A program made the translations under genes and the position numbers. Under the pieces are notes generated by a model. That model ran no database searches. It had not been told where the DNA came from and saw only the letters and a program-made list of their open reading frames with translations. From Terriglobia bacterium (lineage in GTDB: Bacteria; Acidobacteriota; Terriglobia; Acidiferrales; UBA7541), in the NCBI GenBank assembly GCA_963840515.1, contig CAWIZI010000010.1, positions 34,625 through 98,624 on the forward strand: DNA of 64,000 bases, read 5' to 3'. Each line of letters opens with the position of its first letter. The stretch's first letter is position 1. This document shows positions 1 through 64,000 of the stretch, one piece after another.

Positions 1-376
1 TGCTGGGTAGCGGGGAGCTGCCGTAGCTGGCTTTGAATTTAATTCCGTTCCAACGATAAGGATTGTGGCTGGCGGTGATCATGACGCCGCCCGCGGCTTT
101 GCGTTGACGGACTAACAAAGAAATTGCGGGAGAGGGGCAAGGCTCATTCGCGAGCCAGACAGGAGTTCCGGTGCTGGAAATAACTTCTGCGGCAACGCGT
201 GCGAATTCTACGCCGCCGAAGCGATTGTCGTATCCGATGAGGACGCCGTGTTGCGCATTTTCCGCGCGAACGACATAGCGTGCGATGGCGAGAGAAACTT
301 TGCGGACGTTCGCGTAGGTGAAATCCTCGGCGATTACGCCGCGCCAGCCGTCGGTGCCAAATTTAATTCCGGTCAT
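1..376 (-). CDS. phosphoglucomutase/phosphomannomutase family protein; N-terminal part only, the gene runs off the left edge
   Basis: Reverse-strand ATG at 376..374 reads MTGIKFGTDGWRGVIAEDFTYANVRK. The active-site serine loop GGVMITASHNP is read from about 61..93. It is absent from the ORF track because there is no stop in the window. Confidence 0.8.
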   Translation of the reverse strand, partial: MTGIKFGTDGWRGVIAEDFTYANVRKVSLAIARYVVRAENAQHGVLIGYDNRFGGVEFARVAAEVISSTGTPVWLANEPCPSPAISLLVRQRKAAGGVMITASHNPYRWNGIKFKASYGSSPLPS

Positions 377-474
377 CGCGTCGGAATCAGTATAAGCAAA
401 TCGCGGGGCGGGGGAAGGAGCAAAGTGGATGGCGGGTTCTGAAAGTGGATTAATGAACTGAGAAAGTGCTTACG

Positions 475-1618
475 TCACAGGAGAGAATTGAGTTTGTGCG
501 CTTCGAGATATTTCACGATTTTGCCGACGTCCTGCGCACGATTGCGCGGGCAGATTAACAAGGCGTCGGGAGTATCGACGACAACGAGATTGTGGACGCC
601 GATGGCGGCGACGAATTTCTTGGGGCTCCATAGGAAATTGTTGTTGGCGTCCAGCGCGAAATGCGGGCCGGAGGAAATATTGGCGGAAGTTTGTTTGTTG
701 CGGCGATTATTTTGCTTTGAGGCGGCGATGAGTTCGTAGACGGCTTCCCAGGAGCCGATGTCGCTCCAGCCGATTTCGGCGGGCAGAACGTGGACGACGG
801 GATGTTTTGCGTTGCGCGTGGCGGGTTCGAGGATTGCGTAATCCACGGAAATATTCTCGAGGCGCGGATAAATTTTGCGAAGGGCGCTTGCGTAACGCGG
901 CGTGCCGATTGTTGCTGATAATTCTTCGAGAGCGGCGTGTGTTTTCGGAACGTAGCGGCGGAGATTTTCCAGAAAGGTTGAGACGCGCCAAAAAAACATC
1001 CCGGCATTCCAGAAATAGCGGCCGGACGCTACATATTTTTTGGCGACGGCTAGTGAAGGTTTTTCTGTGAACTGGCGAACGTCATGGACTGGAAATTTTC
1101 CGGAGCGCTGCGTGGTCTTGCCGCGTTCGATGTAGCCGAAGCCGGTTTCGGGGCGCGTGGGCGGAATTCCGAGGACGGCGATTTGGCCGGGTTGAGCTGC
1201 GATTCTGAAGAGCGGCTTGAACTAGCGCGCGATATTTTGCGGACTGCGCGATGTAATGATCGGCGGGAAGAACGGCCATGAGGGCGTCGCGGTGTTCGTG
1301 GCGCAAATGAATTGCGGCGAGTCCGATTGCGGCGGCGGTGTTGCGTCCGATTGGTTCGGCGAGGACATGGGATTTCGCTACGCGCGGAAGTTGTTTGCGA
1401 ACTTCTGCGGATTGATCTTCGTTGGTGACGATCCAAAGATTTGCGGGAAGGAAAAGTGGGGAGAGACGCGCGGTGGTTTGCTGCAACATTGTATGTGCGC
1501 CGATGATATTGAGAAGTTGTTTCGGCGTGCGAGTGCGGCTGCGCGGCCAGAAGCGAGTGCCGCGTCCACCGGCGAGAACTACGGCGTATGCGTGAAGTTT
1601 GTCCCTGGCGTTCGTCAC
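475..1618 (-). pseudogene. manC: mannose-1-phosphate guanylyltransferase, interrupted by a single frameshift near 1200..1222
   Basis: ORF 1082..1618 has an authentic N-terminus (AVVLAGGRGTRFWP, AEPIGRNTAAAIGLAA, LPADHYI), then turns into Arg/Pro-rich nonsense after VQAALQ. The next frame continues IAAQPGQIAVLGIPPTRPETGFGYIERG...YFWNAGMFFW and joins ORF 475..999 (GWSDIGSWEAVYE). Confidence 0.8.
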
Positions 1619-1637
1619 AAAATTTCCTGTGAATCAA

Positions 1638-2744
1638 CTATCGTTTCACGATTTGCGCTACGGCATCTTCGGAAATTCCTAACTTGCTCAAATGTACGGA
1701 GTAGCGCGCTAAGTCAGGAACAAAAGCGCGGAGCATCGTGGTGCGCGCCGCGGGTTCGATGCGCCACGATCCTTGCGCGGCGGGCACGAACCACGCTTCG
1801 CCCGGATGATATTCGGATTCTCCGTGGGCCGCGCTGGATTTTTCGCCCCAGGTGATGCGTCCTTTTCCGGAGATGACGATCCACAAATCAAAATGTATTG
1901 GGTTGGCATTCCGATCGATTGATTTTGAGAATTGCCATTTTTCGAGCGCGAAATACTTGTTCGCAACGAAGTGTGAAATTTCGGCGCCGTGCGCGGATGC
2001 GCGCGTGACTTCCACTTTTCCACCGCGCTGGCGATCGAAGTTCAGCACGTCCATGGCTTTATTTACGTGCAGCGGACGCATGGTGCCGTCTTTCTGGCGG
2101 CGATTGTAATCATGCAGGCGGTAGGTGATGTCGGAATTTTGCTGAATTTCGCAGAGCACAGAGCCTGCGCCGATTGTGTGCGCGGTGCCGGCGGGGACGA
2201 AGATTGCGTCGCCCGCGGAAACGGGAAGCCGGTTCAAACAATTTTCGACGGTGCCTTCGTCAATCGCGCGGCGAAAAACCTGACGAGTTACGCCGGGTTT
2301 CAGTCCCACGAAAACTTCGCTTTCGGGTTGAGCGGCGACCGCATACCAAATTTCTGTTTTGCCGACGCCACCGGACGCGGCTTCATGTTTCTGCGCGTAT
2401 TCGTCATGCGGATGGACTTGCACGGAAAGTTTATCGGCGGGAAATAGAAATTTCACCAGAAGAGGAAACGCTGCGCGCTCCTTGTCGTTGGCGTCGAAGC
2501 GCGTGCCGGCCCATTCCTGCGGCATATCGCGCCAAACGTCGTTCAGTTTGTAGCCCGCGAACGGGCCTTCGGCGAATTTGCATTCGTTTCCGGTGAGCCA
2601 GACTTCGCCGATTGGTTCGGACAATTTATTTTGTTCGGGGTGCGTTTTGTCAGAAAAGAGAGGCGCGAGAGTTTGTGCGCCCCAGATTCGCGGTACAAAA
2701 ATCGGTTCAAGACGCGAAGGGCGCAACGGAAGATTTTTTGTCAC
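1638..2744 (-). CDS. manA: class I mannose-6-phosphate isomerase
   Basis: 368-aa ORF with PRIWGAQ, IGEVWLTG, cupin core LSVQVHPHDEYA and FVPAGTAHTIGAG. Its GTG start overlaps the stop of the upstream aminotransferase (GTGA). Confidence 0.8.
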   Translation of the reverse strand: MTKNLPLRPSRLEPIFVPRIWGAQTLAPLFSDKTHPEQNKLSEPIGEVWLTGNECKFAEGPFAGYKLNDVWRDMPQEWAGTRFDANDKERAAFPLLVKFLFPADKLSVQVHPHDEYAQKHEAASGGVGKTEIWYAVAAQPESEVFVGLKPGVTRQVFRRAIDEGTVENCLNRLPVSAGDAIFVPAGTAHTIGAGSVLCEIQQNSDITYRLHDYNRRQKDGTMRPLHVNKAMDVLNFDRQRGGKVEVTRASAHGAEISHFVANKYFALEKWQFSKSIDRNANPIHFDLWIVISGKGRITWGEKSSAAHGESEYHPGEAWFVPAAQGSWRIEPAARTTMLRAFVPDLARYSVHLSKLGISEDAVAQIVKR

Positions 2745-3934
2745 GATGCGGAAGCGGCCTCAGCGAAAAATCGTTCCATGCGGCGGAGGCCTTCTTCAAT
2801 GCGCTCCATACTGGTGGCGTAGGAGAGACGCAAATATCCGGACGCGCCGAAGGCGTCACCGGCAACGACGGCGACGTGTGCTTTTTCGAGAAGCTGTTTC
2901 GCGAGCGTGGGCGTATCCGCAGCGCCGCCGGGACGGCCGACATGCTTTGAAACATTCGGGAACATATAAAACGCGCCTTGCGGAGAAGCGCAAGTGATTC
3001 CGGGAATTGCGTTCAGCCCGGCGAGAATGTGCGTGCGGCGCTTCGCATATTCGGCGAGCATCGCGGCGACTGTTTCCATGGAACTTGTGACTGCGGCGAG
3101 CGCAGCTTTTTGCGTGATAGAACTTGGATTGGAAGTGGACTGGCTTTGCAGACGCGTCATCGCTTCGATTACGTCTTTTGGAGCGAGCGCGAAACCAGCG
3201 CGCCAGCCTGTCATCGCGAAAGTTTTTGAGAGAGAGCCAGCGACGATCACGTGCGGTTTTGCGCCTGACTTGCCGGCGATGGAATATGGTTTGCCGCCAT
3301 CATAAATAAAATGTGAGTAGCACTCGTCGGCCATCAGCCAGATGCCGTGTTTTTCGCACACTGCAAGAATGCGCTCGAACTCGTCGGCGGGAATCACCGC
3401 GCCCGTTGGATTATTCGGCGAATTGACGATGATCATTCGCGTGCGCGGAGTAATTGCTTTCTCGACGGCGTCGGCGCGCAGCGTGAAGCCATCATCCGCG
3501 CGCGTTTCCACAAAAATTGGAGTTGCGCCGGTGTACTTCACCATGTCCGGAAAACTTACCCAGTAGGGAACGGGAATTAAAACTTCGTCGCCGGCCTGCA
3601 CCAGCGCGTTGAGCGCGTTGAAGAGCGCTTGCTTGCCGCCAGTGGTGAAAATACATTCCGAGGCGTCATAGTTTGAGCCGAATTGCGCGGCGTGCCACTT
3701 GGAAATTCCTTCGCGCAACGGCATGATGCCGCTCGCGGAAGTATATTTTGTGAAATTTTGTTCCAGCGCTTGAACGGCGGCGCGCTTGATGTGGTCCGGG
3801 GTGGGGAAATCGGGTTCGCCGGGGCCGAAGTCCACCATGTCAATGCCGCGAGCTTTGTACTGCTCGGCGATCATTAATACGGCGAGGGTGGGAGAGCTGG
3901 CGATTCGGCTAACGCGATCGGCGAATTTTGTCAT
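2741..3934 (-). CDS. PLP-dependent class I aminotransferase (aspartate aminotransferase-like)
   Basis: 397 aa with NSPNNPTGAV and the PLP-lysine block GSLSKTFAMTGWRAGF. Confidence 0.85.
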   Translation of the reverse strand: MTKFADRVSRIASSPTLAVLMIAEQYKARGIDMVDFGPGEPDFPTPDHIKRAAVQALEQNFTKYTSASGIMPLREGISKWHAAQFGSNYDASECIFTTGGKQALFNALNALVQAGDEVLIPVPYWVSFPDMVKYTGATPIFVETRADDGFTLRADAVEKAITPRTRMIIVNSPNNPTGAVIPADEFERILAVCEKHGIWLMADECYSHFIYDGGKPYSIAGKSGAKPHVIVAGSLSKTFAMTGWRAGFALAPKDVIEAMTRLQSQSTSNPSSITQKAALAAVTSSMETVAAMLAEYAKRRTHILAGLNAIPGITCASPQGAFYMFPNVSKHVGRPGGAADTPTLAKQLLEKAHVAVVAGDAFGASGYLRLSYATSMERIEEGLRRMERFFAEAASAS

Positions 3935-3964
3935 CGATCTAAAATTCCTTGCGTGTGAAATAAA

Positions 3965-4450
<486 letters not shown>

Positions 4451-4575
4451 TTTGGCCGTTTGGATAGCGTTGTGCAACACCGTCGAATCGCGACTGGGCG
4501 ACATTGTATCTTAACGATGGCTGGGTTCTGGAAGAAATATGTTGGGAAATTGGCGCGCGAGTTGCGGCTGGTTTG

Positions 4576-5133
4576 CTATCGCTCTTTCACGTAATGAAGC
4601 GCGACGGATCCTGATTTAAGAACTTTGGAATCGACGAGTTTTAATTGTAATTTCTCCGGCAGGCTAATTCCCGCTAACAAACGAGTCCCTTCTCCTGCAA
4701 TTATTGGCTGAACGACAAAATGGTATTCATCAATCAGATCAAGCGCCATTAGTTGCGAGGGGATATTTACGCCACCGACCAAAATATTTTTGCCTTGCTG
4801 CTGTTTCAATTTAAGAATTTCGTCTCGCAGATTGGTGCGAACAATTTTCGTATTTGTTCCTTCCACGCTGGCCAACGATCGCGAGAAAACAAGTTTCTTG
4901 GTGGCAACAAATGCGTCAGCGAATTCCTTGTCTGCTTTTGTCGCAGAAGGGTCATTTGCGACATCGGGCCAATATGGAACCATCAATTCATAGGTTTTGC
5001 GCCCGAAGACTAGCAAGTCAATTTCGCGCAGGAGGTTCGTACTATCCCCAAATAGTTCGTCATCGGGGACCATTTTGGTGTGGTCGCAGCAGCCATCCAG
5101 TGTGATGTTGATCATGTAGACTAGATTTCTCAT
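4576..5133 (-). CDS. dihydrofolate reductase family protein (RibD C-terminal domain type)
   Basis: MRNLVYMINITLDGCCDH..LLVFGRKTYE..ILVGGVNIPSQL pattern. Start placed at ATG 5133. By eye it is clearly more AT-rich than its neighbours. Confidence 0.65.
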   Translation of the reverse strand: MRNLVYMINITLDGCCDHTKMVPDDELFGDSTNLLREIDLLVFGRKTYELMVPYWPDVANDPSATKADKEFADAFVATKKLVFSRSLASVEGTNTKIVRTNLRDEILKLKQQQGKNILVGGVNIPSQLMALDLIDEYHFVVQPIIAGEGTRLLAGISLPEKLQLKLVDSKVLKSGSVALHYVKER

Positions 5134-5304
5134 TTTCGCCTCGGAATTAGGAGCGCGGTCTTTGAACATGAAACTAATAACCTCGAACCGCTGGTCATTG
5201 CAATACAAAGATTAGGGGAATTTCATACTGAACTCTCTGCCATGTCTGGTTTCGATGTACAACCTTCCTTTGGAAGGGGGCCTCTACATTGGAGGGTCTG
5301 AGGG

Positions 5305-6258
5305 ATGGAGAGATCTGGCGAAATATCTAGAAGCCGCAGAAAGCAATTGCTAAACATTGCCGGATTTGTTGCAGTCGCGGCGCCGATCATCTTCAGCTTG
5401 GCAATCGCACAGCAAAGCCGCGCTCTATCGCAAGCACAAAGTACGGCCACGGTTGCTCCTGTATTCGTGTATGAGGTTGCATCGATCAAACCAGCAAAGT
5501 CTGGCTCCCGCGGGTCCACGATGAGATTCACTCCAGACGGAGTCACCGCGAGGAACATGTCGCTGACGGCGCTCTTTCGGGCGGCATACGGAGTTCAACC
5601 CGATCAGATTGTAGGAGCGCCAAGTTGGGTCGATTCTGATCGATACGATGTTGATGCAAAAATGGAAGGATCTGTAGCTGATGCGTTGCAAAAGCTTAAC
5701 CAATATGAGCGCACGATTGCACGCCAGCACATGCTGGAGGCGCTTCTGGTGGACCGCTTCAACGTGAAAATCCACCGCGAATCAAAAGAGCTTCCGGTCT
5801 ATACGCTGGTGATTGCGAAAAGCGGTCCGAAAATTCAGGAAGCAAAAACAGACGAGCCCACCTCAACTGAGCCTGGGAGAGGTGGCTTCGGAAGAGGCAG
5901 TATGACGATGACAGCGGGAGGAAAGGGCGGAGCGCGATCGCAAATATTGACGGGTCAAGCCGTTCCAATCGCAAGTCTTATTCGGATATTGACGGGAGTG
6001 CTGGAGAGGCCCGTTCTCGACAAAACCGGGCTAATGGGCCTCTATGACGTAAAGCTGGAATGGTCGCCGGATGACAGCGAAACACAGGCTGCTCCGAGCG
6101 GCGCGCCGAGTAGTCAAACTCCACCCGCGCCATCTGGTTCCGGTGGCCCAGATCTTTTTACTGCGATTCAGCAACAGCTTGGCTTGAAATTGGAATCCGG
6201 AAAAGGTCCGGTCGATATCATTATCATCGACCATGTCGAGAGGCCTTCGGGAAATTAG
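5305..6258 (+). CDS. TIGR03435-family soil-associated protein (function unknown), N-terminal signal/anchor
   Basis: 317 aa with FEVASIKP-like start of the domain, SDRYDVDAK, PVYTLVIAKSGPK, and a C-terminal QQLGLKLESGKGPVDIIIIDHVERPSGN signature. Paralog at 39679..40635. Confidence 0.75.
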   Translation: MERSGEISRSRRKQLLNIAGFVAVAAPIIFSLAIAQQSRALSQAQSTATVAPVFVYEVASIKPAKSGSRGSTMRFTPDGVTARNMSLTALFRAAYGVQPDQIVGAPSWVDSDRYDVDAKMEGSVADALQKLNQYERTIARQHMLEALLVDRFNVKIHRESKELPVYTLVIAKSGPKIQEAKTDEPTSTEPGRGGFGRGSMTMTAGGKGGARSQILTGQAVPIASLIRILTGVLERPVLDKTGLMGLYDVKLEWSPDDSETQAAPSGAPSSQTPPAPSGSGGPDLFTAIQQQLGLKLESGKGPVDIIIIDHVERPSGN

Positions 6259-6575
6259 CAGCGGGCGGGGCCAAACTTACGGCTTTAAACGACGACGAAT
6301 TGACCCTCGAAATGTGCTGGCCACTTAAAAATATAATCCTCCACGATTAGGTGCCTTCAACTAGAAAAAGCTGGCCGTGATGCTGGTAGCGTTCGTCGTC
6401 GGAAATTGAGCCACCACGAGTCTTCGAGTTTCCCGTTCAACCTTTGCTGACGACCATTCGGCTGGAAAGGGCGTCGGTTCGATGAGTTGATTTTGACATG
6501 TCCGACCAGATGGGTCGTAATTGGAAAGGCAGGCAGAGGTGGATTCTCGCAATGGGGCGGCTCGCGGTGTGCGGC

Positions 6576-6604
6576 TTGACAGAGGGCGATTGTTGCCGTA
6601 CAAT
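6576..6604 (+). promoter_or_regulatory. sigma-70-type promoter candidate for the isc operon (TTGACA-N17-TACAAT)
   Basis: TTGACA at 6576..6581, exactly 17 nt of spacer, TACAAT at 6599..6604, about 30 nt upstream of the iscR ATG. Confidence 0.5.
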
Positions 6605-6611
6605 TCAATTG

Positions 6612-6626
6612 CGACTAAATTAGTCG
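6612..6626. promoter_or_regulatory. perfect palindrome CGACTAA-A-TTAGTCG; candidate IscR (Rrf2) autoregulatory operator
   Basis: 7+1+7 inverted repeat immediately downstream of the -10 box. Its core GACT-AAATT-AGTC fits the GACTRwwwYAGTC core of the E. coli type-1 IscR site as I remember it. Confidence 0.45.
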
Positions 6627-6634
6627 TATATGCC

Positions 6635-7072
6635 ATGCTGAAGCTTTCCAAGAAATCGGACTACGGATTGATCGCGGTGAAGCATTTGGCGACGCATGGA
6701 ATGGAGCGTTCGCAGAGCGCTTCGGATATTGCAGAAGTTTACGGAATTTCTTCGACGCTGCTGGCGAAGGTTTTGCAGAAGCTGGCGAAAAATGGGTTGG
6801 TGATTGCGCAGCATGGGTCGGCCGGGGGATATCGGCTGGCGAAGTTGCCGAGCGAGATTACGGCGTTGGATGTGATTAGCGCGATTGATGGGCCGCTGCT
6901 GATAACTTCCTGCTCGACGCATCGCGGGGAATGTTTTCAGTCGTCGACTTGCACGGTGCGCGAGCCTTTGAAGCGCGTGAATGAAAGCATTATGCAGGTA
7001 CTGGCCACGGTGACAATTTCGCAGATGAGCGAAGAGCCGGAACAGCCGGCGCTTGTGCAAATGCAGAGTTAA
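6635..7072 (+). CDS. iscR: Rrf2-family Fe-S cluster regulator IscR
   Basis: MLKLSKKSDYGLIAVKHLA winged-HTH start and a three-Cys cluster SCSTHRGECFQSSTC. It is the first gene of the isc operon. Start at ATG 6635; the track ORF extends upstream to 6521. Confidence 0.85.
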   Translation: MLKLSKKSDYGLIAVKHLATHGMERSQSASDIAEVYGISSTLLAKVLQKLAKNGLVIAQHGSAGGYRLAKLPSEITALDVISAIDGPLLITSCSTHRGECFQSSTCTVREPLKRVNESIMQVLATVTISQMSEEPEQPALVQMQS

Positions 7073-7132
7073 GGATTTTGTAGTTGGGGGATTTGGTCGA
7101 CAGAAATAATTAGAAACTGAGGAGAAGCTGGA

Positions 7133-8365
7133 ATGGCCATTAAGACACCGATTTACATGGATTATCACGCGACGACACCTGTTGATCCGCGCGTACTGGA
7201 AGCGATGCTTCCTTATTTCAACGAGCGGTTCGGAAATTCCGCGAGCCGCAACCACGCGTTTGGATGGACGGCGGAAGAAGCGGTGGAAAATGCGCGCGCG
7301 CAAATAGCTCGTTTGATCAACGCGACGCCGAAAGAGATTATTTTCACCAGCGGTGCGACGGAGTCAAATAATTTGGCGCTGAAGGGCGCGGCGGAAATGT
7401 ACCGCGAGAAGGGCAATCATATTATTACGCAGGTCACCGAGCACAAGGCGGTGCTGGACACCTGCAAGCGCTTGGAAAAGTACGGCTACGAAGTGACGTA
7501 CTTGCCGGTGGGCAAAGACGGCCGCGTGAATCCGGAAGATGTGCGCAAGGCGATCACGCCGAAGACCATCATCATTTCGATTATGTACGCGAATAACGAA
7601 ATCGGTGTGGTGCAGCCGATCGCGGAAATCGGCAAAATTGCCAAGGAAAAAGGTGTTTTGCTGCATTCGGACGGCGTGCAGGCCATCGGCAAAATTCCGG
7701 TGGATGTGCAGGCGGACAACATCGACATGCTTTCCATGACGGCGCATAAGATTTATGGGCCGAAGGGAGTTGGCGCGCTTTACGTGCGCCGACGCAACCC
7801 GCGCGTGCAGCTTTCTTCGATTCTGGATGGCGGCGGACACGAGCGCGGCATGCGTTCGGGCACGTTGAATGTGCCGGGCATCGTGGGATTCGGCAAGGCC
7901 TGCGAAATTTGTATGAATGAAATGGCCACCGAATCGGCGCGAATGATTGCGCTGCGCGATCGTCTGCGAAAAGGATTGGAAGCGAAGCTGGACGAAACGT
8001 ACATCAACGGCACGATGGAACATCACCTGCCGAATAATTTGAATATGAGCTTCGCATTCGTAGAAGGCGAATCGCTCTTGATGGGAATTAATGATATCGC
8101 GGTATCGAGTGGATCGGCCTGCACTTCGGCGACGCTGGAACCGAGTTACGTTTTGAAGGCGCTGGGAGTTGGCGAAGATCTGGCGCACACTTCGATTCGA
8201 TTTGGTTTGGGCCGGTTCAACACGGAAGAAGAAGTGGATTACGTGGTGAATCGCATGTACGAAGTGGTGAGCAGACTGCGCGAACTTTCTCCGCTGTATG
8301 AAATGGCGAAGGAAGGGATTGACGTCAGCAAGATGCAGTGGAATGTGACGAGCGCGGAGCACTAA
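7133..8365 (+). CDS. iscS: cysteine desulfurase IscS
   Basis: 410 aa with PLP-Lys block [12 protein letters not shown] and active-site loop [17 protein letters not shown]. Confidence 0.95.
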
Positions 8366-8428
8366 AATTTTTGGGATTCGAGACGGAAATTCGCACGAGA
8401 GCATCAAATTTAGAGGAGAACAAATCAA

Positions 8429-8830
8429 ATGGCGTACTCAGATAAAGTTATCGAGCACTACAACCACCCGCGCAACGTCGGAAGCTTGCCGAAGGAAGAT
8501 CCGAACGTTGGGACGGGGCTGGTCGGCGCTCCGGAATGCGGCGATGTGATGAAGTTGCAGATGAAAATTAATCCGGACACGCGCGTGATCGAAGAAGCCA
8601 AATTCAAGACGTTTGGATGCGGCTCGGCGATTGCGTCCAGTTCGCTGGCGACAGAATGGGTGAAGGGCAAGACCGTCGAAGAAGCGCTGGCGATTAAGAA
8701 CACGGACATCGTGCGCGAATTGAGCCTGCCGCCAGTGAAGATTCACTGCTCGGTGCTGGCGGAAGACGCGATCAAGGCCGCGATTGGCGATTGGAAGAAG
8801 AAGCGCGGCGACGAAGCCGAAGCGAAGTAA
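8429..8830 (+). CDS. iscU: Fe-S cluster assembly scaffold IscU
   Basis: GAPECGDVMKLQ, FKTFGCGSAIASSS and KIHCSVLAEDA (three conserved Cys). Confidence 0.95.
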   Translation: MAYSDKVIEHYNHPRNVGSLPKEDPNVGTGLVGAPECGDVMKLQMKINPDTRVIEEAKFKTFGCGSAIASSSLATEWVKGKTVEEALAIKNTDIVRELSLPPVKIHCSVLAEDAIKAAIGDWKKKRGDEAEAK

Positions 8831-8914
8831 TTCCCGCCACGGCTGGTGCTTGGCTGTGATTGCGCGGGCGCGAAGCGTGCGGAATTTGATTTGCGGAACT
8901 TCAGGGACTGAACT

Positions 8915-9262
8915 ATGGAAACGGCGACTACAACAATTCATGTAACTGAAAAAGCGGCGGCGAAAATCCGTCAGTTGCTGAGCAAAGAAGGCGTGCCGGA
9001 AACGACCGGCGGCCTTCGCGTGGGCGTGCAGGGCGGCGGCTGTTCGGGGCTGACGTATGCGATGAAGCTGGATACGCAGGCGCGGGATCGCGACAAAGTA
9101 TTTGAAGAAAATGGCGCGCGCGTGTTTGTGGACCCGAAAAGTTTTCTGTTCCTTGCGAACACGACACTGGATTATCAAGAAACGCTGATTCGCCAGGGAT
9201 TTGTGTTCGAGAATCCGCAGTCCACACGAAGCTGCGGCTGCGGCAGTTCGTTCACAGCGTAG
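8915..9262 (+). CDS. iscA: A-type Fe-S carrier IscA/HesB family
   Basis: 115 aa with GLRVGVQGGGCSGLTY and a C-terminal CGCGSSF. Confidence 0.9.
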   Translation: METATTTIHVTEKAAAKIRQLLSKEGVPETTGGLRVGVQGGGCSGLTYAMKLDTQARDRDKVFEENGARVFVDPKSFLFLANTTLDYQETLIRQGFVFENPQSTRSCGCGSSFTA

Positions 9263-9287
9263 ATTCGTGCCGACCGCTCGTAATGCA

Positions 9288-9992
9288 ATGAACGCGGCAA
9301 CCACCTCCACAAAAACTGCTGTTAAATGCTGGAGCTGCGGCGCGGCTACTTCCGACGCGCATTTTTGCGCGGCGTGCGGAAAAATTCAGCCGCTGACGCT
9401 GGGGATGGATTATTTTGCATTTTTTGGATTGCCCCAGAAATTGCGGATTGATACCGCGGATCTTGAGAAGCGATTTCATCAACTGAGTTGGAAGTTGCAT
9501 CCGGATAATTTTGTTCGCGCTACGGAAAAAGAACGCGAAATTTCTTTGGCGCTTTCTTCGGAATTGAATGATGCCTATCGTGCGTTGCGCGAACCGTTGA
9601 GCCGAGTGGAATATTTGCTGGCGCATTCGGGAATGCGCAAAGAAGGCGCGCACAAGCAACAGGCTCCGCCGGAATTGTTGGAAGAAGTTTTTGAGCTGAA
9701 TGAATCGTTGGACGAGTTGCGCGAGAGCAGGGAAGCGGACGAGCACGGAGCTGACTCGCCGATGAGTGGGATTCGCGCGAAGTTGGAAGCGGCGGAAAAG
9801 AATTTTGCGGAGAAGCTGGAAGAATCGGACGCGCAGTTGGATGTGATCGCGGGCGAATGGGATGCGGCGATTGATGCGGGCGCGGATGAAGTGAAGCGGC
9901 AGGCGTTGATGACGAAGATGAATGATGTGCTGAACCGGCGTTCGTACATACGGAATTTAGTTAATAAGGTTGCAGCGGAATTAGCGATTTAG
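9288..9992 (+). CDS. hscB: Fe-S co-chaperone HscB with an N-terminal Cys4 zinc-finger-like module
   Basis: J-domain-like YFAFFGLPQKLRIDTADLEKRFHQLSWKLHPD, preceded by CWSCG-x9-CAAC. Sits between iscA and hscA. Start at ATG 9288. Confidence 0.85.
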   Translation: MNAATTSTKTAVKCWSCGAATSDAHFCAACGKIQPLTLGMDYFAFFGLPQKLRIDTADLEKRFHQLSWKLHPDNFVRATEKEREISLALSSELNDAYRALREPLSRVEYLLAHSGMRKEGAHKQQAPPELLEEVFELNESLDELRESREADEHGADSPMSGIRAKLEAAEKNFAEKLEESDAQLDVIAGEWDAAIDAGADEVKRQALMTKMNDVLNRRSYIRNLVNKVAAELAI

Positions 9993-10036
9993 TTTGGCGA
10001 TTTGAATTTTGATTGGGAATTCGGGCAGGGGAGAGA

Positions 10037-11875
10037 ATGGGACGCACGGTAGGAATTGATCTTGGGACAACGTACAGCCTGGTGGCGTATGTGGATAAGG
10101 CCACGAACCGGCCGGTGTGTATTCCGGGGCCGTATGGATCGACGCTGTGCCCTTCGGTAGTGAGTTTGGACGCGGACGGTTCCGTGATTGTTGGAGAGCC
10201 GGCGCGGCGGCGTTTGCTAACGCAGCCCGGACGCACGATTTATAGTGTGAAGCGATTGATGGGGCGCGGACCTTCCGATGTGACCGCAGAGTTGAAAATA
10301 TTTCCATTTCAAATTGATCCATCCAGTGAAAATGTGATTCGCGTGCGATTGGGCGATCGAGTATTTACGCCGCCGGAAATTTCCGCGTTTATTTTGCGCG
10401 AGCTGAAGAGTTGGGCGGAACAATATTTTGGTGAAGGGGTGGACAAAGCTGTGATCACCGTGCCTGCATATTTTAATGATGCGCAGCGGCAGGCGACGAA
10501 AGATGCGGGACGGCTGGCGGGTCTGGAAGTATTGCGTTTAGTGAATGAGCCGACGGCGGCGGCGCTGGCTTATGGTCTGCATGAAAAGCAGCGCGGGTTG
10601 GTGGCTGTTTATGATTTCGGCGGCGGAACATTTGATATTTCGGTATTGAAATTAATTTCCACCGATCAGGGCGATATCTATCAGGTGCTTTCCACAAGCG
10701 GCGATACGCACTTAGGTGGCGATGATATTGATAATGAATTGCAGCGAGTGGCGCGCGAGGAAATCCTGGAGAAATTTGGCGTGGATATTGCGGCGCAGCC
10801 CGCAGCGGTGCAGGAATTGCGGAAGGCGTTGATCACTGCGAAGCACGAACTTTCTTTCGCGGATCATGCGATTGTAAATTTTCCTCTTGGTGATAGCCGC
10901 ATCTACACGCGCAAAATTTCGCGCGAGGAATACGATCTGCTCATCGCGCCCGTGGTTGCGCGCACGGTGGTTCCCGTGAAGCAGGCGCTAGCAGATGCCC
11001 ACATGAAGCCGGAACAAATGGAAGAAGTTGTGCTGGTGGGCGGATCGACGCGCGTGCCTTTGGTGCGGAAAGTTGTGGCGGAATATTTTGGACGCGCGCC
11101 GCACACGGAATTGAATCCAGATGAAGTTGTGGCGCTGGGCGCGGCGGTGCAAGCAAATATTCTTGAGACCGGCGTGCAGGACATGTTGCTGCTGGACGTG
11201 ACGCCGCTTTCGCTGGGCATCGAGACGATGGGCGGAGTTGTGGCGAAAATTATTCCGCGAAACTCTACGATTCCGGCGAGCGCGCAGGATAATTTTACGA
11301 CTGGCGTGGATAATCAGACCGGCATTGATATTCACGTGCTGCAAGGCGAACGCGAGCTGGCCAAGGATTGCCGTTCGTTGGCGCGATTCCAATTGAAGGT
11401 GCCGCCGGGACCGGCAGGACTAGCGCGCGTGGAAGTGAAATTCCTGATTGACGCGAGCGGAATCCTGCAAGTTGCCGCGAAGGAAATGCACACGGGAACG
11501 CAGAGCACGGTAGAAGTGCAGCCGAGCTACGGGCTTTCTGATCTCGAAATTGAGCACATGCTGGAAGAATCGATTGAATATGCGGAGCAGGATTTTTCGG
11601 AACGGCAACTGATCGAAGCGCGCACGGAAGCCGAATCGATTTTGCGCGCGACGGAGAAATCGCTTGCGCAAAAAGATGTGGCGGTACCAGCGGAAGAGCG
11701 CCGCGCAATTGAGAAAGTTGCGGCGTCTTTGCGTGAAGCAACTGTGGGAAGCGATTACAAATTGATTCGCGTTCGCGTAGACGAACTGAACGCGATTACA
11801 ACTCCGCTGGCCGAGCGCATTATGAACGGCGCGCTGGCTACGGCGCTGGAAGGCAAAGATCTCGACAAATTATAG
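10037..11875 (+). CDS. hscA: Fe-S chaperone HscA (Hsp70 family)
   Basis: [32 protein letters not shown]. Start placed at ATG 10037, behind GGGGAGAGA. Confidence 0.9.
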
Positions 11876-11914
11876 AAACGCTTAAGTCATTTAGAGAAGT
11901 TCAAGGAGTTCAGA

Positions 11915-12325
11915 ATGGGCGGGGAGAATCCGTATATCGAGCAGGCAAAATATGTTTTGCCTACCAAGAAGTACAAAATAAATTTTATTCGGAAGGGAAA
12001 GATCGTGGAAGTTGATCCCGAGAAAATTCCCTACGGACATGACGGCTTACCTGGAAGCATTTTGGATATTTCGCAGGGCGCGCACATGGGATTGGATCAC
12101 GCCTGTGGCGGTGTGGCTGCGTGCTCGACGTGCCATGTGATTGTTCACGAGGGAATGCAATCGTGCAACGAAGTGAGCGACGCGGAACTGGACGAGATCG
12201 ACGAAGCGCCGGGCTCGACTCCGAAATCGCGATTGGGTTGCCAGTGTGTGCCCGACGGATCGGCCGACCTGGTAATTGAAATTCCAGAATGGAATAAAAA
12301 TTACGCCAAAGAGGCGGACCACTAA
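11915..12325 (+). CDS. fdx: ISC-type [2Fe-2S] ferredoxin
   Basis: HACGGVAACSTCHV ... SRLGCQ cysteine pattern. Sits between hscA and iscX. Confidence 0.85.
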   Translation: MGGENPYIEQAKYVLPTKKYKINFIRKGKIVEVDPEKIPYGHDGLPGSILDISQGAHMGLDHACGGVAACSTCHVIVHEGMQSCNEVSDAELDEIDEAPGSTPKSRLGCQCVPDGSADLVIEIPEWNKNYAKEADH

Positions 12326-12345
12326 GCTCGAGGACCACGAAAAAA

Positions 12346-12567
12346 ATGCCGAATCAACTGGATTGGGATCAACCCGAAGATATTGGCATCGCGCTTGCGG
12401 ATAAATTTCCCGATGGCGATCCGGTGAACGTGCGCTTCACGGATTTGCACAAGTGGGTTACGGAGCTGGACGGATTTTCTGGTGATCCGAAAGCGTCAAA
12501 CGAGGGCAAGCTGGAAGCAATTCAGATGGCGTGGCTGGAAGAACATAACGATCGCAAGAGCGGCTGA
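12346..12567 (+). CDS. iscX: Fe-S assembly protein IscX
   Basis: 73 aa with VRFTDLHKWV..DPKASNEGKLEAIQMAWLEE, which aligns with E. coli IscX/YfhJ from memory. Confidence 0.8.
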   Translation: MPNQLDWDQPEDIGIALADKFPDGDPVNVRFTDLHKWVTELDGFSGDPKASNEGKLEAIQMAWLEEHNDRKSG

Positions 12568-12659
12568 AGCAAATTTTTATAGCGCGAAAACTTGCCAGCG
12601 CGCGAACTTTCTTCTACTCTACTTTCACCCGTTTAGCTGTAACTTAGGTTCAACAGTGT

Positions 12660-12734
12660 GGCGCCATGGTGCAACGGTTAGCACGCGACCCTTTCAAGGT
12701 CGAAACGCGAGTTCGATTCTCGCTGGCGCTACCA
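12660..12734 (+). tRNA. tRNA-Glu (anticodon UUC), with encoded CCA
   Basis: Cloverleaf folded by hand: acceptor GGCGCCA/TGGCGCT, D arm GTGC/GCAC, anticodon arm CGACC-CTTTCAA-GGTCG, T arm GCGAG-TTCGATT-CTCGC, then discriminator A and CCA. Confidence 0.9.
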
Positions 12735-13065
12735 AATCCAAATCCTCAATGCGGCTGCGCTGTTTTTCACTTTCGCGATTTTCGTACGCGCTTCGTGTCC
12801 AACCGGTGTCCGCACCAGCTAGTCTGATCGCTCTTCCACCACCGTGTTCCACTACGAAGCCCATGCGGGAGCAGCGGCCCTCATCCGTCACCTTTCTATC
12901 CGGTCTCAATTAGGCGTCTAAAGCGGGGGTGCGCGGCCACTGCTTATCTCCTTTGATTGCAGGAGGATAGGGGCGAGTGGGAATGGCACCATTCGTGCTC
13001 CCTTAAGGCCAGAAGCCATCGAGACGTGTAGTTATTTCATCGTCTGAACGAGTGAAAGGCAACAA

Positions 13066-13536
13066 ATGAATCGCCGGAAAAACACTAACGGGAGCATCGC
13101 AGGATTCGGCTTGCTGGAATCCATGATCGTGATTGCAGTCATCATGGTCCTGGTTGGGATGGCCATTCCGAAATTCATTCAGGCAATTTCAAATTACAAA
13201 TTGCGCGCGGCCGCGGATAGCGTCGCATGGGCGATGCAGTCAACGCGCTATCAAGCGCTTCAAAAGGGTTACACCTACGAGCTAACGGTGAACTCGGCAA
13301 ACAACACTTATCAAGTGCTGAGCAAGCCGATTGGCGCTTCGGGATTTTCAAACGTAGGAGGCGCAGTGCCGTTGACCAGCGCCCCGGTTGTAGTTGGCGC
13401 GACGACAACTTTGACGTTCAGTCCCAACGGATCCATCGCGGTTGTCACGGGATCCCAAACACTCACACTCACTTATTCTGGTCTTACGGAGACGGTCACG
13501 GTAACCAACTATGGATCAGTCACAGTTACTCCTTAA
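13066..13536 (+). CDS. GspH/FimT-like minor (pseudo)pilin with prepilin-type N-terminal cleavage/methylation domain
   Basis: Leader ...IAG|FGLLESMIVIAVIMVLVGMAIP, with Glu at +5. Confidence 0.75.
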   Translation: MNRRKNTNGSIAGFGLLESMIVIAVIMVLVGMAIPKFIQAISNYKLRAAADSVAWAMQSTRYQALQKGYTYELTVNSANNTYQVLSKPIGASGFSNVGGAVPLTSAPVVVGATTTLTFSPNGSIAVVTGSQTLTLTYSGLTETVTVTNYGSVTVTP

Positions 13537-14137
13537 AAGAAAAGCGCGCGGGTTCACGATGATTGAGCTCGCTATCTCGATCGCCATCCTGATGGTGGGA
13601 TTGGTGGGCGTGGCTTCGATGTTCGGCCGCATCTGGGGAAGCACGTCATACAGCGAGTACATGATTCAAGCGTCTACGCTGGCCTCGGAAAAGCTGGAAG
13701 ATTTGAACCGCTATCCAGAGGGCGACCCAAACGTTGTGGTGACCTCCGGAACGACGGCCGGCAGCCTAACGGCTGATACGGATGCGAGCGTGACATCCAA
13801 CAGCGTGACCGACACCGTGGACTACTTCGACGAAGTATTCATGGATCCGAGCGCGGGATCGATTGCAGAGACTGTCGCCACCGGCACGTCGCCGAACTAC
13901 ACCTATACGACCACGACGCACAATCCGAACGGAACCATCACGACTTCAACGTCTACTTCGCTCGCGTCCAACACTACAAACGCGATTCAATTTGAGCGCC
14001 GCTGGCTGATTGAGAAGAGTCCCACGATCGGCGGCACGGTGATGACCAACATGCGCCGGATTACGGTGCTGGTGACTGTGATGAACGCATCGATTCAACC
14101 TCCAGTTGTATTTCAACTCAGTGTGGTGCGCCCATGA
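13511..14137 (+). CDS. PilV/GspI-like minor pilin (prepilin-type N-terminal domain)
   Basis: KARG|FTMIELAISIAILMVGLVG. Overlaps the previous gene by 26 nt. Confidence 0.7.
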   Translation: MDQSQLLLKRKARGFTMIELAISIAILMVGLVGVASMFGRIWGSTSYSEYMIQASTLASEKLEDLNRYPEGDPNVVVTSGTTAGSLTADTDASVTSNSVTDTVDYFDEVFMDPSAGSIAETVATGTSPNYTYTTTTHNPNGTITTSTSTSLASNTTNAIQFERRWLIEKSPTIGGTVMTNMRRITVLVTVMNASIQPPVVFQLSVVRP

Positions 14138-15258
14138 CCATTCTCTCGAAGAATCGCTCTGTGAAATTTGCCCGCACTGCTGGATTCAGCCTTTTAGAAC
14201 TGATGCTCGCCATTTCCATGTTCGTGGTGGTCGGCGGCGCGGCGTTCCTGCTTTTTCGGCAGGCAGTGCCGGTATACACCCAACAGCAGAATCTTGCCGG
14301 CGTAAATATTGGAGTTCAGAACGCGGTTGCCCAGCTTCAACAGGATTTGGTGAATGCTGGAACGGGATACTACACCGGCGTGAACATTCCCAGCTGGCCT
14401 GTGGGAGTGACGGTAATCAATAATTCCGATATCACTTCCTGCGTAACAGGTAGTCCCTACACATATACGTCGGGATGTTTCGATACCCTGAATATCATTA
14501 CGTCGGACCCGAACACTGCTCCACAACATCTTGCGACGAACACCAACACGAACACTGCTTCGTCCCTCACGCTCTATACGCCGTCAGTTACGACCTCGGC
14601 GCAGGCAACAGCGCTTGCAGCGCTTTACAAAGCCAACGACGAGCTGCTGATCGTAAGTTCATCAGGCCTATCGATGGCCACGATTACCCTGACTGCGGCC
14701 GGAAGCGCGAGCGGAACTACGGTTACGCTGCATTACAACGCGACCAGTTCGCTTGCACAGGTGACTGCCGGCACACCGCTCAATACCGTAGCGAACGATC
14801 CCCTTGGCATTACTACGCATACGGCTTATGCGGATAATGGCGCCGCCGTCTTTTCGCCTGGCAATTACGGCAACTCGGATTGGATACTCAGACTGCAACC
14901 GATTACCTATAAAGTCGATGTAACCAACCCTGCCAATCCGGTTCTGGAGCGCGTGCAATCCGGAACCACGAACGTGCTCGCGCAGCAGATCATCGGATTT
15001 CGGATAGGAGCATCGTTGTGGAACGACACGCACGATACAGATGCGCAGCCCTATAACTATCAGGCTTCGACCTTTGGCACCGGTTATGATTTCACAATCG
15101 TACGCTCGATTCGTGTTTCCGTGATTGGCCGAACGACGCCCGGAGCCACCGGTATTTACAACTACCAAAACTCATTTGATGGCGGCCCGTATCAGGTTTT
15201 AGGAGCCGCCGTGGTAGTGAATCCTCGGAATCTGAGCATGGCGGATAGCACGCAATAA
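14134..15258 (+). CDS. PilW/GspJ-like minor pilin (prepilin-type N-terminal domain)
   Basis: RTAG|FSLLELMLAISMFVVVGGAAF. ATGA overlap with the previous gene. Confidence 0.7.
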   Translation: MTILSKNRSVKFARTAGFSLLELMLAISMFVVVGGAAFLLFRQAVPVYTQQQNLAGVNIGVQNAVAQLQQDLVNAGTGYYTGVNIPSWPVGVTVINNSDITSCVTGSPYTYTSGCFDTLNIITSDPNTAPQHLATNTNTNTASSLTLYTPSVTTSAQATALAALYKANDELLIVSSSGLSMATITLTAAGSASGTTVTLHYNATSSLAQVTAGTPLNTVANDPLGITTHTAYADNGAAVFSPGNYGNSDWILRLQPITYKVDVTNPANPVLERVQSGTTNVLAQQIIGFRIGASLWNDTHDTDAQPYNYQASTFGTGYDFTIVRSIRVSVIGRTTPGATGIYNYQNSFDGGPYQVLGAAVVVNPRNLSMADSTQ

Positions 15259-15277
15259 TAGGTAATAAAGGATCCCT

Positions 15278-17320
15278 ATGAACACTAAATCGTTGGGCCA
15301 TGGCAGTCAGAAGAAACCGCTGAGACGAAATCGTCAGCGCGGAATTGCGCTCGTTTTCACTCTTCTCCTGCTTACGATGATGATCGCGCTTTCGCTGGCA
15401 ATGGCCATCGCGATCGGATCGCAAACATTTATCGCAGGCTACTACAAGAATTATCGGGGAGCTTTTTATGCGGCTGATTCTGGCGTAAACGTGATGCGGC
15501 AGTCGATGTTGAACCAGTTGTTGGCGGCTATTCCGGCCACCTTCACGTCAGGCACGGCGCCGATTCCGAGTACCACGGCGGCTACGATTCTATCCAATAT
15601 CAACTCGACCTACGCATCCTGGACCCCGGTGAACAGTTCGGGTTCCTGGCCAGAGCAGTTTGAGCTTAGCTCCGGAACAGCAAGCTTTTCACTGGTGAGC
15701 TGCCCGATTACGACGACGCCGAGCACCGGCTCGTACACATGTACCAGTCTTCCGCCGTCAACAGATACGATTCAAACCATTTCGTATACTTACGCCTATA
15801 GCGTTACCTCGATTGGGCAAGTGCAGAATAGCGAGCAGCAATCCGTAACTGACACAGGACAGTTGTTGGTCAATATTTCGGTATCTCCAGCTGGTCCCAC
15901 CACCACGAGTTTTTCCGCCTGGGGTATGTTTATCGATCAGGCGAACGAGTGCGACGGCACGACGCTTGTGCCTGGCACGATCACCGGGCCAGTCTTCACG
16001 AACGGCGGATTCACATTTACGCCCAGCACTTACATTTTCACCGACAACGTCGGCTTTGCAGATTCGACCGCAGGTTATTCACCCACGAACGGCGGAGGTT
16101 GCACCGATTACGCCGGTCCGGCATATACAGATAACGTATCCGGTAACCACCAAACCATCGCGCCACAGTTCAATGGCGCCGCTGGCTTGCAACTTTCGCA
16201 GAACGCGATCCCCGTGCCCACGAATTCAGTGAGCCAATCGTGGGCTGTGCTTGATGGAAAAGGTGTTGGCGAGACCGCGGGAGGGGCGACGTCGTCTACC
16301 ACGCCGCCTACGGCCGCTCCGACGAACTCCCAGTTGAATGCAGCTCTTGCGGGCTCGAATGGTACTGCGTATCCCTCTGGTGGTGTTTCCACCGGTGTTT
16401 TCATGCCGTTCGTTGCGTCAGGTGTGGCCCTGCCGTCAGGTGGGACCTGCTCTCCACCGACCGGCACGTCAAAGTGCATGACCGGAGGGGGCATTTTTGT
16501 GCAAGGCAACGCGACCTCCGTAACTTTGACTGCGAGCGGGACCGTAGCTCAACCAACGCAAGTATTCACGATCGTGCAGGGCGGCGTGACCAGCACAATT
16601 ACCGAGAATATGACCGCAAACACGACCACGTTCACAACCGGCGGCGTAACGACAGTGATCTCCGGCGTTCCAGAGAATTTGACCGGCACTCCGGCTGATG
16701 CAACGATGGTCTACGTGAACGGAAATATCGGCAGCGGCAGCACGGGGCTTTCCGGCCCCGGCTCGGGCAATGCCGCGGTCCAAAACAATTACGAGGTCAC
16801 GGTTACAGCCAACGGCAACATCACCATCACCGGCGATCTTCTTTACGCCACCGAACCTGTAACGACCACGCAGAACCAGAGCGTTTCCTATGCGACCTCG
16901 ACTTGTTGCAACGGTGACGCAGCCGATTTTCTCATTCCGTTGCCGACCAGCGCCAGCACGCAAGTGCTCGGAATCTACACGAACAACGGAAACGTTCAGC
17001 TCAATAATCAGCAGAGCAGCGGAAATCTTGAGATTGACGCTTCCATCGCCGCGTTTTCGACGGGCGGCTCCGGCGGCTTGGTGAATACCGGCAATAGCAT
17101 CAACACGCTGAACATTGTTGGCGGACGTATTCAGAGCACAATCCAAAACATCGGCGCGACGACTCGAAACGTGTATTTCGATCGCCGCTTCGCGCAAGGC
17201 TCATTCGGCCCGCCGTGGTTTCCGACTGCGGTAGTTACCCCGACCAATGTGTCGGCAACCTCAGTGAGCCACGTGGTTCAGCGATTGCAATGGTTGGATA
17301 ACAGCGCCACGCTCAACTAA
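15278..17320 (+). CDS. very large PilX/GspK-like pilus tip protein (680 aa), Thr/Ser/Gly-rich
   Basis: N-terminus RQRGIALVFTLLLLTMMIALSLAMA lacks Glu+5, as in GspK/PilX, and is followed by AFYAADSGVN. Last gene of the pilin operon. Confidence 0.6.
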   Translation: MNTKSLGHGSQKKPLRRNRQRGIALVFTLLLLTMMIALSLAMAIAIGSQTFIAGYYKNYRGAFYAADSGVNVMRQSMLNQLLAAIPATFTSGTAPIPSTTAATILSNINSTYASWTPVNSSGSWPEQFELSSGTASFSLVSCPITTTPSTGSYTCTSLPPSTDTIQTISYTYAYSVTSIGQVQNSEQQSVTDTGQLLVNISVSPAGPTTTSFSAWGMFIDQANECDGTTLVPGTITGPVFTNGGFTFTPSTYIFTDNVGFADSTAGYSPTNGGGCTDYAGPAYTDNVSGNHQTIAPQFNGAAGLQLSQNAIPVPTNSVSQSWAVLDGKGVGETAGGATSSTTPPTAAPTNSQLNAALAGSNGTAYPSGGVSTGVFMPFVASGVALPSGGTCSPPTGTSKCMTGGGIFVQGNATSVTLTASGTVAQPTQVFTIVQGGVTSTITENMTANTTTFTTGGVTTVISGVPENLTGTPADATMVYVNGNIGSGSTGLSGPGSGNAAVQNNYEVTVTANGNITITGDLLYATEPVTTTQNQSVSYATSTCCNGDAADFLIPLPTSASTQVLGIYTNNGNVQLNNQQSSGNLEIDASIAAFSTGGSGGLVNTGNSINTLNIVGGRIQSTIQNIGATTRNVYFDRRFAQGSFGPPWFPTAVVTPTNVSATSVSHVVQRLQWLDNSATLN

Positions 17321-17360
17321 GCAAGTTTCAAATTCACAAGACCATCTGTAATTTCTACCA

Positions 17361-17397
17361 CCGCCGCATCTCCTCCGGATGCGGCGGTTTTATTTTT
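17361..17397 (+). terminator. intrinsic terminator after the pilin operon
   Basis: CCGCCGCATC (17361..17370) pairs with GATGCGGCGG (17378..17387) across a 7-nt loop, followed by TTTTATTTTT. Lies between convergent genes. Confidence 0.8.
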
Positions 17398-17400
17398 GCG

Positions 17401-18654
17401 CTATCCCGGTGGACGAATGCGGGCGGTGAAGTTTGTATTTATGGCCGGAACTGTGCAGGAAAATTGCGCGGGCCAGTTTGCGTCCGTGAATCCATTGCGG
17501 CAAAGATTTGCAAGCGCGCCTGCAACATCGGATGGATCTTCCGGGCCGGTGAAAGGCTCGACGTAGATTTGATAGCTCTGGGAAACTCCGACGGGCAATT
17601 GTTGCAGGATGTAGGAGCCGTCAAAAACCGCAGGGCCTGAGACGCTGCACGACCATCCGGCTTGCGTGGCGGCGATGACGAGGCCGGTTGCGTTATCAAC
17701 CGCGACGACTTGAGCGGCAAAAATTCCCGTTACCCCGGAAAAATCGACAAGCGACAACGGATTTGCGGGAAGGATGCGTCCGCTGATCGTTCCGATGTGC
17801 GTTGTGTCAGATGCGCTGGGGTAAAGCACGCGCAGACCGGTGCGATCGTCGTCGGAGAGAGGAGCGTCCGGGGTTTGGGTCGTGGGACGCGGACTGTCAA
17901 AGCTGCCGGGCGGCGGCACGAACGGAAACATTACGGCGCTCCACACGGAAGTGTGCTCAAAGCCGAAGAAATGGCCCATCTCGTGAGTGAGCACGGATTC
18001 CAAATCATTGGCGTTCGGATTTGCGGCGAGCACGGCGGGCGTGGCGAAGACGCCGCTGTTGTTCGTGGGATTTAGCAGAATATCGGCGTCCACAATTTCG
18101 CCGACGAAAGTTGATGGCGCGTGATTCGGCACAGGTTGATCGTTGATGGCGTCAGTGGTGGTGACGCGCGTGAATGAAAGTACCCCGGTGGTGAACGCGG
18201 GATCGCTTTGATTGAAGCAAATTGTATTCAGACCGTCAGTGGAAGAGCAGGCGACGGTGGCGGCGGTGCGAGCAAGACTTGCGAGCGAAGTGGGAAGCAG
18301 AGTTGTGCCGGCGACGCTTGTCCACACGCCGAAGGATTGCGAGATCACGGCTTCGATTTCGTTTAGTGATCCAGTCGGGGTTGTATCTTGTGTGAGGATC
18401 GTGATTGGACTTGCGCTGAGCGAAGTGCTCCATTGGCGATTGATGCCGCCGGCGAGAGAGCTATTCCAATGATCGGGCTGAGGACATGCGGTGCCGCCGG
18501 ATTGCGACGAGGGCAAGCGCATGTCCGCAACAGTGTAGGCGAAAGCGTAGGCTTGGGCGGCGGGCGCGGCGACTACGTAGATCGCCAGTGATGCCGCTAA
18601 AACTGAGCGCAAAATATTCGTCAGGATAATTCTTCTCGATTGGCGCGCGTTCAT
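17401..18654 (-). CDS. secreted matrixin-type (metzincin) zinc metalloprotease
   Basis: HEMGHFFGFEH (17953..17985) with a downstream Met-turn VMFP. Signal-like ILTNILRSVLAASLAIYVVAAPAAQA. Start placed at ATG 18654, which overlaps the upstream stop (ATGA); the track ORF extends to 18867. Confidence 0.8.
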   Translation of the reverse strand: MNARQSRRIILTNILRSVLAASLAIYVVAAPAAQAYAFAYTVADMRLPSSQSGGTACPQPDHWNSSLAGGINRQWSTSLSASPITILTQDTTPTGSLNEIEAVISQSFGVWTSVAGTTLLPTSLASLARTAATVACSSTDGLNTICFNQSDPAFTTGVLSFTRVTTTDAINDQPVPNHAPSTFVGEIVDADILLNPTNNSGVFATPAVLAANPNANDLESVLTHEMGHFFGFEHTSVWSAVMFPFVPPPGSFDSPRPTTQTPDAPLSDDDRTGLRVLYPSASDTTHIGTISGRILPANPLSLVDFSGVTGIFAAQVVAVDNATGLVIAATQAGWSCSVSGPAVFDGSYILQQLPVGVSQSYQIYVEPFTGPEDPSDVAGALANLCRNGFTDANWPAQFSCTVPAINTNFTARIRPPG

Positions 18655-19244
18655 CGTTTGCTCCCTGAATGGCCTGGACTCGTTGGTTGCGGTGTGTTGA
18701 ACGCCTGAGCGAGTTGCTGGCGGAAATCGTTGAGCGGAAGATTGCGGATGCCGGCGGTTGTGAATTGGCGTGTATGCGGGTCGAAAACGGCGAAGTGGCT
18801 GGTGTCTTGAGTTAAGCTCGCGTCGCCGGTTGCTTCGCGATGAATCCGAAATGTGCCTTGCGCCCAACTGGTGATGCCGTAATCGCCCGCGGAAGTTTTT
18901 TCGACGAACAGAATGGTTTCTTCTCCTAAGGCGAACGCCGGCACGCCTTCAATTTTCACTGCGGTGTGATTCACGCGGCCGCCGGGCAATCGCACGCGGA
19001 GAATTTGTGGCGGCGCGCCTTTGAAAGTTTCGAGCACAGTGAAATCGTCGAACGTCGAAATAGATTCGGGTTCCCATTTTGTTTCCGAGTGAATGCAGCG
19101 CGCACGCACGATGATTTCCGCGGATCGTGCGAGCGCGGCCAGATCCATACGGACAAGAGTTGTAGCGCTGGCTTCGATGACGCCGCCCGATGCGACCAGC
19201 AGGGAAGCAATCAGGATTAAATATTTGCGAATGCGATAAATCAT
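18651..19244 (-). CDS. secreted hypothetical protein (197 aa), middle gene of the coupled operon
   Basis: Signal peptide MIYRIRKYLILIASLLVASGGVIEASA. No motif I recognise. ATGA overlaps at both ends. Confidence 0.6.
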   Translation of the reverse strand: MIYRIRKYLILIASLLVASGGVIEASATTLVRMDLAALARSAEIIVRARCIHSETKWEPESISTFDDFTVLETFKGAPPQILRVRLPGGRVNHTAVKIEGVPAFALGEETILFVEKTSAGDYGITSWAQGTFRIHREATGDASLTQDTSHFAVFDPHTRQFTTAGIRNLPLNDFRQQLAQAFNTPQPTSPGHSGSKR

Positions 19245-22120
19245 TGAACCTCCAGCACGCCGGTGGCTACGGCTTTATCTTGATTTGGATTTTGGACGAA
19301 CAGAGAGCGCAGACCGGCGAGTGCGGAGGACGGGACGGCAAGAGTTAAATCCACGATGCCGAGACCGAGCGGCTGCTTTCCGATGATGGTGATGTCCGCT
19401 GCGGCGGGGCCCGTGATGGCGTAAGCAAAGGATGGATCCAGTCCGCTGACGGAAAAAACGCAGATGTCTATGGTTGCAGTGCCGGATGCGGGGCGAGTGA
19501 TCACGAGCGAGCCGGCGCCGAGCGTGCAGGTATTTAACGCGGGCGAATAAATTCCCATCGCGGCGACGGAGATTGTCACGTCTTGCTGTGGCGCGATTGA
19601 GCCCGCGGTTGAAGGTTCGACTACGATGATGTTCTTGCCGGTGGCGGACGGATTGGTTGGCGTGAGTGGAATCATATCGACTGTTGGGGGAGCAGCTACG
19701 ACGATAAAGTTAACGGTGTTCGATCGCGTCGAATTGGGATTCTGAATTGTCACCGAGAGATTTCCTGCGCTGTCAAGATCGTTTGAGGTGAGTCCGGTGG
19801 TGCATTCGCCGTTAGAGACGCAGTTTGTTGTGCGCGCAGTTCCGCCGACAATCAGTGTTGAGCCGGGGCCGGGGCTGGTGGGCACAAAATTTCCGCCAAG
19901 AACTTGCAGCGTGAAACTGCCAACTCCTCCGGCAGTTGCGCTGGCGGGCAGCAGGCTGACGATGGTGATGGCGTTCGTGATGGTGACGCTCGCGCTTCCG
20001 GTGCGCGATGTATCTTCGGAACTGGTGGCCACGATGTTGATCCCGTTTGGCGAAGGCGTGGAAATTGGCGCGGTGTAGTTCCCGTTTGCATCGATCAGTC
20101 CACACGGAGAACCCGCGGCGCTGCACGCTGTGCCGGTTACATTCCACGTGACGGTTTGATTTGTGGTGCCAAGAACATTTGCAGTGAACGCCTGTGTGGT
20201 TGCAGGCGCGAGATTTGCGCTGGGCGGAGAAACACTGACCACGATGTGAGCGAGGATTGTGATTTGCGCGGTTTGAATCTGTGCGGGGAACGTCTGGCTT
20301 GAGACGGATAGCGTAATGGGATTCGGCGATGGAACTGATGCCGGCGCGAGATACTCGACGCTGCCTGCTGGCGTGATACTTACCGCCTGACATGGATTTG
20401 ACGCGACGACGCAGATTTGTCCAACGGTCGTGTTACCGCCAGCGATACCGTTCACTTGCCAGATTACATTTGTGTTTAAACTCCCTGAGATTGTCACGCT
20501 GAACGGTTGTCGAAGCGTGACAGCTGTGGCGGCGCTAGTGGGCGTCAGCACCAGCGCGCCGGGAATTGTGAAGGTGACTGTTGCTAGTCCCACTGCGGTT
20601 GGGTTCGCTGTGCTGACGGCGTGAACGGTTACGCTCGGCGGTGTGGGCAGCGCGGCGGGCGCCGTGTACGTGGTAGTGCTTGTCCCGGAAATGTTTGTTA
20701 CGGTGCCGACGGTTGCGTTTCCTCCGACTACGCCATTCACATCCCAGGTGACATTCGTATTTGCGCTTCCTGTGACTTGCGCGGAGAAAATTTGCGTTGA
20801 AGAAAGTGGAACGCTCGCCGTCCCGGGCGTCACGACGACGCTCACCGGTGGGACGATCGTAACGGTAAGTGAAAATGCTTTTGTCGGATCGGCGGCAGGC
20901 GTTGCTGTTAGGGAGACGACGCTTGGAGTTGGCGCTGAGATCGGCGCTTGATACGTTGCGATTGCGCCGCTTGGCGAAATTGTTCCACACGCCGCGCCAG
21001 TGCAGCCTGCGCCGGTGACAGTCCACGAGATTGCGAGATTCGGATTGGAATTTAATAATGGAGTAATCGTAGCGGTGTAATTGGCGGTCGCACTGGTGTC
21101 CACTGATGCTGGGCCGGTTACGACCAGTGTGAATCGGCTGGTGATTGTGACGGAAACTATCGCAATTTTCGTGGCATCTGCGACGCTTCGAGCGGTGACG
21201 GTTACCGCCGCGGGAACTGGCAGAATTCCGGGCGCAGTGTAATTTCCATTCGCGTCAGTTGTTCCGCATGCGCTGGCTACGCAGCCTGTTCCCGCGACAG
21301 TCCACGTAACTGCGGCGCTTGGATCTCCGGCGCTCGTAATATGCGCAGTGAAAATTTGCGCCGCGCCAAGTTCCACGCTGGCACTCGGAGGAGTCACGCT
21401 AACGGCGACGTCGCTAGTAAATGTGACGGGCACGGATGCGCTCGCGGCAGAATCGGCTTGGCTGACTGCTTGCACGACTGCGCTCGCCGGCTGAGGCAAT
21501 ATCTGCGGCGCGGTGAAAAGTCCCGTCGCTGAAATTGTTCCGACAAGCGCGTTTCCTCCGGCAATTCCATTCACATTCCAATTGACCGATTGATTGGCCG
21601 CGTTGCTTACCGTTGCGCTGAATTGTTGAGAGGCGCCCAAGAGTAAGTTTGCCGAAGTCGGCGCGACCGTCACGGTAACTGTGGTGCCGCCAATGATTGT
21701 CACTTGAGCCGAGCCGGTCGTAGTTCCGTCGGCCTGACTGACGGCCTGAACCGTAACGCTCGCCGGCTGTGGAAGAATCTGCGGCGCTGCGTAAAGTCCG
21801 CCGACGGAAACTGTTCCGACTGTCGAATTTCCTCCGGCGATTCCATTCACATTCCAGGTGACGGAAAGATTCGTCGTGTTCGTGACGGTTGCCGTGAATT
21901 GTTGTGTCGCTCCCAGCGTTACCGACGCGCTCGCCGGCGAAACGCTAACGCCAATCGCCGGTGGCGGAGGCGGTTGAGCTGGCGACGAAGTTCCGCACGA
22001 CGTGAGAAGCAACATGCAGATCACCGAGAAGATAACGAACATGATGCCAATTAAAAGAGTTTGAGGTTTGCGAGTCTTCGCGCGCCTTCGGAATCTTTGC
22101 GTGTGGGTCACGCATCGCAT
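19241..22120 (-). CDS. large lipoprotein with about 7 tandem bacterial Ig-like (Big_2-type) modules, one IPT/TIG-like module and an unknown C-terminal domain
   Basis: Lipobox LLLTSC. Repeated modules of the form VSVSPASASVTLGATQQFTATV...VTWNVNGIAGGN..VGT....GLYTAPQILPQPASVTVQAVSQAD. The start could instead be the internal ATG at 22042. Confidence 0.8.
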   Translation of the reverse strand: MRCVTHTQRFRRRAKTRKPQTLLIGIMFVIFSVICMLLLTSCGTSSPAQPPPPPAIGVSVSPASASVTLGATQQFTATVTNTTNLSVTWNVNGIAGGNSTVGTVSVGGLYAAPQILPQPASVTVQAVSQADGTTTGSAQVTIIGGTTVTVTVAPTSANLLLGASQQFSATVSNAANQSVNWNVNGIAGGNALVGTISATGLFTAPQILPQPASAVVQAVSQADSAASASVPVTFTSDVAVSVTPPSASVELGAAQIFTAHITSAGDPSAAVTWTVAGTGCVASACGTTDANGNYTAPGILPVPAAVTVTARSVADATKIAIVSVTITSRFTLVVTGPASVDTSATANYTATITPLLNSNPNLAISWTVTGAGCTGAACGTISPSGAIATYQAPISAPTPSVVSLTATPAADPTKAFSLTVTIVPPVSVVVTPGTASVPLSSTQIFSAQVTGSANTNVTWDVNGVVGGNATVGTVTNISGTSTTTYTAPAALPTPPSVTVHAVSTANPTAVGLATVTFTIPGALVLTPTSAATAVTLRQPFSVTISGSLNTNVIWQVNGIAGGNTTVGQICVVASNPCQAVSITPAGSVEYLAPASVPSPNPITLSVSSQTFPAQIQTAQITILAHIVVSVSPPSANLAPATTQAFTANVLGTTNQTVTWNVTGTACSAAGSPCGLIDANGNYTAPISTPSPNGINIVATSSEDTSRTGSASVTITNAITIVSLLPASATAGGVGSFTLQVLGGNFVPTSPGPGSTLIVGGTARTTNCVSNGECTTGLTSNDLDSAGNLSVTIQNPNSTRSNTVNFIVVAAPPTVDMIPLTPTNPSATGKNIIVVEPSTAGSIAPQQDVTISVAAMGIYSPALNTCTLGAGSLVITRPASGTATIDICVFSVSGLDPSFAYAITGPAAADITIIGKQPLGLGIVDLTLAVPSSALAGLRSLFVQNPNQDKAVATGVLEVQ
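19973..21952 (-). repeat. in-frame tandem array of roughly 85-95-aa Ig-like coding repeats inside the lipoprotein gene
   Basis: Seven modules, counted by eye across residues 57-716. Modules 1 and 2 are near-identical in pattern. Confidence 0.7.
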
Positions 22121-22457
22121 AAAGCAAGACCGTGGCCAGTGTTCCGCGACGGAACATTTCGAGAAATTATTTCAGAGAAAAATACGCCTCGATGCGTGAG
22201 CAAAATGCGCTAACGTCATGAATCCATTCCAGTTGTTCGCGCGAAATTTTGCGCGATGCCAATCGCACGAAATAATTTGCACGTTCCGATAAGAAGCACT
22301 CCTGCGCGCGGTCAGTTCCAAAACGGGAATGCGGAACCGTGAATCCGTTCCATTATGGTTCCGCGATTCGCAAATGCATCGCTCAATCAGCCGCATCTAT
22401 TTTGAACAGCCGATCGCGCGAATTGACATCTCCACACCCGCGGCGAATAATTGCGAT

Positions 22458-22823
22458 ATGGCACGCCCCGAAGTTGCGCATCGCATCAAGAGCTATTCGG
22501 CCGCGACAGGATTTGTCTACCAGTATCAATTCGTGGAAGTTCAGAAAGCGCGCCGCGGACTTTCCCTCGGCAACGAATACGTCTACATCGTCTCCGTGGA
22601 CCGCAAAGCAAATTTTCCACTCACCGTTTTTGTGAAGCAATCCGCCGAAGATAAATGGGCGAAGCGCGAAGGCCGAAAGCTGAGCGGCACGGAAGAATAC
22701 GCCGTCGCGAAAATGCGTTTGTTCCAGGCGTTTGACGAATCCGAAGACCTGGCCGCTGCGAAGCCGGATTTGCTGGTTGACGACTCCAATCTCGATGCGC
22801 TACTCAAGGCGCTCGACCTGTAA
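22458..22823 (+). CDS. hypothetical protein (121 aa), first gene of the ECF sigma module
   Basis: Start placed at ATG 22458 (MARPEVAHRIKSY...). No recognisable motif. Ends 12 nt before the sigma gene. Confidence 0.5.
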   Translation: MARPEVAHRIKSYSAATGFVYQYQFVEVQKARRGLSLGNEYVYIVSVDRKANFPLTVFVKQSAEDKWAKREGRKLSGTEEYAVAKMRLFQAFDESEDLAAAKPDLLVDDSNLDALLKALDL

Positions 22824-22835
22824 GGCATTGAATTC

Positions 22836-23507
22836 GTGAAAGTTACCTCCACACTCGAACTTCCCGGTGAACTATCGGAACGCTTGCGGCGTCTTGCCAT
22901 TGGGACCGAAATGCAGGCACTCGAAGCGACATTGCCGGGGAACGTAGTGCAGCGAGACGGCGAGACGAACGAGATCGTCCGCGAAAATGCGGCGGCTCGC
23001 GAATTTGAAGAACAGTTGGCCGACGGCGCGTCGATGGCATTTCGCCTGGCGATGAGCGTGCTACGCAATCGCGCCGACGCGGAAGACGTGGCGCAGGATG
23101 CGTTGCTGCGCGCATATCGCGGCTTCGCGAAATTGCGCGAGCGCGGCGCATTTCGCGGATGGCTTTGCCGAATCACCTGGCGATTGGCGCTCGATAAGCA
23201 GCGCGGCACACGCCGGCGAGAGAAACGCGAGACGGCTTCAACATTTGTTCCGGGAACGCCGGAGCGAAGCGTTGAGCAAATGGCGGTGGCAAATGAATTC
23301 GATCGTCACCTCGCGAAAGCGATGGACGAACTGCCGGAAAAATTGCTTCAGGCGCTGGTACTGGCGGCGATTCAAGGACACAGCACACGTGAAGTAGCGG
23401 AAATGTTGGATCTGCCGGAAGGCACGGTGAAATCACGCGTGCATCTGGCACGGAAGCAATTGACGGAGAAACTGCAATGGCTTGCGAAGGATTTGAAACA
23501 AGGCTGA
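22836..23507 (+). CDS. ECF-type RNA polymerase sigma-70 family factor
   Basis: Region 2 is AEDVAQDALLRAYRGFAKLRERGAFRGWLCRITWRLALD. Region 4 is LVLAAIQGHSTREVAEMLDLPEGTVKSRVHLARKQL. GTG start; the true start is uncertain. Confidence 0.85.
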   Translation: MKVTSTLELPGELSERLRRLAIGTEMQALEATLPGNVVQRDGETNEIVRENAAAREFEEQLADGASMAFRLAMSVLRNRADAEDVAQDALLRAYRGFAKLRERGAFRGWLCRITWRLALDKQRGTRRREKRETASTFVPGTPERSVEQMAVANEFDRHLAKAMDELPEKLLQALVLAAIQGHSTREVAEMLDLPEGTVKSRVHLARKQLTEKLQWLAKDLKQG

Positions 23508-24250
23508 TCGAAAAGGCGCTGGCCGACACCGATCCCGCGCTGACCGCGCATTTGGCGACTTGCGCCGAATGTCGTGCGGAGCTTGCCGCGCAGACCGCAT
23601 TGCAACAGCGCATCACGAATGGAATTTCTGCGATGGTTGCCGATGAGCCTTCGCCTGCTCTGCTGACGCGAGTTCGCGCGGAAATTGCTTCGATCGAAAC
23701 GCCGCGCACCGCGAATTGGATGCAGTGGGCGATTGCGGGCGTGACGGTAACTGCTTTTGCGATTGTTGCGATGTGGATGATCGGGCGGCCGACTGCGCGC
23801 ATGAATGGCGTTGTAAATTTGCCGGTGCAAACAGCATCGAGTGCGCCGCCATCTGTTACGCCTCCGCCGATTCAAGTCGCGCCGTCGCAAGAACTTTCGC
23901 AATCGAAGAAGACCAATGTTCGCGAACATCACGCGGTGCGAAGCGCCTCACGTGAGAATGCATCGCGCATGGCGCCTGCGATGGTGCCTGCGACGGTGAA
24001 AGTTGCTCAACCGTTTGTGACGACAGCGGCAACTAATCCGCCCGCCGAAGTAATTGTTCCCGCCGGACAACGCGAAGCGGTTCTGCGTCTTGTGAACGCG
24101 CTGAGAACTGGACGTGTGGACGCGGCGTCTCTTATTCGTACGAACCAGCCGGGTGACGTTGCTCCGCTGGCGATTGCTCCGCTGGAAGTGAAGCCTTTAA
24201 ACGGCGGAGGCAGTGACGGACCAGGGGACGAGTTCGAGATCGAGTTTTAA
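23477..24250 (+). CDS. anti-sigma factor (zf-HC2 type) with one TM helix
   Basis: N-terminal H-x3-C-x2-C (HLATCAECRAEL), TM segment WMQWAIAGVTVTAFAIVAMWMIG. Overlaps the 3' end of the sigma gene. Confidence 0.75.
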   Translation: MACEGFETRLIEKALADTDPALTAHLATCAECRAELAAQTALQQRITNGISAMVADEPSPALLTRVRAEIASIETPRTANWMQWAIAGVTVTAFAIVAMWMIGRPTARMNGVVNLPVQTASSAPPSVTPPPIQVAPSQELSQSKKTNVREHHAVRSASRENASRMAPAMVPATVKVAQPFVTTAATNPPAEVIVPAGQREAVLRLVNALRTGRVDAASLIRTNQPGDVAPLAIAPLEVKPLNGGGSDGPGDEFEIEF

Positions 24251-24290
24251 CTCGCCGTAGGGCCAAAATAAATTTGGGTGGAGGAACGAT

Positions 24291-24899
24291 ATGAAAATCA
24301 ATTGGAATCGGTGTCTAGTGGCGCTCGCGATTCTCGGAACGGTCGGCATCGTAGTGCCGATTCACGCGCAGGATAAAACGCCGGCCTCTGCCGAGGTGAA
24401 GAAATCGCAGACGACGCTGAAGGTCGGGGTTGTCGTTACGGAACTCGATGGCACGAAAAAAGTTTCCAGCTTGCCATACACTTTTTTTGTAAACGTTGAC
24501 GACAGCGGCCGTGGGTCGACGTCACAAGTGCGTGTGGGATTGCGAGTGCCGGTCGCCACCGGTGGCACCGGTGCCGGAGCCGCGGCCGCAGCCACTCGAT
24601 TTGAGTATATGGACATTGGGACAAATCTCGATTGCACCGCGACTTCTACGCCGGATGGGCATTTCAAATTGTTTCTTTCCGTTGACCGATCCTATCTGAC
24701 GGCGGCAGATGACAGAAAGCAGCCGGCGCTTGCGGGCGATGGCGTAAGCATCAGTTCCGGAAATCCGATCGTGCAACACTTTTCGTCGTCGTATAACCTG
24801 ATGATTCGCGATGGTCAGACAATTGACGCAACTACAACGACAGATCCAATTAGCGGACGGGTGCTGCAAGTTTCTGTGACCGCAAATGCGGTGAAGTGA
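24291..24899 (+). CDS. secreted hypothetical protein (202 aa)
   Basis: Signal peptide LVALAILGTVGIVVPIHAQ. The block RFEYMDIGTNLDCTATSTPDGHFKLFLSV..NLMIRDGQTI faintly recalls a secretin-type beta domain; this is unverified. Confidence 0.5.
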   Translation: MKINWNRCLVALAILGTVGIVVPIHAQDKTPASAEVKKSQTTLKVGVVVTELDGTKKVSSLPYTFFVNVDDSGRGSTSQVRVGLRVPVATGGTGAGAAAAATRFEYMDIGTNLDCTATSTPDGHFKLFLSVDRSYLTAADDRKQPALAGDGVSISSGNPIVQHFSSSYNLMIRDGQTIDATTTTDPISGRVLQVSVTANAVK

Positions 24900-24941
24900 T
24901 GGTTTGATTCTCTAGTCGATTGGGAAAATATCAAAGGCGCG

Positions 24942-24970
24942 GAGATTTTTCCCGCGCCTTTATTATTCAG
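24942..24970. terminator. bidirectional intrinsic terminator between convergent genes
   Basis: AAAGGCGCGG (24942..24951) pairs with CCGCGCCTTT (24961..24970). T-rich on both flanks. Confidence 0.75.
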
Positions 24971-24973
24971 GCG

Positions 24974-26170
24974 TTATTTTCTTTCTGAGATTAATCGCGC
25001 GAGCGTAAATCCCAGATCGCTGTCTTTGAATTCATATCCTAATGTTTTCAGCTTTTCTGGAATCGCGCGCTGACTGCTGAGCAACAATCCGTCCGCCATT
25101 TCGCCGAGCATCAGCCGCAGCGCGAATGCCGGGGCGGGGAATATCGCCGGACGGTGCACGGCGCGCCCGGCTTTCTTTGTGAAATCCACATTTCTTATAG
25201 GGTAGGGCGAAACTGTATTGATCGGCCCGCGCACATTTTCATTTTCCAGTGCGAAGCGAATCACGCCGGCAGCGTCGTCCAGCGAAAGCCAGGACATCCA
25301 CTGCTGGCCTGAGCCAAGTTTTCCGCCCACAAACATTTTTATCGGCGTCAACATTTTCGGAAGCGCGCCGCCACGAGTGCTCAGAATAATTCCGAAGCGC
25401 AGGATTGCTACGCGTGCGCCAAATTCCGCGGCGCGATTGCTCTCGCGTTCCCAATCCTTGCAAATTTGCGCCAGAAAATCGGCGCCGGGGCCGCTGTGAT
25501 CGGTAAGTTTTTCGTCGCCGCGATCGCCGTAATAGCCGACGGCGGAAACTCCCACGAAAATTTTCGGCTTTGCATTTAGCGTGCTTAGCGAATCTACCAG
25601 GTGGCGCGTTGCTTCCACTCGACTGGAACGCAGCAGAGCTTTTCGCGCCGTTGTCCATCGGCCGCCGCCGATACTTGCGCCAGCGAGATGAACGACTGCA
25701 TCCGCGCCCTCAGCGGCGGCTGCATCAAATTCGTCTGCGACGGGATCCCATCGGACGTCATTCGGAATTGGGGCTTGGACTTGGATTTCGGCCTGAAGTT
25801 CGGTCTGCGCCTCTTCCCGTAATTCGTTTTGCGTCTCGCTCCGAGCTTCACTCTGCAGTTCTCCTTCAGATTCGCGGAGCATTTCGTCCGGAATGTCCGT
25901 CAAAGGTTCGGCTTGAGATTCGCTTTGAACTTCATTCTGAATTTCATTCTCGACTTCATTCTCGACTTCGTCTTGCGCGTCGCTCTGAATTTCGTTCGGA
26001 ACTTCTTCAGCAGTGTGGCTCACGGTGGGCTTCTCGACAGGTGGCGCCTCCACGATTTTCGCTGCGCTTTGCCTTCGTAGAAGACGCGACACGATATATC
26101 CATTTTCTGCAAGCAGTCGCGAAGCCGCCGTGCCCACCATTCCTGACGATCCTGAAATTAGAACGCGCAT
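24974..26170 (-). CDS. TIGR01777-family (YfcH-like) NAD-binding epimerase-fold protein with a roughly 100-aa Glu/Gln-rich insertion
   Basis: MRVLISGSSGMVGTA Rossmann start, then VRWDP..GADAVVHLAGASIGGGRWT..SRV and a DUF1731-like C-terminus. The insertion maps to 25760..26065. Confidence 0.75.
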   Translation of the reverse strand: MRVLISGSSGMVGTAASRLLAENGYIVSRLLRRQSAAKIVEAPPVEKPTVSHTAEEVPNEIQSDAQDEVENEVENEIQNEVQSESQAEPLTDIPDEMLRESEGELQSEARSETQNELREEAQTELQAEIQVQAPIPNDVRWDPVADEFDAAAAEGADAVVHLAGASIGGGRWTTARKALLRSSRVEATRHLVDSLSTLNAKPKIFVGVSAVGYYGDRGDEKLTDHSGPGADFLAQICKDWERESNRAAEFGARVAILRFGIILSTRGGALPKMLTPIKMFVGGKLGSGQQWMSWLSLDDAAGVIRFALENENVRGPINTVSPYPIRNVDFTKKAGRAVHRPAIFPAPAFALRLMLGEMADGLLLSSQRAIPEKLKTLGYEFKDSDLGFTLARLISERK

Positions 26171-26442
26171 TTAGTTTTTGTCCAACGCGCGAACATCTCG
26201 CCCCGCGCGCATCGACCGCGTTCAGGCTATTCCGAGCACACTGGCACGTCAAGCAGGACAGCGATTTTCATCACCGACATGTTCTTTGTCGGTGGAATTT
26301 CGATCGGCAATTTCGCAAAGTTCAAACAATTCGCAGGCGACGGAGGCGCGGAAGAATCTTCGTCTGCATAGAGAAGTCGTTCAGACGGCCTGCGGTCATC
26401 GGACTATTAGCGATAGCCCGTCGCGCTAGCTATAATGCCGCC

Positions 26443-27174
26443 ATGCAAGTGCGCGTACTTTTCTTCGGACGCCTGAAGGAAATTGTCGGCTTCGCGGACG
26501 ATACCGCCGAATTGAGCGAAGGCGCGCGTGTGGAAGATTTGTTCGCGCGATACGGCAATCGGTTTCCGGCGCTGGCGCAGTTTCGTCCGTCGGTTGCCGC
26601 CGCCGTGAATCAGGAATATGCCGATTGGAACGCGCCGCTACATAATAATGATGAAGTTGCGTTCCTGCCACCAGTGAGCGGCGGTGAAGATGTCGCTGCG
26701 GATGCAACTGGCACAGCGCGGGACGTCTGCGCGATCGTGCGCGCGGCGATTCGCACCGGCGAAATAGCCGAACAAGTGAAAGCTCCGGCCGATGGAGCGG
26801 TCGTCGTGTTCGAGGGCATCGTCAGGAATCATTCGCGCGGAAAGCCGACTCTCTATTTGATTTACGAGGCATACGAAAACATGGCGCTCGCAAAGATGCG
26901 CGAAATTTGCGCGGAGATGCGTCGCCTCTATCAAATCGACCGCATATTAATGATGCATCGGCTAGGCCGCCTGGAAATCGGCGAGACAAGTATTTTGATT
27001 GCCGTAAGCTCCGCGCATCGCGCCGCGGCGTTTGACGCCAGCCGCTTTGCGATTGACACGTTCAAACGCACCGTGCCGATTTGGAAACAGGAATATTTCC
27101 GCGATGGCGCAGTGTGGGCCGACGGAGAATTCCCGCTGGCACAACCATTTCGTCCCGAAAGTGAATCTAAGTAA
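26443..27174 (+). CDS. MoaD-MoaE fusion (molybdopterin synthase sulfur-carrier and catalytic subunits in one ORF)
   Basis: MoaD-like MQVRVLFFGRLKEI...EVAFLPPVSGG (GG at 26680..26685) continues in frame into MoaE-like VVVFEGIVRNHSRGK..YEAYENMA..IAVSSAHRAAAF..TVPIWKQEYF. Track ORF 25570..27174 is spurious upstream of 26443. Confidence 0.8.
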   Translation: MQVRVLFFGRLKEIVGFADDTAELSEGARVEDLFARYGNRFPALAQFRPSVAAAVNQEYADWNAPLHNNDEVAFLPPVSGGEDVAADATGTARDVCAIVRAAIRTGEIAEQVKAPADGAVVVFEGIVRNHSRGKPTLYLIYEAYENMALAKMREICAEMRRLYQIDRILMMHRLGRLEIGETSILIAVSSAHRAAAFDASRFAIDTFKRTVPIWKQEYFRDGAVWADGEFPLAQPFRPESESK

Positions 27175-27178
27175 TCGG

Positions 27179-28123
27179 ATGAGAAAACCACTTCTTGATT
27201 GGCGCGGCCTCGCGCTTTTCGCAATCGTCACATCCCTTAGCGCAATTCCATTGGCCTTCTTAACGCCGCGCGCTTCGGCGCAAAACCAGGGAATTCATAT
27301 CGAAGTGGACCTCGTAAATATTCTGGCCAGCGTTACGGACCGCGAAAGCAGGCCGATTCCCAGTCTTCCCGCCAGCGCGTTTGAAGTTTACGACGACGGC
27401 GTGAAGCAGAAGATCGACATTTTTGAAGCGGAAACGCACTTGCCCTTGGATTTGGCTTTGATGATTGACTCGAGCATGAGCACCAAATTGGATTTTCCGC
27501 TACAGCGCGAAGCCGCCGCGCGATTCATCCAAAAAATTGTGCGTCCCACGGATACGCTTTCCGTTTTTTCCTTTGACGATAAAGTGAAGCCGCTCACAGA
27601 TTTTTCGTCAAACGTGCCACGATTGCAGGACGCCGTGCGCAAAATCAAAATCGGCGCGGGCACTGCGATGTATGACGCCGTCTATCTGGGTTCAAGTTCG
27701 CTTGAGAAACAAAAACCGGATCGCCGCCGCGTACTGGTTTTGGTCACAGACGCGGGCGAATCCACCAGCCGCGCATCATACGAAACGGCGCGAAATGAAG
27801 CGATTCGCAGCGGCGCGATGCTGTACACAGTTTGTCTGCGTCCGATGAAATCGGAAAGCGGACGTAACACCGCAGGTGAGCACGCGTTGCAGACCATCAC
27901 CGAGATGACCGGCGGAGCCATGTTCTTTCCAGATGACGCTTCACAGCTCGACGCGATTTTTTCGCAAATTGATCGCGAGCTGCGCACGCAGTACCGCATC
28001 GGCTACTATCCGGAGCGCAAGCCGGGCGGCGGAACTGTTCGCAAAATTGAATTGAAAGTGGCGGGCGATTACCGCGTGCGTTACCGGCAGGCTTATATTT
28101 CTCCCGAAGACACGAAACACTAG
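27179..28123 (+). CDS. VWFA-related acidobacterial domain protein (TIGR03436-type), secreted
   Basis: IEVDLVNILASVTDRESRPIPSLPASAFEVYDDGVKQKIDIFE start of the domain and a VWA DxSxS-like LMIDSSMS. Start at ATG 27179. Confidence 0.7.
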   Translation: MRKPLLDWRGLALFAIVTSLSAIPLAFLTPRASAQNQGIHIEVDLVNILASVTDRESRPIPSLPASAFEVYDDGVKQKIDIFEAETHLPLDLALMIDSSMSTKLDFPLQREAAARFIQKIVRPTDTLSVFSFDDKVKPLTDFSSNVPRLQDAVRKIKIGAGTAMYDAVYLGSSSLEKQKPDRRRVLVLVTDAGESTSRASYETARNEAIRSGAMLYTVCLRPMKSESGRNTAGEHALQTITEMTGGAMFFPDDASQLDAIFSQIDRELRTQYRIGYYPERKPGGGTVRKIELKVAGDYRVRYRQAYISPEDTKH

Positions 28124-28127
28124 CGCA

Positions 28128-29411
28128 TTAGTGCTTCAATCCTTCGTTCGCTGTCGTTGAACTCCGCGAAACATTTTTGTAAACCACTCCGCCCTTCATC
28201 ACAAACACCACGCGCCGAACTGCTGCGATGTCTTTCAAGGGATCGCCATCAATTGCGATGATGTCCGCCTGCATGCCCGGCGCGATCGATCCGATTTGAT
28301 CGCCCATGCCAAGCGCTTCCGCGCCAAGCGAGTTCGCGGAAACCATCGCGTTCATTGGATCGACTCCGCCATCACGCACGCGGTGAATAAAATCTTCGGC
28401 ATTGTGTCCGTGTGCGCCTGCAACTGCATCTGTGCCGAAAACGATTTTCAGTCCCCGAATTTTATTTGCGCGCCGAATGAATTCCTGATGCGCGGGAATC
28501 GAATCCTTCATCGCAGCGAATCCTTCTTCGGTGCAATAAGGAGTCTGTAGAAACTTGTCCTTATATTGAAGATAAGTTTCCAGCAGCAGCCCGGCTTGCG
28601 GATCCAAATAAATTCCGCGTTCAGCCATTAATTTTAAATCATCGTCAGACGCGCCGAGGCCGTGCTCAATTTCAGTGCATCCGGCAATTGCTGCGGCACG
28701 GACGGCGTCACGAAAAGCATGCACCAGTGTTCGTAACCCCTGCTTTTTCGCTTCGTCACAAGCGGCATTCAATTGTTCCTGCGACATTGTCATCTTGCCG
28801 CTCGTCATTCCTCCGGAAGCGAATATTTTTATGAAGTCAGCGCCCGCCGCTTTTTGTTTTTGTACAAATGCGCGAATTTCATCCGGCGTTCCAGTCTGTT
28901 CGCCGCGTCCAAAAAGTGGAGCGGCAGATGTCAGTACGCGCGGGCCGGGAATCGCACCGCGCGCAATCGCATCGCGCAGCGGAATATCGGTAGGCGAGCC
29001 GGGACTTTGGATTGTAGTGAAGCCCGCCATCAGCGTTGCGTATGCATTCGCTTCCGACTGATACGCCGCTTCCGGAGTCGTGCGATCCATGCCGCCATTT
29101 TTTCCGTCAGGGCCGAAACTCCAGGTGATATGGGCGTGCGCGTCGATCCATCCCGGCATCACCGTAAGGCCGCGCAGATCGTAATCCACCGGCCCGGCCT
29201 TAGGATCAATCGCGACTATTTTTGATCCTTCGATAACAATGCGAGTGTCGTGCAGCACTTGACCTCGACCGTCGAGGATGGTACCTGCGGCAATTACGAT
29301 GTGCGGGGTGCTTGTAAATGAGTGCGCGGGCTCTTGAGAAGAATTTCCGCGCAGTATCGCGCAGAGTCCGATGATTCCGAACATGCAAATAATAATTTTC
29401 GCCGAAATCAT
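28128..29411 (-). CDS. amidohydrolase-family metal-dependent hydrolase with N-terminal signal/anchor
   Basis: GWIDAHAHI metal-binding start and a later VHAF..GTD..HG pattern. Start placed at ATG 29411. Confidence 0.7.
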   Translation of the reverse strand: MISAKIIICMFGIIGLCAILRGNSSQEPAHSFTSTPHIVIAAGTILDGRGQVLHDTRIVIEGSKIVAIDPKAGPVDYDLRGLTVMPGWIDAHAHITWSFGPDGKNGGMDRTTPEAAYQSEANAYATLMAGFTTIQSPGSPTDIPLRDAIARGAIPGPRVLTSAAPLFGRGEQTGTPDEIRAFVQKQKAAGADFIKIFASGGMTSGKMTMSQEQLNAACDEAKKQGLRTLVHAFRDAVRAAAIAGCTEIEHGLGASDDDLKLMAERGIYLDPQAGLLLETYLQYKDKFLQTPYCTEEGFAAMKDSIPAHQEFIRRANKIRGLKIVFGTDAVAGAHGHNAEDFIHRVRDGGVDPMNAMVSANSLGAEALGMGDQIGSIAPGMQADIIAIDGDPLKDIAAVRRVVFVMKGGVVYKNVSRSSTTANEGLKH

Positions 29412-29421
29412 ATTTGCGGTC

Positions 29422-29775
29422 CTATGGCGCCGTTCTTCGCGGTTTCGGCGGGAGCGGCATTTCGATAAACGCATAGCTTCCAGGCGTGGCGGCATCGGCA
29501 TTCGCCGCTATCGCTGCACCGTGCTTTTGCACCACGGGCCAAATGTTTGAGCCGAGCACGACTGGGGCGAGCTTCCTTCCTGAAAGGTTTTGCTGATAGC
29601 GGATATTCTGATCGGATGTCACCATCGCGTCGAAACCCGAACGCTCCGCAACTTCCAGAAGCTTGCCGTTTTCGAGTTGGTCTGACCAGCCCATTTCCGA
29701 AGCTGTATGGACCTCATGCCCAGGCAGGAAGGTACGCGTGCCAACCGGATCGTTCTTATCAAACAGGATGCGCAA
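29422..29775 (-). CDS. DUF5615-family PIN-like protein (putative toxin)
   Basis: MRILFDKN..P start and a DAMVTSDQNIRYQQNL block typical of DUF5615/Mut7-C-like proteins. Overlaps the upstream DUF433 gene by 17 nt. Confidence 0.6.
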   Translation of the reverse strand: MRILFDKNDPVGTRTFLPGHEVHTASEMGWSDQLENGKLLEVAERSGFDAMVTSDQNIRYQQNLSGRKLAPVVLGSNIWPVVQKHGAAIAANADAATPGSYAFIEMPLPPKPRRTAP

Positions 29776-30034
29776 CGCGATGGCTCTTTGCGTAAGTCAC
29801 AATTGCTTCGGCCCGCTCAGGAGGAATTTCAAACTGTTCGGCGATCTCCGCGACGCTCAGTTCATAGTCGAAATTATCTACGATGGCGCTTACAGGCATC
29901 CGCGTTCCGCGCAGTACGGGAGCGCCGCTTTGAACTCCGGGCTTGATTTCGACAAGCGGGCATTCCGCCCAGTCGATTTTTTCCCCGCTAGACACGGTGG
30001 CCTCCATCACTATAATTTCACGTTTTCGCGGCAA
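29759..30034 (-). CDS. DUF433 domain protein (putative antitoxin)
   Basis: PGVQSGAPVLRGTRMPVSAIVDNF...SVAEIAEQF pattern of DUF433. The start could be the internal ATG at 30007. Confidence 0.6.
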   Translation of the reverse strand: MPRKREIIVMEATVSSGEKIDWAECPLVEIKPGVQSGAPVLRGTRMPVSAIVDNFDYELSVAEIAEQFEIPPERAEAIVTYAKSHRVAHPV

Positions 30035-30125
30035 AAACCATAGCGTTACAGGGTTCAGAGCGGTGGCGATACATTTTGCCCAACTTCAATGTTTCCGGTG
30101 TCTTCGCTCTGTTACGATACGTGCG

Positions 30126-30974
30126 ATGAAATCCTATTTGGAAGTAGCCGTCGAAGCCGCACTTGAAGCCGGCGCAATTCTGATGACCGAGCTCGCTCGT
30201 CCCGTCGAAATAAATTACAAAGGCGAAGTGGATATCGTCACGCAGGCCGACGGGCGTTCCGAGCGAGCCATTGTCACGCGCTTGAGCAATCATTTCCCCA
30301 CGCACGCAATTATCGCGGAAGAAAGTGGATTGCACGCGGCCACAACTGCCGCCGCGAGCGGGTCCGGCCCGCGATTCTGCTGGTACGTGGATCCGCTGGA
30401 CGGCACCACGAATTTTGCGCACGGCTATCCGTGGTTTTGCGTTTCGATCGGACTCGCCGAAGGCCCGCCGGGAAAAGAAGAATTGCTCGCCGGCGTTGTC
30501 TATCATCCGGTAACGCAGGAAGTGTTCACAGCGGCGCGCGGCGAAGGCGCGTATTTAAATAACAAGAAAATTCACGTTTCAAAAATTGCGAAGCTTTCCA
30601 CCAGTCTTCTGGGCACAGGCTTTCCGGCGCACAAGCGGGTGCAGAATCCCAACATTCATTACTACTGGAATTTTACTTTGCGCACCCACGGAGTTCGCCG
30701 CGCCGGTTCGGCCGCGCTCGATCTAGCTTCCGTCGCATGCGGCCGATTTGAAGGCTTCTGGGAATTTGGATTGAAACCGTGGGATACCGCCGCGGGCGTT
30801 CTTCTTGTGCGCGAGGCCGGCGGAATGGTCACAGATTTTTCCGGCCAACCGTATCAACTTGGCGGGCGCGAATTAATGGCCTCAAATTCGCTGGTACAGG
30901 CGGAAATGCAAACCGTCGCCTCGGAAACCGCGCGAACCGCGCCGGATGCTCCGCTCTCCGGCATCTCCGGCTAA
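30126..30974 (+). CDS. inositol monophosphatase family protein (SuhB-like)
   Basis: DIVTQADGRSERAI, WYVDPLDGTTNFAHG and RRAGSAALDLASVACGRFEGFWE motifs. Start at ATG 30126. Confidence 0.85.
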   Translation: MKSYLEVAVEAALEAGAILMTELARPVEINYKGEVDIVTQADGRSERAIVTRLSNHFPTHAIIAEESGLHAATTAAASGSGPRFCWYVDPLDGTTNFAHGYPWFCVSIGLAEGPPGKEELLAGVVYHPVTQEVFTAARGEGAYLNNKKIHVSKIAKLSTSLLGTGFPAHKRVQNPNIHYYWNFTLRTHGVRRAGSAALDLASVACGRFEGFWEFGLKPWDTAAGVLLVREAGGMVTDFSGQPYQLGGRELMASNSLVQAEMQTVASETARTAPDAPLSGISG

Positions 30975-30998
30975 AGCCATTTTTGAAAAATGCGCAGA

Positions 30999-31087
30999 CC
31001 CCCACCCCCGGGGTCGTGAGCTAAGTGTGGCTAATAAAGGACTTACGGCGATCTCGTGTCAAGTGTGTGCTAATGAAGGGCTTAGCG
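30999..31087 (+). repeat. dispersed intergenic repeat, copy 1 (about 90 nt)
   Basis: CCCCCACCCCCGGGGTCG...GTGTGGCTAATAAAGGACTTACGG...GTGTGTGCTAATGAAGGGCTTAGCG. About 80% identical by eye to the reverse complement of 62470..62560. Contains an internal direct repeat of a roughly 25-nt unit. Confidence 0.75.
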
Positions 31088-31253
31088 CTTTTCGCCGTGA
31101 AAATTCCCACCAATTCTCAACGACTTACAGTCTATTTCTCACATCGTGAAACAAAAATGCCATTCTCTGCAAAATCGCATACGCGATCCTGAAATCAGTT
31201 TTACGCCCGCCATGCGTTGACTCGACATGGGGCGAATGCTAGCCTCGTCGCCA

Positions 31254-32561
31254 ATGCGCGTCGTTGACCTAATCCGCCGCAAGCGCGACTCCGGAGAACT
31301 TTCTGCCGAAGAAATCAAATTTTTAATCGACGGATACACCCACGCGCGAATCCCCGATTATCAAATGGCCGCGTGGCTGATGGCCGCATGGATTCGCGGA
31401 CTGAGCGCCGCCGAACTTGCCGCGCTCACCGAAGCAATGCTGCATTCCGGAAAAGTTTTGGACTGGAGCGATCTGCCGGGCCGAAAAGTTGATAAACATT
31501 CCACTGGCGGCGTCGGCGATAAAACTTCAATGATTATCGCGCCAATCGCAGCTGCTGGCGGATTAATTGTTCCGATGATTAGCGGCCGCGGACTGGGTCA
31601 CACCGGCGGCACTCTCGATAAACTGGAATCTATTTCTGGATTCAACGTGAATTTGTCGCTCGCAAAATTTCGCGAAGCGCTCACAAAAGTCGGTTGCGGA
31701 TTAATTGGACAGACCGAAGAAATCGCTCCAGCCGATAAAAAGATTTACGCGCTTCGCGATGTGACCGGCACAGTCGACAATCCATTTCTGATTTGCGCGT
31801 CCATTATGAGCAAGAAACTTGCCGAAGGAATTGACGCGCTGGTTCTCGACGTGAAAACCGGCTCCGGCGCGTTCATGAAAAAAGATTCTGACGCGGAATA
31901 TCTTGCGGGACTGATGGTGGAAACAGGGAAGCGCATGGGAAAGAAAGTTGTCGCGCTCATCACCGATATGGATCAGCCGCTCGGACGCACTGCGGGCAAC
32001 GCGATGGAAATTGCGGAGTGCATCGAAGTTCTCGGCGGCGCTGGCCCCGCGGATTTGCGCGAATTAAGTATTGAGTTAAGCGCTTGGATGTTTTTTCTAG
32101 GCGAGCGCTCCGCAAATGTTGCCGACGGACGCACACTTGCCAGCGAAATGATTACATCCGGCCGCGCTCGTGATAAATTCCGCGAGATCATCGCGCAACA
32201 AGGCGGCGATGCGCGTGTTGTGGACGAGCCGCAACGATTGCCGCAAGCGCGCGCGAAATTGGATGTGACGAGTAGCGCCGCGGGATTTATTTCGGCAATT
32301 GAATGCGAGCGGCTGGGCATCGCCTGCGGCGTGCTTGGCGGCGGCCGTGAAAAAAAGGAAGATGCAATTGATCCCGCCGTCGGATTGGAATTTCACTGCA
32401 GGCTCGGCGATAAAGTTGAGAGCGGCGCGCGCTTGGTGACGCTGCACTACAATTCGGACGCGAGACTTTCCGAAGCGCGGCAACTCGTCGAATCAAGTTA
32501 TGCCGTGTCGGCAAAACCGCCGGCGCCGCGTCCGCTGATTCACAAAGTAATTGGCGCCTGA
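31254..32561 (+). CDS. deoA: thymidine/pyrimidine-nucleoside phosphorylase
   Basis: MRVVDLIRRKRDSGELSAEEIKFLIDGY aligns with the E. coli DeoA N-terminus. DKHSTGGVGDKTS and SGRGLGHTGGTLDKLES are present. The track ORF starts at 31227. Confidence 0.9.
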   Translation: MRVVDLIRRKRDSGELSAEEIKFLIDGYTHARIPDYQMAAWLMAAWIRGLSAAELAALTEAMLHSGKVLDWSDLPGRKVDKHSTGGVGDKTSMIIAPIAAAGGLIVPMISGRGLGHTGGTLDKLESISGFNVNLSLAKFREALTKVGCGLIGQTEEIAPADKKIYALRDVTGTVDNPFLICASIMSKKLAEGIDALVLDVKTGSGAFMKKDSDAEYLAGLMVETGKRMGKKVVALITDMDQPLGRTAGNAMEIAECIEVLGGAGPADLRELSIELSAWMFFLGERSANVADGRTLASEMITSGRARDKFREIIAQQGGDARVVDEPQRLPQARAKLDVTSSAAGFISAIECERLGIACGVLGGGREKKEDAIDPAVGLEFHCRLGDKVESGARLVTLHYNSDARLSEARQLVESSYAVSAKPPAPRPLIHKVIGA

Positions 32562-32614
32562 AGTTTTCTGAAGCGTTCGCTAAGCACGCCGCCGAAAGGC
32601 GCGGAGGCAACTCG

Positions 32615-33883
32615 ATGGGGCGATTTACCGGAGTCCTTGGCCTGCTGACCATGCTGGGGCTGGCGTATTTAATGTCCAGCAATCGGCGCGCGATAAAATT
32701 AAAAACGATCGCGTGGGGACTTGGCCTGCAGCTCACATTTGCGTATATCGTTCTGAAACTTTCTTACGGCCAGCGTGTGTTGGAAGTAGCGTCGAATGCG
32801 GTCGGAAGACTTCTTAATTATTCCTATGTTGGTTCCGAATTTGTTTTTGGCCCGCTCGGTGCGAAAATTAACCAGGTTTCCGTGCTTGGAATCCCCGCCG
32901 AGCAAGTTCATTATTTCGCGTTCCAGGTTCTGCCAACAATTATTTTCATCGCCGCTTTTTTCGCGCTCCTCTATTACCTTCGCGTGATGCAGGTCATCAT
33001 CCGAATCGCCGCGTGGATTATGCAGCGCGTGATGGGCGCAAGCGGCGCGGAATCTTTGAACGTCGCCGCGAGCATCTTCATGGGACAGACCGAAGCGCCG
33101 CTGACGATTCGCCCGTTCCTGCCGGATTTAACGCGTTCAGAATTGATGACCGTTATGACCAGCGGCATGGCGCACGTTTCGGGTGGAATCATGGCGGCGT
33201 ACGTTGCGATGGGCGGCGTTGAAATCAAACATTTGCTTTCCGCGGTCATCATGACGGCGCCGGGAACTCTGCTGATGGCAAAGATGATCGTGCCCGAAAC
33301 AGAAATTGCGAAAACCGCCGGACAAGTTACGATGCCGGAAAACGCCGAGCATAAGGACGATAATTTCCTGAGCGCGATTTCGCGCGGCACTTCGGATGGC
33401 CTGAGTCTGGCGATAAATGTTGCGGCTATGCTGATTTCGTTTCTGGCGCTGATTGCGCTGCTTAATGGAATTCTCGGCGGCACGCACAATTGGCTTGCCT
33501 ACCATCACATCAGTTGGTTTCCATCGTCGCTTCAACAAATCTTCGGTTGGATTTTTGCGCCCGTCGCTTGGGTGATTGGAATTCCGTGGCGCGATTGCCA
33601 TTCGATCGGAAATTTGCTGGGGATCCGCACGTCGGCCAATGAATTGGTTGCGTTCACCCAACTGGGCCCGATGAAAGGTGTGCTGGATCCGCGGTCGTTT
33701 ACGATTGCCACATTTGCGCTCTGCGGATTCGCAAATTTCAGTTCCATCGGAATTCAGATTGGCGGCATCGGGGCGCTGGCTCCGAATAAACGCAGCGAAC
33801 TTGCGAAGCTTGGCATTCGCGCGATGCTTGCTGGAACGATGGCGAATTTAATGTCGGCCGCGATCGTGGGAATGTTTCTGTGA
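32615..33883 (+). CDS. nupC: NupC/NupG-family concentrative nucleoside transporter
   Basis: 422-aa polytopic protein with GSEFVFGPL, IFMGQTEAPL and FANFSSIGIQIGGIG blocks. Confidence 0.85.
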   Translation: MGRFTGVLGLLTMLGLAYLMSSNRRAIKLKTIAWGLGLQLTFAYIVLKLSYGQRVLEVASNAVGRLLNYSYVGSEFVFGPLGAKINQVSVLGIPAEQVHYFAFQVLPTIIFIAAFFALLYYLRVMQVIIRIAAWIMQRVMGASGAESLNVAASIFMGQTEAPLTIRPFLPDLTRSELMTVMTSGMAHVSGGIMAAYVAMGGVEIKHLLSAVIMTAPGTLLMAKMIVPETEIAKTAGQVTMPENAEHKDDNFLSAISRGTSDGLSLAINVAAMLISFLALIALLNGILGGTHNWLAYHHISWFPSSLQQIFGWIFAPVAWVIGIPWRDCHSIGNLLGIRTSANELVAFTQLGPMKGVLDPRSFTIATFALCGFANFSSIGIQIGGIGALAPNKRSELAKLGIRAMLAGTMANLMSAAIVGMFL

Positions 33884-34776
33884 GTCCAGCGCGCACGGCA
33901 GGGAATAGCGCAGGCAAAGAATTCGCGCGGGCAAACGCTGCAGCGAAATATATTCTTGCGCGCACAAAACTTCGTTCGCGAATCGGAATTGTTTTGGGCA
34001 GCGGACTTGGCGGATTTGCGGACGAACTTACTTCGTCGACGCACATTCCTTACACGCGTATCCCGAAGTTCCCGCGATCAACTGCCGTTGGGCATGCGGG
34101 ACAACTTGTGATTGGAAAGTTGCACGGTAAGGCCGGTGATATTCCTATCGCCGCAATGCAGGGCCGCGTACATTTCTACGAGGGCTATCCGCTTTCCGAA
34201 GTTATTTTCCCGATGCGAGTATTCGCGTGCATGGGAATTCGCGCTGTGATTCTGACAAATGCCGCCGGCGGAATTAATCGCAATTACGGACAGGGAGCGC
34301 TGGTCGTTTTGAGCGATCACATTAATTTGCAAGGATCGAATCCGCTGATTGGTGCGAACGACGAACGCTTCGGCCCGCGTTTTCCGGATATGACGCACGC
34401 TTACAATCGGAATTTTCGGAAGCACGCGCTCGACGAAGGCAGCAAGCTTGGAATGGTGATTCACGAAGGCGTTTACGCGGCGCTTACCGGGCCGAGTTAC
34501 GAAACGCCGGCGGAGATTCGTTATCTTGCGACGATTGGCGCGGATCTAGTGGGCATGTCCACAGTTCCGGAAGTGATTGCGGCGCGGCACATGGGGATTG
34601 AAGTGTTGGGAATTTCTTGCGTTACGAATATGGCTGCCGGAATTTTGGATCAGCCGCTGAATCACGAAGAGGTTTTGGCCACCGGCGCGCGAGTGAAGGA
34701 TCAATTTATCGCACTGCTGCGATCCGTGATTCCGCACATCGCTTCCGAGGTCGAGAATGTGGGGGCAAAGAAATGA
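33880..34776 (+). CDS. purine-nucleoside phosphorylase (trimeric PNP/PunA family)
   Basis: GHAGQLVIG, GRVHFYEGY, TNAAGG, GPSYETPAEIR and MSTVPEV motifs. GTGA overlap with nupC. Confidence 0.9.
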   Translation: MSPARTAGNSAGKEFARANAAAKYILARTKLRSRIGIVLGSGLGGFADELTSSTHIPYTRIPKFPRSTAVGHAGQLVIGKLHGKAGDIPIAAMQGRVHFYEGYPLSEVIFPMRVFACMGIRAVILTNAAGGINRNYGQGALVVLSDHINLQGSNPLIGANDERFGPRFPDMTHAYNRNFRKHALDEGSKLGMVIHEGVYAALTGPSYETPAEIRYLATIGADLVGMSTVPEVIAARHMGIEVLGISCVTNMAAGILDQPLNHEEVLATGARVKDQFIALLRSVIPHIASEVENVGAKK

Positions 34777-35180
34777 CGTCCGGCGCTGACAATAATAATG
34801 ACGCGCTTCTTGCGGCAGCGCGGGCTGCACGTGAAAATGCCGTTGCTACATTTTCCAAGTTTCGCGTTGGCGCTGCATTGCGCGCGAAATCGGGGAAGGT
34901 TTATAGCGGCTGCAACGTGGAAAATGCCAGCTATGGATTGACGATCTGCGCTGAGCGCGTGGCCATCTTCAAAGCTCTTTCGGAAGGAGAGCGCGGCTTC
35001 GACGCGATAGCCGTTGTGACCGATGCGGAAAAGTTAACTCCGCCATGCGGCGCGTGCCGCCAAATTATCTGGGAATTTTGCGGTGATGCGGAAGTGATTC
35101 TCGGCAACCTAAAAGGGAAAACAGAAGTCCATCGCATGTCGGCTCTATTTCCATTGCCGTTCGACATTTCAAATCTCTAA
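34773..35180 (+). CDS. cdd: cytidine deaminase
   Basis: FRVGAALR, CAERVAI and PCGACRQ zinc motifs. ATGA overlap with the PNP gene. Confidence 0.9.
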   Translation: MTSGADNNNDALLAAARAARENAVATFSKFRVGAALRAKSGKVYSGCNVENASYGLTICAERVAIFKALSEGERGFDAIAVVTDAEKLTPPCGACRQIIWEFCGDAEVILGNLKGKTEVHRMSALFPLPFDISNL

Positions 35181-35216
35181 CTTGCCGCGAGGTTCGCCGG
35201 CGGATACGATTCTCAA

Positions 35217-36710
35217 ATGACATTGACCTTGCTGAATTCCACGAAACGACATTTTGTGAGAACTGGTGTGCTGCGAATTATCGTAGCGAACTTCGGCGCG
35301 ATCTTATTGATGACAGCAGTAGCGGTTTCTGTCGGCGCACAAGCGAAGAAATCGGCCGCGCCGCAGCCCGCGCGCGAACATATTGATCTGCTCATCACTG
35401 CGCAATATGTCGTAACGATCGACGCGTCACGGCGCGTAATTGACGATGGCGCAGTCGCTGTGCGTGGCGACGCAATCGTCGCCGTGGGTCCGCGCGCGGA
35501 ACTTGAAGCCAAATATATTTCTACGCGCCGAATTTCCGCGCCGTACGGATTGATAATGCCGGGACTGATCAATGGACACACGCACGCTGCGATGACGCTT
35601 TTTCGCGGAATTAAAGACGATGTCACGCTGCAGGACTGGCTAACGAATTATATTTTCCCCGCCGAAGCAAAGAATGTTACCGAGGATTTTGTGACCTGGG
35701 GCACGCGCCTGGGAATTCTGGAAATGTTGCGCGGTGGCACGACCACCTACACGGACATGTATTATTTCGAGGACGCCGTTGCGCGCGAAACTAAAGCCGC
35801 CGGCATGCGCGGAGTTCTGGGCGAAACATTTATCGATTTTCCCGCGCCGGATAATAAAACGCTCGCCGAAACGCTGGCATATTCTGAAAAGTTTCTGAAG
35901 CATTGGCAGGGCGATCCGTTAATTCATGCCGCCGTAGCGCCGCATTCCGTTTACACCGATTCGGCGGATACATTGCGCGCCGCTGCCGCGCTCGCGCGAA
36001 AATATCATGCGCCGATTGTGATTCACGTTTCCGAAACAAAAAAAGAAGTGGACGATAACCGCGCTGCTCATGGAGTTTCTCCAGTGGCGTGGCTCGATCA
36101 ACTCGGTGTGCTGGGTCCGGACGTCGTCGCCGCGCACTGCATTTGGATTGACGCAGCGGACATCGCGATGCTTGCGAAATCGCAAGCCGGATGCGTGCAC
36201 AATCCCAGCAGCAACATGATGCTCGCGAGTGGCGTTGCTCCGGTACAAGCAATGTTGAGCGCCGGAGTTCGGCTCGGTCTGGGCACGGATGGCCCTGCGG
36301 GCAGTAACAACGATCTGAACATGATGGAAGAAATGGATCTGGCCGCGAAGCTTCAGAAAATTACGCGCATGGATCCGCAAGCGCTGGGCGCCAAGCAAGC
36401 TGTTGAAATGGCGACGATCGGCGGCGCGCGAGCGCTTCACATGGAAAATGAAATTGGCTCGCTTGAAGTGGGAAAGAAAGCGGACTTAATCGTGATTAGC
36501 CTCGACGAAGCAAATGCCGTGCCTCTTTACGACGTCTATTCGCAAATTGTATATGCGCTGAAAGCCAGCGATGTTCAGGACACGGTCGTCGGCGGGCGAA
36601 TCGTGATGCAAAATGGCCGCGTTCTCACGCTCAATGAAGCCGCTATTCTGGCGAAGGCGCGTGAATTTGGCGCGCAGGTGAAGCAATCTCTCGCGGCCCC
36701 ACAAAAATAA
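35217..36710 (+). CDS. ATZ/TRZ-type amidohydrolase (MTA/SAH- or nucleobase-deaminase-like) with a possible N-terminal signal/anchor
   Basis: LINGHTHAAMTLFRG, HVSETKKEV and GLGTDGPAGSNNDLNMMEE motifs. Last gene of the nucleoside operon. The N-terminal hydrophobic stretch depends on the choice of start. Confidence 0.75.
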   Translation: MTLTLLNSTKRHFVRTGVLRIIVANFGAILLMTAVAVSVGAQAKKSAAPQPAREHIDLLITAQYVVTIDASRRVIDDGAVAVRGDAIVAVGPRAELEAKYISTRRISAPYGLIMPGLINGHTHAAMTLFRGIKDDVTLQDWLTNYIFPAEAKNVTEDFVTWGTRLGILEMLRGGTTTYTDMYYFEDAVARETKAAGMRGVLGETFIDFPAPDNKTLAETLAYSEKFLKHWQGDPLIHAAVAPHSVYTDSADTLRAAAALARKYHAPIVIHVSETKKEVDDNRAAHGVSPVAWLDQLGVLGPDVVAAHCIWIDAADIAMLAKSQAGCVHNPSSNMMLASGVAPVQAMLSAGVRLGLGTDGPAGSNNDLNMMEEMDLAAKLQKITRMDPQALGAKQAVEMATIGGARALHMENEIGSLEVGKKADLIVISLDEANAVPLYDVYSQIVYALKASDVQDTVVGGRIVMQNGRVLTLNEAAILAKAREFGAQVKQSLAAPQK

Positions 36711-36726
36711 TATTCGTCGAACAGCG

Positions 36727-37710
36727 CTACCGCTCGGTAGTGCGCTGGCGGAAAAATTTCAACGCGGTTGACCGAAGCGTCTCGGGAATGTTTTTATTGT
36801 TTGTTAGCGTTTTCAAATCCGGAATGTGAATGCGCACCAGCAGATGCAGCGAAACATCCAGCGGCGTCTTCGGATTGAAGCAAAGGTTCTTTGCGATGGT
36901 GTAATTCTTCCGGTACGAACGTCCCGTGGCAATCAGCCGCAAAACTTCTTCCGTCAAACTTGTGATGGAAGCGAACCCTTCCACTTCACGTTCAGTTAGC
37001 TTCGGAGATTGCATTACCGCTCGCTGCACCAACCGCGCCGAATCGCGGATGAGCGCCATGCGTTCTTCGCGTCCGCCTTTGAACGCGAGTTGCATGCGTT
37101 CGGTCACGCGCATTTTGGCGAGCCGCTGCAAGAGTGATTCGCGCTTGGTCGGATCTTCTTCGGCATCCTTCACCGCTTCGGCAAGCAGTTCGATGTTCGG
37201 CGGCGCGCCACCATGCTCAAGTTCTTCGAGAAGCCGGCGCTGATCAGGCGAGAGCGCGGTCGAACTGAGCAGCGCAGCGCCCAGTTCTGGACGAATACTC
37301 AGAAGTCCCAGGTCGTCCGCGAGCACCTTCACTTCTTCATCGGGCAGGCGAATCAACGCGTCAATAATGGAATGAATCGGGCAGCCGAGATTTCCGATTA
37401 GCGCGCGCGCGATTTCCGGTTTGCCGATGAACTGTTCGCGGCAATATTCAAATAATTGCGGCGCCGCGTCCGATCGCGCCAAGGCTGCTACGAATGCTTC
37501 CACTGGCACGGCCTGCAGAGCGCTCGCTGCTCGCTCCGCGATTCGCTGGTCGGAATCTTTAGAGAGAATTACCAGCAGCTCGGCTTGGTCGGCTGGCTCA
37601 ATCGAAGAAGTTCCCATGCACACGCCAAGCTTATGTTCAATCGAAGCTTTGCCGGTGCGGAAGGATTCGCGTACTTCGGAGCTTTCGGGGCTAATGGCCG
37701 CCTCCGTCAA
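36727..37710 (-). CDS. hypothetical helical-repeat protein (327 aa)
   Basis: Strong ORF, alpha-helical and Leu/Ala/Glu-rich. No motif I can name. Lies 15 nt downstream of the RodZ-like gene. Confidence 0.5.
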   Translation of the reverse strand: MTEAAISPESSEVRESFRTGKASIEHKLGVCMGTSSIEPADQAELLVILSKDSDQRIAERAASALQAVPVEAFVAALARSDAAPQLFEYCREQFIGKPEIARALIGNLGCPIHSIIDALIRLPDEEVKVLADDLGLLSIRPELGAALLSSTALSPDQRRLLEELEHGGAPPNIELLAEAVKDAEEDPTKRESLLQRLAKMRVTERMQLAFKGGREERMALIRDSARLVQRAVMQSPKLTEREVEGFASITSLTEEVLRLIATGRSYRKNYTIAKNLCFNPKTPLDVSLHLLVRIHIPDLKTLTNNKNIPETLRSTALKFFRQRTTER

Positions 37711-37725
37711 ATATTTTTCAAATCT

Positions 37726-38226
37726 CTAAGCGAAATTCGTTGCGCTGATGATGGCGTGAATATTCTGCGTCGTCGGCGTTTCCACCGCCGGAGTCGGCGT
37801 AGTTGCCGGAGCGGGATGCGCATTCCGTCTGTGCGCCGCAAATTTCCGCCAGCCGTAAATTCCGCCGATCGCGATTCCGCCAATCACAATTAAGATCAGA
37901 ATCCAGGTGAGCCATTGCCCGCGCGGTTCCGGCATCGCGGACTGCCGAACCACGGCGGCCGACGCCGTCGCGCGGTCGCCGGTCGCCAGCATATATTCAG
38001 CCAGCAAACTTTCTTCGTCCAGGCCCAGATGATGCGCCACGGCGCGCACAAATCCCCGGTTAAAAACGCCGCCGGGCAGTTGATCCCACTGCTCATTTTC
38101 AAGAGCGTTCAAAAATCGCGTGCCGATTCGCGTGGCCGAGCAGATTTCGTCCAACGAAATACCGCGCATTTCGCGTTCGCGGCGCAGATGTTCGCCAAAT
38201 CCAGCTTTTGTAGTGGCCTGATTCAT
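37726..38226 (-). CDS. RodZ-like helix-turn-helix protein with one TM helix
   Basis: FGEHLRREREMRGISLDEICSATRIGTRFLNALE..GGVFNRGFVRA (HTH_25/RodZ N-terminal pattern) and TM segment WLTWILILIVIGGIAIGGIYGW. Confidence 0.65.
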   Translation of the reverse strand: MNQATTKAGFGEHLRREREMRGISLDEICSATRIGTRFLNALENEQWDQLPGGVFNRGFVRAVAHHLGLDEESLLAEYMLATGDRATASAAVVRQSAMPEPRGQWLTWILILIVIGGIAIGGIYGWRKFAAHRRNAHPAPATTPTPAVETPTTQNIHAIISATNFA

Positions 38227-38485
38227 TCAATTGAACTTTGTGGCGCAGGTTTCCGCGGAAATGTTCGCACGAAGTCCGCAAATCAATATAGGCGGCGGTC
38301 AAAGGGGTGTCAATCCGAGCGAGTGTTTGAGTGGCATGTGTTCCGTGTAGTCACATCGTGTGCAAGACCAGATTGCATGTCCTCAATAACGATGTTAGAA
38401 ACTTATGTTGGCCCTTTTCGCGCGGGTTTGTCCGCGCATGTGTAATTTTAGAGGCTATTGGATTTCCATGAGGGCCTGAATCCGA

Positions 38486-39583
38486 ATGTCTGACGCAAAC
38501 AATTTTGAAGGCGTTGACCGCCGCCGCAACCTCGCAGCGCCGCGCGCAGGCCGGCCTGCGGGCGAAGTCACGGTATTCCGCGAGCTTGGAAAAGCCCTCA
38601 CCAGTTCCCTCGAACTTGAACAGGTTTTGCGCACCATCATGGAAAAAATTGATGAGTTCCTGCGGCCGGACACCTGGTCAATGCTTCTGGTGGACGAAGC
38701 CACGCAGGAACTTTATTTCGAGCTGGCCATTGGAAAAGGCGCAGCGGCGCTGAAAGAAGTGCGCATCAAGATGGGACAGGGAATCGCCGGTTGGGTGGCG
38801 CAAAATAATCAGGCTGTGATTGTGCCGGACGTGAGCACGGACACGCGCTTTTTTTCTCAAGTGGATCAGAAAACAAATATGGAAACGCAGTCCATCGTCG
38901 CTGTGCCGGTGCGTTTCCGCGATCGCTGTTTGGGCGTGATCGAGCTGGTGAATTGCATTGGCCCGGAAGGATTTGACGAGCGGAGTCTGGCGCTGCTGGA
39001 AGCGCTTTCCGATTTTGCCGCCATCGCAATCGAAAATGCACGCCACGTAAAACGGATTCATGAGCTGACCATCACCGACGATTGCACCAATTTATATAAT
39101 GCGCGGCATTTGCATTTTATTTTGGAAACAGAAATCTACCGTTCGCAAAGATATGGCTACGAATTCTCTCTAATCTTCATTGACCTGGATTTCTTCAAGC
39201 GAGTGAACGACACGCACGGCCATTTGATGGGATCAAAACTGCTCGCCGAAGTCGGACAATTATTGAAAACGAATTGCCGCCTGATTGATTTCGCATTTCG
39301 CTACGGCGGCGACGAATTTGTAATCCTGCTTCCGCAAACTTCCAAAGAAAGCGCGTGCACCGTTGCGCGCCGCCTGCACAAGATTGTTCGCGATACCACT
39401 TGGCTCACCAGCGACGGCCTTAACGTGCGCATCACGCCGAGCATTGGCGTCGCGTCGTATCCCGCCGATTCACGCACCAAGCTTCAGTTGCTGCAACTTG
39501 CCGACGACGCGATGTATGACGTGAAGAATACGACGCGCGATGGCGTCTGCGCGGCCGGTCAGGGACGACTCGTCATTTCCTGA
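38486..39583 (+). CDS. GAF-domain diguanylate cyclase (GGDEF)
   Basis: GAF block GIAGWVAQNNQAVIVPDV..., active site RYGGDEFVILL with an I-site-like RLID five residues upstream. Confidence 0.85.
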   Translation: MSDANNFEGVDRRRNLAAPRAGRPAGEVTVFRELGKALTSSLELEQVLRTIMEKIDEFLRPDTWSMLLVDEATQELYFELAIGKGAAALKEVRIKMGQGIAGWVAQNNQAVIVPDVSTDTRFFSQVDQKTNMETQSIVAVPVRFRDRCLGVIELVNCIGPEGFDERSLALLEALSDFAAIAIENARHVKRIHELTITDDCTNLYNARHLHFILETEIYRSQRYGYEFSLIFIDLDFFKRVNDTHGHLMGSKLLAEVGQLLKTNCRLIDFAFRYGGDEFVILLPQTSKESACTVARRLHKIVRDTTWLTSDGLNVRITPSIGVASYPADSRTKLQLLQLADDAMYDVKNTTRDGVCAAGQGRLVIS

Positions 39584-39678
39584 TTTTCATAAAATTACAT
39601 ATTCATCTTCCAGTCAGGGTTGGTTTGGGTGTACAAACTCTTTTTCGGCGAGTACACCGATTTTGGAGGGCTTCGCAC

Positions 39679-40635
39679 ATGAAGGAACCTGCCGATGTAT
39701 CTGAAATCCGAAGGAAGTTTTTGCTGAGCACGGCTGGATTGCTCACAGCTGGCGCTTCCCTCGTAATCGGCTTCATACCTTCGACGCCAAGCTGGGCGCA
39801 GTCACAAACGCAAGATAAATCCGCCAACAAAAGCACCCTCCAATACGACGTCGCGTCGATAAAACGATTCATTCCCGGCGGGCCTCTCATCTTGAATGGA
39901 TTTCACCCATTTGTAGAAACGCCAGACGGGCTCGTGGTGAGAACGGCAACGGTGAAGATGCTGATTCTACGAGCCTACGGAGTCGATGCCTATCAGATAA
40001 CTGGAGGGCCAGACTGGCTCAATTCTGAACGTTACGATATCGATGCGAAATTTGACGGCGCTACGGCTGATGAACTGCAAAAGCTCGGCCCGACTGAGCG
40101 CATTCTAGCGCGACAGCGGATGCTTCAAACGATTCTCAGTGAGCGATTCAACTTAACGATTCACCGGGACACGAAGGAATTCCAAGTCTATTCGCTCGTT
40201 GTTGCAAAGAACGGCCCGAAAGTTAAGGAAGTAAAACTTGATGACGTTGACCCGAGCAAGCCTAAGACAGGTCCGGCACCCGGTTCCGCACAGATGACGT
40301 CGGGAGCGGCAGGAGGGCAAATGAGAGGATTTGCATCTCCTCTCTCGAATTTGACTTCAATGCTGACGAACTACTTGCACCGGCCAGTTATAGACAGAAC
40401 CGGACTTACAGGAATATATGACTACACCTTGCGTTGGACTTCGGACGACGGTCAATCGCAGTCTTCATCCAGCATTCAAGGCGGTTCGCCGAGTGGTCTG
40501 CCGTCGACTGATCCTTCCGGCGGCGCATCTTTGCTTACCGCAATTCAGGAGCAGCTTGGTTTGAAATTGGAATCCGCGAAGAGCCCCATTGAACTTACTG
40601 TGATCGATCACGTCGAAAGGCCTTCGGGAAATTAG
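39679..40635 (+). CDS. TIGR03435-family soil-associated protein, second paralog
   Basis: YDVASIK, SERYDIDAK, QVYSLVVAKNGPK and a C-terminal EQLGLKLESAKSPIELTVIDHVERPSGN. Start at ATG 39679. Confidence 0.75.
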   Translation: MKEPADVSEIRRKFLLSTAGLLTAGASLVIGFIPSTPSWAQSQTQDKSANKSTLQYDVASIKRFIPGGPLILNGFHPFVETPDGLVVRTATVKMLILRAYGVDAYQITGGPDWLNSERYDIDAKFDGATADELQKLGPTERILARQRMLQTILSERFNLTIHRDTKEFQVYSLVVAKNGPKVKEVKLDDVDPSKPKTGPAPGSAQMTSGAAGGQMRGFASPLSNLTSMLTNYLHRPVIDRTGLTGIYDYTLRWTSDDGQSQSSSSIQGGSPSGLPSTDPSGGASLLTAIQEQLGLKLESAKSPIELTVIDHVERPSGN

Positions 40636-40804
40636 CATTGGGCTTCAGTTTTCCACAGTTTTCTTCCGCGCAGTGCGCTCGCATTCCTTGATTCACTCCG
40701 AAGCCCATGCTAGGCTCATGCCTCAAGGTGGCAGCGGCACGTCACCAGCACGAATTTTTCCAGAAAATTTTTGAAACAGCGGAAGTTCCGCGAGCGAGGG
40801 TTCG

Positions 40805-41101
40805 ATGTCCTACGAGGCGTTGGGAATGATTGAGACCAAAGGGCTGGTGGCCAGTATTGAAGCCGCCGACGCGATGGTTAAGGCCGCCAACGTCACGCTG
40901 ATGGGCAAGGAATACATCGGCGCGGGATATGTGACCGTGATGGTGCGCGGTGATGTCGGCGCGGTGAAAGCTGCAACGGATGCTGGAGCTGCCGCTGCAC
41001 GGCGCGTCGGAGAACTGGTTGCGGTTCACGTGATTCCGCGTCCACACGAGCACGTTGAAAAAATTCTTCCCGGCGGAAATAAGCCGCAGGGCGCAAAGTA
41101 G
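40805..41101 (+). CDS. bacterial microcompartment shell protein, BMC-H (PduA/EutM-like hexamer subunit)
   Basis: 98 aa: [85 protein letters not shown]. This is close to the PduA sequence over the full length. GAGGG lies 5 nt upstream of the ATG. Confidence 0.9.
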
Positions 41102-41190
41102 TCCTTCTATTTCTTCATCCGCGTGAAAAATATTTTGCGCGGCGCCGCGGACGCACCGGCTAATCTCGACGAAGTTTTGGGTAAAGCGCT

Positions 41191-43002
41191 TTGGAACTGC
41201 GCGACCGCGATCTCATCTCCATTCAGGAAGCCCGTGAGCTGGCAGCACTGGCCCTCATAGCCCAGCAGAAATTCGCTCGATTCTCCCAGGAAAAAGTGGA
41301 TGCAATTGTGGAAGCCGTCGCGAAAGCAACGGCTGCTGAGGCGGAAACTCTTGCGCGTGCGGCGGTTGAAGAAACTGGCTACGGCAATGTGCCCGACAAA
41401 ATTCTGAAGAATCGTGTCGGCGCGATTGATGTGCCGAATGCGATTCGTGGAATGCGAACGGTCGGCATCGTCAACGAAGACAAAGAAAAGAAAATTTTGG
41501 AAGTCGCGGTGCCGGTCGGAGTGATCTGCGCGATTATTCCCGTTACCAATCCTACTTCTACTGCGATTTACAAAACTTTGATTGCACTGAAGGCGCGGAA
41601 CGCGATTGTGCTCAGTCCGCATCCCGGAGCGGTGCGCTGTATTTGTCAGACGGCGAAATTGCTTGCGCGTGCTGCGGTTGCCGCCGGCGCGCCCGAAGGA
41701 ATTGTGACCTGCATGGAGCGCAACACGCTGGCTGGCACGCAGGAATTAATGCGCGCTCCGGAAGTTGGATTAATTTTGGCGACGGGCGGCACCGGACTTG
41801 TGCGCGCCGCGTACAGTTCCGGTAAGCCCGCGTATGGAGTCGGCCCCGGGAATGTGCCTGCGTTCGTCGAGCACACCGCGAATGTGCAAAAAGCCGTCGC
41901 AGATATTTTCGCGGGAAAAACTTTTGACTACGGAACGCTGTGCTCGTCCGAGCAGGCAATTGTCGTCGAAGAAGCTGTGCGTGATGCCGCGCTGGAAGAA
42001 TGCCGCAAGCAGGGCGGATATTTTCTGAATGACGACGAAGCCCGCGCGATCGCCGAATTAATTTTCCCCGGAGGATCGCACGCGCCCAGTCCGAAGGTTG
42101 TTGGAAGGCACGCGACGCACGTCGCAGAGCTTGCCGGAATAAAAGTTCCGGCCGAAACGCGCGTACTGATTGCGCGATTGAATGGAGTTGGCCGCAGCGT
42201 TCCACTTTCCGGCGAAAAACTCTGCCCGGTTCTGGGATTTTATTCCGTGCCGAATCTTGCCGCGGGCATTGACCTGTGCACGCAGCTTCTGCGCTACGGC
42301 GGCATGGGTCACACGGCGAGCATTCATTCGCAGAACGATGCCGCCATTCGCGAATACGGATTGGCCGTGCCCGCGTTTCGAGTGTGCGTGAATACGGCTT
42401 CCACGCAGGGTTCCGTCGGATATTCCACAAACTTATTTCCTGCGATGACGCTAGGCTGCGGCGCGCTTGGCGGGAACATTACCTCCGATAATATCGGTCC
42501 GCAGCATTTGATGAATCTTCGCCGAGTGGCGTGGGAATCACGCGCGGTTGAACATCGCACAATTTCCGCCGCGGATCGCATGAACGCGCCTGCAGCGGCA
42601 AAGGTGGCGGCTGCATCCGCCATTCCAAAAGGAGTGACAGTGAAGCCAACAAATCCAGTGCCGCAATCGCAGCCTTCGAGCACATCTGGAATTCCAGATC
42701 GCGCTGCGATTGCGCATGCAGTCGAACATGTGATGGCCCATTTCGGCATAGCGCGCGGCGCGGCAAGATCAGCAAACCCATCGGAAGCGCCCGCGCCGTC
42801 AGCGACAAAAGCTGTCGCCACAAATGTTTCTCCGTTTGTTACCGAAGGCGACGTGCGCCGCGCCGTCACTCGTGGCGAGAAAATTTTCATCGGCCCGAAA
42901 ACAATTCTCACTCCTTCGGCGCGCGATGTTGCAGGCTCCGAAAATGTGCTCGTCTTGACGGACTACGTTCCTCCAGCCCGCGCCGCCAGTACTTCCGAAT
43001 AA
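41191..43002 (+). CDS. CoA-acylating aldehyde dehydrogenase (AdhE N-terminal-domain type) with a roughly 150-aa C-terminal extension
   Basis: SQEKVDAIVEAVAKA, IIPVTNPTST, ATGGTGLVRAAYSSGKPAYGVGPGN, and catalytic Cys in KTFDYGTLCSSEQAIVV (TGC at 41941). The only in-frame start after the upstream TAA that keeps the conserved N-terminus is TTG 41191. Confidence 0.85.
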   Translation: MELRDRDLISIQEARELAALALIAQQKFARFSQEKVDAIVEAVAKATAAEAETLARAAVEETGYGNVPDKILKNRVGAIDVPNAIRGMRTVGIVNEDKEKKILEVAVPVGVICAIIPVTNPTSTAIYKTLIALKARNAIVLSPHPGAVRCICQTAKLLARAAVAAGAPEGIVTCMERNTLAGTQELMRAPEVGLILATGGTGLVRAAYSSGKPAYGVGPGNVPAFVEHTANVQKAVADIFAGKTFDYGTLCSSEQAIVVEEAVRDAALEECRKQGGYFLNDDEARAIAELIFPGGSHAPSPKVVGRHATHVAELAGIKVPAETRVLIARLNGVGRSVPLSGEKLCPVLGFYSVPNLAAGIDLCTQLLRYGGMGHTASIHSQNDAAIREYGLAVPAFRVCVNTASTQGSVGYSTNLFPAMTLGCGALGGNITSDNIGPQHLMNLRRVAWESRAVEHRTISAADRMNAPAAAKVAAASAIPKGVTVKPTNPVPQSQPSSTSGIPDRAAIAHAVEHVMAHFGIARGAARSANPSEAPAPSATKAVATNVSPFVTEGDVRRAVTRGEKIFIGPKTILTPSARDVAGSENVLVLTDYVPPARAASTSE

Positions 43003-43083
43003 AGAGCCGCCGCGCTCATCCCCTAAATATTTGTTGCAGATTTGTTCTAGAATGCATTCTGGAGTCAGAAGCACGCCTGAATC

Positions 43084-45795
43084 ATGCGCAGAACTCAAGC
43101 AAATCGCTACGCGATCGCGTCGGTAGTCGTCGCAGCACTGCTGATCATCGCGGTGCTGGGCGTTTATTTACGTCGATCGCGGCAAGCCGCCGAGGCCAAG
43201 AAAAATTCGCCGCCGTCCGTGCCTTCGTCCATTGAGCGTTCGTCGGAAGGCTTCACGTACACGCAGGGCAGCGGCGATCACATCGTATTTGTCGTACACG
43301 CTTCGAGTGCGACAACATTTAAAGGCGCGCCAAACGCCAGTTCGCTGAAGGATGCTGAAAAAAACGTGCTTCTCAACGTGCGAGGCACCGTTTACGGACG
43401 CAATGAAGACCGCAACGATAACATTCACACCAACTCCTGTGATTTCTACCAGCAGGAATCTGGGAAGAATTCCAATACGAAATCTCAAAAGTCTTCGGAT
43501 CGCGGCAGCATGATCTGCTCCGGCGAAGTTTTGATGGATTTGCAAAGCGCGAAGGATGCGAAGCGCGGCGGTTCCCCGCAGCCGGGCGATGTTTCCGATC
43601 CGCGCATCATTCGCGTGATCACAAAAGGTGTGACGTTCGACATTAGTTCCGCTGATGGACATACGGATCAGCGTGTGGACTTTCAATTCTCCGGTGGAAA
43701 GGGAACTGCGATTGGCGCGGACTACAACGGCGACGATGGCACTCTTCAATTACTTCACGAGGTGCATCTTTCACTGAATGCCACGCCGCCCCAAAGCGCG
43801 AAGAATCAAAGTAAATCTTCCGTCGCGCCCATTCCGGTGGATGTTGTCGGCTCAAGTTTAATATTCCGGCGCGATGCGAAAGTGGCCGTTCTGCACGGGC
43901 CCGTCATCGTGACCCAAGTGACGGCCACGCCTTCCGCGAATACCGCCGTCAATGGCGCGGCGGCTGCTCGCACCGGCTCGCATATATTGCACGCCAGCTT
44001 GCTTACTGTGGATATGGACGCGCTGCTCCGCGCGAAAAAACTTACAGCCGATGGCGATGCAAAAGCGCGCCCGAACGTAGTGTTCGATAGCCCGAAAGGC
44101 GCGGGTACAATCACCGCCGATAAATTTATTGCGGATCTGGATGTGGACGGCACGGCGAAACATTTTTCCGCGCAAGGAAATGTGCAAGGCGATTTCACCA
44201 GCGCGAAGTCCGGCGAAACGGATCATCTTTCCGCCGCGCGTGTGGATGCCGATATGGTGCCGAAAATAAATCAGCCGCGTCTGGTAACGGCAGTCGGCGG
44301 CGTGAAAATGAATTCAGTTCGAGAAGGCCGCACGCGCAGCCTGGAAACAGCAAGCGCCGAAATTAATTTTGTTCCCGGCGTTCCATCGCATCCCGGCGCG
44401 CCGCCTTCGTATCACGCGGATCGCGCGCGCACGCTGGCTCCGGCCACGATGATCACTCGCGAGCCCGTTGCGGGAACCGATCAGATGACGGTGACTCGCG
44501 CCAGTGGACAGCAAATGGAAGTTGGCTTCGACGAACGTAATCGTATGCGGCGTCTGCTTGCGCACAACGGCACGCAGTTGGATCGCGATATTCCCGGCAA
44601 GCCACACGAAGCTTCCAAGCACCAAAATTCCACGTCGCAGGAACTGGTTGCCGATTTCGATCCGAAGGGCCAGTGGACAACGGTTGATCAATCCGGGAAT
44701 GTGCATTTTCAATCCGGCGATCAGTCAGGCCAGTCCGCGAAATCGCATGTGGATCGCGCCACCAACGTCGAAACTCTCACGGGTTCTGCGGAAGCATCCG
44801 ATGCGGCTAGCCACACCACCGCCGACACCATCGTGTTCAATCAAACTACGAATGAAATTCGCGCCGACGGACATGTGGTCACTGCTTATCGCAAGACCGT
44901 AGATGGTACGACAACGTCGGCCGGCACAGTTGGCACGCCGTTATCGCTCGGTCCAGATCCCGCCAACATCACGTCCGAACATTTAGTCGGGAGTTCCGTT
45001 AGCGGCCACGCGGTTTATACGGGCCATGCACGTCTGTGGCAGGGTGATTCCACAATGGAGGCCGACGAAATCGAACTGGACCGCGATAACAGGCAGCTCG
45101 ATGCTCGCGGAAATGTGCGGGCGGTATTTATTCAAGTGGGCGCTTCGCCGGTGCAGAAGCCCGCTGCCGCGCCGCCTCCGCATCCGCCGCAACACCCTCC
45201 TCAGCATCCGGCCGCGAGTCCGAAAGGGGGCGGGACCGCAAAACCGCCGGCGAATAATGCCAAGCCGCCGGTGCCGACGACCAGCACTGCAAAGCAGGCG
45301 CCAGCGCCTTCAGGGCCGGACGTAATTCGTTTGCGCGCCGCAACCTTGACGTATTGGGACGCGAAATCCCAGGCGCATATGGAAGGCGGTTGCACCGCCG
45401 AATCGCGCGACGGCACGATCACGGGCCAAGCCTGCGATCTTTTCTTTGCGCCATCGACAAAACCAGAAGGTTCAGCGCCCACGTCGCAAACCGCTGCCAA
45501 AGCGCCATCAGGAACTCCTCAGACCGCCCCCGGCGCCACGCAGCGGCTCGATCACGCCGTCTTCATCGGCAATGTTGTCGTCCACTCGGAGGACCGCCGC
45601 GCGGTTGGCGAGCGTGGGCAATACGACTCCGCATCCTCGAAGTTCGTAATTTCCGGCGGAAAACCAACACTTTACGACGGTTCTGGAACATCAACAACGG
45701 GCCGTCAATTGACCTTCCTAATAGCGGATGATACGATTCTCGTAGAGTCGGAAGAAGGCACGCGCACATTAACTCGCTATCAGGTCAAGAAATGA
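43084..45795 (+). CDS. giant (903 aa) membrane-anchored LptC/LptA (OstA)-like LPS transport protein with several OstA-like modules and a Pro-rich segment
   Basis: N-terminal TM segment [19 protein letters not shown]. Repeated blocks of the type [24 protein letters not shown] and [36 protein letters not shown]. Lies immediately upstream of lptB-rpoN. Confidence 0.65.
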
Positions 45796-45802
45796 ACTGA
45801 AG

Positions 45803-46528
45803 ATGCTCAAATTCCAGGCCACCGAGCTGAGTAAGTCCTATCGCGGACGCAAGGTGGTAAATGACGTAAGTCTGGAAGTGCAGCAAGGCGAAGTTGTTGG
45901 GTTGTTAGGGCCAAATGGCGCGGGTAAAACGACCACCTTTTACATTCTGGTCGGTCTGGCGCGGCCCGATTCAGGGCAAGTTCTTCTGGACGGTGAAGAC
46001 ATCACCGATCTTCCCATGTATCTCCGGGCTCGCAACGGCATCAGCTACCTTCCGCAAGAACCGTCCGTCTTCCGCCAGCTAACAGTCGAACAAAATTTGC
46101 TCGCGGTTTTGGAAACGATCGCGCTTACGCCGGAACAACAGACCGATCGTCTGGAAGAATTGCTTGCACAGATGGGATTAGACCAGGTGCGCTATAATCG
46201 TGCGTACACTCTTTCCGGTGGTGAACGCCGCCGCTTGGAAATTGCGCGGTCACTGGTGCTGGAACCGGCATTTATTTTGCTGGACGAACCGTTTTCAGGA
46301 ATCGATCCGCTGACCGTCGTGGAATTGCAGCGCTTGATTTTGGAATTAAGCGCGAGCGGTATCGGAGTGCTGGTCACCGACCACAATGTGCCGGCGACAC
46401 TTTCGGTTACGCATCGTGCGTACATCATCAGCAATGGGAAGATTTCTTTTTCGGGCACGCCACAGGAATTGAGCGACGACGCCGAGGTGCGGCGCGTATA
46501 CCTGGGCGAGCGATTTCGGTTGCACTAG
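45803..46528 (+). CDS. lptB: LPS export ABC transporter ATP-binding protein LptB
   Basis: Walker [10 protein letters not shown], signature [13 protein letters not shown], Walker B ILLDEP. Conserved position before rpoN. Confidence 0.9.
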
Positions 46529-46557
46529 GAGGCCGCGAAAACACCGCGAGTCTTGGT

Positions 46558-48300
46558 ATGAGCTGGCTTTCGCCAAAACTTCATCTCAAAGTCTCGCAGA
46601 AGCAAATTCTGACGCCGGGTCTGGTGCAGATGGTCAGCGTGCTGGCGCTGAACCGGCTGGAATTGCGCGAAATGCTCAATCAAGAACTGGTGGCAAACCC
46701 CGTTCTGGAAGAACTCACCGAAGAAACTCCCGTCACCGACGATTACAGCGCAGAAACTTTCCTGAAAGCAGAAACAGAAAAACTTCCGGACACTGAAGCG
46801 AACAATCCCTTTGACGAATTCGATGTTTCCGCGCTGTATCAATATCTAGATTCCGGCGCCGGCGACGGCGCGAATCGTGAGCGCGAAACGATCGAGCGGC
46901 CCTCCTTTGAAAAATTTCTTTCCTCGCCAACCGGACTGACCGAACACCTGCAGTGGCAGCTCCACGGAATTGTCTGCACGGAAAAGGCCCGCGAAATCGC
47001 GGAGACCATCATCGGAAATCTGGATGAGGACGGATATCTCACCGCGTCGCTGGACGAGCTGGCCCTGAACGGCGGCTACGATATGGACGACGTGGAAGAA
47101 GCGCTGGCCGTCGTGCAGGAATTTGATCCACTGGGCGTGGCCGCGCGAAATCTGCGCGAATGTCTTCTGATTCAGCTTCACGTACTGGACCCCCAAAATA
47201 CTTTGGCGAAGCAGCTCGTCTCCGAATGTTTGCCGAAGAAAACCTTGGCGGCTGGCACCACCAGTCCCGTGCGAATTGCGAATGAACATGTGGCCGCTGA
47301 AAAAACTGTTATTGCCGCGCCGGATGCCGTCCCAGTTGAAGAAGATTTATCCTCCGATTCCGAAAACGGCGATGCCGCCGCACAGGAAGAAGCGCTGCCC
47401 GTCAGCGTGGAAGATCTCGCGGCAAACTTCGCGTCAGACGTAGTGGTGCCCGGCGCGCCTTCTGCGAATGGCTCTGCCAATTCCGCAGCTTCTTCGGCTG
47501 GATCTCCGCTTGTCGAGCCGGATTCGCCGCTCTGGAAATTATTGCAAAGCAATCAACTGAAAGAAATCGCGCGCGCCTTGAATCGTCCCTATGAATTGGT
47601 GAAGCGCGCGATGGACGTGATTCGCAAACTCGATCCGCGTCCCGGCCTGCGCTACAACAAAACGCAGCCGCGTCTCGTCGAGCCCGACGTTTATTTCCGA
47701 AAAGTTGACGACGAGTGGCAAGTTTTTCTGAATGAAGACGATCTGCCGCAACTTCGGCTCAGTCCTGTATATCGCCGCCTGATGGCCCGCGATGCCGCCG
47801 ACCGCGACGTTCGCAATTACGTGAAGGAACGTTTCACCGCGGCGATTCAGCTCCTAAAAAATATCGAGCAGCGCAAGCACACCATTTTGCGCGTCTGCCA
47901 GTCCGTGATTCGCCGCCAGGGAGAATATCTCGATCTCGGCGCGGATCACCTGCGTCCCATGATGATTAAAGAAGTGGCCGAGGAAGTTGGCGTGCATCCA
48001 TCCACCGTCAGCCGTGCGGTGGCCAGCAAATATGCGCACACGCCGCAAGGTGTCGTCGAGCTGCGCCAATTTTTCTCGGAATCGGTGAACGGGCCCGAGG
48101 GCGGCAACATGTCACTGCTCTCGCTGAAGCGCCTTGTGAAAAAAATGATCGAGGAAGAAGATTCGGCGAAGCCGCTGACGGACGACGCTATCGCGAAAAA
48201 ACTCAGCGATTCAGGAATTAATGTGACGCGCCGCACGGTCGCGAAATATCGCGAAGTTCTCCGCATTCCCAGCACGCATCAGCGCCGGATAAAGGGATAG
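46558..48300 (+). CDS. rpoN: RNA polymerase sigma-54 factor
   Basis: N-terminal Q/L-rich region I, LDPRPG core block, HTH EVGVHPSTVSRAV, and RpoN box TRRTVAKYREVLRIPS. At 580 aa it is long, with an acidic/Ser-rich insertion. Confidence 0.9.
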   Translation: MSWLSPKLHLKVSQKQILTPGLVQMVSVLALNRLELREMLNQELVANPVLEELTEETPVTDDYSAETFLKAETEKLPDTEANNPFDEFDVSALYQYLDSGAGDGANRERETIERPSFEKFLSSPTGLTEHLQWQLHGIVCTEKAREIAETIIGNLDEDGYLTASLDELALNGGYDMDDVEEALAVVQEFDPLGVAARNLRECLLIQLHVLDPQNTLAKQLVSECLPKKTLAAGTTSPVRIANEHVAAEKTVIAAPDAVPVEEDLSSDSENGDAAAQEEALPVSVEDLAANFASDVVVPGAPSANGSANSAASSAGSPLVEPDSPLWKLLQSNQLKEIARALNRPYELVKRAMDVIRKLDPRPGLRYNKTQPRLVEPDVYFRKVDDEWQVFLNEDDLPQLRLSPVYRRLMARDAADRDVRNYVKERFTAAIQLLKNIEQRKHTILRVCQSVIRRQGEYLDLGADHLRPMMIKEVAEEVGVHPSTVSRAVASKYAHTPQGVVELRQFFSESVNGPEGGNMSLLSLKRLVKKMIEEEDSAKPLTDDAIAKKLSDSGINVTRRTVAKYREVLRIPSTHQRRIKG

Positions 48301-48309
48301 CCGGCTCCC

Positions 48310-49188
48310 GTGAAACGAAAAACCAGTCGCGACGGCCGCCAACTGGTGATCCTGACCGGGCTAAGCGGCTCGGGCAAAAGCACCGTTCTGAAAACTTTCG
48401 AGGATTTGGATTTTTATTGCGTCGATAACCTGCCCGTAGATTTGATCCCCACTTTCAGTGAAATGCACTTCGGCGGTACCAGTGAAATTTCCCGTGCCGC
48501 GCTTCTGGTGGACGCACGCGAAGGCGCGCAGCTCACGCGTTTGCCAGAAACAATTCGCCAACTTCATCGTGAAGGATTGCCAGCGGAATTGGTTTTCATC
48601 GACGCATCTGATGAATCGCTGTTGCGGCGGTACAGCGAGACGCGCCGGCCACATCCGTTAGGCCACGACCGATCCGTCCGCGAAGGTTTGAAACGCGAGC
48701 GTGTGCTGATGGAGCCAATCCGGAAAATGGCGGACGTGGTCATCGACACGACAAAATTCAACGTCCACGAGTTGCGGCGATTCATCACCGATCGTTTTCA
48801 CACGCGCGGCAAACGTCCGCTTCTGATTTCTCTGGTCAGTTTCGGATATCGCTTCGGAATTCCGGGCGACGCTGATTTAATTTTCGACGTGCGCTTTCTG
48901 CCCAATCCGCATTTCATCGCGCGATTGCGTCCATTCTCCGGAAAAGATCCGAAGGTGGCGCGCTACATCCGGTCATTCCCGCAGACCGGCGAATTTCTGA
49001 AGCGCATTGAAAGTCTTCTGCTATTTCTGATGCCGCATTACATTCAGGAAGGAAAAAGTTATTTGACGATCGCATTCGGCTGCACCGGCGGCAGGCATCG
49101 TTCCGTAATGCTGGCTGAGTCAGTGCGCCGCGCGCTCGCCAAGCACAAGTTTCCAGCAAAGGTTACGCACAGGGACATCAACAAATAG
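48310..49188 (+). CDS. rapZ: RNase adapter / nucleotide-binding protein RapZ (YhbJ family)
   Basis: LVILTGLSGSGKSTVLKTFEDLDFYCVDNLP, FDVRFLPNPH and IAFGCTGGRHRSV. GTG start. Confidence 0.9.
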   Translation: MKRKTSRDGRQLVILTGLSGSGKSTVLKTFEDLDFYCVDNLPVDLIPTFSEMHFGGTSEISRAALLVDAREGAQLTRLPETIRQLHREGLPAELVFIDASDESLLRRYSETRRPHPLGHDRSVREGLKRERVLMEPIRKMADVVIDTTKFNVHELRRFITDRFHTRGKRPLLISLVSFGYRFGIPGDADLIFDVRFLPNPHFIARLRPFSGKDPKVARYIRSFPQTGEFLKRIESLLLFLMPHYIQEGKSYLTIAFGCTGGRHRSVMLAESVRRALAKHKFPAKVTHRDINK

Positions 49189-49328
49189 CGGCGCGTGATT
49201 TTGTCTTTCTCCGAAGTAAAATTTATTCGTAAACAAGTGTTCGCGGCGTGGCAACCGCATGTGGCGCTTACGCGTCACAGTGAAGGGAAAAACGCCCGTA
49301 TTGAACGAATGTTGACGGGCGACTTTCA

Positions 49329-51218
49329 GTGATTATTCCTATCGAATTTCGGCGATTGCTCGGCACCGTGCGGCTCTACCGCGCGCGGTTGAGCTTGGGC
49401 GTGATGTTCCTCCTTGTCGCCGGGTCCGGCAGCGCATTGATGGCGCTGTTGATTCGGCCGATTCTGGATAGCGTTCTCGATCCGAACGGCCAGCTTCCGG
49501 GCGCGCTCACACCTCTGGTTACTTTGCCGTGGAACAAGCACGTCATTTATCTGAATTCATTTTATCCGCATTGGATTAAGAATTCCTGGCCGGTTTTTGC
49601 AATTTCGCTGCTCGTTATTTTTGTCGTGAAAGGCCTCACGGAATTTGTCGGCACAATGACGGTGCAATATGTCGGCCTTTCCGCGGTTACCGACCTTCGG
49701 AACCGCGTTTATGCGAAATTGATTCGCCAGCCCATCGGATTTTTCCAGCACCACACAATCGGGCGCCTGATGTCCGCCACAATTAATGATGTTGAGCGCG
49801 TGCGCATCGCGATGTCGGAATATCTTGCTGATTTTTTCCTGCAGGTATTTAGCTTTGCGGCGCTCGCCATCGTGGTTTTTGTTGTGAACTGGAAAATGGC
49901 GCTCGGCGCGATGGTATTTCTACCCGCGGTGCTTTTGCCGATTGGAAAACTTGGAAAGTTGATTCGCAAGTCTGTCCAAAAAAGCCAAACCCGTCTTGGC
50001 GAATTGAATCAAATGATTCAGGAAGGCGTGGCGGGGAATCGAGTTGTAAAAGCTTTTGGCATGGAAGGTTTTGAAATTGAAAGATTCCGCGATACCGCAC
50101 GGCGTTTGCTGAAGGAAAATGTGCGCTGGGTCAGCGCTTATGTTTTGAACGGCGTGCTGATGGATTTGCTCGGCGCGGTGCTGATCGCGCTCGCGTTGCT
50201 TTATGCGCGCGATCAAATCAATCACGGCGCAATGACGGTCGGAGAATTCGGCACGTTTGTCTTCGCCATGCTCAGCGCTTACACGCCGCTAAAGCGCGTC
50301 GGAAGTTTTTATCAGCAACTCGAGCAAGCCCGCGGCGCCACCGCCGAGGTCTTCGATTTCCTCGCGCTCAGCGAGGAAGAATCTGAAAAGTTGGGCGCTG
50401 TTACATTGCCTGCATTTTCTCGCGATGTTGTACTGGAGAAAGTTAGTTTTGCCTACGAGCAGGAATCACCGGTGCTGCGCAACATCGATTTGACCGCACG
50501 CGCCGGAGAAGTCGTTGCAATCGTCGGTTCCAGCGGCTCTGGCAAGACAACTCTCGTAAATCTTTTGCCCAGATTTGCTTCGCCAGATTCCGGCACCGTT
50601 CGATTCGACGGGCACAACATCGAGAACGTGACGTTGAAATCTTTGCGCGAACAGATCGCCATCGTCACGCAGGAAAATATTCTGTTCAACGACACCGTCT
50701 GGAACAATCTATGCTACGGTCGCCCCGGCCTGCCGAAGGAAAAGGTAATCGCTGCCGCGCAGGCAGCATGGGCGCACGACTTCATTTCCGAAATGCCAAA
50801 TGGCTATCAAACCATGTTGGGCGATCGCGGCCAGCGGCTAAGCGGCGGCCAGCGCCAACGCCTCGCAATCGCGCGCGCGATTCTGAAAGATTCTCCGATT
50901 CTAATTCTCGACGAAGCCACCTCCGAACTCGACTCCGAATCGGAAATGGAAGTGCAAAAGGCGCTCGCGAATTTGATGGTTGGCCGCACCGTGTTCGTGA
51001 TTGCTCACCGTCTTTCCACAATTCGCCGCGCAAATAAAATTGTGGTTCTCGACGGCGGCACCATCTGCGAACGCGGCACGCATCAGGAATTGCTGGCGCG
51101 CGGCGGTTTGTACAGCCGTCTTTACGAAATGCAATTCGCGGATGCCGACGCTCCGCTGCAGCCATCCATCGAATCCGCCGAAGTGGCCGAACCGGAATCG
51201 GCAAAAGGAATCGCATAA
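49329..51218 (+). CDS. msbA: ABC transporter permease/ATPase, MsbA-like lipid exporter
   Basis: Six-TM exporter domain followed by GSSGSGKTT, LSGGQRQRLAIARA and ILILDEATS. GTG start. The MsbA assignment rests on context only. Confidence 0.65.
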   Translation: MIIPIEFRRLLGTVRLYRARLSLGVMFLLVAGSGSALMALLIRPILDSVLDPNGQLPGALTPLVTLPWNKHVIYLNSFYPHWIKNSWPVFAISLLVIFVVKGLTEFVGTMTVQYVGLSAVTDLRNRVYAKLIRQPIGFFQHHTIGRLMSATINDVERVRIAMSEYLADFFLQVFSFAALAIVVFVVNWKMALGAMVFLPAVLLPIGKLGKLIRKSVQKSQTRLGELNQMIQEGVAGNRVVKAFGMEGFEIERFRDTARRLLKENVRWVSAYVLNGVLMDLLGAVLIALALLYARDQINHGAMTVGEFGTFVFAMLSAYTPLKRVGSFYQQLEQARGATAEVFDFLALSEEESEKLGAVTLPAFSRDVVLEKVSFAYEQESPVLRNIDLTARAGEVVAIVGSSGSGKTTLVNLLPRFASPDSGTVRFDGHNIENVTLKSLREQIAIVTQENILFNDTVWNNLCYGRPGLPKEKVIAAAQAAWAHDFISEMPNGYQTMLGDRGQRLSGGQRQRLAIARAILKDSPILILDEATSELDSESEMEVQKALANLMVGRTVFVIAHRLSTIRRANKIVVLDGGTICERGTHQELLARGGLYSRLYEMQFADADAPLQPSIESAEVAEPESAKGIA

Positions 51219-51220
51219 AA

Positions 51221-52165
51221 ATGGCCAACTCTGCTTCGCGCACCGCCGCTAATCCTGCTGGATTCAAATCCATGACGGGTTTCGCCGAAGCGCGCATGGA
51301 ACGCGATGGCTGGGCGTTGCGCGCAAGTTTGCGCAGCGTGAATCATCGTTTTCTGGACGTGCATCTCCGAATTCCCGAAGGCCTCGAATCGCTCGAGCCG
51401 GAAATTCGCCGCGTACTCCGCGAACGATTGCACCGCGGCCATGTGGACGTGAATTTGCGCGTCGATCCAGTTGGCGCAAGCGCCGTGGAAGTGAAACGCG
51501 ATCTCGCCGAGGCATATTTGCGCGCCGCCGATGATCTGCGCAAACAATTTGGATTGAAAACCGAGCCCGACTTGATCGCGCTGATGCGTTTACCCGGCGT
51601 GGTTGCCGCACCCGGCGCCCCCGCGGGCGGCCTGAGCGACGAAGCTCTCGAGAAATTGCGCGTGTTCGTCGCAGAATGTTTTGAACTCGCCGTAGCGCGC
51701 TTGGAAGAAATGCAACTCATTGAAGGAAAGACTCTCGCCAACGCAATGCGCATCCACTTGGCGCACGTGGAAGAAAACGCAAAACAAATTGCAGTCCTCG
51801 CCGAAAAAATGCGTCCTGCATTTGCGAAGCGATTGGAGACGCGAATCCGCGAGTTGCTCGGCGACGGCGCCGTAGATCCCGCGCGCCTTGCGCAAGAAGC
51901 TGCAGTCCTCGCCGAGCGTAGCGACGTCGCCGAAGAACTCGCCCGTCTGGCCAGCCACATTTCGCAATTCGCAAAACTTTTGGATAGCGCGGGCGAAGCC
52001 GGCAAAAAATTGGATTTTCTTTTGCAGGAAATGCAGCGCGAAGCGAACACTCTACTTTCAAAAACTCCTGGCGTGGAAGCCGGAGGGCTGCAAGTCACCA
52101 CGCTCGCGCTCGAGATAAAATCAGAGATAGAAAAGTTGCGCGAACAGGTGCAGAACATCGAATAA
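51221..52165 (+). CDS. yicC: YicC-family stress-induced protein
   Basis: MTGFAEA..., SVNHRFLDV, and a C-terminal LLQEMQREANTLLSKT...EIKSEIEKLREQVQNIE. Confidence 0.85.
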   Translation: MANSASRTAANPAGFKSMTGFAEARMERDGWALRASLRSVNHRFLDVHLRIPEGLESLEPEIRRVLRERLHRGHVDVNLRVDPVGASAVEVKRDLAEAYLRAADDLRKQFGLKTEPDLIALMRLPGVVAAPGAPAGGLSDEALEKLRVFVAECFELAVARLEEMQLIEGKTLANAMRIHLAHVEENAKQIAVLAEKMRPAFAKRLETRIRELLGDGAVDPARLAQEAAVLAERSDVAEELARLASHISQFAKLLDSAGEAGKKLDFLLQEMQREANTLLSKTPGVEAGGLQVTTLALEIKSEIEKLREQVQNIE

Positions 52166-52204
52166 GCGGCTATCATCTTCCCGGTACCAATCAGCCACCA
52201 GCGA

Positions 52205-52831
52205 ATGAACGCACCAACCACAGAGCCGTTAGTATTCGTGATTTCCGGGCCGTCCGGTTCCGGTAAATCCACGCTCGTACGCAAGCTGCTGGAGTTGCCC
52301 AATACGATATTCTCCATTTCGTGTACAACTCGCCAGCCCCGTCCAACGGAGAATCCCGGAAAATGGTATGATTTTGTAACTGAAGCCGAGTTCGACAAAC
52401 TTGTGCGTGAAGACGCTTTCCTGGAATACGCGCAGGTTTTCGGAAAGCATCGTTACGGCACTCCGCGGAAATGGTTGACCATCGCGCGGGAGACCGGCCA
52501 GGATTTAGTTTTGGAAATTGATGTGCAGGGCGCGGCGAATATTCGTGCGCAGGTTCCCGGCGCGGTTTCAATTTTTATCGTGCCGCCTTCTGCGGAAGAA
52601 CTGGAGCGGCGCATTCGCGCTCGCGGCCAGGATTCCGCCGAAGAAATTGATCGGCGTTTGAAGCGCGCGCGGCATGAGATGGAAAGTTTTGGGCTGTACG
52701 ATTTTATCGTTGTGAATGACGACCTCGAGCGGGCTGGACGCGAGGTGCACGCCATCGGGCTGGGCACGCGATGCCGCAGCAGCCGGGCGCGTCCGGTCGT
52801 AGAGCGAATTTTGAAAACTTTTGGAGGTTGA
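52205..52831 (+). CDS. gmk: guanylate kinase
   Basis: ISGPSGSGKSTL, SCTTRQPRPTE and YGT motifs. Confidence 0.9.
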   Translation: MNAPTTEPLVFVISGPSGSGKSTLVRKLLELPNTIFSISCTTRQPRPTENPGKWYDFVTEAEFDKLVREDAFLEYAQVFGKHRYGTPRKWLTIARETGQDLVLEIDVQGAANIRAQVPGAVSIFIVPPSAEELERRIRARGQDSAEEIDRRLKRARHEMESFGLYDFIVVNDDLERAGREVHAIGLGTRCRSSRARPVVERILKTFGG

Positions 52832-52836
52832 CCTTG

Positions 52837-53064
52837 ATGACGAATCAAAATCGTCCGCCGGAAAGCCGTTTTGCGTACGTAGTCGTAGCATCGCGGCGTG
52901 CCCGTCAGTTAATGCTGGGCGCCGCGCCGTTGGTGATTAATCCGCATTCGCCGAAGTCCACTCGAATCGCAATGGAAGAGCTGCAGAATTCCGTCCTCGA
53001 ATTCGATATTCCGCCGATTGCGCAAGGCCCCAGCGAAGAGGAGTTGAAGCGGCGCAAGGGGTAA
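52837..53064 (+). CDS. rpoZ: DNA-directed RNA polymerase subunit omega
   Basis: 75 aa with RFAYVVVASRRARQL. In the conserved gmk-rpoZ position. Start at ATG 52837. Confidence 0.8.
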   Translation: MTNQNRPPESRFAYVVVASRRARQLMLGAAPLVINPHSPKSTRIAMEELQNSVLEFDIPPIAQGPSEEELKRRKG

Positions 53065-53091
53065 CTCCGCTTCAGTCCACAGGATTCATCC

Positions 53092-54336
53092 ATGCGCGTT
53101 GCTTTGGGAGTGACGGGAGGAGTGGCGGCCTACAAGGCTGCTGAACTCGTTCGCCGTTTGCAACAGGATGGCCTTGAAGTTGAGGTCATCATGACTCGCC
53201 ACGCGCAGGAATTCATCACGCCGCTGACTTTCGCCGCGCTCACCGGAAGAAAAGTAATCACCGAAATGTTTTCCGCGAATGATGCCGCGCCCGCCAACGT
53301 CGAAAGCGCCATCGAACATATTGCCGTCGCGCAGCGAATTGACGCGCTTGTAATTGCGCCGGCCACTGCGAACAGCATCGCGAAGCTCGCGCAGGGTCTT
53401 GCGAATGATTTTCTCTCCACGCTCGCGCTGGCCACAACTGCTCCCGTAATTATCGCGCCCGCCATGAACGTCAACATGTGGGAGCATCCCGCGACACAAT
53501 TAAATTTGGAAACTTTGCGTGCGCGGCGTGTGCGAATCGTTGCGCCGGACGAAGGCTATCTCGCATGTGGAATGATCGGCTCCGGAAGATTAGCCAGCGT
53601 TGAGGCCATCGCCGCGACCGTGCGCGATGTCCTCGGAATTAAACACGATCTCGCCGCTGAAACAGTTTTGATCACCGCGGGCCCAACTTGTGAAGACGTT
53701 GATCCTGTCCGCTATCTGACGAATCGCTCGTCCGGAAAAATGGGTTACGCGCTCGCGGATGCAGCTCGACGCCGCGGCGCACGCGTAATTCTAGTCAGCG
53801 GACCGACTGCGCTAACCGCGCCGGATGGCGTTGAATTTATTTCTGTGCGAACCGCTGCGGAAATGCATCGCGCCGTTCGCGACAAGCTGGCCGAAACAAC
53901 CGCAATAATTATGGCCGCTGCCGTCGCGGATTTTCGCCCTGCGAATCCCGCCGCGGCGAAAATTAAGCGCGGTTCCGGCAAATTGACGCTCGAACTTGAA
54001 TCGACTCCGGATATTCTTGCGGACGTTTCGCGTGAAAACGGTTCACCGTCGAACGCGCAAAGCCGGCGCATCATCATTGGCTTCGCCGCCGAAACAAATG
54101 ACGTTGTGGCCAGCGCGCGAAAAAAACTTATGTCAAAGAACGCAGATTTGATCGTGGCCAACGACGTGACCGAACCCGGCGCTGGCTTCGACGGCGACAC
54201 AAATGTCGTAACACTATTTTCGCGCGACGCCGAAGAAGTTCGTCTGCCAAAGATGACTAAATTCGATGTTGCGGGCCGCGTCCTCGACGAACTCGTGCGC
54301 CTGCGCTCCATAGTTTCCGTGCCTGTCCGCAAATGA
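53092..54336 (+). CDS. coaBC: bifunctional phosphopantothenoylcysteine decarboxylase / phosphopantothenate-cysteine ligase
   Basis: GVTGGVAAYKA, PAMNVNMW, ITAGPTCEDVDPVRYLTNRSSGKMG and AAVADFRP. Confidence 0.9.
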   Translation: MRVALGVTGGVAAYKAAELVRRLQQDGLEVEVIMTRHAQEFITPLTFAALTGRKVITEMFSANDAAPANVESAIEHIAVAQRIDALVIAPATANSIAKLAQGLANDFLSTLALATTAPVIIAPAMNVNMWEHPATQLNLETLRARRVRIVAPDEGYLACGMIGSGRLASVEAIAATVRDVLGIKHDLAAETVLITAGPTCEDVDPVRYLTNRSSGKMGYALADAARRRGARVILVSGPTALTAPDGVEFISVRTAAEMHRAVRDKLAETTAIIMAAAVADFRPANPAAAKIKRGSGKLTLELESTPDILADVSRENGSPSNAQSRRIIIGFAAETNDVVASARKKLMSKNADLIVANDVTEPGAGFDGDTNVVTLFSRDAEEVRLPKMTKFDVAGRVLDELVRLRSIVSVPVRK

Positions 54337-54340
54337 TACG

Positions 54341-55279
54341 ATGGCCCGGCCGATGACTCGCGCCGCCGTTCCGCCCAACAAAGAAAGTCTCGCCGCGTGG
54401 CTCCAATATTTTCACGACCTGCGCATCGGCAGCTTCTATCGCGATCGCGGAGTTACTCCCGGCGGCGTTCTAGCTACGTCCTCATCCGCTCCGCTCGTCG
54501 GAGAAAATCCCGAACTCTCAGAATTGAAAGCCCAAATGGCAAAATCCAAAGCAGTCGCAACGCCACTGCCCGCCGGTTCGTACATTGGCTTTCCGCTGAA
54601 TCCGAATCTGGTTCCGGAAACTAATGCAGCGCCTGCGGCTAAGTTTGATCTCTCAGCAATCGGCCGCGACGCAGCTCTCTTCGCTGAACTCGAAAAAGTG
54701 AAAGGCGACACGCTCGAACTCATCCGCGCCGACATTGGTGATTGCACACGATGCCGCCTGTGTGAGCAACGCAACAAAATTGTTTTCGGATCGGGCAGCG
54801 CAAAAGCAGAATTAGTTTTCGTTGGCGAAGGCCCAGGACGCGATGAAGACATGCAGGGGCTTCCATTCGTCGGGCGCGCCGGAAAATTGCTGACGCAAAT
54901 GATCGAAGCAATGGGACTTACGCGCGACAAAGTTTATATTGCAAACGTCGTGAAGTGCCGCCCGCCGAATAATCGCCCGCCGGAAAAAGATGAAGTGGCC
55001 ACCTGCATTCCGTTCCTGCTGCGCCAGCTAGAAGTGATCCATCCAAAGGTAATCGTGTGCCTCGGCAGCACCGCCGCGCAAAATTTGCTGGGCACCATCA
55101 AATCCATTTCAAGCTTTCGCGGACAGTGGTTCGATTTTCGCGGCATGCAACTCATGGCCACCTATCACCCCGCGTATTTGCTGCGCAACCCTCCCGCGAA
55201 AGCAGACGTCTGGAAAGATTTGCAAAAAGTGATGGGCGTTCTGGGATTGAAAGTTCCCAAGGCCGTAAATAAGAGCTAA
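54341..55279 (+). CDS. family-4 uracil-DNA glycosylase with a roughly 125-aa N-terminal extension
   Basis: CTRCRLC Fe-S cysteines, VFVGEGPGRDED, FVGRAGKLL and ATYHPAYLLRNP. Confidence 0.85.
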   Translation: MARPMTRAAVPPNKESLAAWLQYFHDLRIGSFYRDRGVTPGGVLATSSSAPLVGENPELSELKAQMAKSKAVATPLPAGSYIGFPLNPNLVPETNAAPAAKFDLSAIGRDAALFAELEKVKGDTLELIRADIGDCTRCRLCEQRNKIVFGSGSAKAELVFVGEGPGRDEDMQGLPFVGRAGKLLTQMIEAMGLTRDKVYIANVVKCRPPNNRPPEKDEVATCIPFLLRQLEVIHPKVIVCLGSTAAQNLLGTIKSISSFRGQWFDFRGMQLMATYHPAYLLRNPPAKADVWKDLQKVMGVLGLKVPKAVNKS

Positions 55280-55362
55280 GTTTCGATTGGGGCTCGATAC
55301 CTAGATCACCGCGCCCGCGAAGTTCGACGAATCTCTCCCGCCTGCTAAACTATTCGCCGGCC

Positions 55363-57876
55363 ATGCCGACATACTGCGAAGTCGCGCTTACAGTTCCTCT
55401 GCGCACAACTTTCACGTACGAGCTGCCCGAATCGCTCATCGGAGTGATTGAGCCCGGCTCGCGCGTCGCTGTGCCATTTCGCAATAAGGTGATGGTTGGC
55501 GTCGTGCTTGAGCTAACCGATAAGCCGCCTGACTTCGTGCACGAAAAAAGCGCTCTCGTAAAAATTAAGAAAGTTTCGCGCGCGCTGGACGCGATTCCCG
55601 CACTGCCTCGCACGATGATCGAATTGGGCCGCTGGGTTGGCTCCTACTATTTGGCGACGCCCGGTGATGTATTCCGCGCCATGCTTCCGCCGCTCACCGA
55701 ATTGCGCGCCGAGCGCGTGCTGCGAATCACGCCTGCCGGAGTTGATCGCCTCGCGGAATTGAAATCGATGCAGAATCGCAGCGAAGATGAAATCACAGAA
55801 TCCGCGCTGCTTGAATTAATTTACGTTGAAGGCGCGCCTCTCGAGGCGAAGCGCTTGAAGAGACTGCCTGGTGGCGAAGACGCGTCCGCGCGTCTTCTGC
55901 GGCGCGGATATCTGCTGGCCGAGCAGATTCACAAATCGAAATCAACTCGCACTCAAAAAATTATCGCGTGGAATCTTGCGCATGTGAACGTCACACGAGA
56001 AGTTTCTGTGCCCGCCGACAAAATCATCAAGCCGAAGAAAATATCTGCGAAGGTGACCGAAGCCGAAGATCGCGTGCGCCATGTGCTCGCGGAAGAATCC
56101 GGCCCGATGCCGCTGAAATTATTGCTGGAGCGCGCCGATGCTTCACGCACAGTAATCGATAGAATGTTGCGCGACGGCAAACTCACGTCCTGGGACGAAC
56201 CTGCCATCGCCGACGAAGACGATTTTTTCGACGCCGGTTACACCGCTCCTGCCAATATTTTAAATCCCGATCAAGAGCGCGCCGTTTCTGAATTAAGTTC
56301 GTGGCTCGATCGCGGCGAATTCACGGTCGGTCTATTGCACGGAGTTACCGGCAGCGGCAAGACGGAAGTTTATTTGCGCGCCGTCGCCGAAACTTTGCGC
56401 CTCGGCAAAACTGCAATCGTGCTGGTTCCCGAAATCGCGCTCACTCTTTGGATGGGTCGAATTTTTCGCGCCTGGTTTGGCGATGAAGTAGCCGTGCTGC
56501 ATAGCGCGCTGCCGGATGCGGAGCGTTCGCGCGAATGGTGGCGCGTGCGCCGCGGGGAAGCGAAAATCGTCGTCGGCACGCGCTCAGCAGTCTTCGCGCC
56601 TGTTGCGAATCTTGGGCTCGTAATCGTGGACGAAGAGCACGAGGCCAGCTACAAGCAGGAAGAATCGCCGCGCTATCACGGACGCGACACCGCCGTAATG
56701 CGCGCGAAGCTGGAAAACGCGGCGGTGCTGCTCGGTTCGGCCACGCCTTCGCTCGAAAGCTACCATCACGCGCGCGAAGGAAAGTACGCGTTGCTGAAAT
56801 TGGAATCGCGTGTCGCAAATCGCGAAATGGCCCGCGTGGAAATTGTGGACATGCGGCAGGATTTTAAAAAAACGCATCGTGCAACCGCAATTTCTTCGCG
56901 GTTACGGGAAGCGATCGTAGAACGTCTTGTGACCGGCGCACAATCGCTCATCCTTATTAACCGCCGCGGATATTCTTTTTTGGCGATGTGCCGAAGCTGC
57001 GGCGCGTCAATCCAGTGCGAAAATTGCAGCATCTCGCTCACCTATCACAAGAAGCGTCAGCGCATGGTGTGCCACTACTGTGGATTCAATACTTCCGTCG
57101 TGAAAATTTGTCCCAAGTGTCATTCGGAGTTCGTCTATTTTGTCGGCGAAGGCGCTGAAAGGCTGGAAGAATCCTTGCGCGAGCTTTTTCCGGATGCGCG
57201 AATTGGCCGCTTGGATCGCGACACCGTTCGCACCAAGCGCGAATATCAGAAAATTCTCGGATCATTTGCTTCCGGCAAACTGGATATTTTGGTCGGCACG
57301 CAAATGGTCGCCAAGGGGCACGATTTTCAGCGCGTCACACTTGTCGGAGTTATTTCCGCCGATCTGCGATTAGGCATGCCGGATTTTCGCGCTGCCGAAC
57401 GTACATTTCAATTACTCACTCAAGTTGCTGGGCGCGCTGGACGCGGCGAAATGGCCGGAGAAGTTTTCGTCGAATCATTTTATCCGGAGCATTACGCAAT
57501 TCAGGATGCCGCGCGTCAGGACTTCGAGGGATTTTTCGATCGCGAAGTCCGCTACCGCCGCGCGATGCACTATCCGCCGTTCGCCGCGCTCGCAAATGTT
57601 TTGGTGCGCAACCGTAAAATAGAAAACGCAATTCGCTGGTCGCGTCAACTCGGCGAATATTTCGCGCCATTTGAAAAGCGCGGAGTGCGCGTGCTCGGCC
57701 CGGCTGTCGCTCCACTCGCGCGTTTGAAGGAAGAACACCGTTTCCAATTCTTACTGAAATCTCCAAGCCGCGCATCTCTCCACGAAGCGTTGGCCGGATG
57801 CCTGGATTTCTGCGTGAAGAAACAAATTCCGGAAACCGCAATTGTGTTGGATGTAGATCCACTCAGTTTATTTTAG
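55363..57876 (+). CDS. priA: primosomal replication restart helicase PriA
   Basis: GVTGSGKTEVY Walker A, VVDEEHE, Cys-rich zinc region CRSCGASIQCENCSISLTYHKKRQRMVCHYCG, and GTQMVAKGHDF. Confidence 0.9.
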   Translation: MPTYCEVALTVPLRTTFTYELPESLIGVIEPGSRVAVPFRNKVMVGVVLELTDKPPDFVHEKSALVKIKKVSRALDAIPALPRTMIELGRWVGSYYLATPGDVFRAMLPPLTELRAERVLRITPAGVDRLAELKSMQNRSEDEITESALLELIYVEGAPLEAKRLKRLPGGEDASARLLRRGYLLAEQIHKSKSTRTQKIIAWNLAHVNVTREVSVPADKIIKPKKISAKVTEAEDRVRHVLAEESGPMPLKLLLERADASRTVIDRMLRDGKLTSWDEPAIADEDDFFDAGYTAPANILNPDQERAVSELSSWLDRGEFTVGLLHGVTGSGKTEVYLRAVAETLRLGKTAIVLVPEIALTLWMGRIFRAWFGDEVAVLHSALPDAERSREWWRVRRGEAKIVVGTRSAVFAPVANLGLVIVDEEHEASYKQEESPRYHGRDTAVMRAKLENAAVLLGSATPSLESYHHAREGKYALLKLESRVANREMARVEIVDMRQDFKKTHRATAISSRLREAIVERLVTGAQSLILINRRGYSFLAMCRSCGASIQCENCSISLTYHKKRQRMVCHYCGFNTSVVKICPKCHSEFVYFVGEGAERLEESLRELFPDARIGRLDRDTVRTKREYQKILGSFASGKLDILVGTQMVAKGHDFQRVTLVGVISADLRLGMPDFRAAERTFQLLTQVAGRAGRGEMAGEVFVESFYPEHYAIQDAARQDFEGFFDREVRYRRAMHYPPFAALANVLVRNRKIENAIRWSRQLGEYFAPFEKRGVRVLGPAVAPLARLKEEHRFQFLLKSPSRASLHEALAGCLDFCVKKQIPETAIVLDVDPLSLF

Positions 57877-57898
57877 CGAGCCAAAGCGCAACGCTCGG

Positions 57899-58735
57899 CT
57901 AGTTCGGCGGCGGCGGTGGGAACTTCACGTGCTCCATGGAACGCATTTCGACCGGCTTGCTGCAATTCATGAACGGTGTGTATCGCCACTGCATTACAGC
58001 TTTTTTCGCAGCCTCAACCAGCAGCGGATCGCCGTCTACAATATCGATGGCTTTCACCGATCCATCTGTTGCAACCGTGACGCGCATTCTGACAAAACCC
58101 TCAATGTGCTTTTGGCGTGCTTCGTCAGGATATTCAGGTTCAACGCGATGGATCAATTGGCCGCTCGGAGCGCCGCCGCAAGGATCCGCAAGCCGGATGT
58201 TCGGCGGATCCCAGAATGGGTATCCTCCGGGCCCGAAGAACCTAAATTTTCCGTCCACGTATATGAAATTATCCATCCATGAGACTCGCTCTGTTCCCTG
58301 CGTTGAATAATGTATTTCGTAGTCCTGCGCTGCGGGTATCTGTTTCACTGACTGCGGCGGCGGGGCAGCCGGAGGCTTCAGCTCGACGGCCTGACCTAAT
58401 TTTGTGTATACGGAAGGGTCTGGCCGGTTAAACCCGCGCAGCTTTCTCAAAGTCGACGAAATAAATTGTTTGTGCTGGATCAAATATTGTTTTTCCAATT
58501 CTGGTCCCTGAGTGGGGCCGAACATGTCCGCGAACCACGTTGAAGGAATTGCGAACTCAGCCAGTAATTCTTGTATCTTCGGTTCGTCACCCTTTTTGCA
58601 AGCTTTGAACAATTCCTGATACTGGCCCTCAAATCCGCGCGGAGTGTCGGGAATCACGCGGTCTGCCGCCGAAAGCGATACCGCCGAAATTAGAATTAGA
58701 ATAAATGGCGTAACAGAATTTCGCTTGCAGCGCAT
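57899..58735 (-). CDS. TonB C-terminal domain protein, secreted or anchored
   Basis: Signal FILILISAVSLSAA. C-terminal PEYPDEARQKHIEGFVRMRVTVATDGSVKAIDIVDGDPLLVEAAKKAVMQWRYTP. Confidence 0.7.
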   Translation of the reverse strand: MRCKRNSVTPFILILISAVSLSAADRVIPDTPRGFEGQYQELFKACKKGDEPKIQELLAEFAIPSTWFADMFGPTQGPELEKQYLIQHKQFISSTLRKLRGFNRPDPSVYTKLGQAVELKPPAAPPPQSVKQIPAAQDYEIHYSTQGTERVSWMDNFIYVDGKFRFFGPGGYPFWDPPNIRLADPCGGAPSGQLIHRVEPEYPDEARQKHIEGFVRMRVTVATDGSVKAIDIVDGDPLLVEAAKKAVMQWRYTPFMNCSKPVEMRSMEHVKFPPPPPN

Positions 58736-58757
58736 GCAGTCCTCCGCAGTGAGATCC

Positions 58758-60110
58758 TTATACTACGTTTGGCGCGCGCTTCCGCCAAAATAAATATGCC
58801 GGTAAGCCCAGCAGTATAATCGCCACGCCGAACGCGGAATCTTTCCAATCGGATACGATGGTGTTAATCACCAGCGCCGCTGACGCCAGCACGAACAGTA
58901 TCGGCGTCCACGGGTATCCGGGCACGCGATAGGGAAGTGACGCAGCGGGAATGCGCCGGCGAAAAACAAAAAGGCTCGCGCCCGCCAATCCATAAAAAAT
59001 CCACGCCGCAAAAACCACGTATGTCAGCAACTGATTGAATGTGCCCGTCCACGCCAGTACGGCCGACCAAATTCCGCTCGCGATAATTGCCACAGCAGGA
59101 GTATGAAAACGTGGATGCACGTTCGCGAGTTGTTTGAAAAATAATTTATCCCTTGCCATCGCATAAAAAACGCGCGGCACCGTGAGAATCGCGCTATTCA
59201 CATTGCTGAAAACAGAAACCAGAATAATCACCGCCAAAAATTTGGCAGCCCACGGCCCGGCTACCGCGGAAACAGCGGCTGTCGCAATTCTCGGAGAGTT
59301 TGCGGACTGAACCGGACCGAGCACGATAAAGTACGCGCACACGGGAAGAATATAAATCACGATCAGCGTTAGCCCCGCGGCCAATGACGCGCGAGGGAAA
59401 TCACGAACTGGATCGATCATTTCGGCGGCGCTGAAGCTGATCCACTGCCAGCCTTCGTACGCCCACATCACGCCGATCATGGCCAGTCCAAATCCTGCGG
59501 CGATGCCGCCATCAAAATGCGCGGGCCACAGTGAAGCGCGAACCGCCGAATATTCGTGTCCGCATGCAAATAAAATTCCGCTCATCACAACGATGCCCGC
59601 CATTTTTACGAGCGTCGTCCAGTTTTGCACGTCCGCGCTTTTTCGCGTGCCCAAAACATTCAGCACGGTAAGCAACGCAAGCATCGTGAATCCGGAAAGT
59701 TGCGCGCCAAGATGTGAGAGCGGAATAATTTCGCTGAGATATGTGCTGAAGGCGACGGCGAGCGCGGCATTCGTTCCGCTGGCGATCACCAGAAATAAAG
59801 TCCAGCCGTAAAGAAACGCAGGAAGCGGGCCGAACGCATCGCGAATATAAACGTAAAGTCCGCCCGCTGCAGGATTCATCGCGCCAAGTTCGCCATACGT
59901 CAACGCACCGAGCAAAGAAAGAACGCCGCCCACGATCCACACTAACAATGCGAGCGCAACAGAAAGATGCACTTGCATCAGGATCGTAGCTGGAACTAAA
60001 AATATTCCAGAGCCGATCACCGACCCGATCGTCAGTAAATAAATATCGCGCAGACTTAATGTGCGAACCAGATCGCTCATGCTGGCGCGCATCATACCTT
60101 TTTCGCGCAT
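58758..60110 (-). CDS. APC-superfamily amino acid permease
   Basis: Twelve-TM-like protein with LLTIGSVIGSGIFLVP and GELGAMNPAAGGLYVY. Start moved to internal ATG 60110 to avoid overlap with the upstream gene; the start is uncertain. Confidence 0.75.
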   Translation of the reverse strand: MREKGMMRASMSDLVRTLSLRDIYLLTIGSVIGSGIFLVPATILMQVHLSVALALLVWIVGGVLSLLGALTYGELGAMNPAAGGLYVYIRDAFGPLPAFLYGWTLFLVIASGTNAALAVAFSTYLSEIIPLSHLGAQLSGFTMLALLTVLNVLGTRKSADVQNWTTLVKMAGIVVMSGILFACGHEYSAVRASLWPAHFDGGIAAGFGLAMIGVMWAYEGWQWISFSAAEMIDPVRDFPRASLAAGLTLIVIYILPVCAYFIVLGPVQSANSPRIATAAVSAVAGPWAAKFLAVIILVSVFSNVNSAILTVPRVFYAMARDKLFFKQLANVHPRFHTPAVAIIASGIWSAVLAWTGTFNQLLTYVVFAAWIFYGLAGASLFVFRRRIPAASLPYRVPGYPWTPILFVLASAALVINTIVSDWKDSAFGVAIILLGLPAYLFWRKRAPNVV

Positions 60111-60180
60111 CTTCGCTGCGATTTGATTTTTTGGATTGTCTATCAACAAGGAAAGTGCGGGCGCGTGTGAACTCGCGAAA

Positions 60181-61194
60181 TTAGAACCACGGCTTAGGCA
60201 CAATAATTGGCACGGGCATAAACGACAGCACGAAAATCGACAGTCCCACTGCGGCCCAAACGAATCGCTTGCGATCTAACGGTTCGTAGCGATCGATTAG
60301 CGGCGGATGACGATATCCAATTGCGAGCAACAAAACCGCCCACACAATCCATCCGAGCCATTGAAATGCGAGCAGGCCCAGCGCAGCCGCAACAATTAGC
60401 GTCGCGCGTTTGTGAATCCGGTTTGCAAGCGCGTAAACAATATGTCCGCCATCGAGTTGGCTCGCCGGCAAAAGATTTAGCGACGTGACGAACAATCCGA
60501 TCCACGCGGCGCGCCCGACTGGATGCAACAACAAATCCTGCGCCAGCACGTGGGGCCGCAAAATCGCCATCAACATGCGCATCAACATCGGTTCGCCAAA
60601 TGCAATTTGGGAATTGGTTGCGGCTGCAACTCCCGGAACAATTTTGGAATGCGCGATGGCGAAAGCCAGCGCAGGAACAGTGAATAAAAATCCCACGACT
60701 GGACCGGAAAGTCCCACATCAAAAAGAGCTTTACGATTTGTGATTGCGGAACGAATGCGAATGAACGCGCCCATGGTGCCGAACAGCGAAGGGAACGGAA
60801 TAAAATAAGGATAGCTGGCTGTCATTTCGTAATAGCGGCAAGTGAAATAATGTCCCAGTTCGTGTGCCAGTAAAATTCCCATGAGAGTAATTGCAAATGG
60901 AAGACCTGCGAGCAACACGTGCGGATCGCGCAGCGCCAAAAAATAAACGTGGAAGAAATCGTCGAACGAAGGCATTTGGCCGCGCGCGTAGGCCAAAGAA
61001 AAATCGACTCCCGCGGCGAGCGTGGAAATAATTGTGACTGCAAATAAAATCAGCGAGATCGCAAATGATCTGCCAGAGCGATACGGACGGGGAGGCTTAG
61101 GCGTTTTTTGCGGAGCCACTTCGCGCGGCGGCGATTCCAGCGAAATTACTTCCACTGGAACGCGGCCATTTCCGTTTCCATTTCCGTAAGACAT
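60181..61194 (-). CDS. site-2 protease family (peptidase M50) membrane metalloprotease
   Basis: LLAHELGHYF HExxH within a TM helix, and a downstream LNLLPASQLDGGH motif. Confidence 0.85.
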   Translation of the reverse strand: MSYGNGNGNGRVPVEVISLESPPREVAPQKTPKPPRPYRSGRSFAISLILFAVTIISTLAAGVDFSLAYARGQMPSFDDFFHVYFLALRDPHVLLAGLPFAITLMGILLAHELGHYFTCRYYEMTASYPYFIPFPSLFGTMGAFIRIRSAITNRKALFDVGLSGPVVGFLFTVPALAFAIAHSKIVPGVAAATNSQIAFGEPMLMRMLMAILRPHVLAQDLLLHPVGRAAWIGLFVTSLNLLPASQLDGGHIVYALANRIHKRATLIVAAALGLLAFQWLGWIVWAVLLLAIGYRHPPLIDRYEPLDRKRFVWAAVGLSIFVLSFMPVPIIVPKPWF

Positions 61195-61281
61195 GGGGGA
61201 ACCAGTTTAGCGTGTTTTTGCGCAGCAACAGAATGCGAAGGTGACGGCTAACTGAGGAAATGGGTTTTCAAAAATATGTTC

Positions 61282-61554
61282 TTACGCCTCGAGCTGCTGC
61301 AATTCTTTGCCGGGTTTAAATCTCACAACTCGGCCTGGAGGAATCATCACTTCTTGTCCGGTGCGCGGATTTCGGCCCATTCCGGTTTTGCGCGAACGCA
61401 CGGTGAAAACGCCAAAGCGGCGCAGCTCGATGCGATCGCCGCGGCGCATCGCGTCTTTCAGCGATTGGATCACAGTTTCCACGGCGTCTTCGGCTTTCGT
61501 GTTGCTCACGCCTGTTGCCGCGACCACGGCTTTCACGATGTCAACTTTAATCAC
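61282..61554 (-). CDS. IHF/HU-family DNA-bending protein
   Basis: 90 aa with RIELRRFGVFTVRSRKTGMGRNPRTGQEVMIPPGRVVRFKPGKEL. Confidence 0.85.
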   Translation of the reverse strand: MIKVDIVKAVVAATGVSNTKAEDAVETVIQSLKDAMRRGDRIELRRFGVFTVRSRKTGMGRNPRTGQEVMIPPGRVVRFKPGKELQQLEA

Positions 61555-61679
61555 GCTGGCCTCCGGAATCTCAACTGCGAGCTTATGCTAGTCAGCGAGT
61601 TGCGGGTTGTCAAGCGAGCGACGGCATACTAAACTGCGTTTTCAATTTACAAAACTAAATTTAATTTCCGGAGAGCCGA

Positions 61680-62234
61680 ATGAGCGTAATGCCCGACCAC
61701 TGGATTCGCCGCATGGCGATTGAACACAAAATGATTGAGCCGTTTGAAGATCGCCAAGTGCGCGATGGCGTGATCAGTTACGGCGTCAGTTCTTACGGAT
61801 ACGATTTGCGTGTGGCGGACGAGTTCAACATTTTCACCAACGTGAATTCCAGCATTGTGGATCCGAAACATTTTGATAAGCGATCGTTCGTTGAATTTAA
61901 GGGAGACGTTTGTATTGTGCCGCCGAATTCTTTTGCTCTCGGACGTTCGATGGAATATTTTCGGATTCCGCGGAACGTGCTTACAATCTGCGTCGGAAAA
62001 TCCACATACGCGCGCTGCGGAATTATTGTGAACGTCACTCCCTTTGAGCCGGAATGGGAAGGATTCGTGACGCTTGAAATTAGCAACACCACTCCGCTTC
62101 CGGCGAAAATTTACGCCAATGAGGGATTGTGTCAGGTGATTTTTCTTAAGGCTGATTCGGACTGCGAAATTTCGTACAAGGATAAGAAGGGGAAGTATCA
62201 GTCGCAGCAGGGGATTGTGCTGCCGAGATTGTAA
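61680..62234 (+). CDS. dcd: dCTP deaminase
   Basis: [41 protein letters not shown] and [11 protein letters not shown]. Confidence 0.9.
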
Positions 62235-62258
62235 CGAGGGGCGGCGGGGGAACAGGTT

Positions 62259-62324
62259 AAAAACTGCATTATAATGCAGTTTTTGCGGCGGAAAGTCTAA
62301 AAAGTGCATTATAGTGCAGTTTTT
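62259..62324. repeat. two tandem copies of an A5/T5-flanked palindrome (period about 40 nt) downstream of dcd
   Basis: AAAAACTGCATTATAATGCAGTTTTT (62259..62284) is a perfect 26-nt palindrome. AAAAAGTGCATTATAGTGCAGTTTTT (62299..62324) is a degenerate copy. Each is followed by G(C/A)GGCGGAAA. Confidence 0.7.
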
Positions 62325-62469
62325 GAGGGCGGAAAAAGATGGGAAAAGCGCTTAACGTAGAGTTCGCAGAGACGCTGAGGGAAGATTTGAGAACAGAACA
62401 GAGAGACAAGTGCAGCCTACGAAGTCTTCGGATGAGGGCGCAGCAAGCCGCGCCCCTACAGCATTTTTA

Positions 62470-62560
62470 CACTAAGTCGTTTATTAGCACACACTTGCGC
62501 ACTAGATCGTCGTAAGTCCTTTATTAGCACACACATGACTTTCGACCCCCGGGGTGGGGG
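62470..62560 (-). repeat. dispersed intergenic repeat, copy 2 (inverted relative to copy 1)
   Basis: The reverse complement reads CCCCCACCCCGGGGGTCG...GTGTGTGCTAATAAAGGACTTACGA...GTGTGTGCTAATAAACGACTTAGTG, matching 30999..31087. Confidence 0.75.
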
Positions 62561-62651
62561 TGCGAGGGAAAATGAATTTCGGGTATTTTTCCTGGCGGCG
62601 CGGTGGAGCTAAGTGCCTGATAGTTAATGAGTTAGCAGAAGGGAATTGCGT

Positions 62652-64000
62652 GTGACGTCATTTTTGCTTCACCTGAAAGGTGGCGCGCGCATGCTGCTGC
62701 GAGATCGCAGCCTTGCTTGCGTGTGCCTGCTGGCGCTTGCTCTCGGAGTTGGCGTGAGCACGGCAATGTTCAGTGTGCTGCACGCCGTGGTGTTGGAACC
62801 ATTTCCGTTTCCTGACCAGAACAAAATTGTTGCCGGATGGAGGACCAACCCGAGAACCGGATCTAGATTTGAAGAACTTTCTTACCTCGACTACAAAGAC
62901 TGGCGCGATCAGTCCAAGAGTTTTCAGGATCTGGCTGCTATGCCGACGACCTCGTACGGATACAGCTACGTCCTAAGCGGAAGAGGAGAATCGAAGCAAG
63001 TAGAAAGCTCGCGCGTAACAGCGAATTTCTTTTCGGTGTTGGGAATTCATCCGGTACTCGGGCGCGCGTTCAATCCGGACGAAGATCGCGTCGGCGCAAA
63101 TCCTGTTGTGATCCTCACGCATGATTTTTGGGAAAATGAGTTTGCGTCCGATCCGAATGTTTTGGGCTCTGCAATTACCCTGAGCGGGGTCAACTTCACG
63201 ATCATCGGAGTGTTGCCGGATGGATTTACGTTTCCTCAGGGTGTGGAGGTATTCACTCCGCTGGCGACAAATCAGTCGTGGGTTACGCGCCGTGGCGTGG
63301 CATTTTTGCAAGTGGTCGGACGATTGCGGTCCGGTGTTTCCCTGCCGCAAGCGAATGTCGAGCTGACTACCATTCAATCGCGAATCGCGGCAGCGCATCC
63401 CGAAGCTGAATTTGACGGCGAAATCGCAGTGTTGCAACCGCTGCCGGAATTCATTACCGGTACGAACAAGACTGTCGTGTATCTGCTGTTTCTCGGTTCT
63501 CTGATTTTGCTTCTCATCGCTTCGGTGAATCTGGCCAGCATGTTGGTTACGAAGTCGGTAGCGCGCGAAGGAGAAATCGCGATTCGCGTTGCGTTAGGTG
63601 CGAGCAGAGGCCAGCTCTTCAGTCAATTTGTGGCGGAGGGGCTGATACTTTCTACGTTCGGCGCCGCGATTGGAATTGCCGTTGCCGCTGCGCTGATTCC
63701 AATCATTAAATACATCACACCGACTGATATCCCCAGAATTTCGTCCGTGTCGCTTAATGGGTGGGCATTGCTGTTCGCATTAATTTGTTTGATTCTGACC
63801 ACCTGCGTATTCGCGTCCGCGCCACTGCTGCTGATTCGAGATCGCAATCTGCAGAAGTCACTCAGAAATCTTGGCAACACGGTGGCCGGCGGAATGCGCA
63901 GCCGGAGACTCGGCCCCGCGTTCTTGGTCGCGCAAGTATCCGCAAGTCTGGCGCTGCTGGTGCTTGCGGGAACAGTCGGGAAAAGCGTTCACAATCTTCA
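62652..64000 (+). CDS. ADOP-family (TIGR03434-type) FtsX/MacB-like permease; 5' part only, runs off the right edge
   Basis: The frame is open from 62631 to the window end, which is why it is absent from the track. Reads HLKGGARMLLRDRSLACVCLLALALGVGVSTAMFSVLHAVVLEPFPFP..., then a MacB-like periplasmic domain, then FtsX block IAIRVALGASRGQLFSQFVAEGLILS. The GTG 62652 start is tentative; ATG 62691 is the alternative. Confidence 0.75.
   Translation, partial: MTSFLLHLKGGARMLLRDRSLACVCLLALALGVGVSTAMFSVLHAVVLEPFPFPDQNKIVAGWRTNPRTGSRFEELSYLDYKDWRDQSKSFQDLAAMPTTSYGYSYVLSGRGESKQVESSRVTANFFSVLGIHPVLGRAFNPDEDRVGANPVVILTHDFWENEFASDPNVLGSAITLSGVNFTIIGVLPDGFTFPQGVEVFTPLATNQSWVTRRGVAFLQVVGRLRSGVSLPQANVELTTIQSRIAAAHPEAEFDGEIAVLQPLPEFITGTNKTVVYLLFLGSLILLLIASVNLASMLVTKSVAREGEIAIRVALGASRGQLFSQFVAEGLILSTFGAAIGIAVAAALIPIIKYITPTDIPRISSVSLNGWALLFALICLILTTCVFASAPLLLIRDRNLQKSLRNLGNTVAGGMRSRRLGPAFLVAQVSASLALLVLAGTVGKSVHNL

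Follow-up and report, generated by a model that had tools for sequence, protein, structure and literature searches.

We wondered why a gene for a bacterial microcompartment (BMC) shell protein should stand next to a gene for an aldehyde dehydrogenase (AldDH) in a stretch of DNA that holds no other microcompartment gene. An earlier note on this stretch (the window hereafter, meaning all 64 kb analysed) had left open whether the two genes belong as a satellite to some distant main locus or form an undescribed minimal system, and had called them the window's best candidate for the latter. We find that the pair is very likely a satellite locus of the ACI-type (Acidobacteria) bacterial microcompartment, because its architecture fits the published ACI satellite feature by feature: there, an AldDH encoded away from the shell and aldolase locus carries an encapsulation peptide (EP) near its C-terminus, followed by a domain of about 50 aa of unknown function (Sutter et al. 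2021, Nat Commun 12:3809, Supplementary Data 2). That satellite type is already catalogued, and the pair is real but ordinary. The satellite half of the earlier alternative is thus favoured and most of the claimed novelty goes; the candidacy was only half right, since the ACI type is catalogued, yet experimentally uncharacterised. The same applies to the remark that the phylum's BMC function has essentially escaped study: our literature search found no experimental follow-up paper on the ACI microcompartment. The features concerned are these:

40686..40718, plus strand: conserved promoter-like element ahead of the BMC-H gene, CCTTGATTCAC-N8-CCATGCTAGGCTCA (TTGATT, 17 nt, then TGc-TAGGCT)
40805..41101, plus strand: hexamer-type BMC-H shell protein of 98 aa, the satellite (AldDH-associated) paralogue, matching the full PF00936 profile
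41191..43002, plus strand: CoA-acylating AldDH gene, as predicted from sequence
41191..42555, plus strand: AldDH catalytic domain, residues 1-455, predicted CoA-acylating (TIGR02518, AdhE N-terminal half; without N-terminal extension)
41941..41943, plus strand: catalytic Cys251, in the context KTFDYGTLCSSEQ
42556..42696, plus strand: linker 1, residues 456-502, of low complexity and rich in Pro, Ala and Ser
42697..42750, plus strand: putative EP, amphipathic helix DRAAIAHAVEHVMAHFGI, residues 503-520, from conservation and the AF2 model
42751..42831, plus strand: linker 2, residues 521-547, varying in length and sequence, pLDDT <50
42832..42960, plus strand: C-terminal domain of about 45 residues, 548-590, with the motif FV.E.DVR.A...K.I.IG.KTI.TP.ARD

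The PF00936 and TIGR02518 matches bear out the coordinates, strand and gene content first given for the pair, whose two genes are separated by 89 nt, the second starting at TTG. This arrangement is not peculiar to the window. In 19 of 19 related loci inspected, which cover AldDH identities from 90% down to 50%, BMC-H lies directly upstream of AldDH on the same strand, with an intergenic gap of 79-237 nt, so that the conservation as neighbours for which the earlier note had asked is found throughout. The satellite pair usually sits just upstream of lptC-lptB-rpoN in these loci, and shows vertical inheritance at a fixed housekeeping position. The closest named homologues all belong to Acidobacteriota, class Terriglobia (Ca. 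Acidoferrum sp., 70% identity; Ca. Acidoferrales, 69%; Ca. Acidiferrales, 60%), and the host is accordingly an acidobacterium, as expected of an ACI satellite. In one related lineage an alpha-L-rhamnosidase gene is inserted directly after the AldDH gene, a weak link between the pair and deoxy-sugars.

The 98-aa protein is a BMC domain over its whole length, as had been proposed: it matches PF00936 over profile positions 1-75 of 75 (E 2.3e-29; score 101.6 bits, cutoff 24.5), and scores 133.3 bits with the NCBIfam EutM model. It has the interface lysine (Lys26) and carries a PRPH motif, not PRPF; K26, R79-P-H81 and the G-x-G pore loop (here G39-A40-G41) are conserved across the 119 satellite-type relatives listed. 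The GAG pore loop had been read correctly, and is not unusual, because residue 40 is A in 55 of these 119 relatives and S in the other 64. Among the satellite relatives listed the protein is 84-98% conserved. It is 79% identical to PduA, although ‘PduA-like’ is, for this sequence, a statement of similarity only, and 74% identical to the BMC-H that ACI main loci encode. Fixed family differences at residues 17, 29, 33, 35, 37, 45, 46, 52, 84, 86 and 90 distinguish satellite from main-locus BMC-H; judged by sequence, the two are cleanly separated paralogue families, the main-locus type having K29, K37, A52 and L84. The ACI catalogue names the AldDH-associated BMC-H types H_fuchsia or H_royalpurple (Sutter et al. 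2021).

The enzyme beside it had been described as a 603-aa AdhE-type acylating AldDH starting at TTG, and this holds. Residues 5-455 match TIGR02518 (acetylating acetaldehyde dehydrogenase) with 597 bits, just below that model's equivalog cutoff of 620; the model of the AdhE N-terminal half gives 528 bits and the EutE/PduP-type model PRK15398 only 259. By this sequence comparison AldDH is predicted to be a CoA-acylating enzyme. Its homologues start at the same residue in a 16-homologue alignment, which supports the TTG start. Cys251 is invariant in the same 16 homologues, and in an alignment with 5J78 it falls in the active-site region; the catalytic-Cys context previously picked out is present. 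Among solved structures the best scores are those of 5J78 (478 bits over residues 3-451), the acetylating acetaldehyde dehydrogenase of Geobacillus thermoglucosidasius, and 3K9D (470 bits), Listeria monocytogenes lmo1179 from within the Listeria eut/pdu microcompartment gene cluster; the AdhE N-terminal half scores 372 bits and PduP (5JFL) 176. The catalytic domain has a dN/dS of 0.044 against the related locus L001, which serves as the reference for all rates below.

Overlooked in the earlier note was the C-terminal extension of about 150 residues (456-603) that lies outside the dehydrogenase fold and consists of a disordered linker, an amphipathic helix, a second linker and a conserved domain of about 45 residues. 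Linker 1 is unalignable and length-variable among the 16 homologues, with an AF2 pLDDT of <50 and a dN of 0.32 as against 0.03 in the flanking parts. The putative EP that follows is predicted by AF2 to be helical at 504-517, between disordered linkers; R504, A508 and V511 are invariant in the 16 homologues, and I507, E512, V514, G519 and I520 nearly so. Its residue pattern matches the EPs on ACI main-locus cargo, namely DRARVRALVRAELEKRL and DPNRVRALVRQALEQKLG on a Cys-rich protein and TRNELIQLISDAIREVG on the aldolase. In some lineages a second EP-like helix, SPAAEIVARVFG, occurs within linker 2.

The terminal domain has 14 invariant residues in the 16 homologues, a dN/dS of 0.056 and an AF2 model (pLDDT 87.5) with a predicted beta-alpha-beta-beta-alpha-beta fold. 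We found no Pfam match for it, no Foldseek match in the PDB below E 0.35 and nothing significant in sequence searches of the PDB. The E2 peripheral-subunit-binding domain offers a likeness below significance: in a PDB profile search, GRKTLATPAVRNLA of human BCKD E2 (3RNM) resembled the G.KT..TP.AR.LA stretch of the terminal domain at E 0.18, whereas that domain is a two-helix bundle, at odds with the fold predicted here, and Foldseek lends the match no support. An exhaustive profile search returned 656 representatives; each one inspected proved to be the C-terminus of a member of the same AldDH family. With dN values of 0.022 for the EP, 0.030 for the terminal domain and 0.028 for the catalytic core, against 0.32-0.43 for the linkers, the EP and the terminal domain are constrained as strongly as the core. 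This delimits three short candidate modules for targeting or docking, namely the EP, the second EP-like helix where it occurs, and the terminal domain of 45 residues.

Upstream of the pair, the promoter-like element is invariant in the window and in nine related loci (L001, L002, L003-6 and L007-9), while its flanking bases vary freely; the window contains a single copy, against a chance expectation of 0. Near copies precede unrelated genes in L002 and L007-9, and the element is for that reason probably a general promoter consensus of the lineage, not one specific to BMC genes; on the same ground we rejected it as a handle for co-regulated loci. A strict sigma-70 scan did not flag it, counts in terminator and promoter scans of the window were at or below chance, and the leader region had no Rfam match. 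Counting against the ACI reading, a consensus-like promoter of its own and a housekeeping site would also fit constitutive, possibly shell-independent use of the pair.

Six-frame phmmer and hmmsearch scans, in which BMC-H, BMC-P and every ACI main-locus protein served as queries, found no further BMC gene in the 64 kb, and Pfam scans of 59 window ORFs found no PF03319, PF06130, PF00596, PF00465, glycyl-radical or diol-dehydratase family, in agreement with the first reading that vertex protein and other core enzymes are missing from the window. The PF00171 AldDH therefore lies apart from any aldolase/BMC-P locus, with neither PF03319 nor PF00596 within 64 kb. BMC-P, aldolase and further shell genes were likewise not found within 8-10 kb on either side of the pair in the 19 related loci.

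Main loci do occur in other Acidobacteriota. With a purpose-built DNA pattern we retrieved at least 11, from Vicinamibacterales, Ca. Marinacidobacterales, Pyrinomonas methylaliphatogenes K22 and unclassified Acidobacteriota. The gene order in these loci is TPR, YHS protein, EP-bearing aldolase, BMC-H, three BMC-P and a Cys-rich EP protein with the motif NSGYC[KR]KLGH, and in one locus (L094) a 2-hydroxyacid dehydrogenase lies downstream. All 11 lack an AldDH, and these organelles therefore need one encoded elsewhere. The recovered main loci share no contig or sample with a satellite, and the searches were biased towards Vicinamibacteria. In a profile search with main-type BMC-H, all 120 listed matches scored 189-192 bits, a range too dense to reach the window's clade, and none lay on a known satellite contig. 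Conversely, the best 120 matches of a protein search with satellite BMC-H were all of satellite type, and BMC-H matches on contigs other than those with AldDH matches proved on inspection to be satellites again. A generic BMC-P profile (HO, CcmL, EutN) found at least 80 HO-like loci in metagenome contigs, with no ACI locus among the matches listed, and no match in viral contigs; tblastn of BMC-P against plasmids gave no acidobacterial record. One IMG/VR match (L010) was an enterobacterial pduF-A-B-C beside a prophage, and was set aside as irrelevant to the pair.

Could the pair nevertheless work by itself? On that account the lineage would have neither main locus nor pentamer, and BMC-H sheets, tubes or open shells would scaffold AldDH through the EP and the C-terminal domain for aldehyde detoxification. 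The bare surroundings just described, here and in the 19 related loci, would suit this, as would the pair's own promoter-like element and stable housekeeping position and the lack of any main locus from the window's clade among the 120 main-type matches listed. Absence nearby is, however, what a satellite looks like; the same architecture has been described for genomes that possess main loci; the ACI main loci, having no AldDH, depend on just such a satellite; and the bias of the main-locus searches, with 120 matches listed, makes them uninformative on absence. We consider an independent system improbable. The same low probability attaches to its most specific form, in which Acidiferrales-like Terriglobia lost or never had the main locus and the self-promoted pair became a vertex-less, aldehyde-oxidising scaffold, with the C-terminal domain taking the place of a closed shell in tying AldDH to BMC-H assemblies.

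The pair might instead serve a different compartment, PVM-like or uncatalogued, and have only the AldDH/BMC-H module in common with ACI genomes: the Solibacter locus was classed as PVM-like in 2014, the window belongs to a class other than the main ACI subdivisions, and no main locus of its lineage was among the matches listed. We hold this quite unlikely, given that an EP plus a domain of about 50 aa on the AldDH C-terminus is what is reported for ACI, that the exhaustive search confined the C-terminal domain to one AldDH family among the matches inspected, and that Solibacter and other Solibacterales are marked as ACI in the catalogue trees. Scarcely credible is an ordinary cytosolic acetaldehyde/acetyl-CoA dehydrogenase of fermentation or ethanol metabolism beside a relic or unrelated BMC-H: although acetylating dehydrogenases from outside compartments, and the AdhE N-terminal half, are the nearest matches to the catalytic domain, strong purifying selection acts on both the EP and the C-terminal domain, the BMC-H is highly conserved (84-98%) and always adjacent, and the second-closest structure, 3K9D, comes from a microcompartment cluster.

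As an ACI satellite, the pair would supply BMC-H hexamers that combine with a second BMC-H paralogue and three types of BMC-P pentamer into a closed shell, the latter components coming from a distant main locus that we infer to exist in the window's own genome. The amphipathic helix close to the AldDH C-terminus would draw the enzyme into the lumen, a presumed encapsulation route in which the helix docks on the luminal face of the hexamers. Inside, a class II aldolase with a C-terminal EP would split a sugar phosphate into DHAP and a short aldehyde, most likely L-fuculose- or L-rhamnulose-1-phosphate giving L-lactaldehyde, with glycolaldehyde as the alternative; the sole grounds for this assignment are the family to which the aldolase belongs and a parallel with PVM microcompartments. 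AldDH would probably then oxidise the aldolase-derived aldehyde to acyl-CoA with NAD+ and CoA while the toxic aldehyde is kept within the shell, and the main-locus 2-hydroxyacid dehydrogenase is a candidate for recycling NAD+. The C-terminal domain is probably a second docking module, which might bind the co-inherited satellite BMC-H or a partner enzyme.

Acidobacteriota rank with the most abundant bacteria of soils and have, in the ACI microcompartment, an organelle specific to their phylum. If the aldolase-lactaldehyde reading is true, this organelle is relevant to the way in which acidobacteria in soil feed on plant and microbial polysaccharides rich in fucose and rhamnose. What is new here is the extension of a catalogued satellite to a Terriglobia lineage, with little new in kind, and the separation of satellite BMC-H as a paralogue from main-locus BMC-H.

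Among known systems, the enzymes closest by catalytic-domain score (5J78, 3K9D and the AdhE N-terminal half) share the Cys motif of the window AldDH but end at about residue 460-490, without its linker-EP-linker-domain tail. PDU and EUT compartments (PduA/PduJ-PduP, EutM-EutE) also have an acylating AldDH with a short amphipathic helix, theirs binding shell hexamers; in PduP/EutE, of the PRK15398 clade, the EP is at the N-terminus, whereas that of the window AldDH is near the C-terminus. The window pair also lacks diol dehydratase, ethanolamine lyase and B12 genes, and the signature enzymes (diol dehydratase PF02286-8; ethanolamine ammonia-lyase PF06751/PF05985) are absent from the window, the satellites and the ACI main loci examined. 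HO/MIC3 compartments (Haliangium ochraceum type) have a BMC-P triplet, as ACI does, and a related aldolase is reported in both HO and MIC3 and a related AldDH in MIC3 only (Sutter et al. 2021). The HO-like loci recovered here keep BMC-H, BMC-P, AldDH, BMC-T, BMC-P and BMC-P in one locus, with an AldDH that scores only about 150-200 bits against that of the window.

In PVM and PVM-like compartments (Planctomycetes, Verrucomicrobia; fucose and rhamnose via lactaldehyde), as in ACI, a class II aldolase makes the aldehyde and an acylating AldDH consumes it; both have a BMC-P triplet and a lactate/2-hydroxyacid-type dehydrogenase as presumed NAD+ recycler. PVM, however, unites AldDH, PTAC and acetate kinase in one locus, whereas the ACI AldDH is encoded separately, belongs to a different clade and has the C-terminal EP and extra domain. 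As for the ACI satellite itself, the catalogue places ACI ‘primarily’ in Acidobacteria subdivisions 4 and 6, while Ca. Solibacter Ellin6076, Ca. Sulfopaludibacter SbA3 and a Solibacterales MAG carry the ACI label in its supplementary trees (Sutter et al. 2021). That the window's host is Terriglobia (Acidiferrales-like), not subdivision 4 or 6, counts against the ACI reading. The catalogue makes no mention of a fixed site upstream of lptC-lptB-rpoN, and the window satellite has no fourth BMC-P. Common to both are an acidobacterial host, a separate AldDH with no adjacent PTAC or signature enzyme, and the C-terminal EP followed by a domain of about 50 aa.

The shell gene and the CoA-acylating aldehyde dehydrogenase (AldDH) gene are as the earlier note called them, and the ORF list and sequence bear out the coordinates, the TTG start and the 89-nt gap:

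40805..41101, + strand: BMC-H (shell hexamer) gene, 98 aa
41191..43002, + strand: AldDH gene, 603 aa, TTG start, 89 nt past the BMC-H gene
81 nt past the AldDH gene, + strand: lptC/lptA-like gene, then lptB, rpoN and rapZ

The 98-aa protein matched PF00936 over the whole profile (Pfam, E 2.3e-29), bearing out the description of it as BMC domain throughout, and also reached the NCBIfam EutM model; the 603-aa protein matched PF00171 (Pfam). Among NCBIfam models the latter scored best against TIGR02518 (597 bits over residues 5-455; acetylating acetaldehyde dehydrogenase), followed by the AdhE N-terminal-half model at 528 bits and the EutE/PduP-type model at just 259 bits; of the solved structures 5J78 came nearest at 478 bits, with 3K9D at 470, AdhE at 372 and a PduP structure at 176 bits. 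Cys251, within KTFDYGTLCSSEQ, was invariant in an alignment of the window protein with 15 homologues, and with the AdhE score this agrees with the AdhE-like catalytic half proposed earlier. The N-terminus carries no extension, residue 3 pairing with 5J78 residue 25. Searched in six frames with BMC-H, BMC-P (shell pentamer) and all main-locus proteins of the Acidobacteria-type (ACI) microcompartment, the window yielded no further BMC gene, and Pfam scans of 59 ORFs returned only housekeeping and unrelated functions, so the pair does stand alone in these 64 kb, as previously claimed. A weak hairpin and T-rich run at 41088-41105 overlaps the BMC-H stop codon and might reduce read-through to the AldDH gene; such sites occur in the region at chance level.

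The 903-aa product of 43084-45795, with weak LptC and LptA/LptD_N matches and long Pro/Ala/Gln-rich low-complexity runs (including PPQHPPQHP), is an unusually large fused LptC/LptA-like protein; its relatives span 772-872 aa. A 534-aa ORF (25570-27174) joins MoaD (ThiS fold) to MoaE, both preceded by about 290 residues lacking a Pfam match, and its upstream start may be an ORF-calling artefact.

The pair proved syntenic, a check that the earlier note had asked for: in all 19 related loci examined, whose AldDH identity to the window ranges from 90% to 50% where measured, a BMC gene directly precedes the AldDH in the same orientation. Gene order in all lineages but one is RodZ-like HTH, GGDEF, (DUF3738), BMC-H, AldDH, lptC/A, lptB, rpoN, rapZ. 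Lineage-specific insertions separate AldDH from lptC, namely about 9 kb in L124 and an alpha-L-rhamnosidase (PF17389/PF17390; 12529-15054, - strand) in L003-L006, the only sugar-related neighbour noticed, and the pair is therefore its own unit outside the lpt operon. The window has two DUF3738/TIGR03435 paralogues (5305-6258 and 39625-40635); the second lies between GGDEF and BMC-H in the window and in L001, the 90%-identical relative, and is missing there in L002, L003, L125 and L130, showing it to be a recent insertion. The BMC-H P0186, labelled 'Verrucomicrobiae bacterium' at NCBI, shares the acidobacterial RodZ-GGDEF-BMC-AldDH-lptC-lptB-rpoN-rapZ synteny on four contigs (L130-L133), and faulty binning or naming probably explains the label.

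A 33-nt element 5' of BMC-H, CCTTGATTCAC-N8-CC-N-TGCTAG-N-CTCA (window 40686-40718), was invariant across all lineages compared and went uncalled in a standard sigma-70 scan. Because near copies precede thymidine phosphorylase and metallophosphatase genes in relatives (L002 2387; L007-L009 9736, minus strand), it may be a general promoter consensus of these Terriglobia.

The AldDH tail, which the earlier note passed over, lies outside the dehydrogenase fold, which ends at about residue 455. Aligned with the 15 homologues (50-90% identity), the last 150 residues fall into four parts, including an encapsulation peptide (EP) and a terminal domain. These parts, all + strand, are given with the dN from a codon comparison of the window with L001 (catalytic core, 0.028):

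Linker 1, directly past residue ~455: variable, Pro/Ala/Ser; dN 0.32
EP helix PDRAAIAHAVEHVMAHFGIARG: conserved, R504, A508 and V511 invariant; dN 0.022
Linker 2, between EP and terminal domain: variable; dN 0.43
Terminal domain, FV.E.DVR.A..R.EKIFIGPKTI.TP.ARD: 14 invariant residues; dN 0.030

The near-core dN of the EP helix and terminal domain, against that of the linkers, indicates that both short elements are functional. AlphaFold2 predicted the first helix to span residues 504-517, flanked by stretches of pLDDT < 50, and modelled the terminal domain alone as beta-alpha-beta-beta-alpha-beta (pLDDT 87.5). In several lineages (P0063, P0075, P0088, P0100, P0120, L007; alignment A5 columns ~630-645) linker 2 holds a second amphipathic helix similar in kind, SPAAEIVARVFG / AAEIAGRLFG, which the window protein lacks. 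The terminal domain found no match in Pfam, in a single-sequence PDB search or, below E 0.35, in a structural search. Searched exhaustively with a profile of the domain, 1.84 billion representatives yielded 656 hits (E <= 0.001), and since all 18 inspected were C-terminal pieces of the same AldDH family, the domain appears confined to it. As a sole lead, GPKTILTPSARDLA resembles the peripheral-subunit-binding domain of E2 acyltransferases, though below threshold (E 0.18), which, if real, would fit a docking role.

Generic BMC-P searches as a route to ACI loci yielded HO-like loci only. We scanned species-representative genomes for a DNA pattern in which the BMC-P N-terminus (G-T-x-V-[AS]-[ST]) occurs three times in tandem at spacings of 261-291 nt; 7 of its 31 hits were acidobacterial (three Vicinamibacterales chromosomes, Ca. 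Marinacidobacterales, Pyrinomonas methylaliphatogenes K22 and two unclassified MAGs), and later look-ups added four more such loci. All seven have BMC-H followed by three BMC-P, and in the five fetched upstream of the shell genes a class II aldolase carries an EP at its end (such as ...VQMTRNELIQLISDAIREVGGS); L094 has a 2-hydroxyacid dehydrogenase downstream, and Pfam confirmed the gene assignments. Loci read far enough have a TPR protein and a small (~90-aa) membrane-anchored YHS-domain protein upstream of the aldolase. At the end of three loci (L119 7291-7512; L126 11170-11523; L129 3709-3951), after the BMC-P genes in L119 and L126, stands a Cys-rich protein of 75-117 aa that has an EP at its N-terminus and the C-terminal motif ...C.(I/L)EP.RPC.NSGYC(K/R)KLGH; with the YHS protein it hints at metal handling. 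Gene calls P0321, P0332, P0335 and P0348 (157-168 aa) match both PF00936 and PF03319, and are either read-through miscalls at the BMC-H/BMC-P junction or real hexamer-pentamer fusions.

The EP pattern of the AldDH is that of the Cys-rich protein (DRARVRALVRAELEKRL) and the aldolase, and the BMC-H of main loci shares 74% identity with the window's. Eleven fixed differences, clustered near residues 29-52 and in the C-terminal tail, separate 119 satellite-type from 117 main-type BMC-H, the pore residue being S or A in both families. We consider the pair most likely a satellite of an ACI-type microcompartment. No BMC-P, aldolase or further shell gene occurs within 8-10 kb of AldDH in the 19 loci, as in a stand-alone two-gene system, a reading that we regard as quite unlikely. 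The AldDH is in none of the ACI main loci recovered (7 + 4), none of which comes from the window's own clade. None of the best 120 hits of a main-type BMC-H profile (all 189-192 bits) shares a contig or sample with a known satellite, which, the query being Vicinamibacteria-centred, is no evidence of absence. A satellite of another BMC type seems similarly improbable. A cytosolic dehydrogenase beside a relic shell gene is hardly credible with an EP so conserved.

As an ACI satellite, the BMC-H would supply hexamers to a shell that takes its pentamers and second hexamer from genes elsewhere, and the AldDH, recruited by its C-terminal EP, would turn aldehyde from the encapsulated aldolase into acyl-CoA; no phosphotransacylase was found in the satellite and main loci examined. 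That the AldDH is co-inherited with a BMC-H paralogue of its own and has an extra terminal domain suggests a specific pairing of hexamer and cargo. Our best, tentative guess at the substrate, rather short of probable, is L-lactaldehyde from fuculose- or rhamnulose-1-phosphate, by analogy with the PVM organelle and, weakly, from the rhamnosidase neighbour.

The earlier note read the genes correctly; the pair is probably a new member of a catalogued kind rather than an undescribed system. According to Sutter et al. (2021), the ACI type is restricted to Acidobacteria and occurs chiefly in subdivisions 4 and 6. In their supplementary trees Ca. Solibacter Ellin6076, Ca. Sulfopaludibacter SbA3 and a Solibacterales MAG also carry the ACI label; the Solibacter locus had been classed PVM-like in 2014 because of its class II aldolase. 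Our literature search found no later experimental work. Their main locus comprises a PF00596 aldolase with C-terminal EP, a PF00389/PF02826 hydroxyacid dehydrogenase, BMC-H, a BMC-P triplet and three homologue-free proteins, one of which has ~80 aa, three cysteines and an EP at the N-terminus. The AldDH is encoded apart from this locus, with an EP near the C-terminus and then a ~50-aa domain of unknown function, and is sometimes accompanied by a separate BMC-H type (Sutter et al. 2021), the architecture of the window pair.
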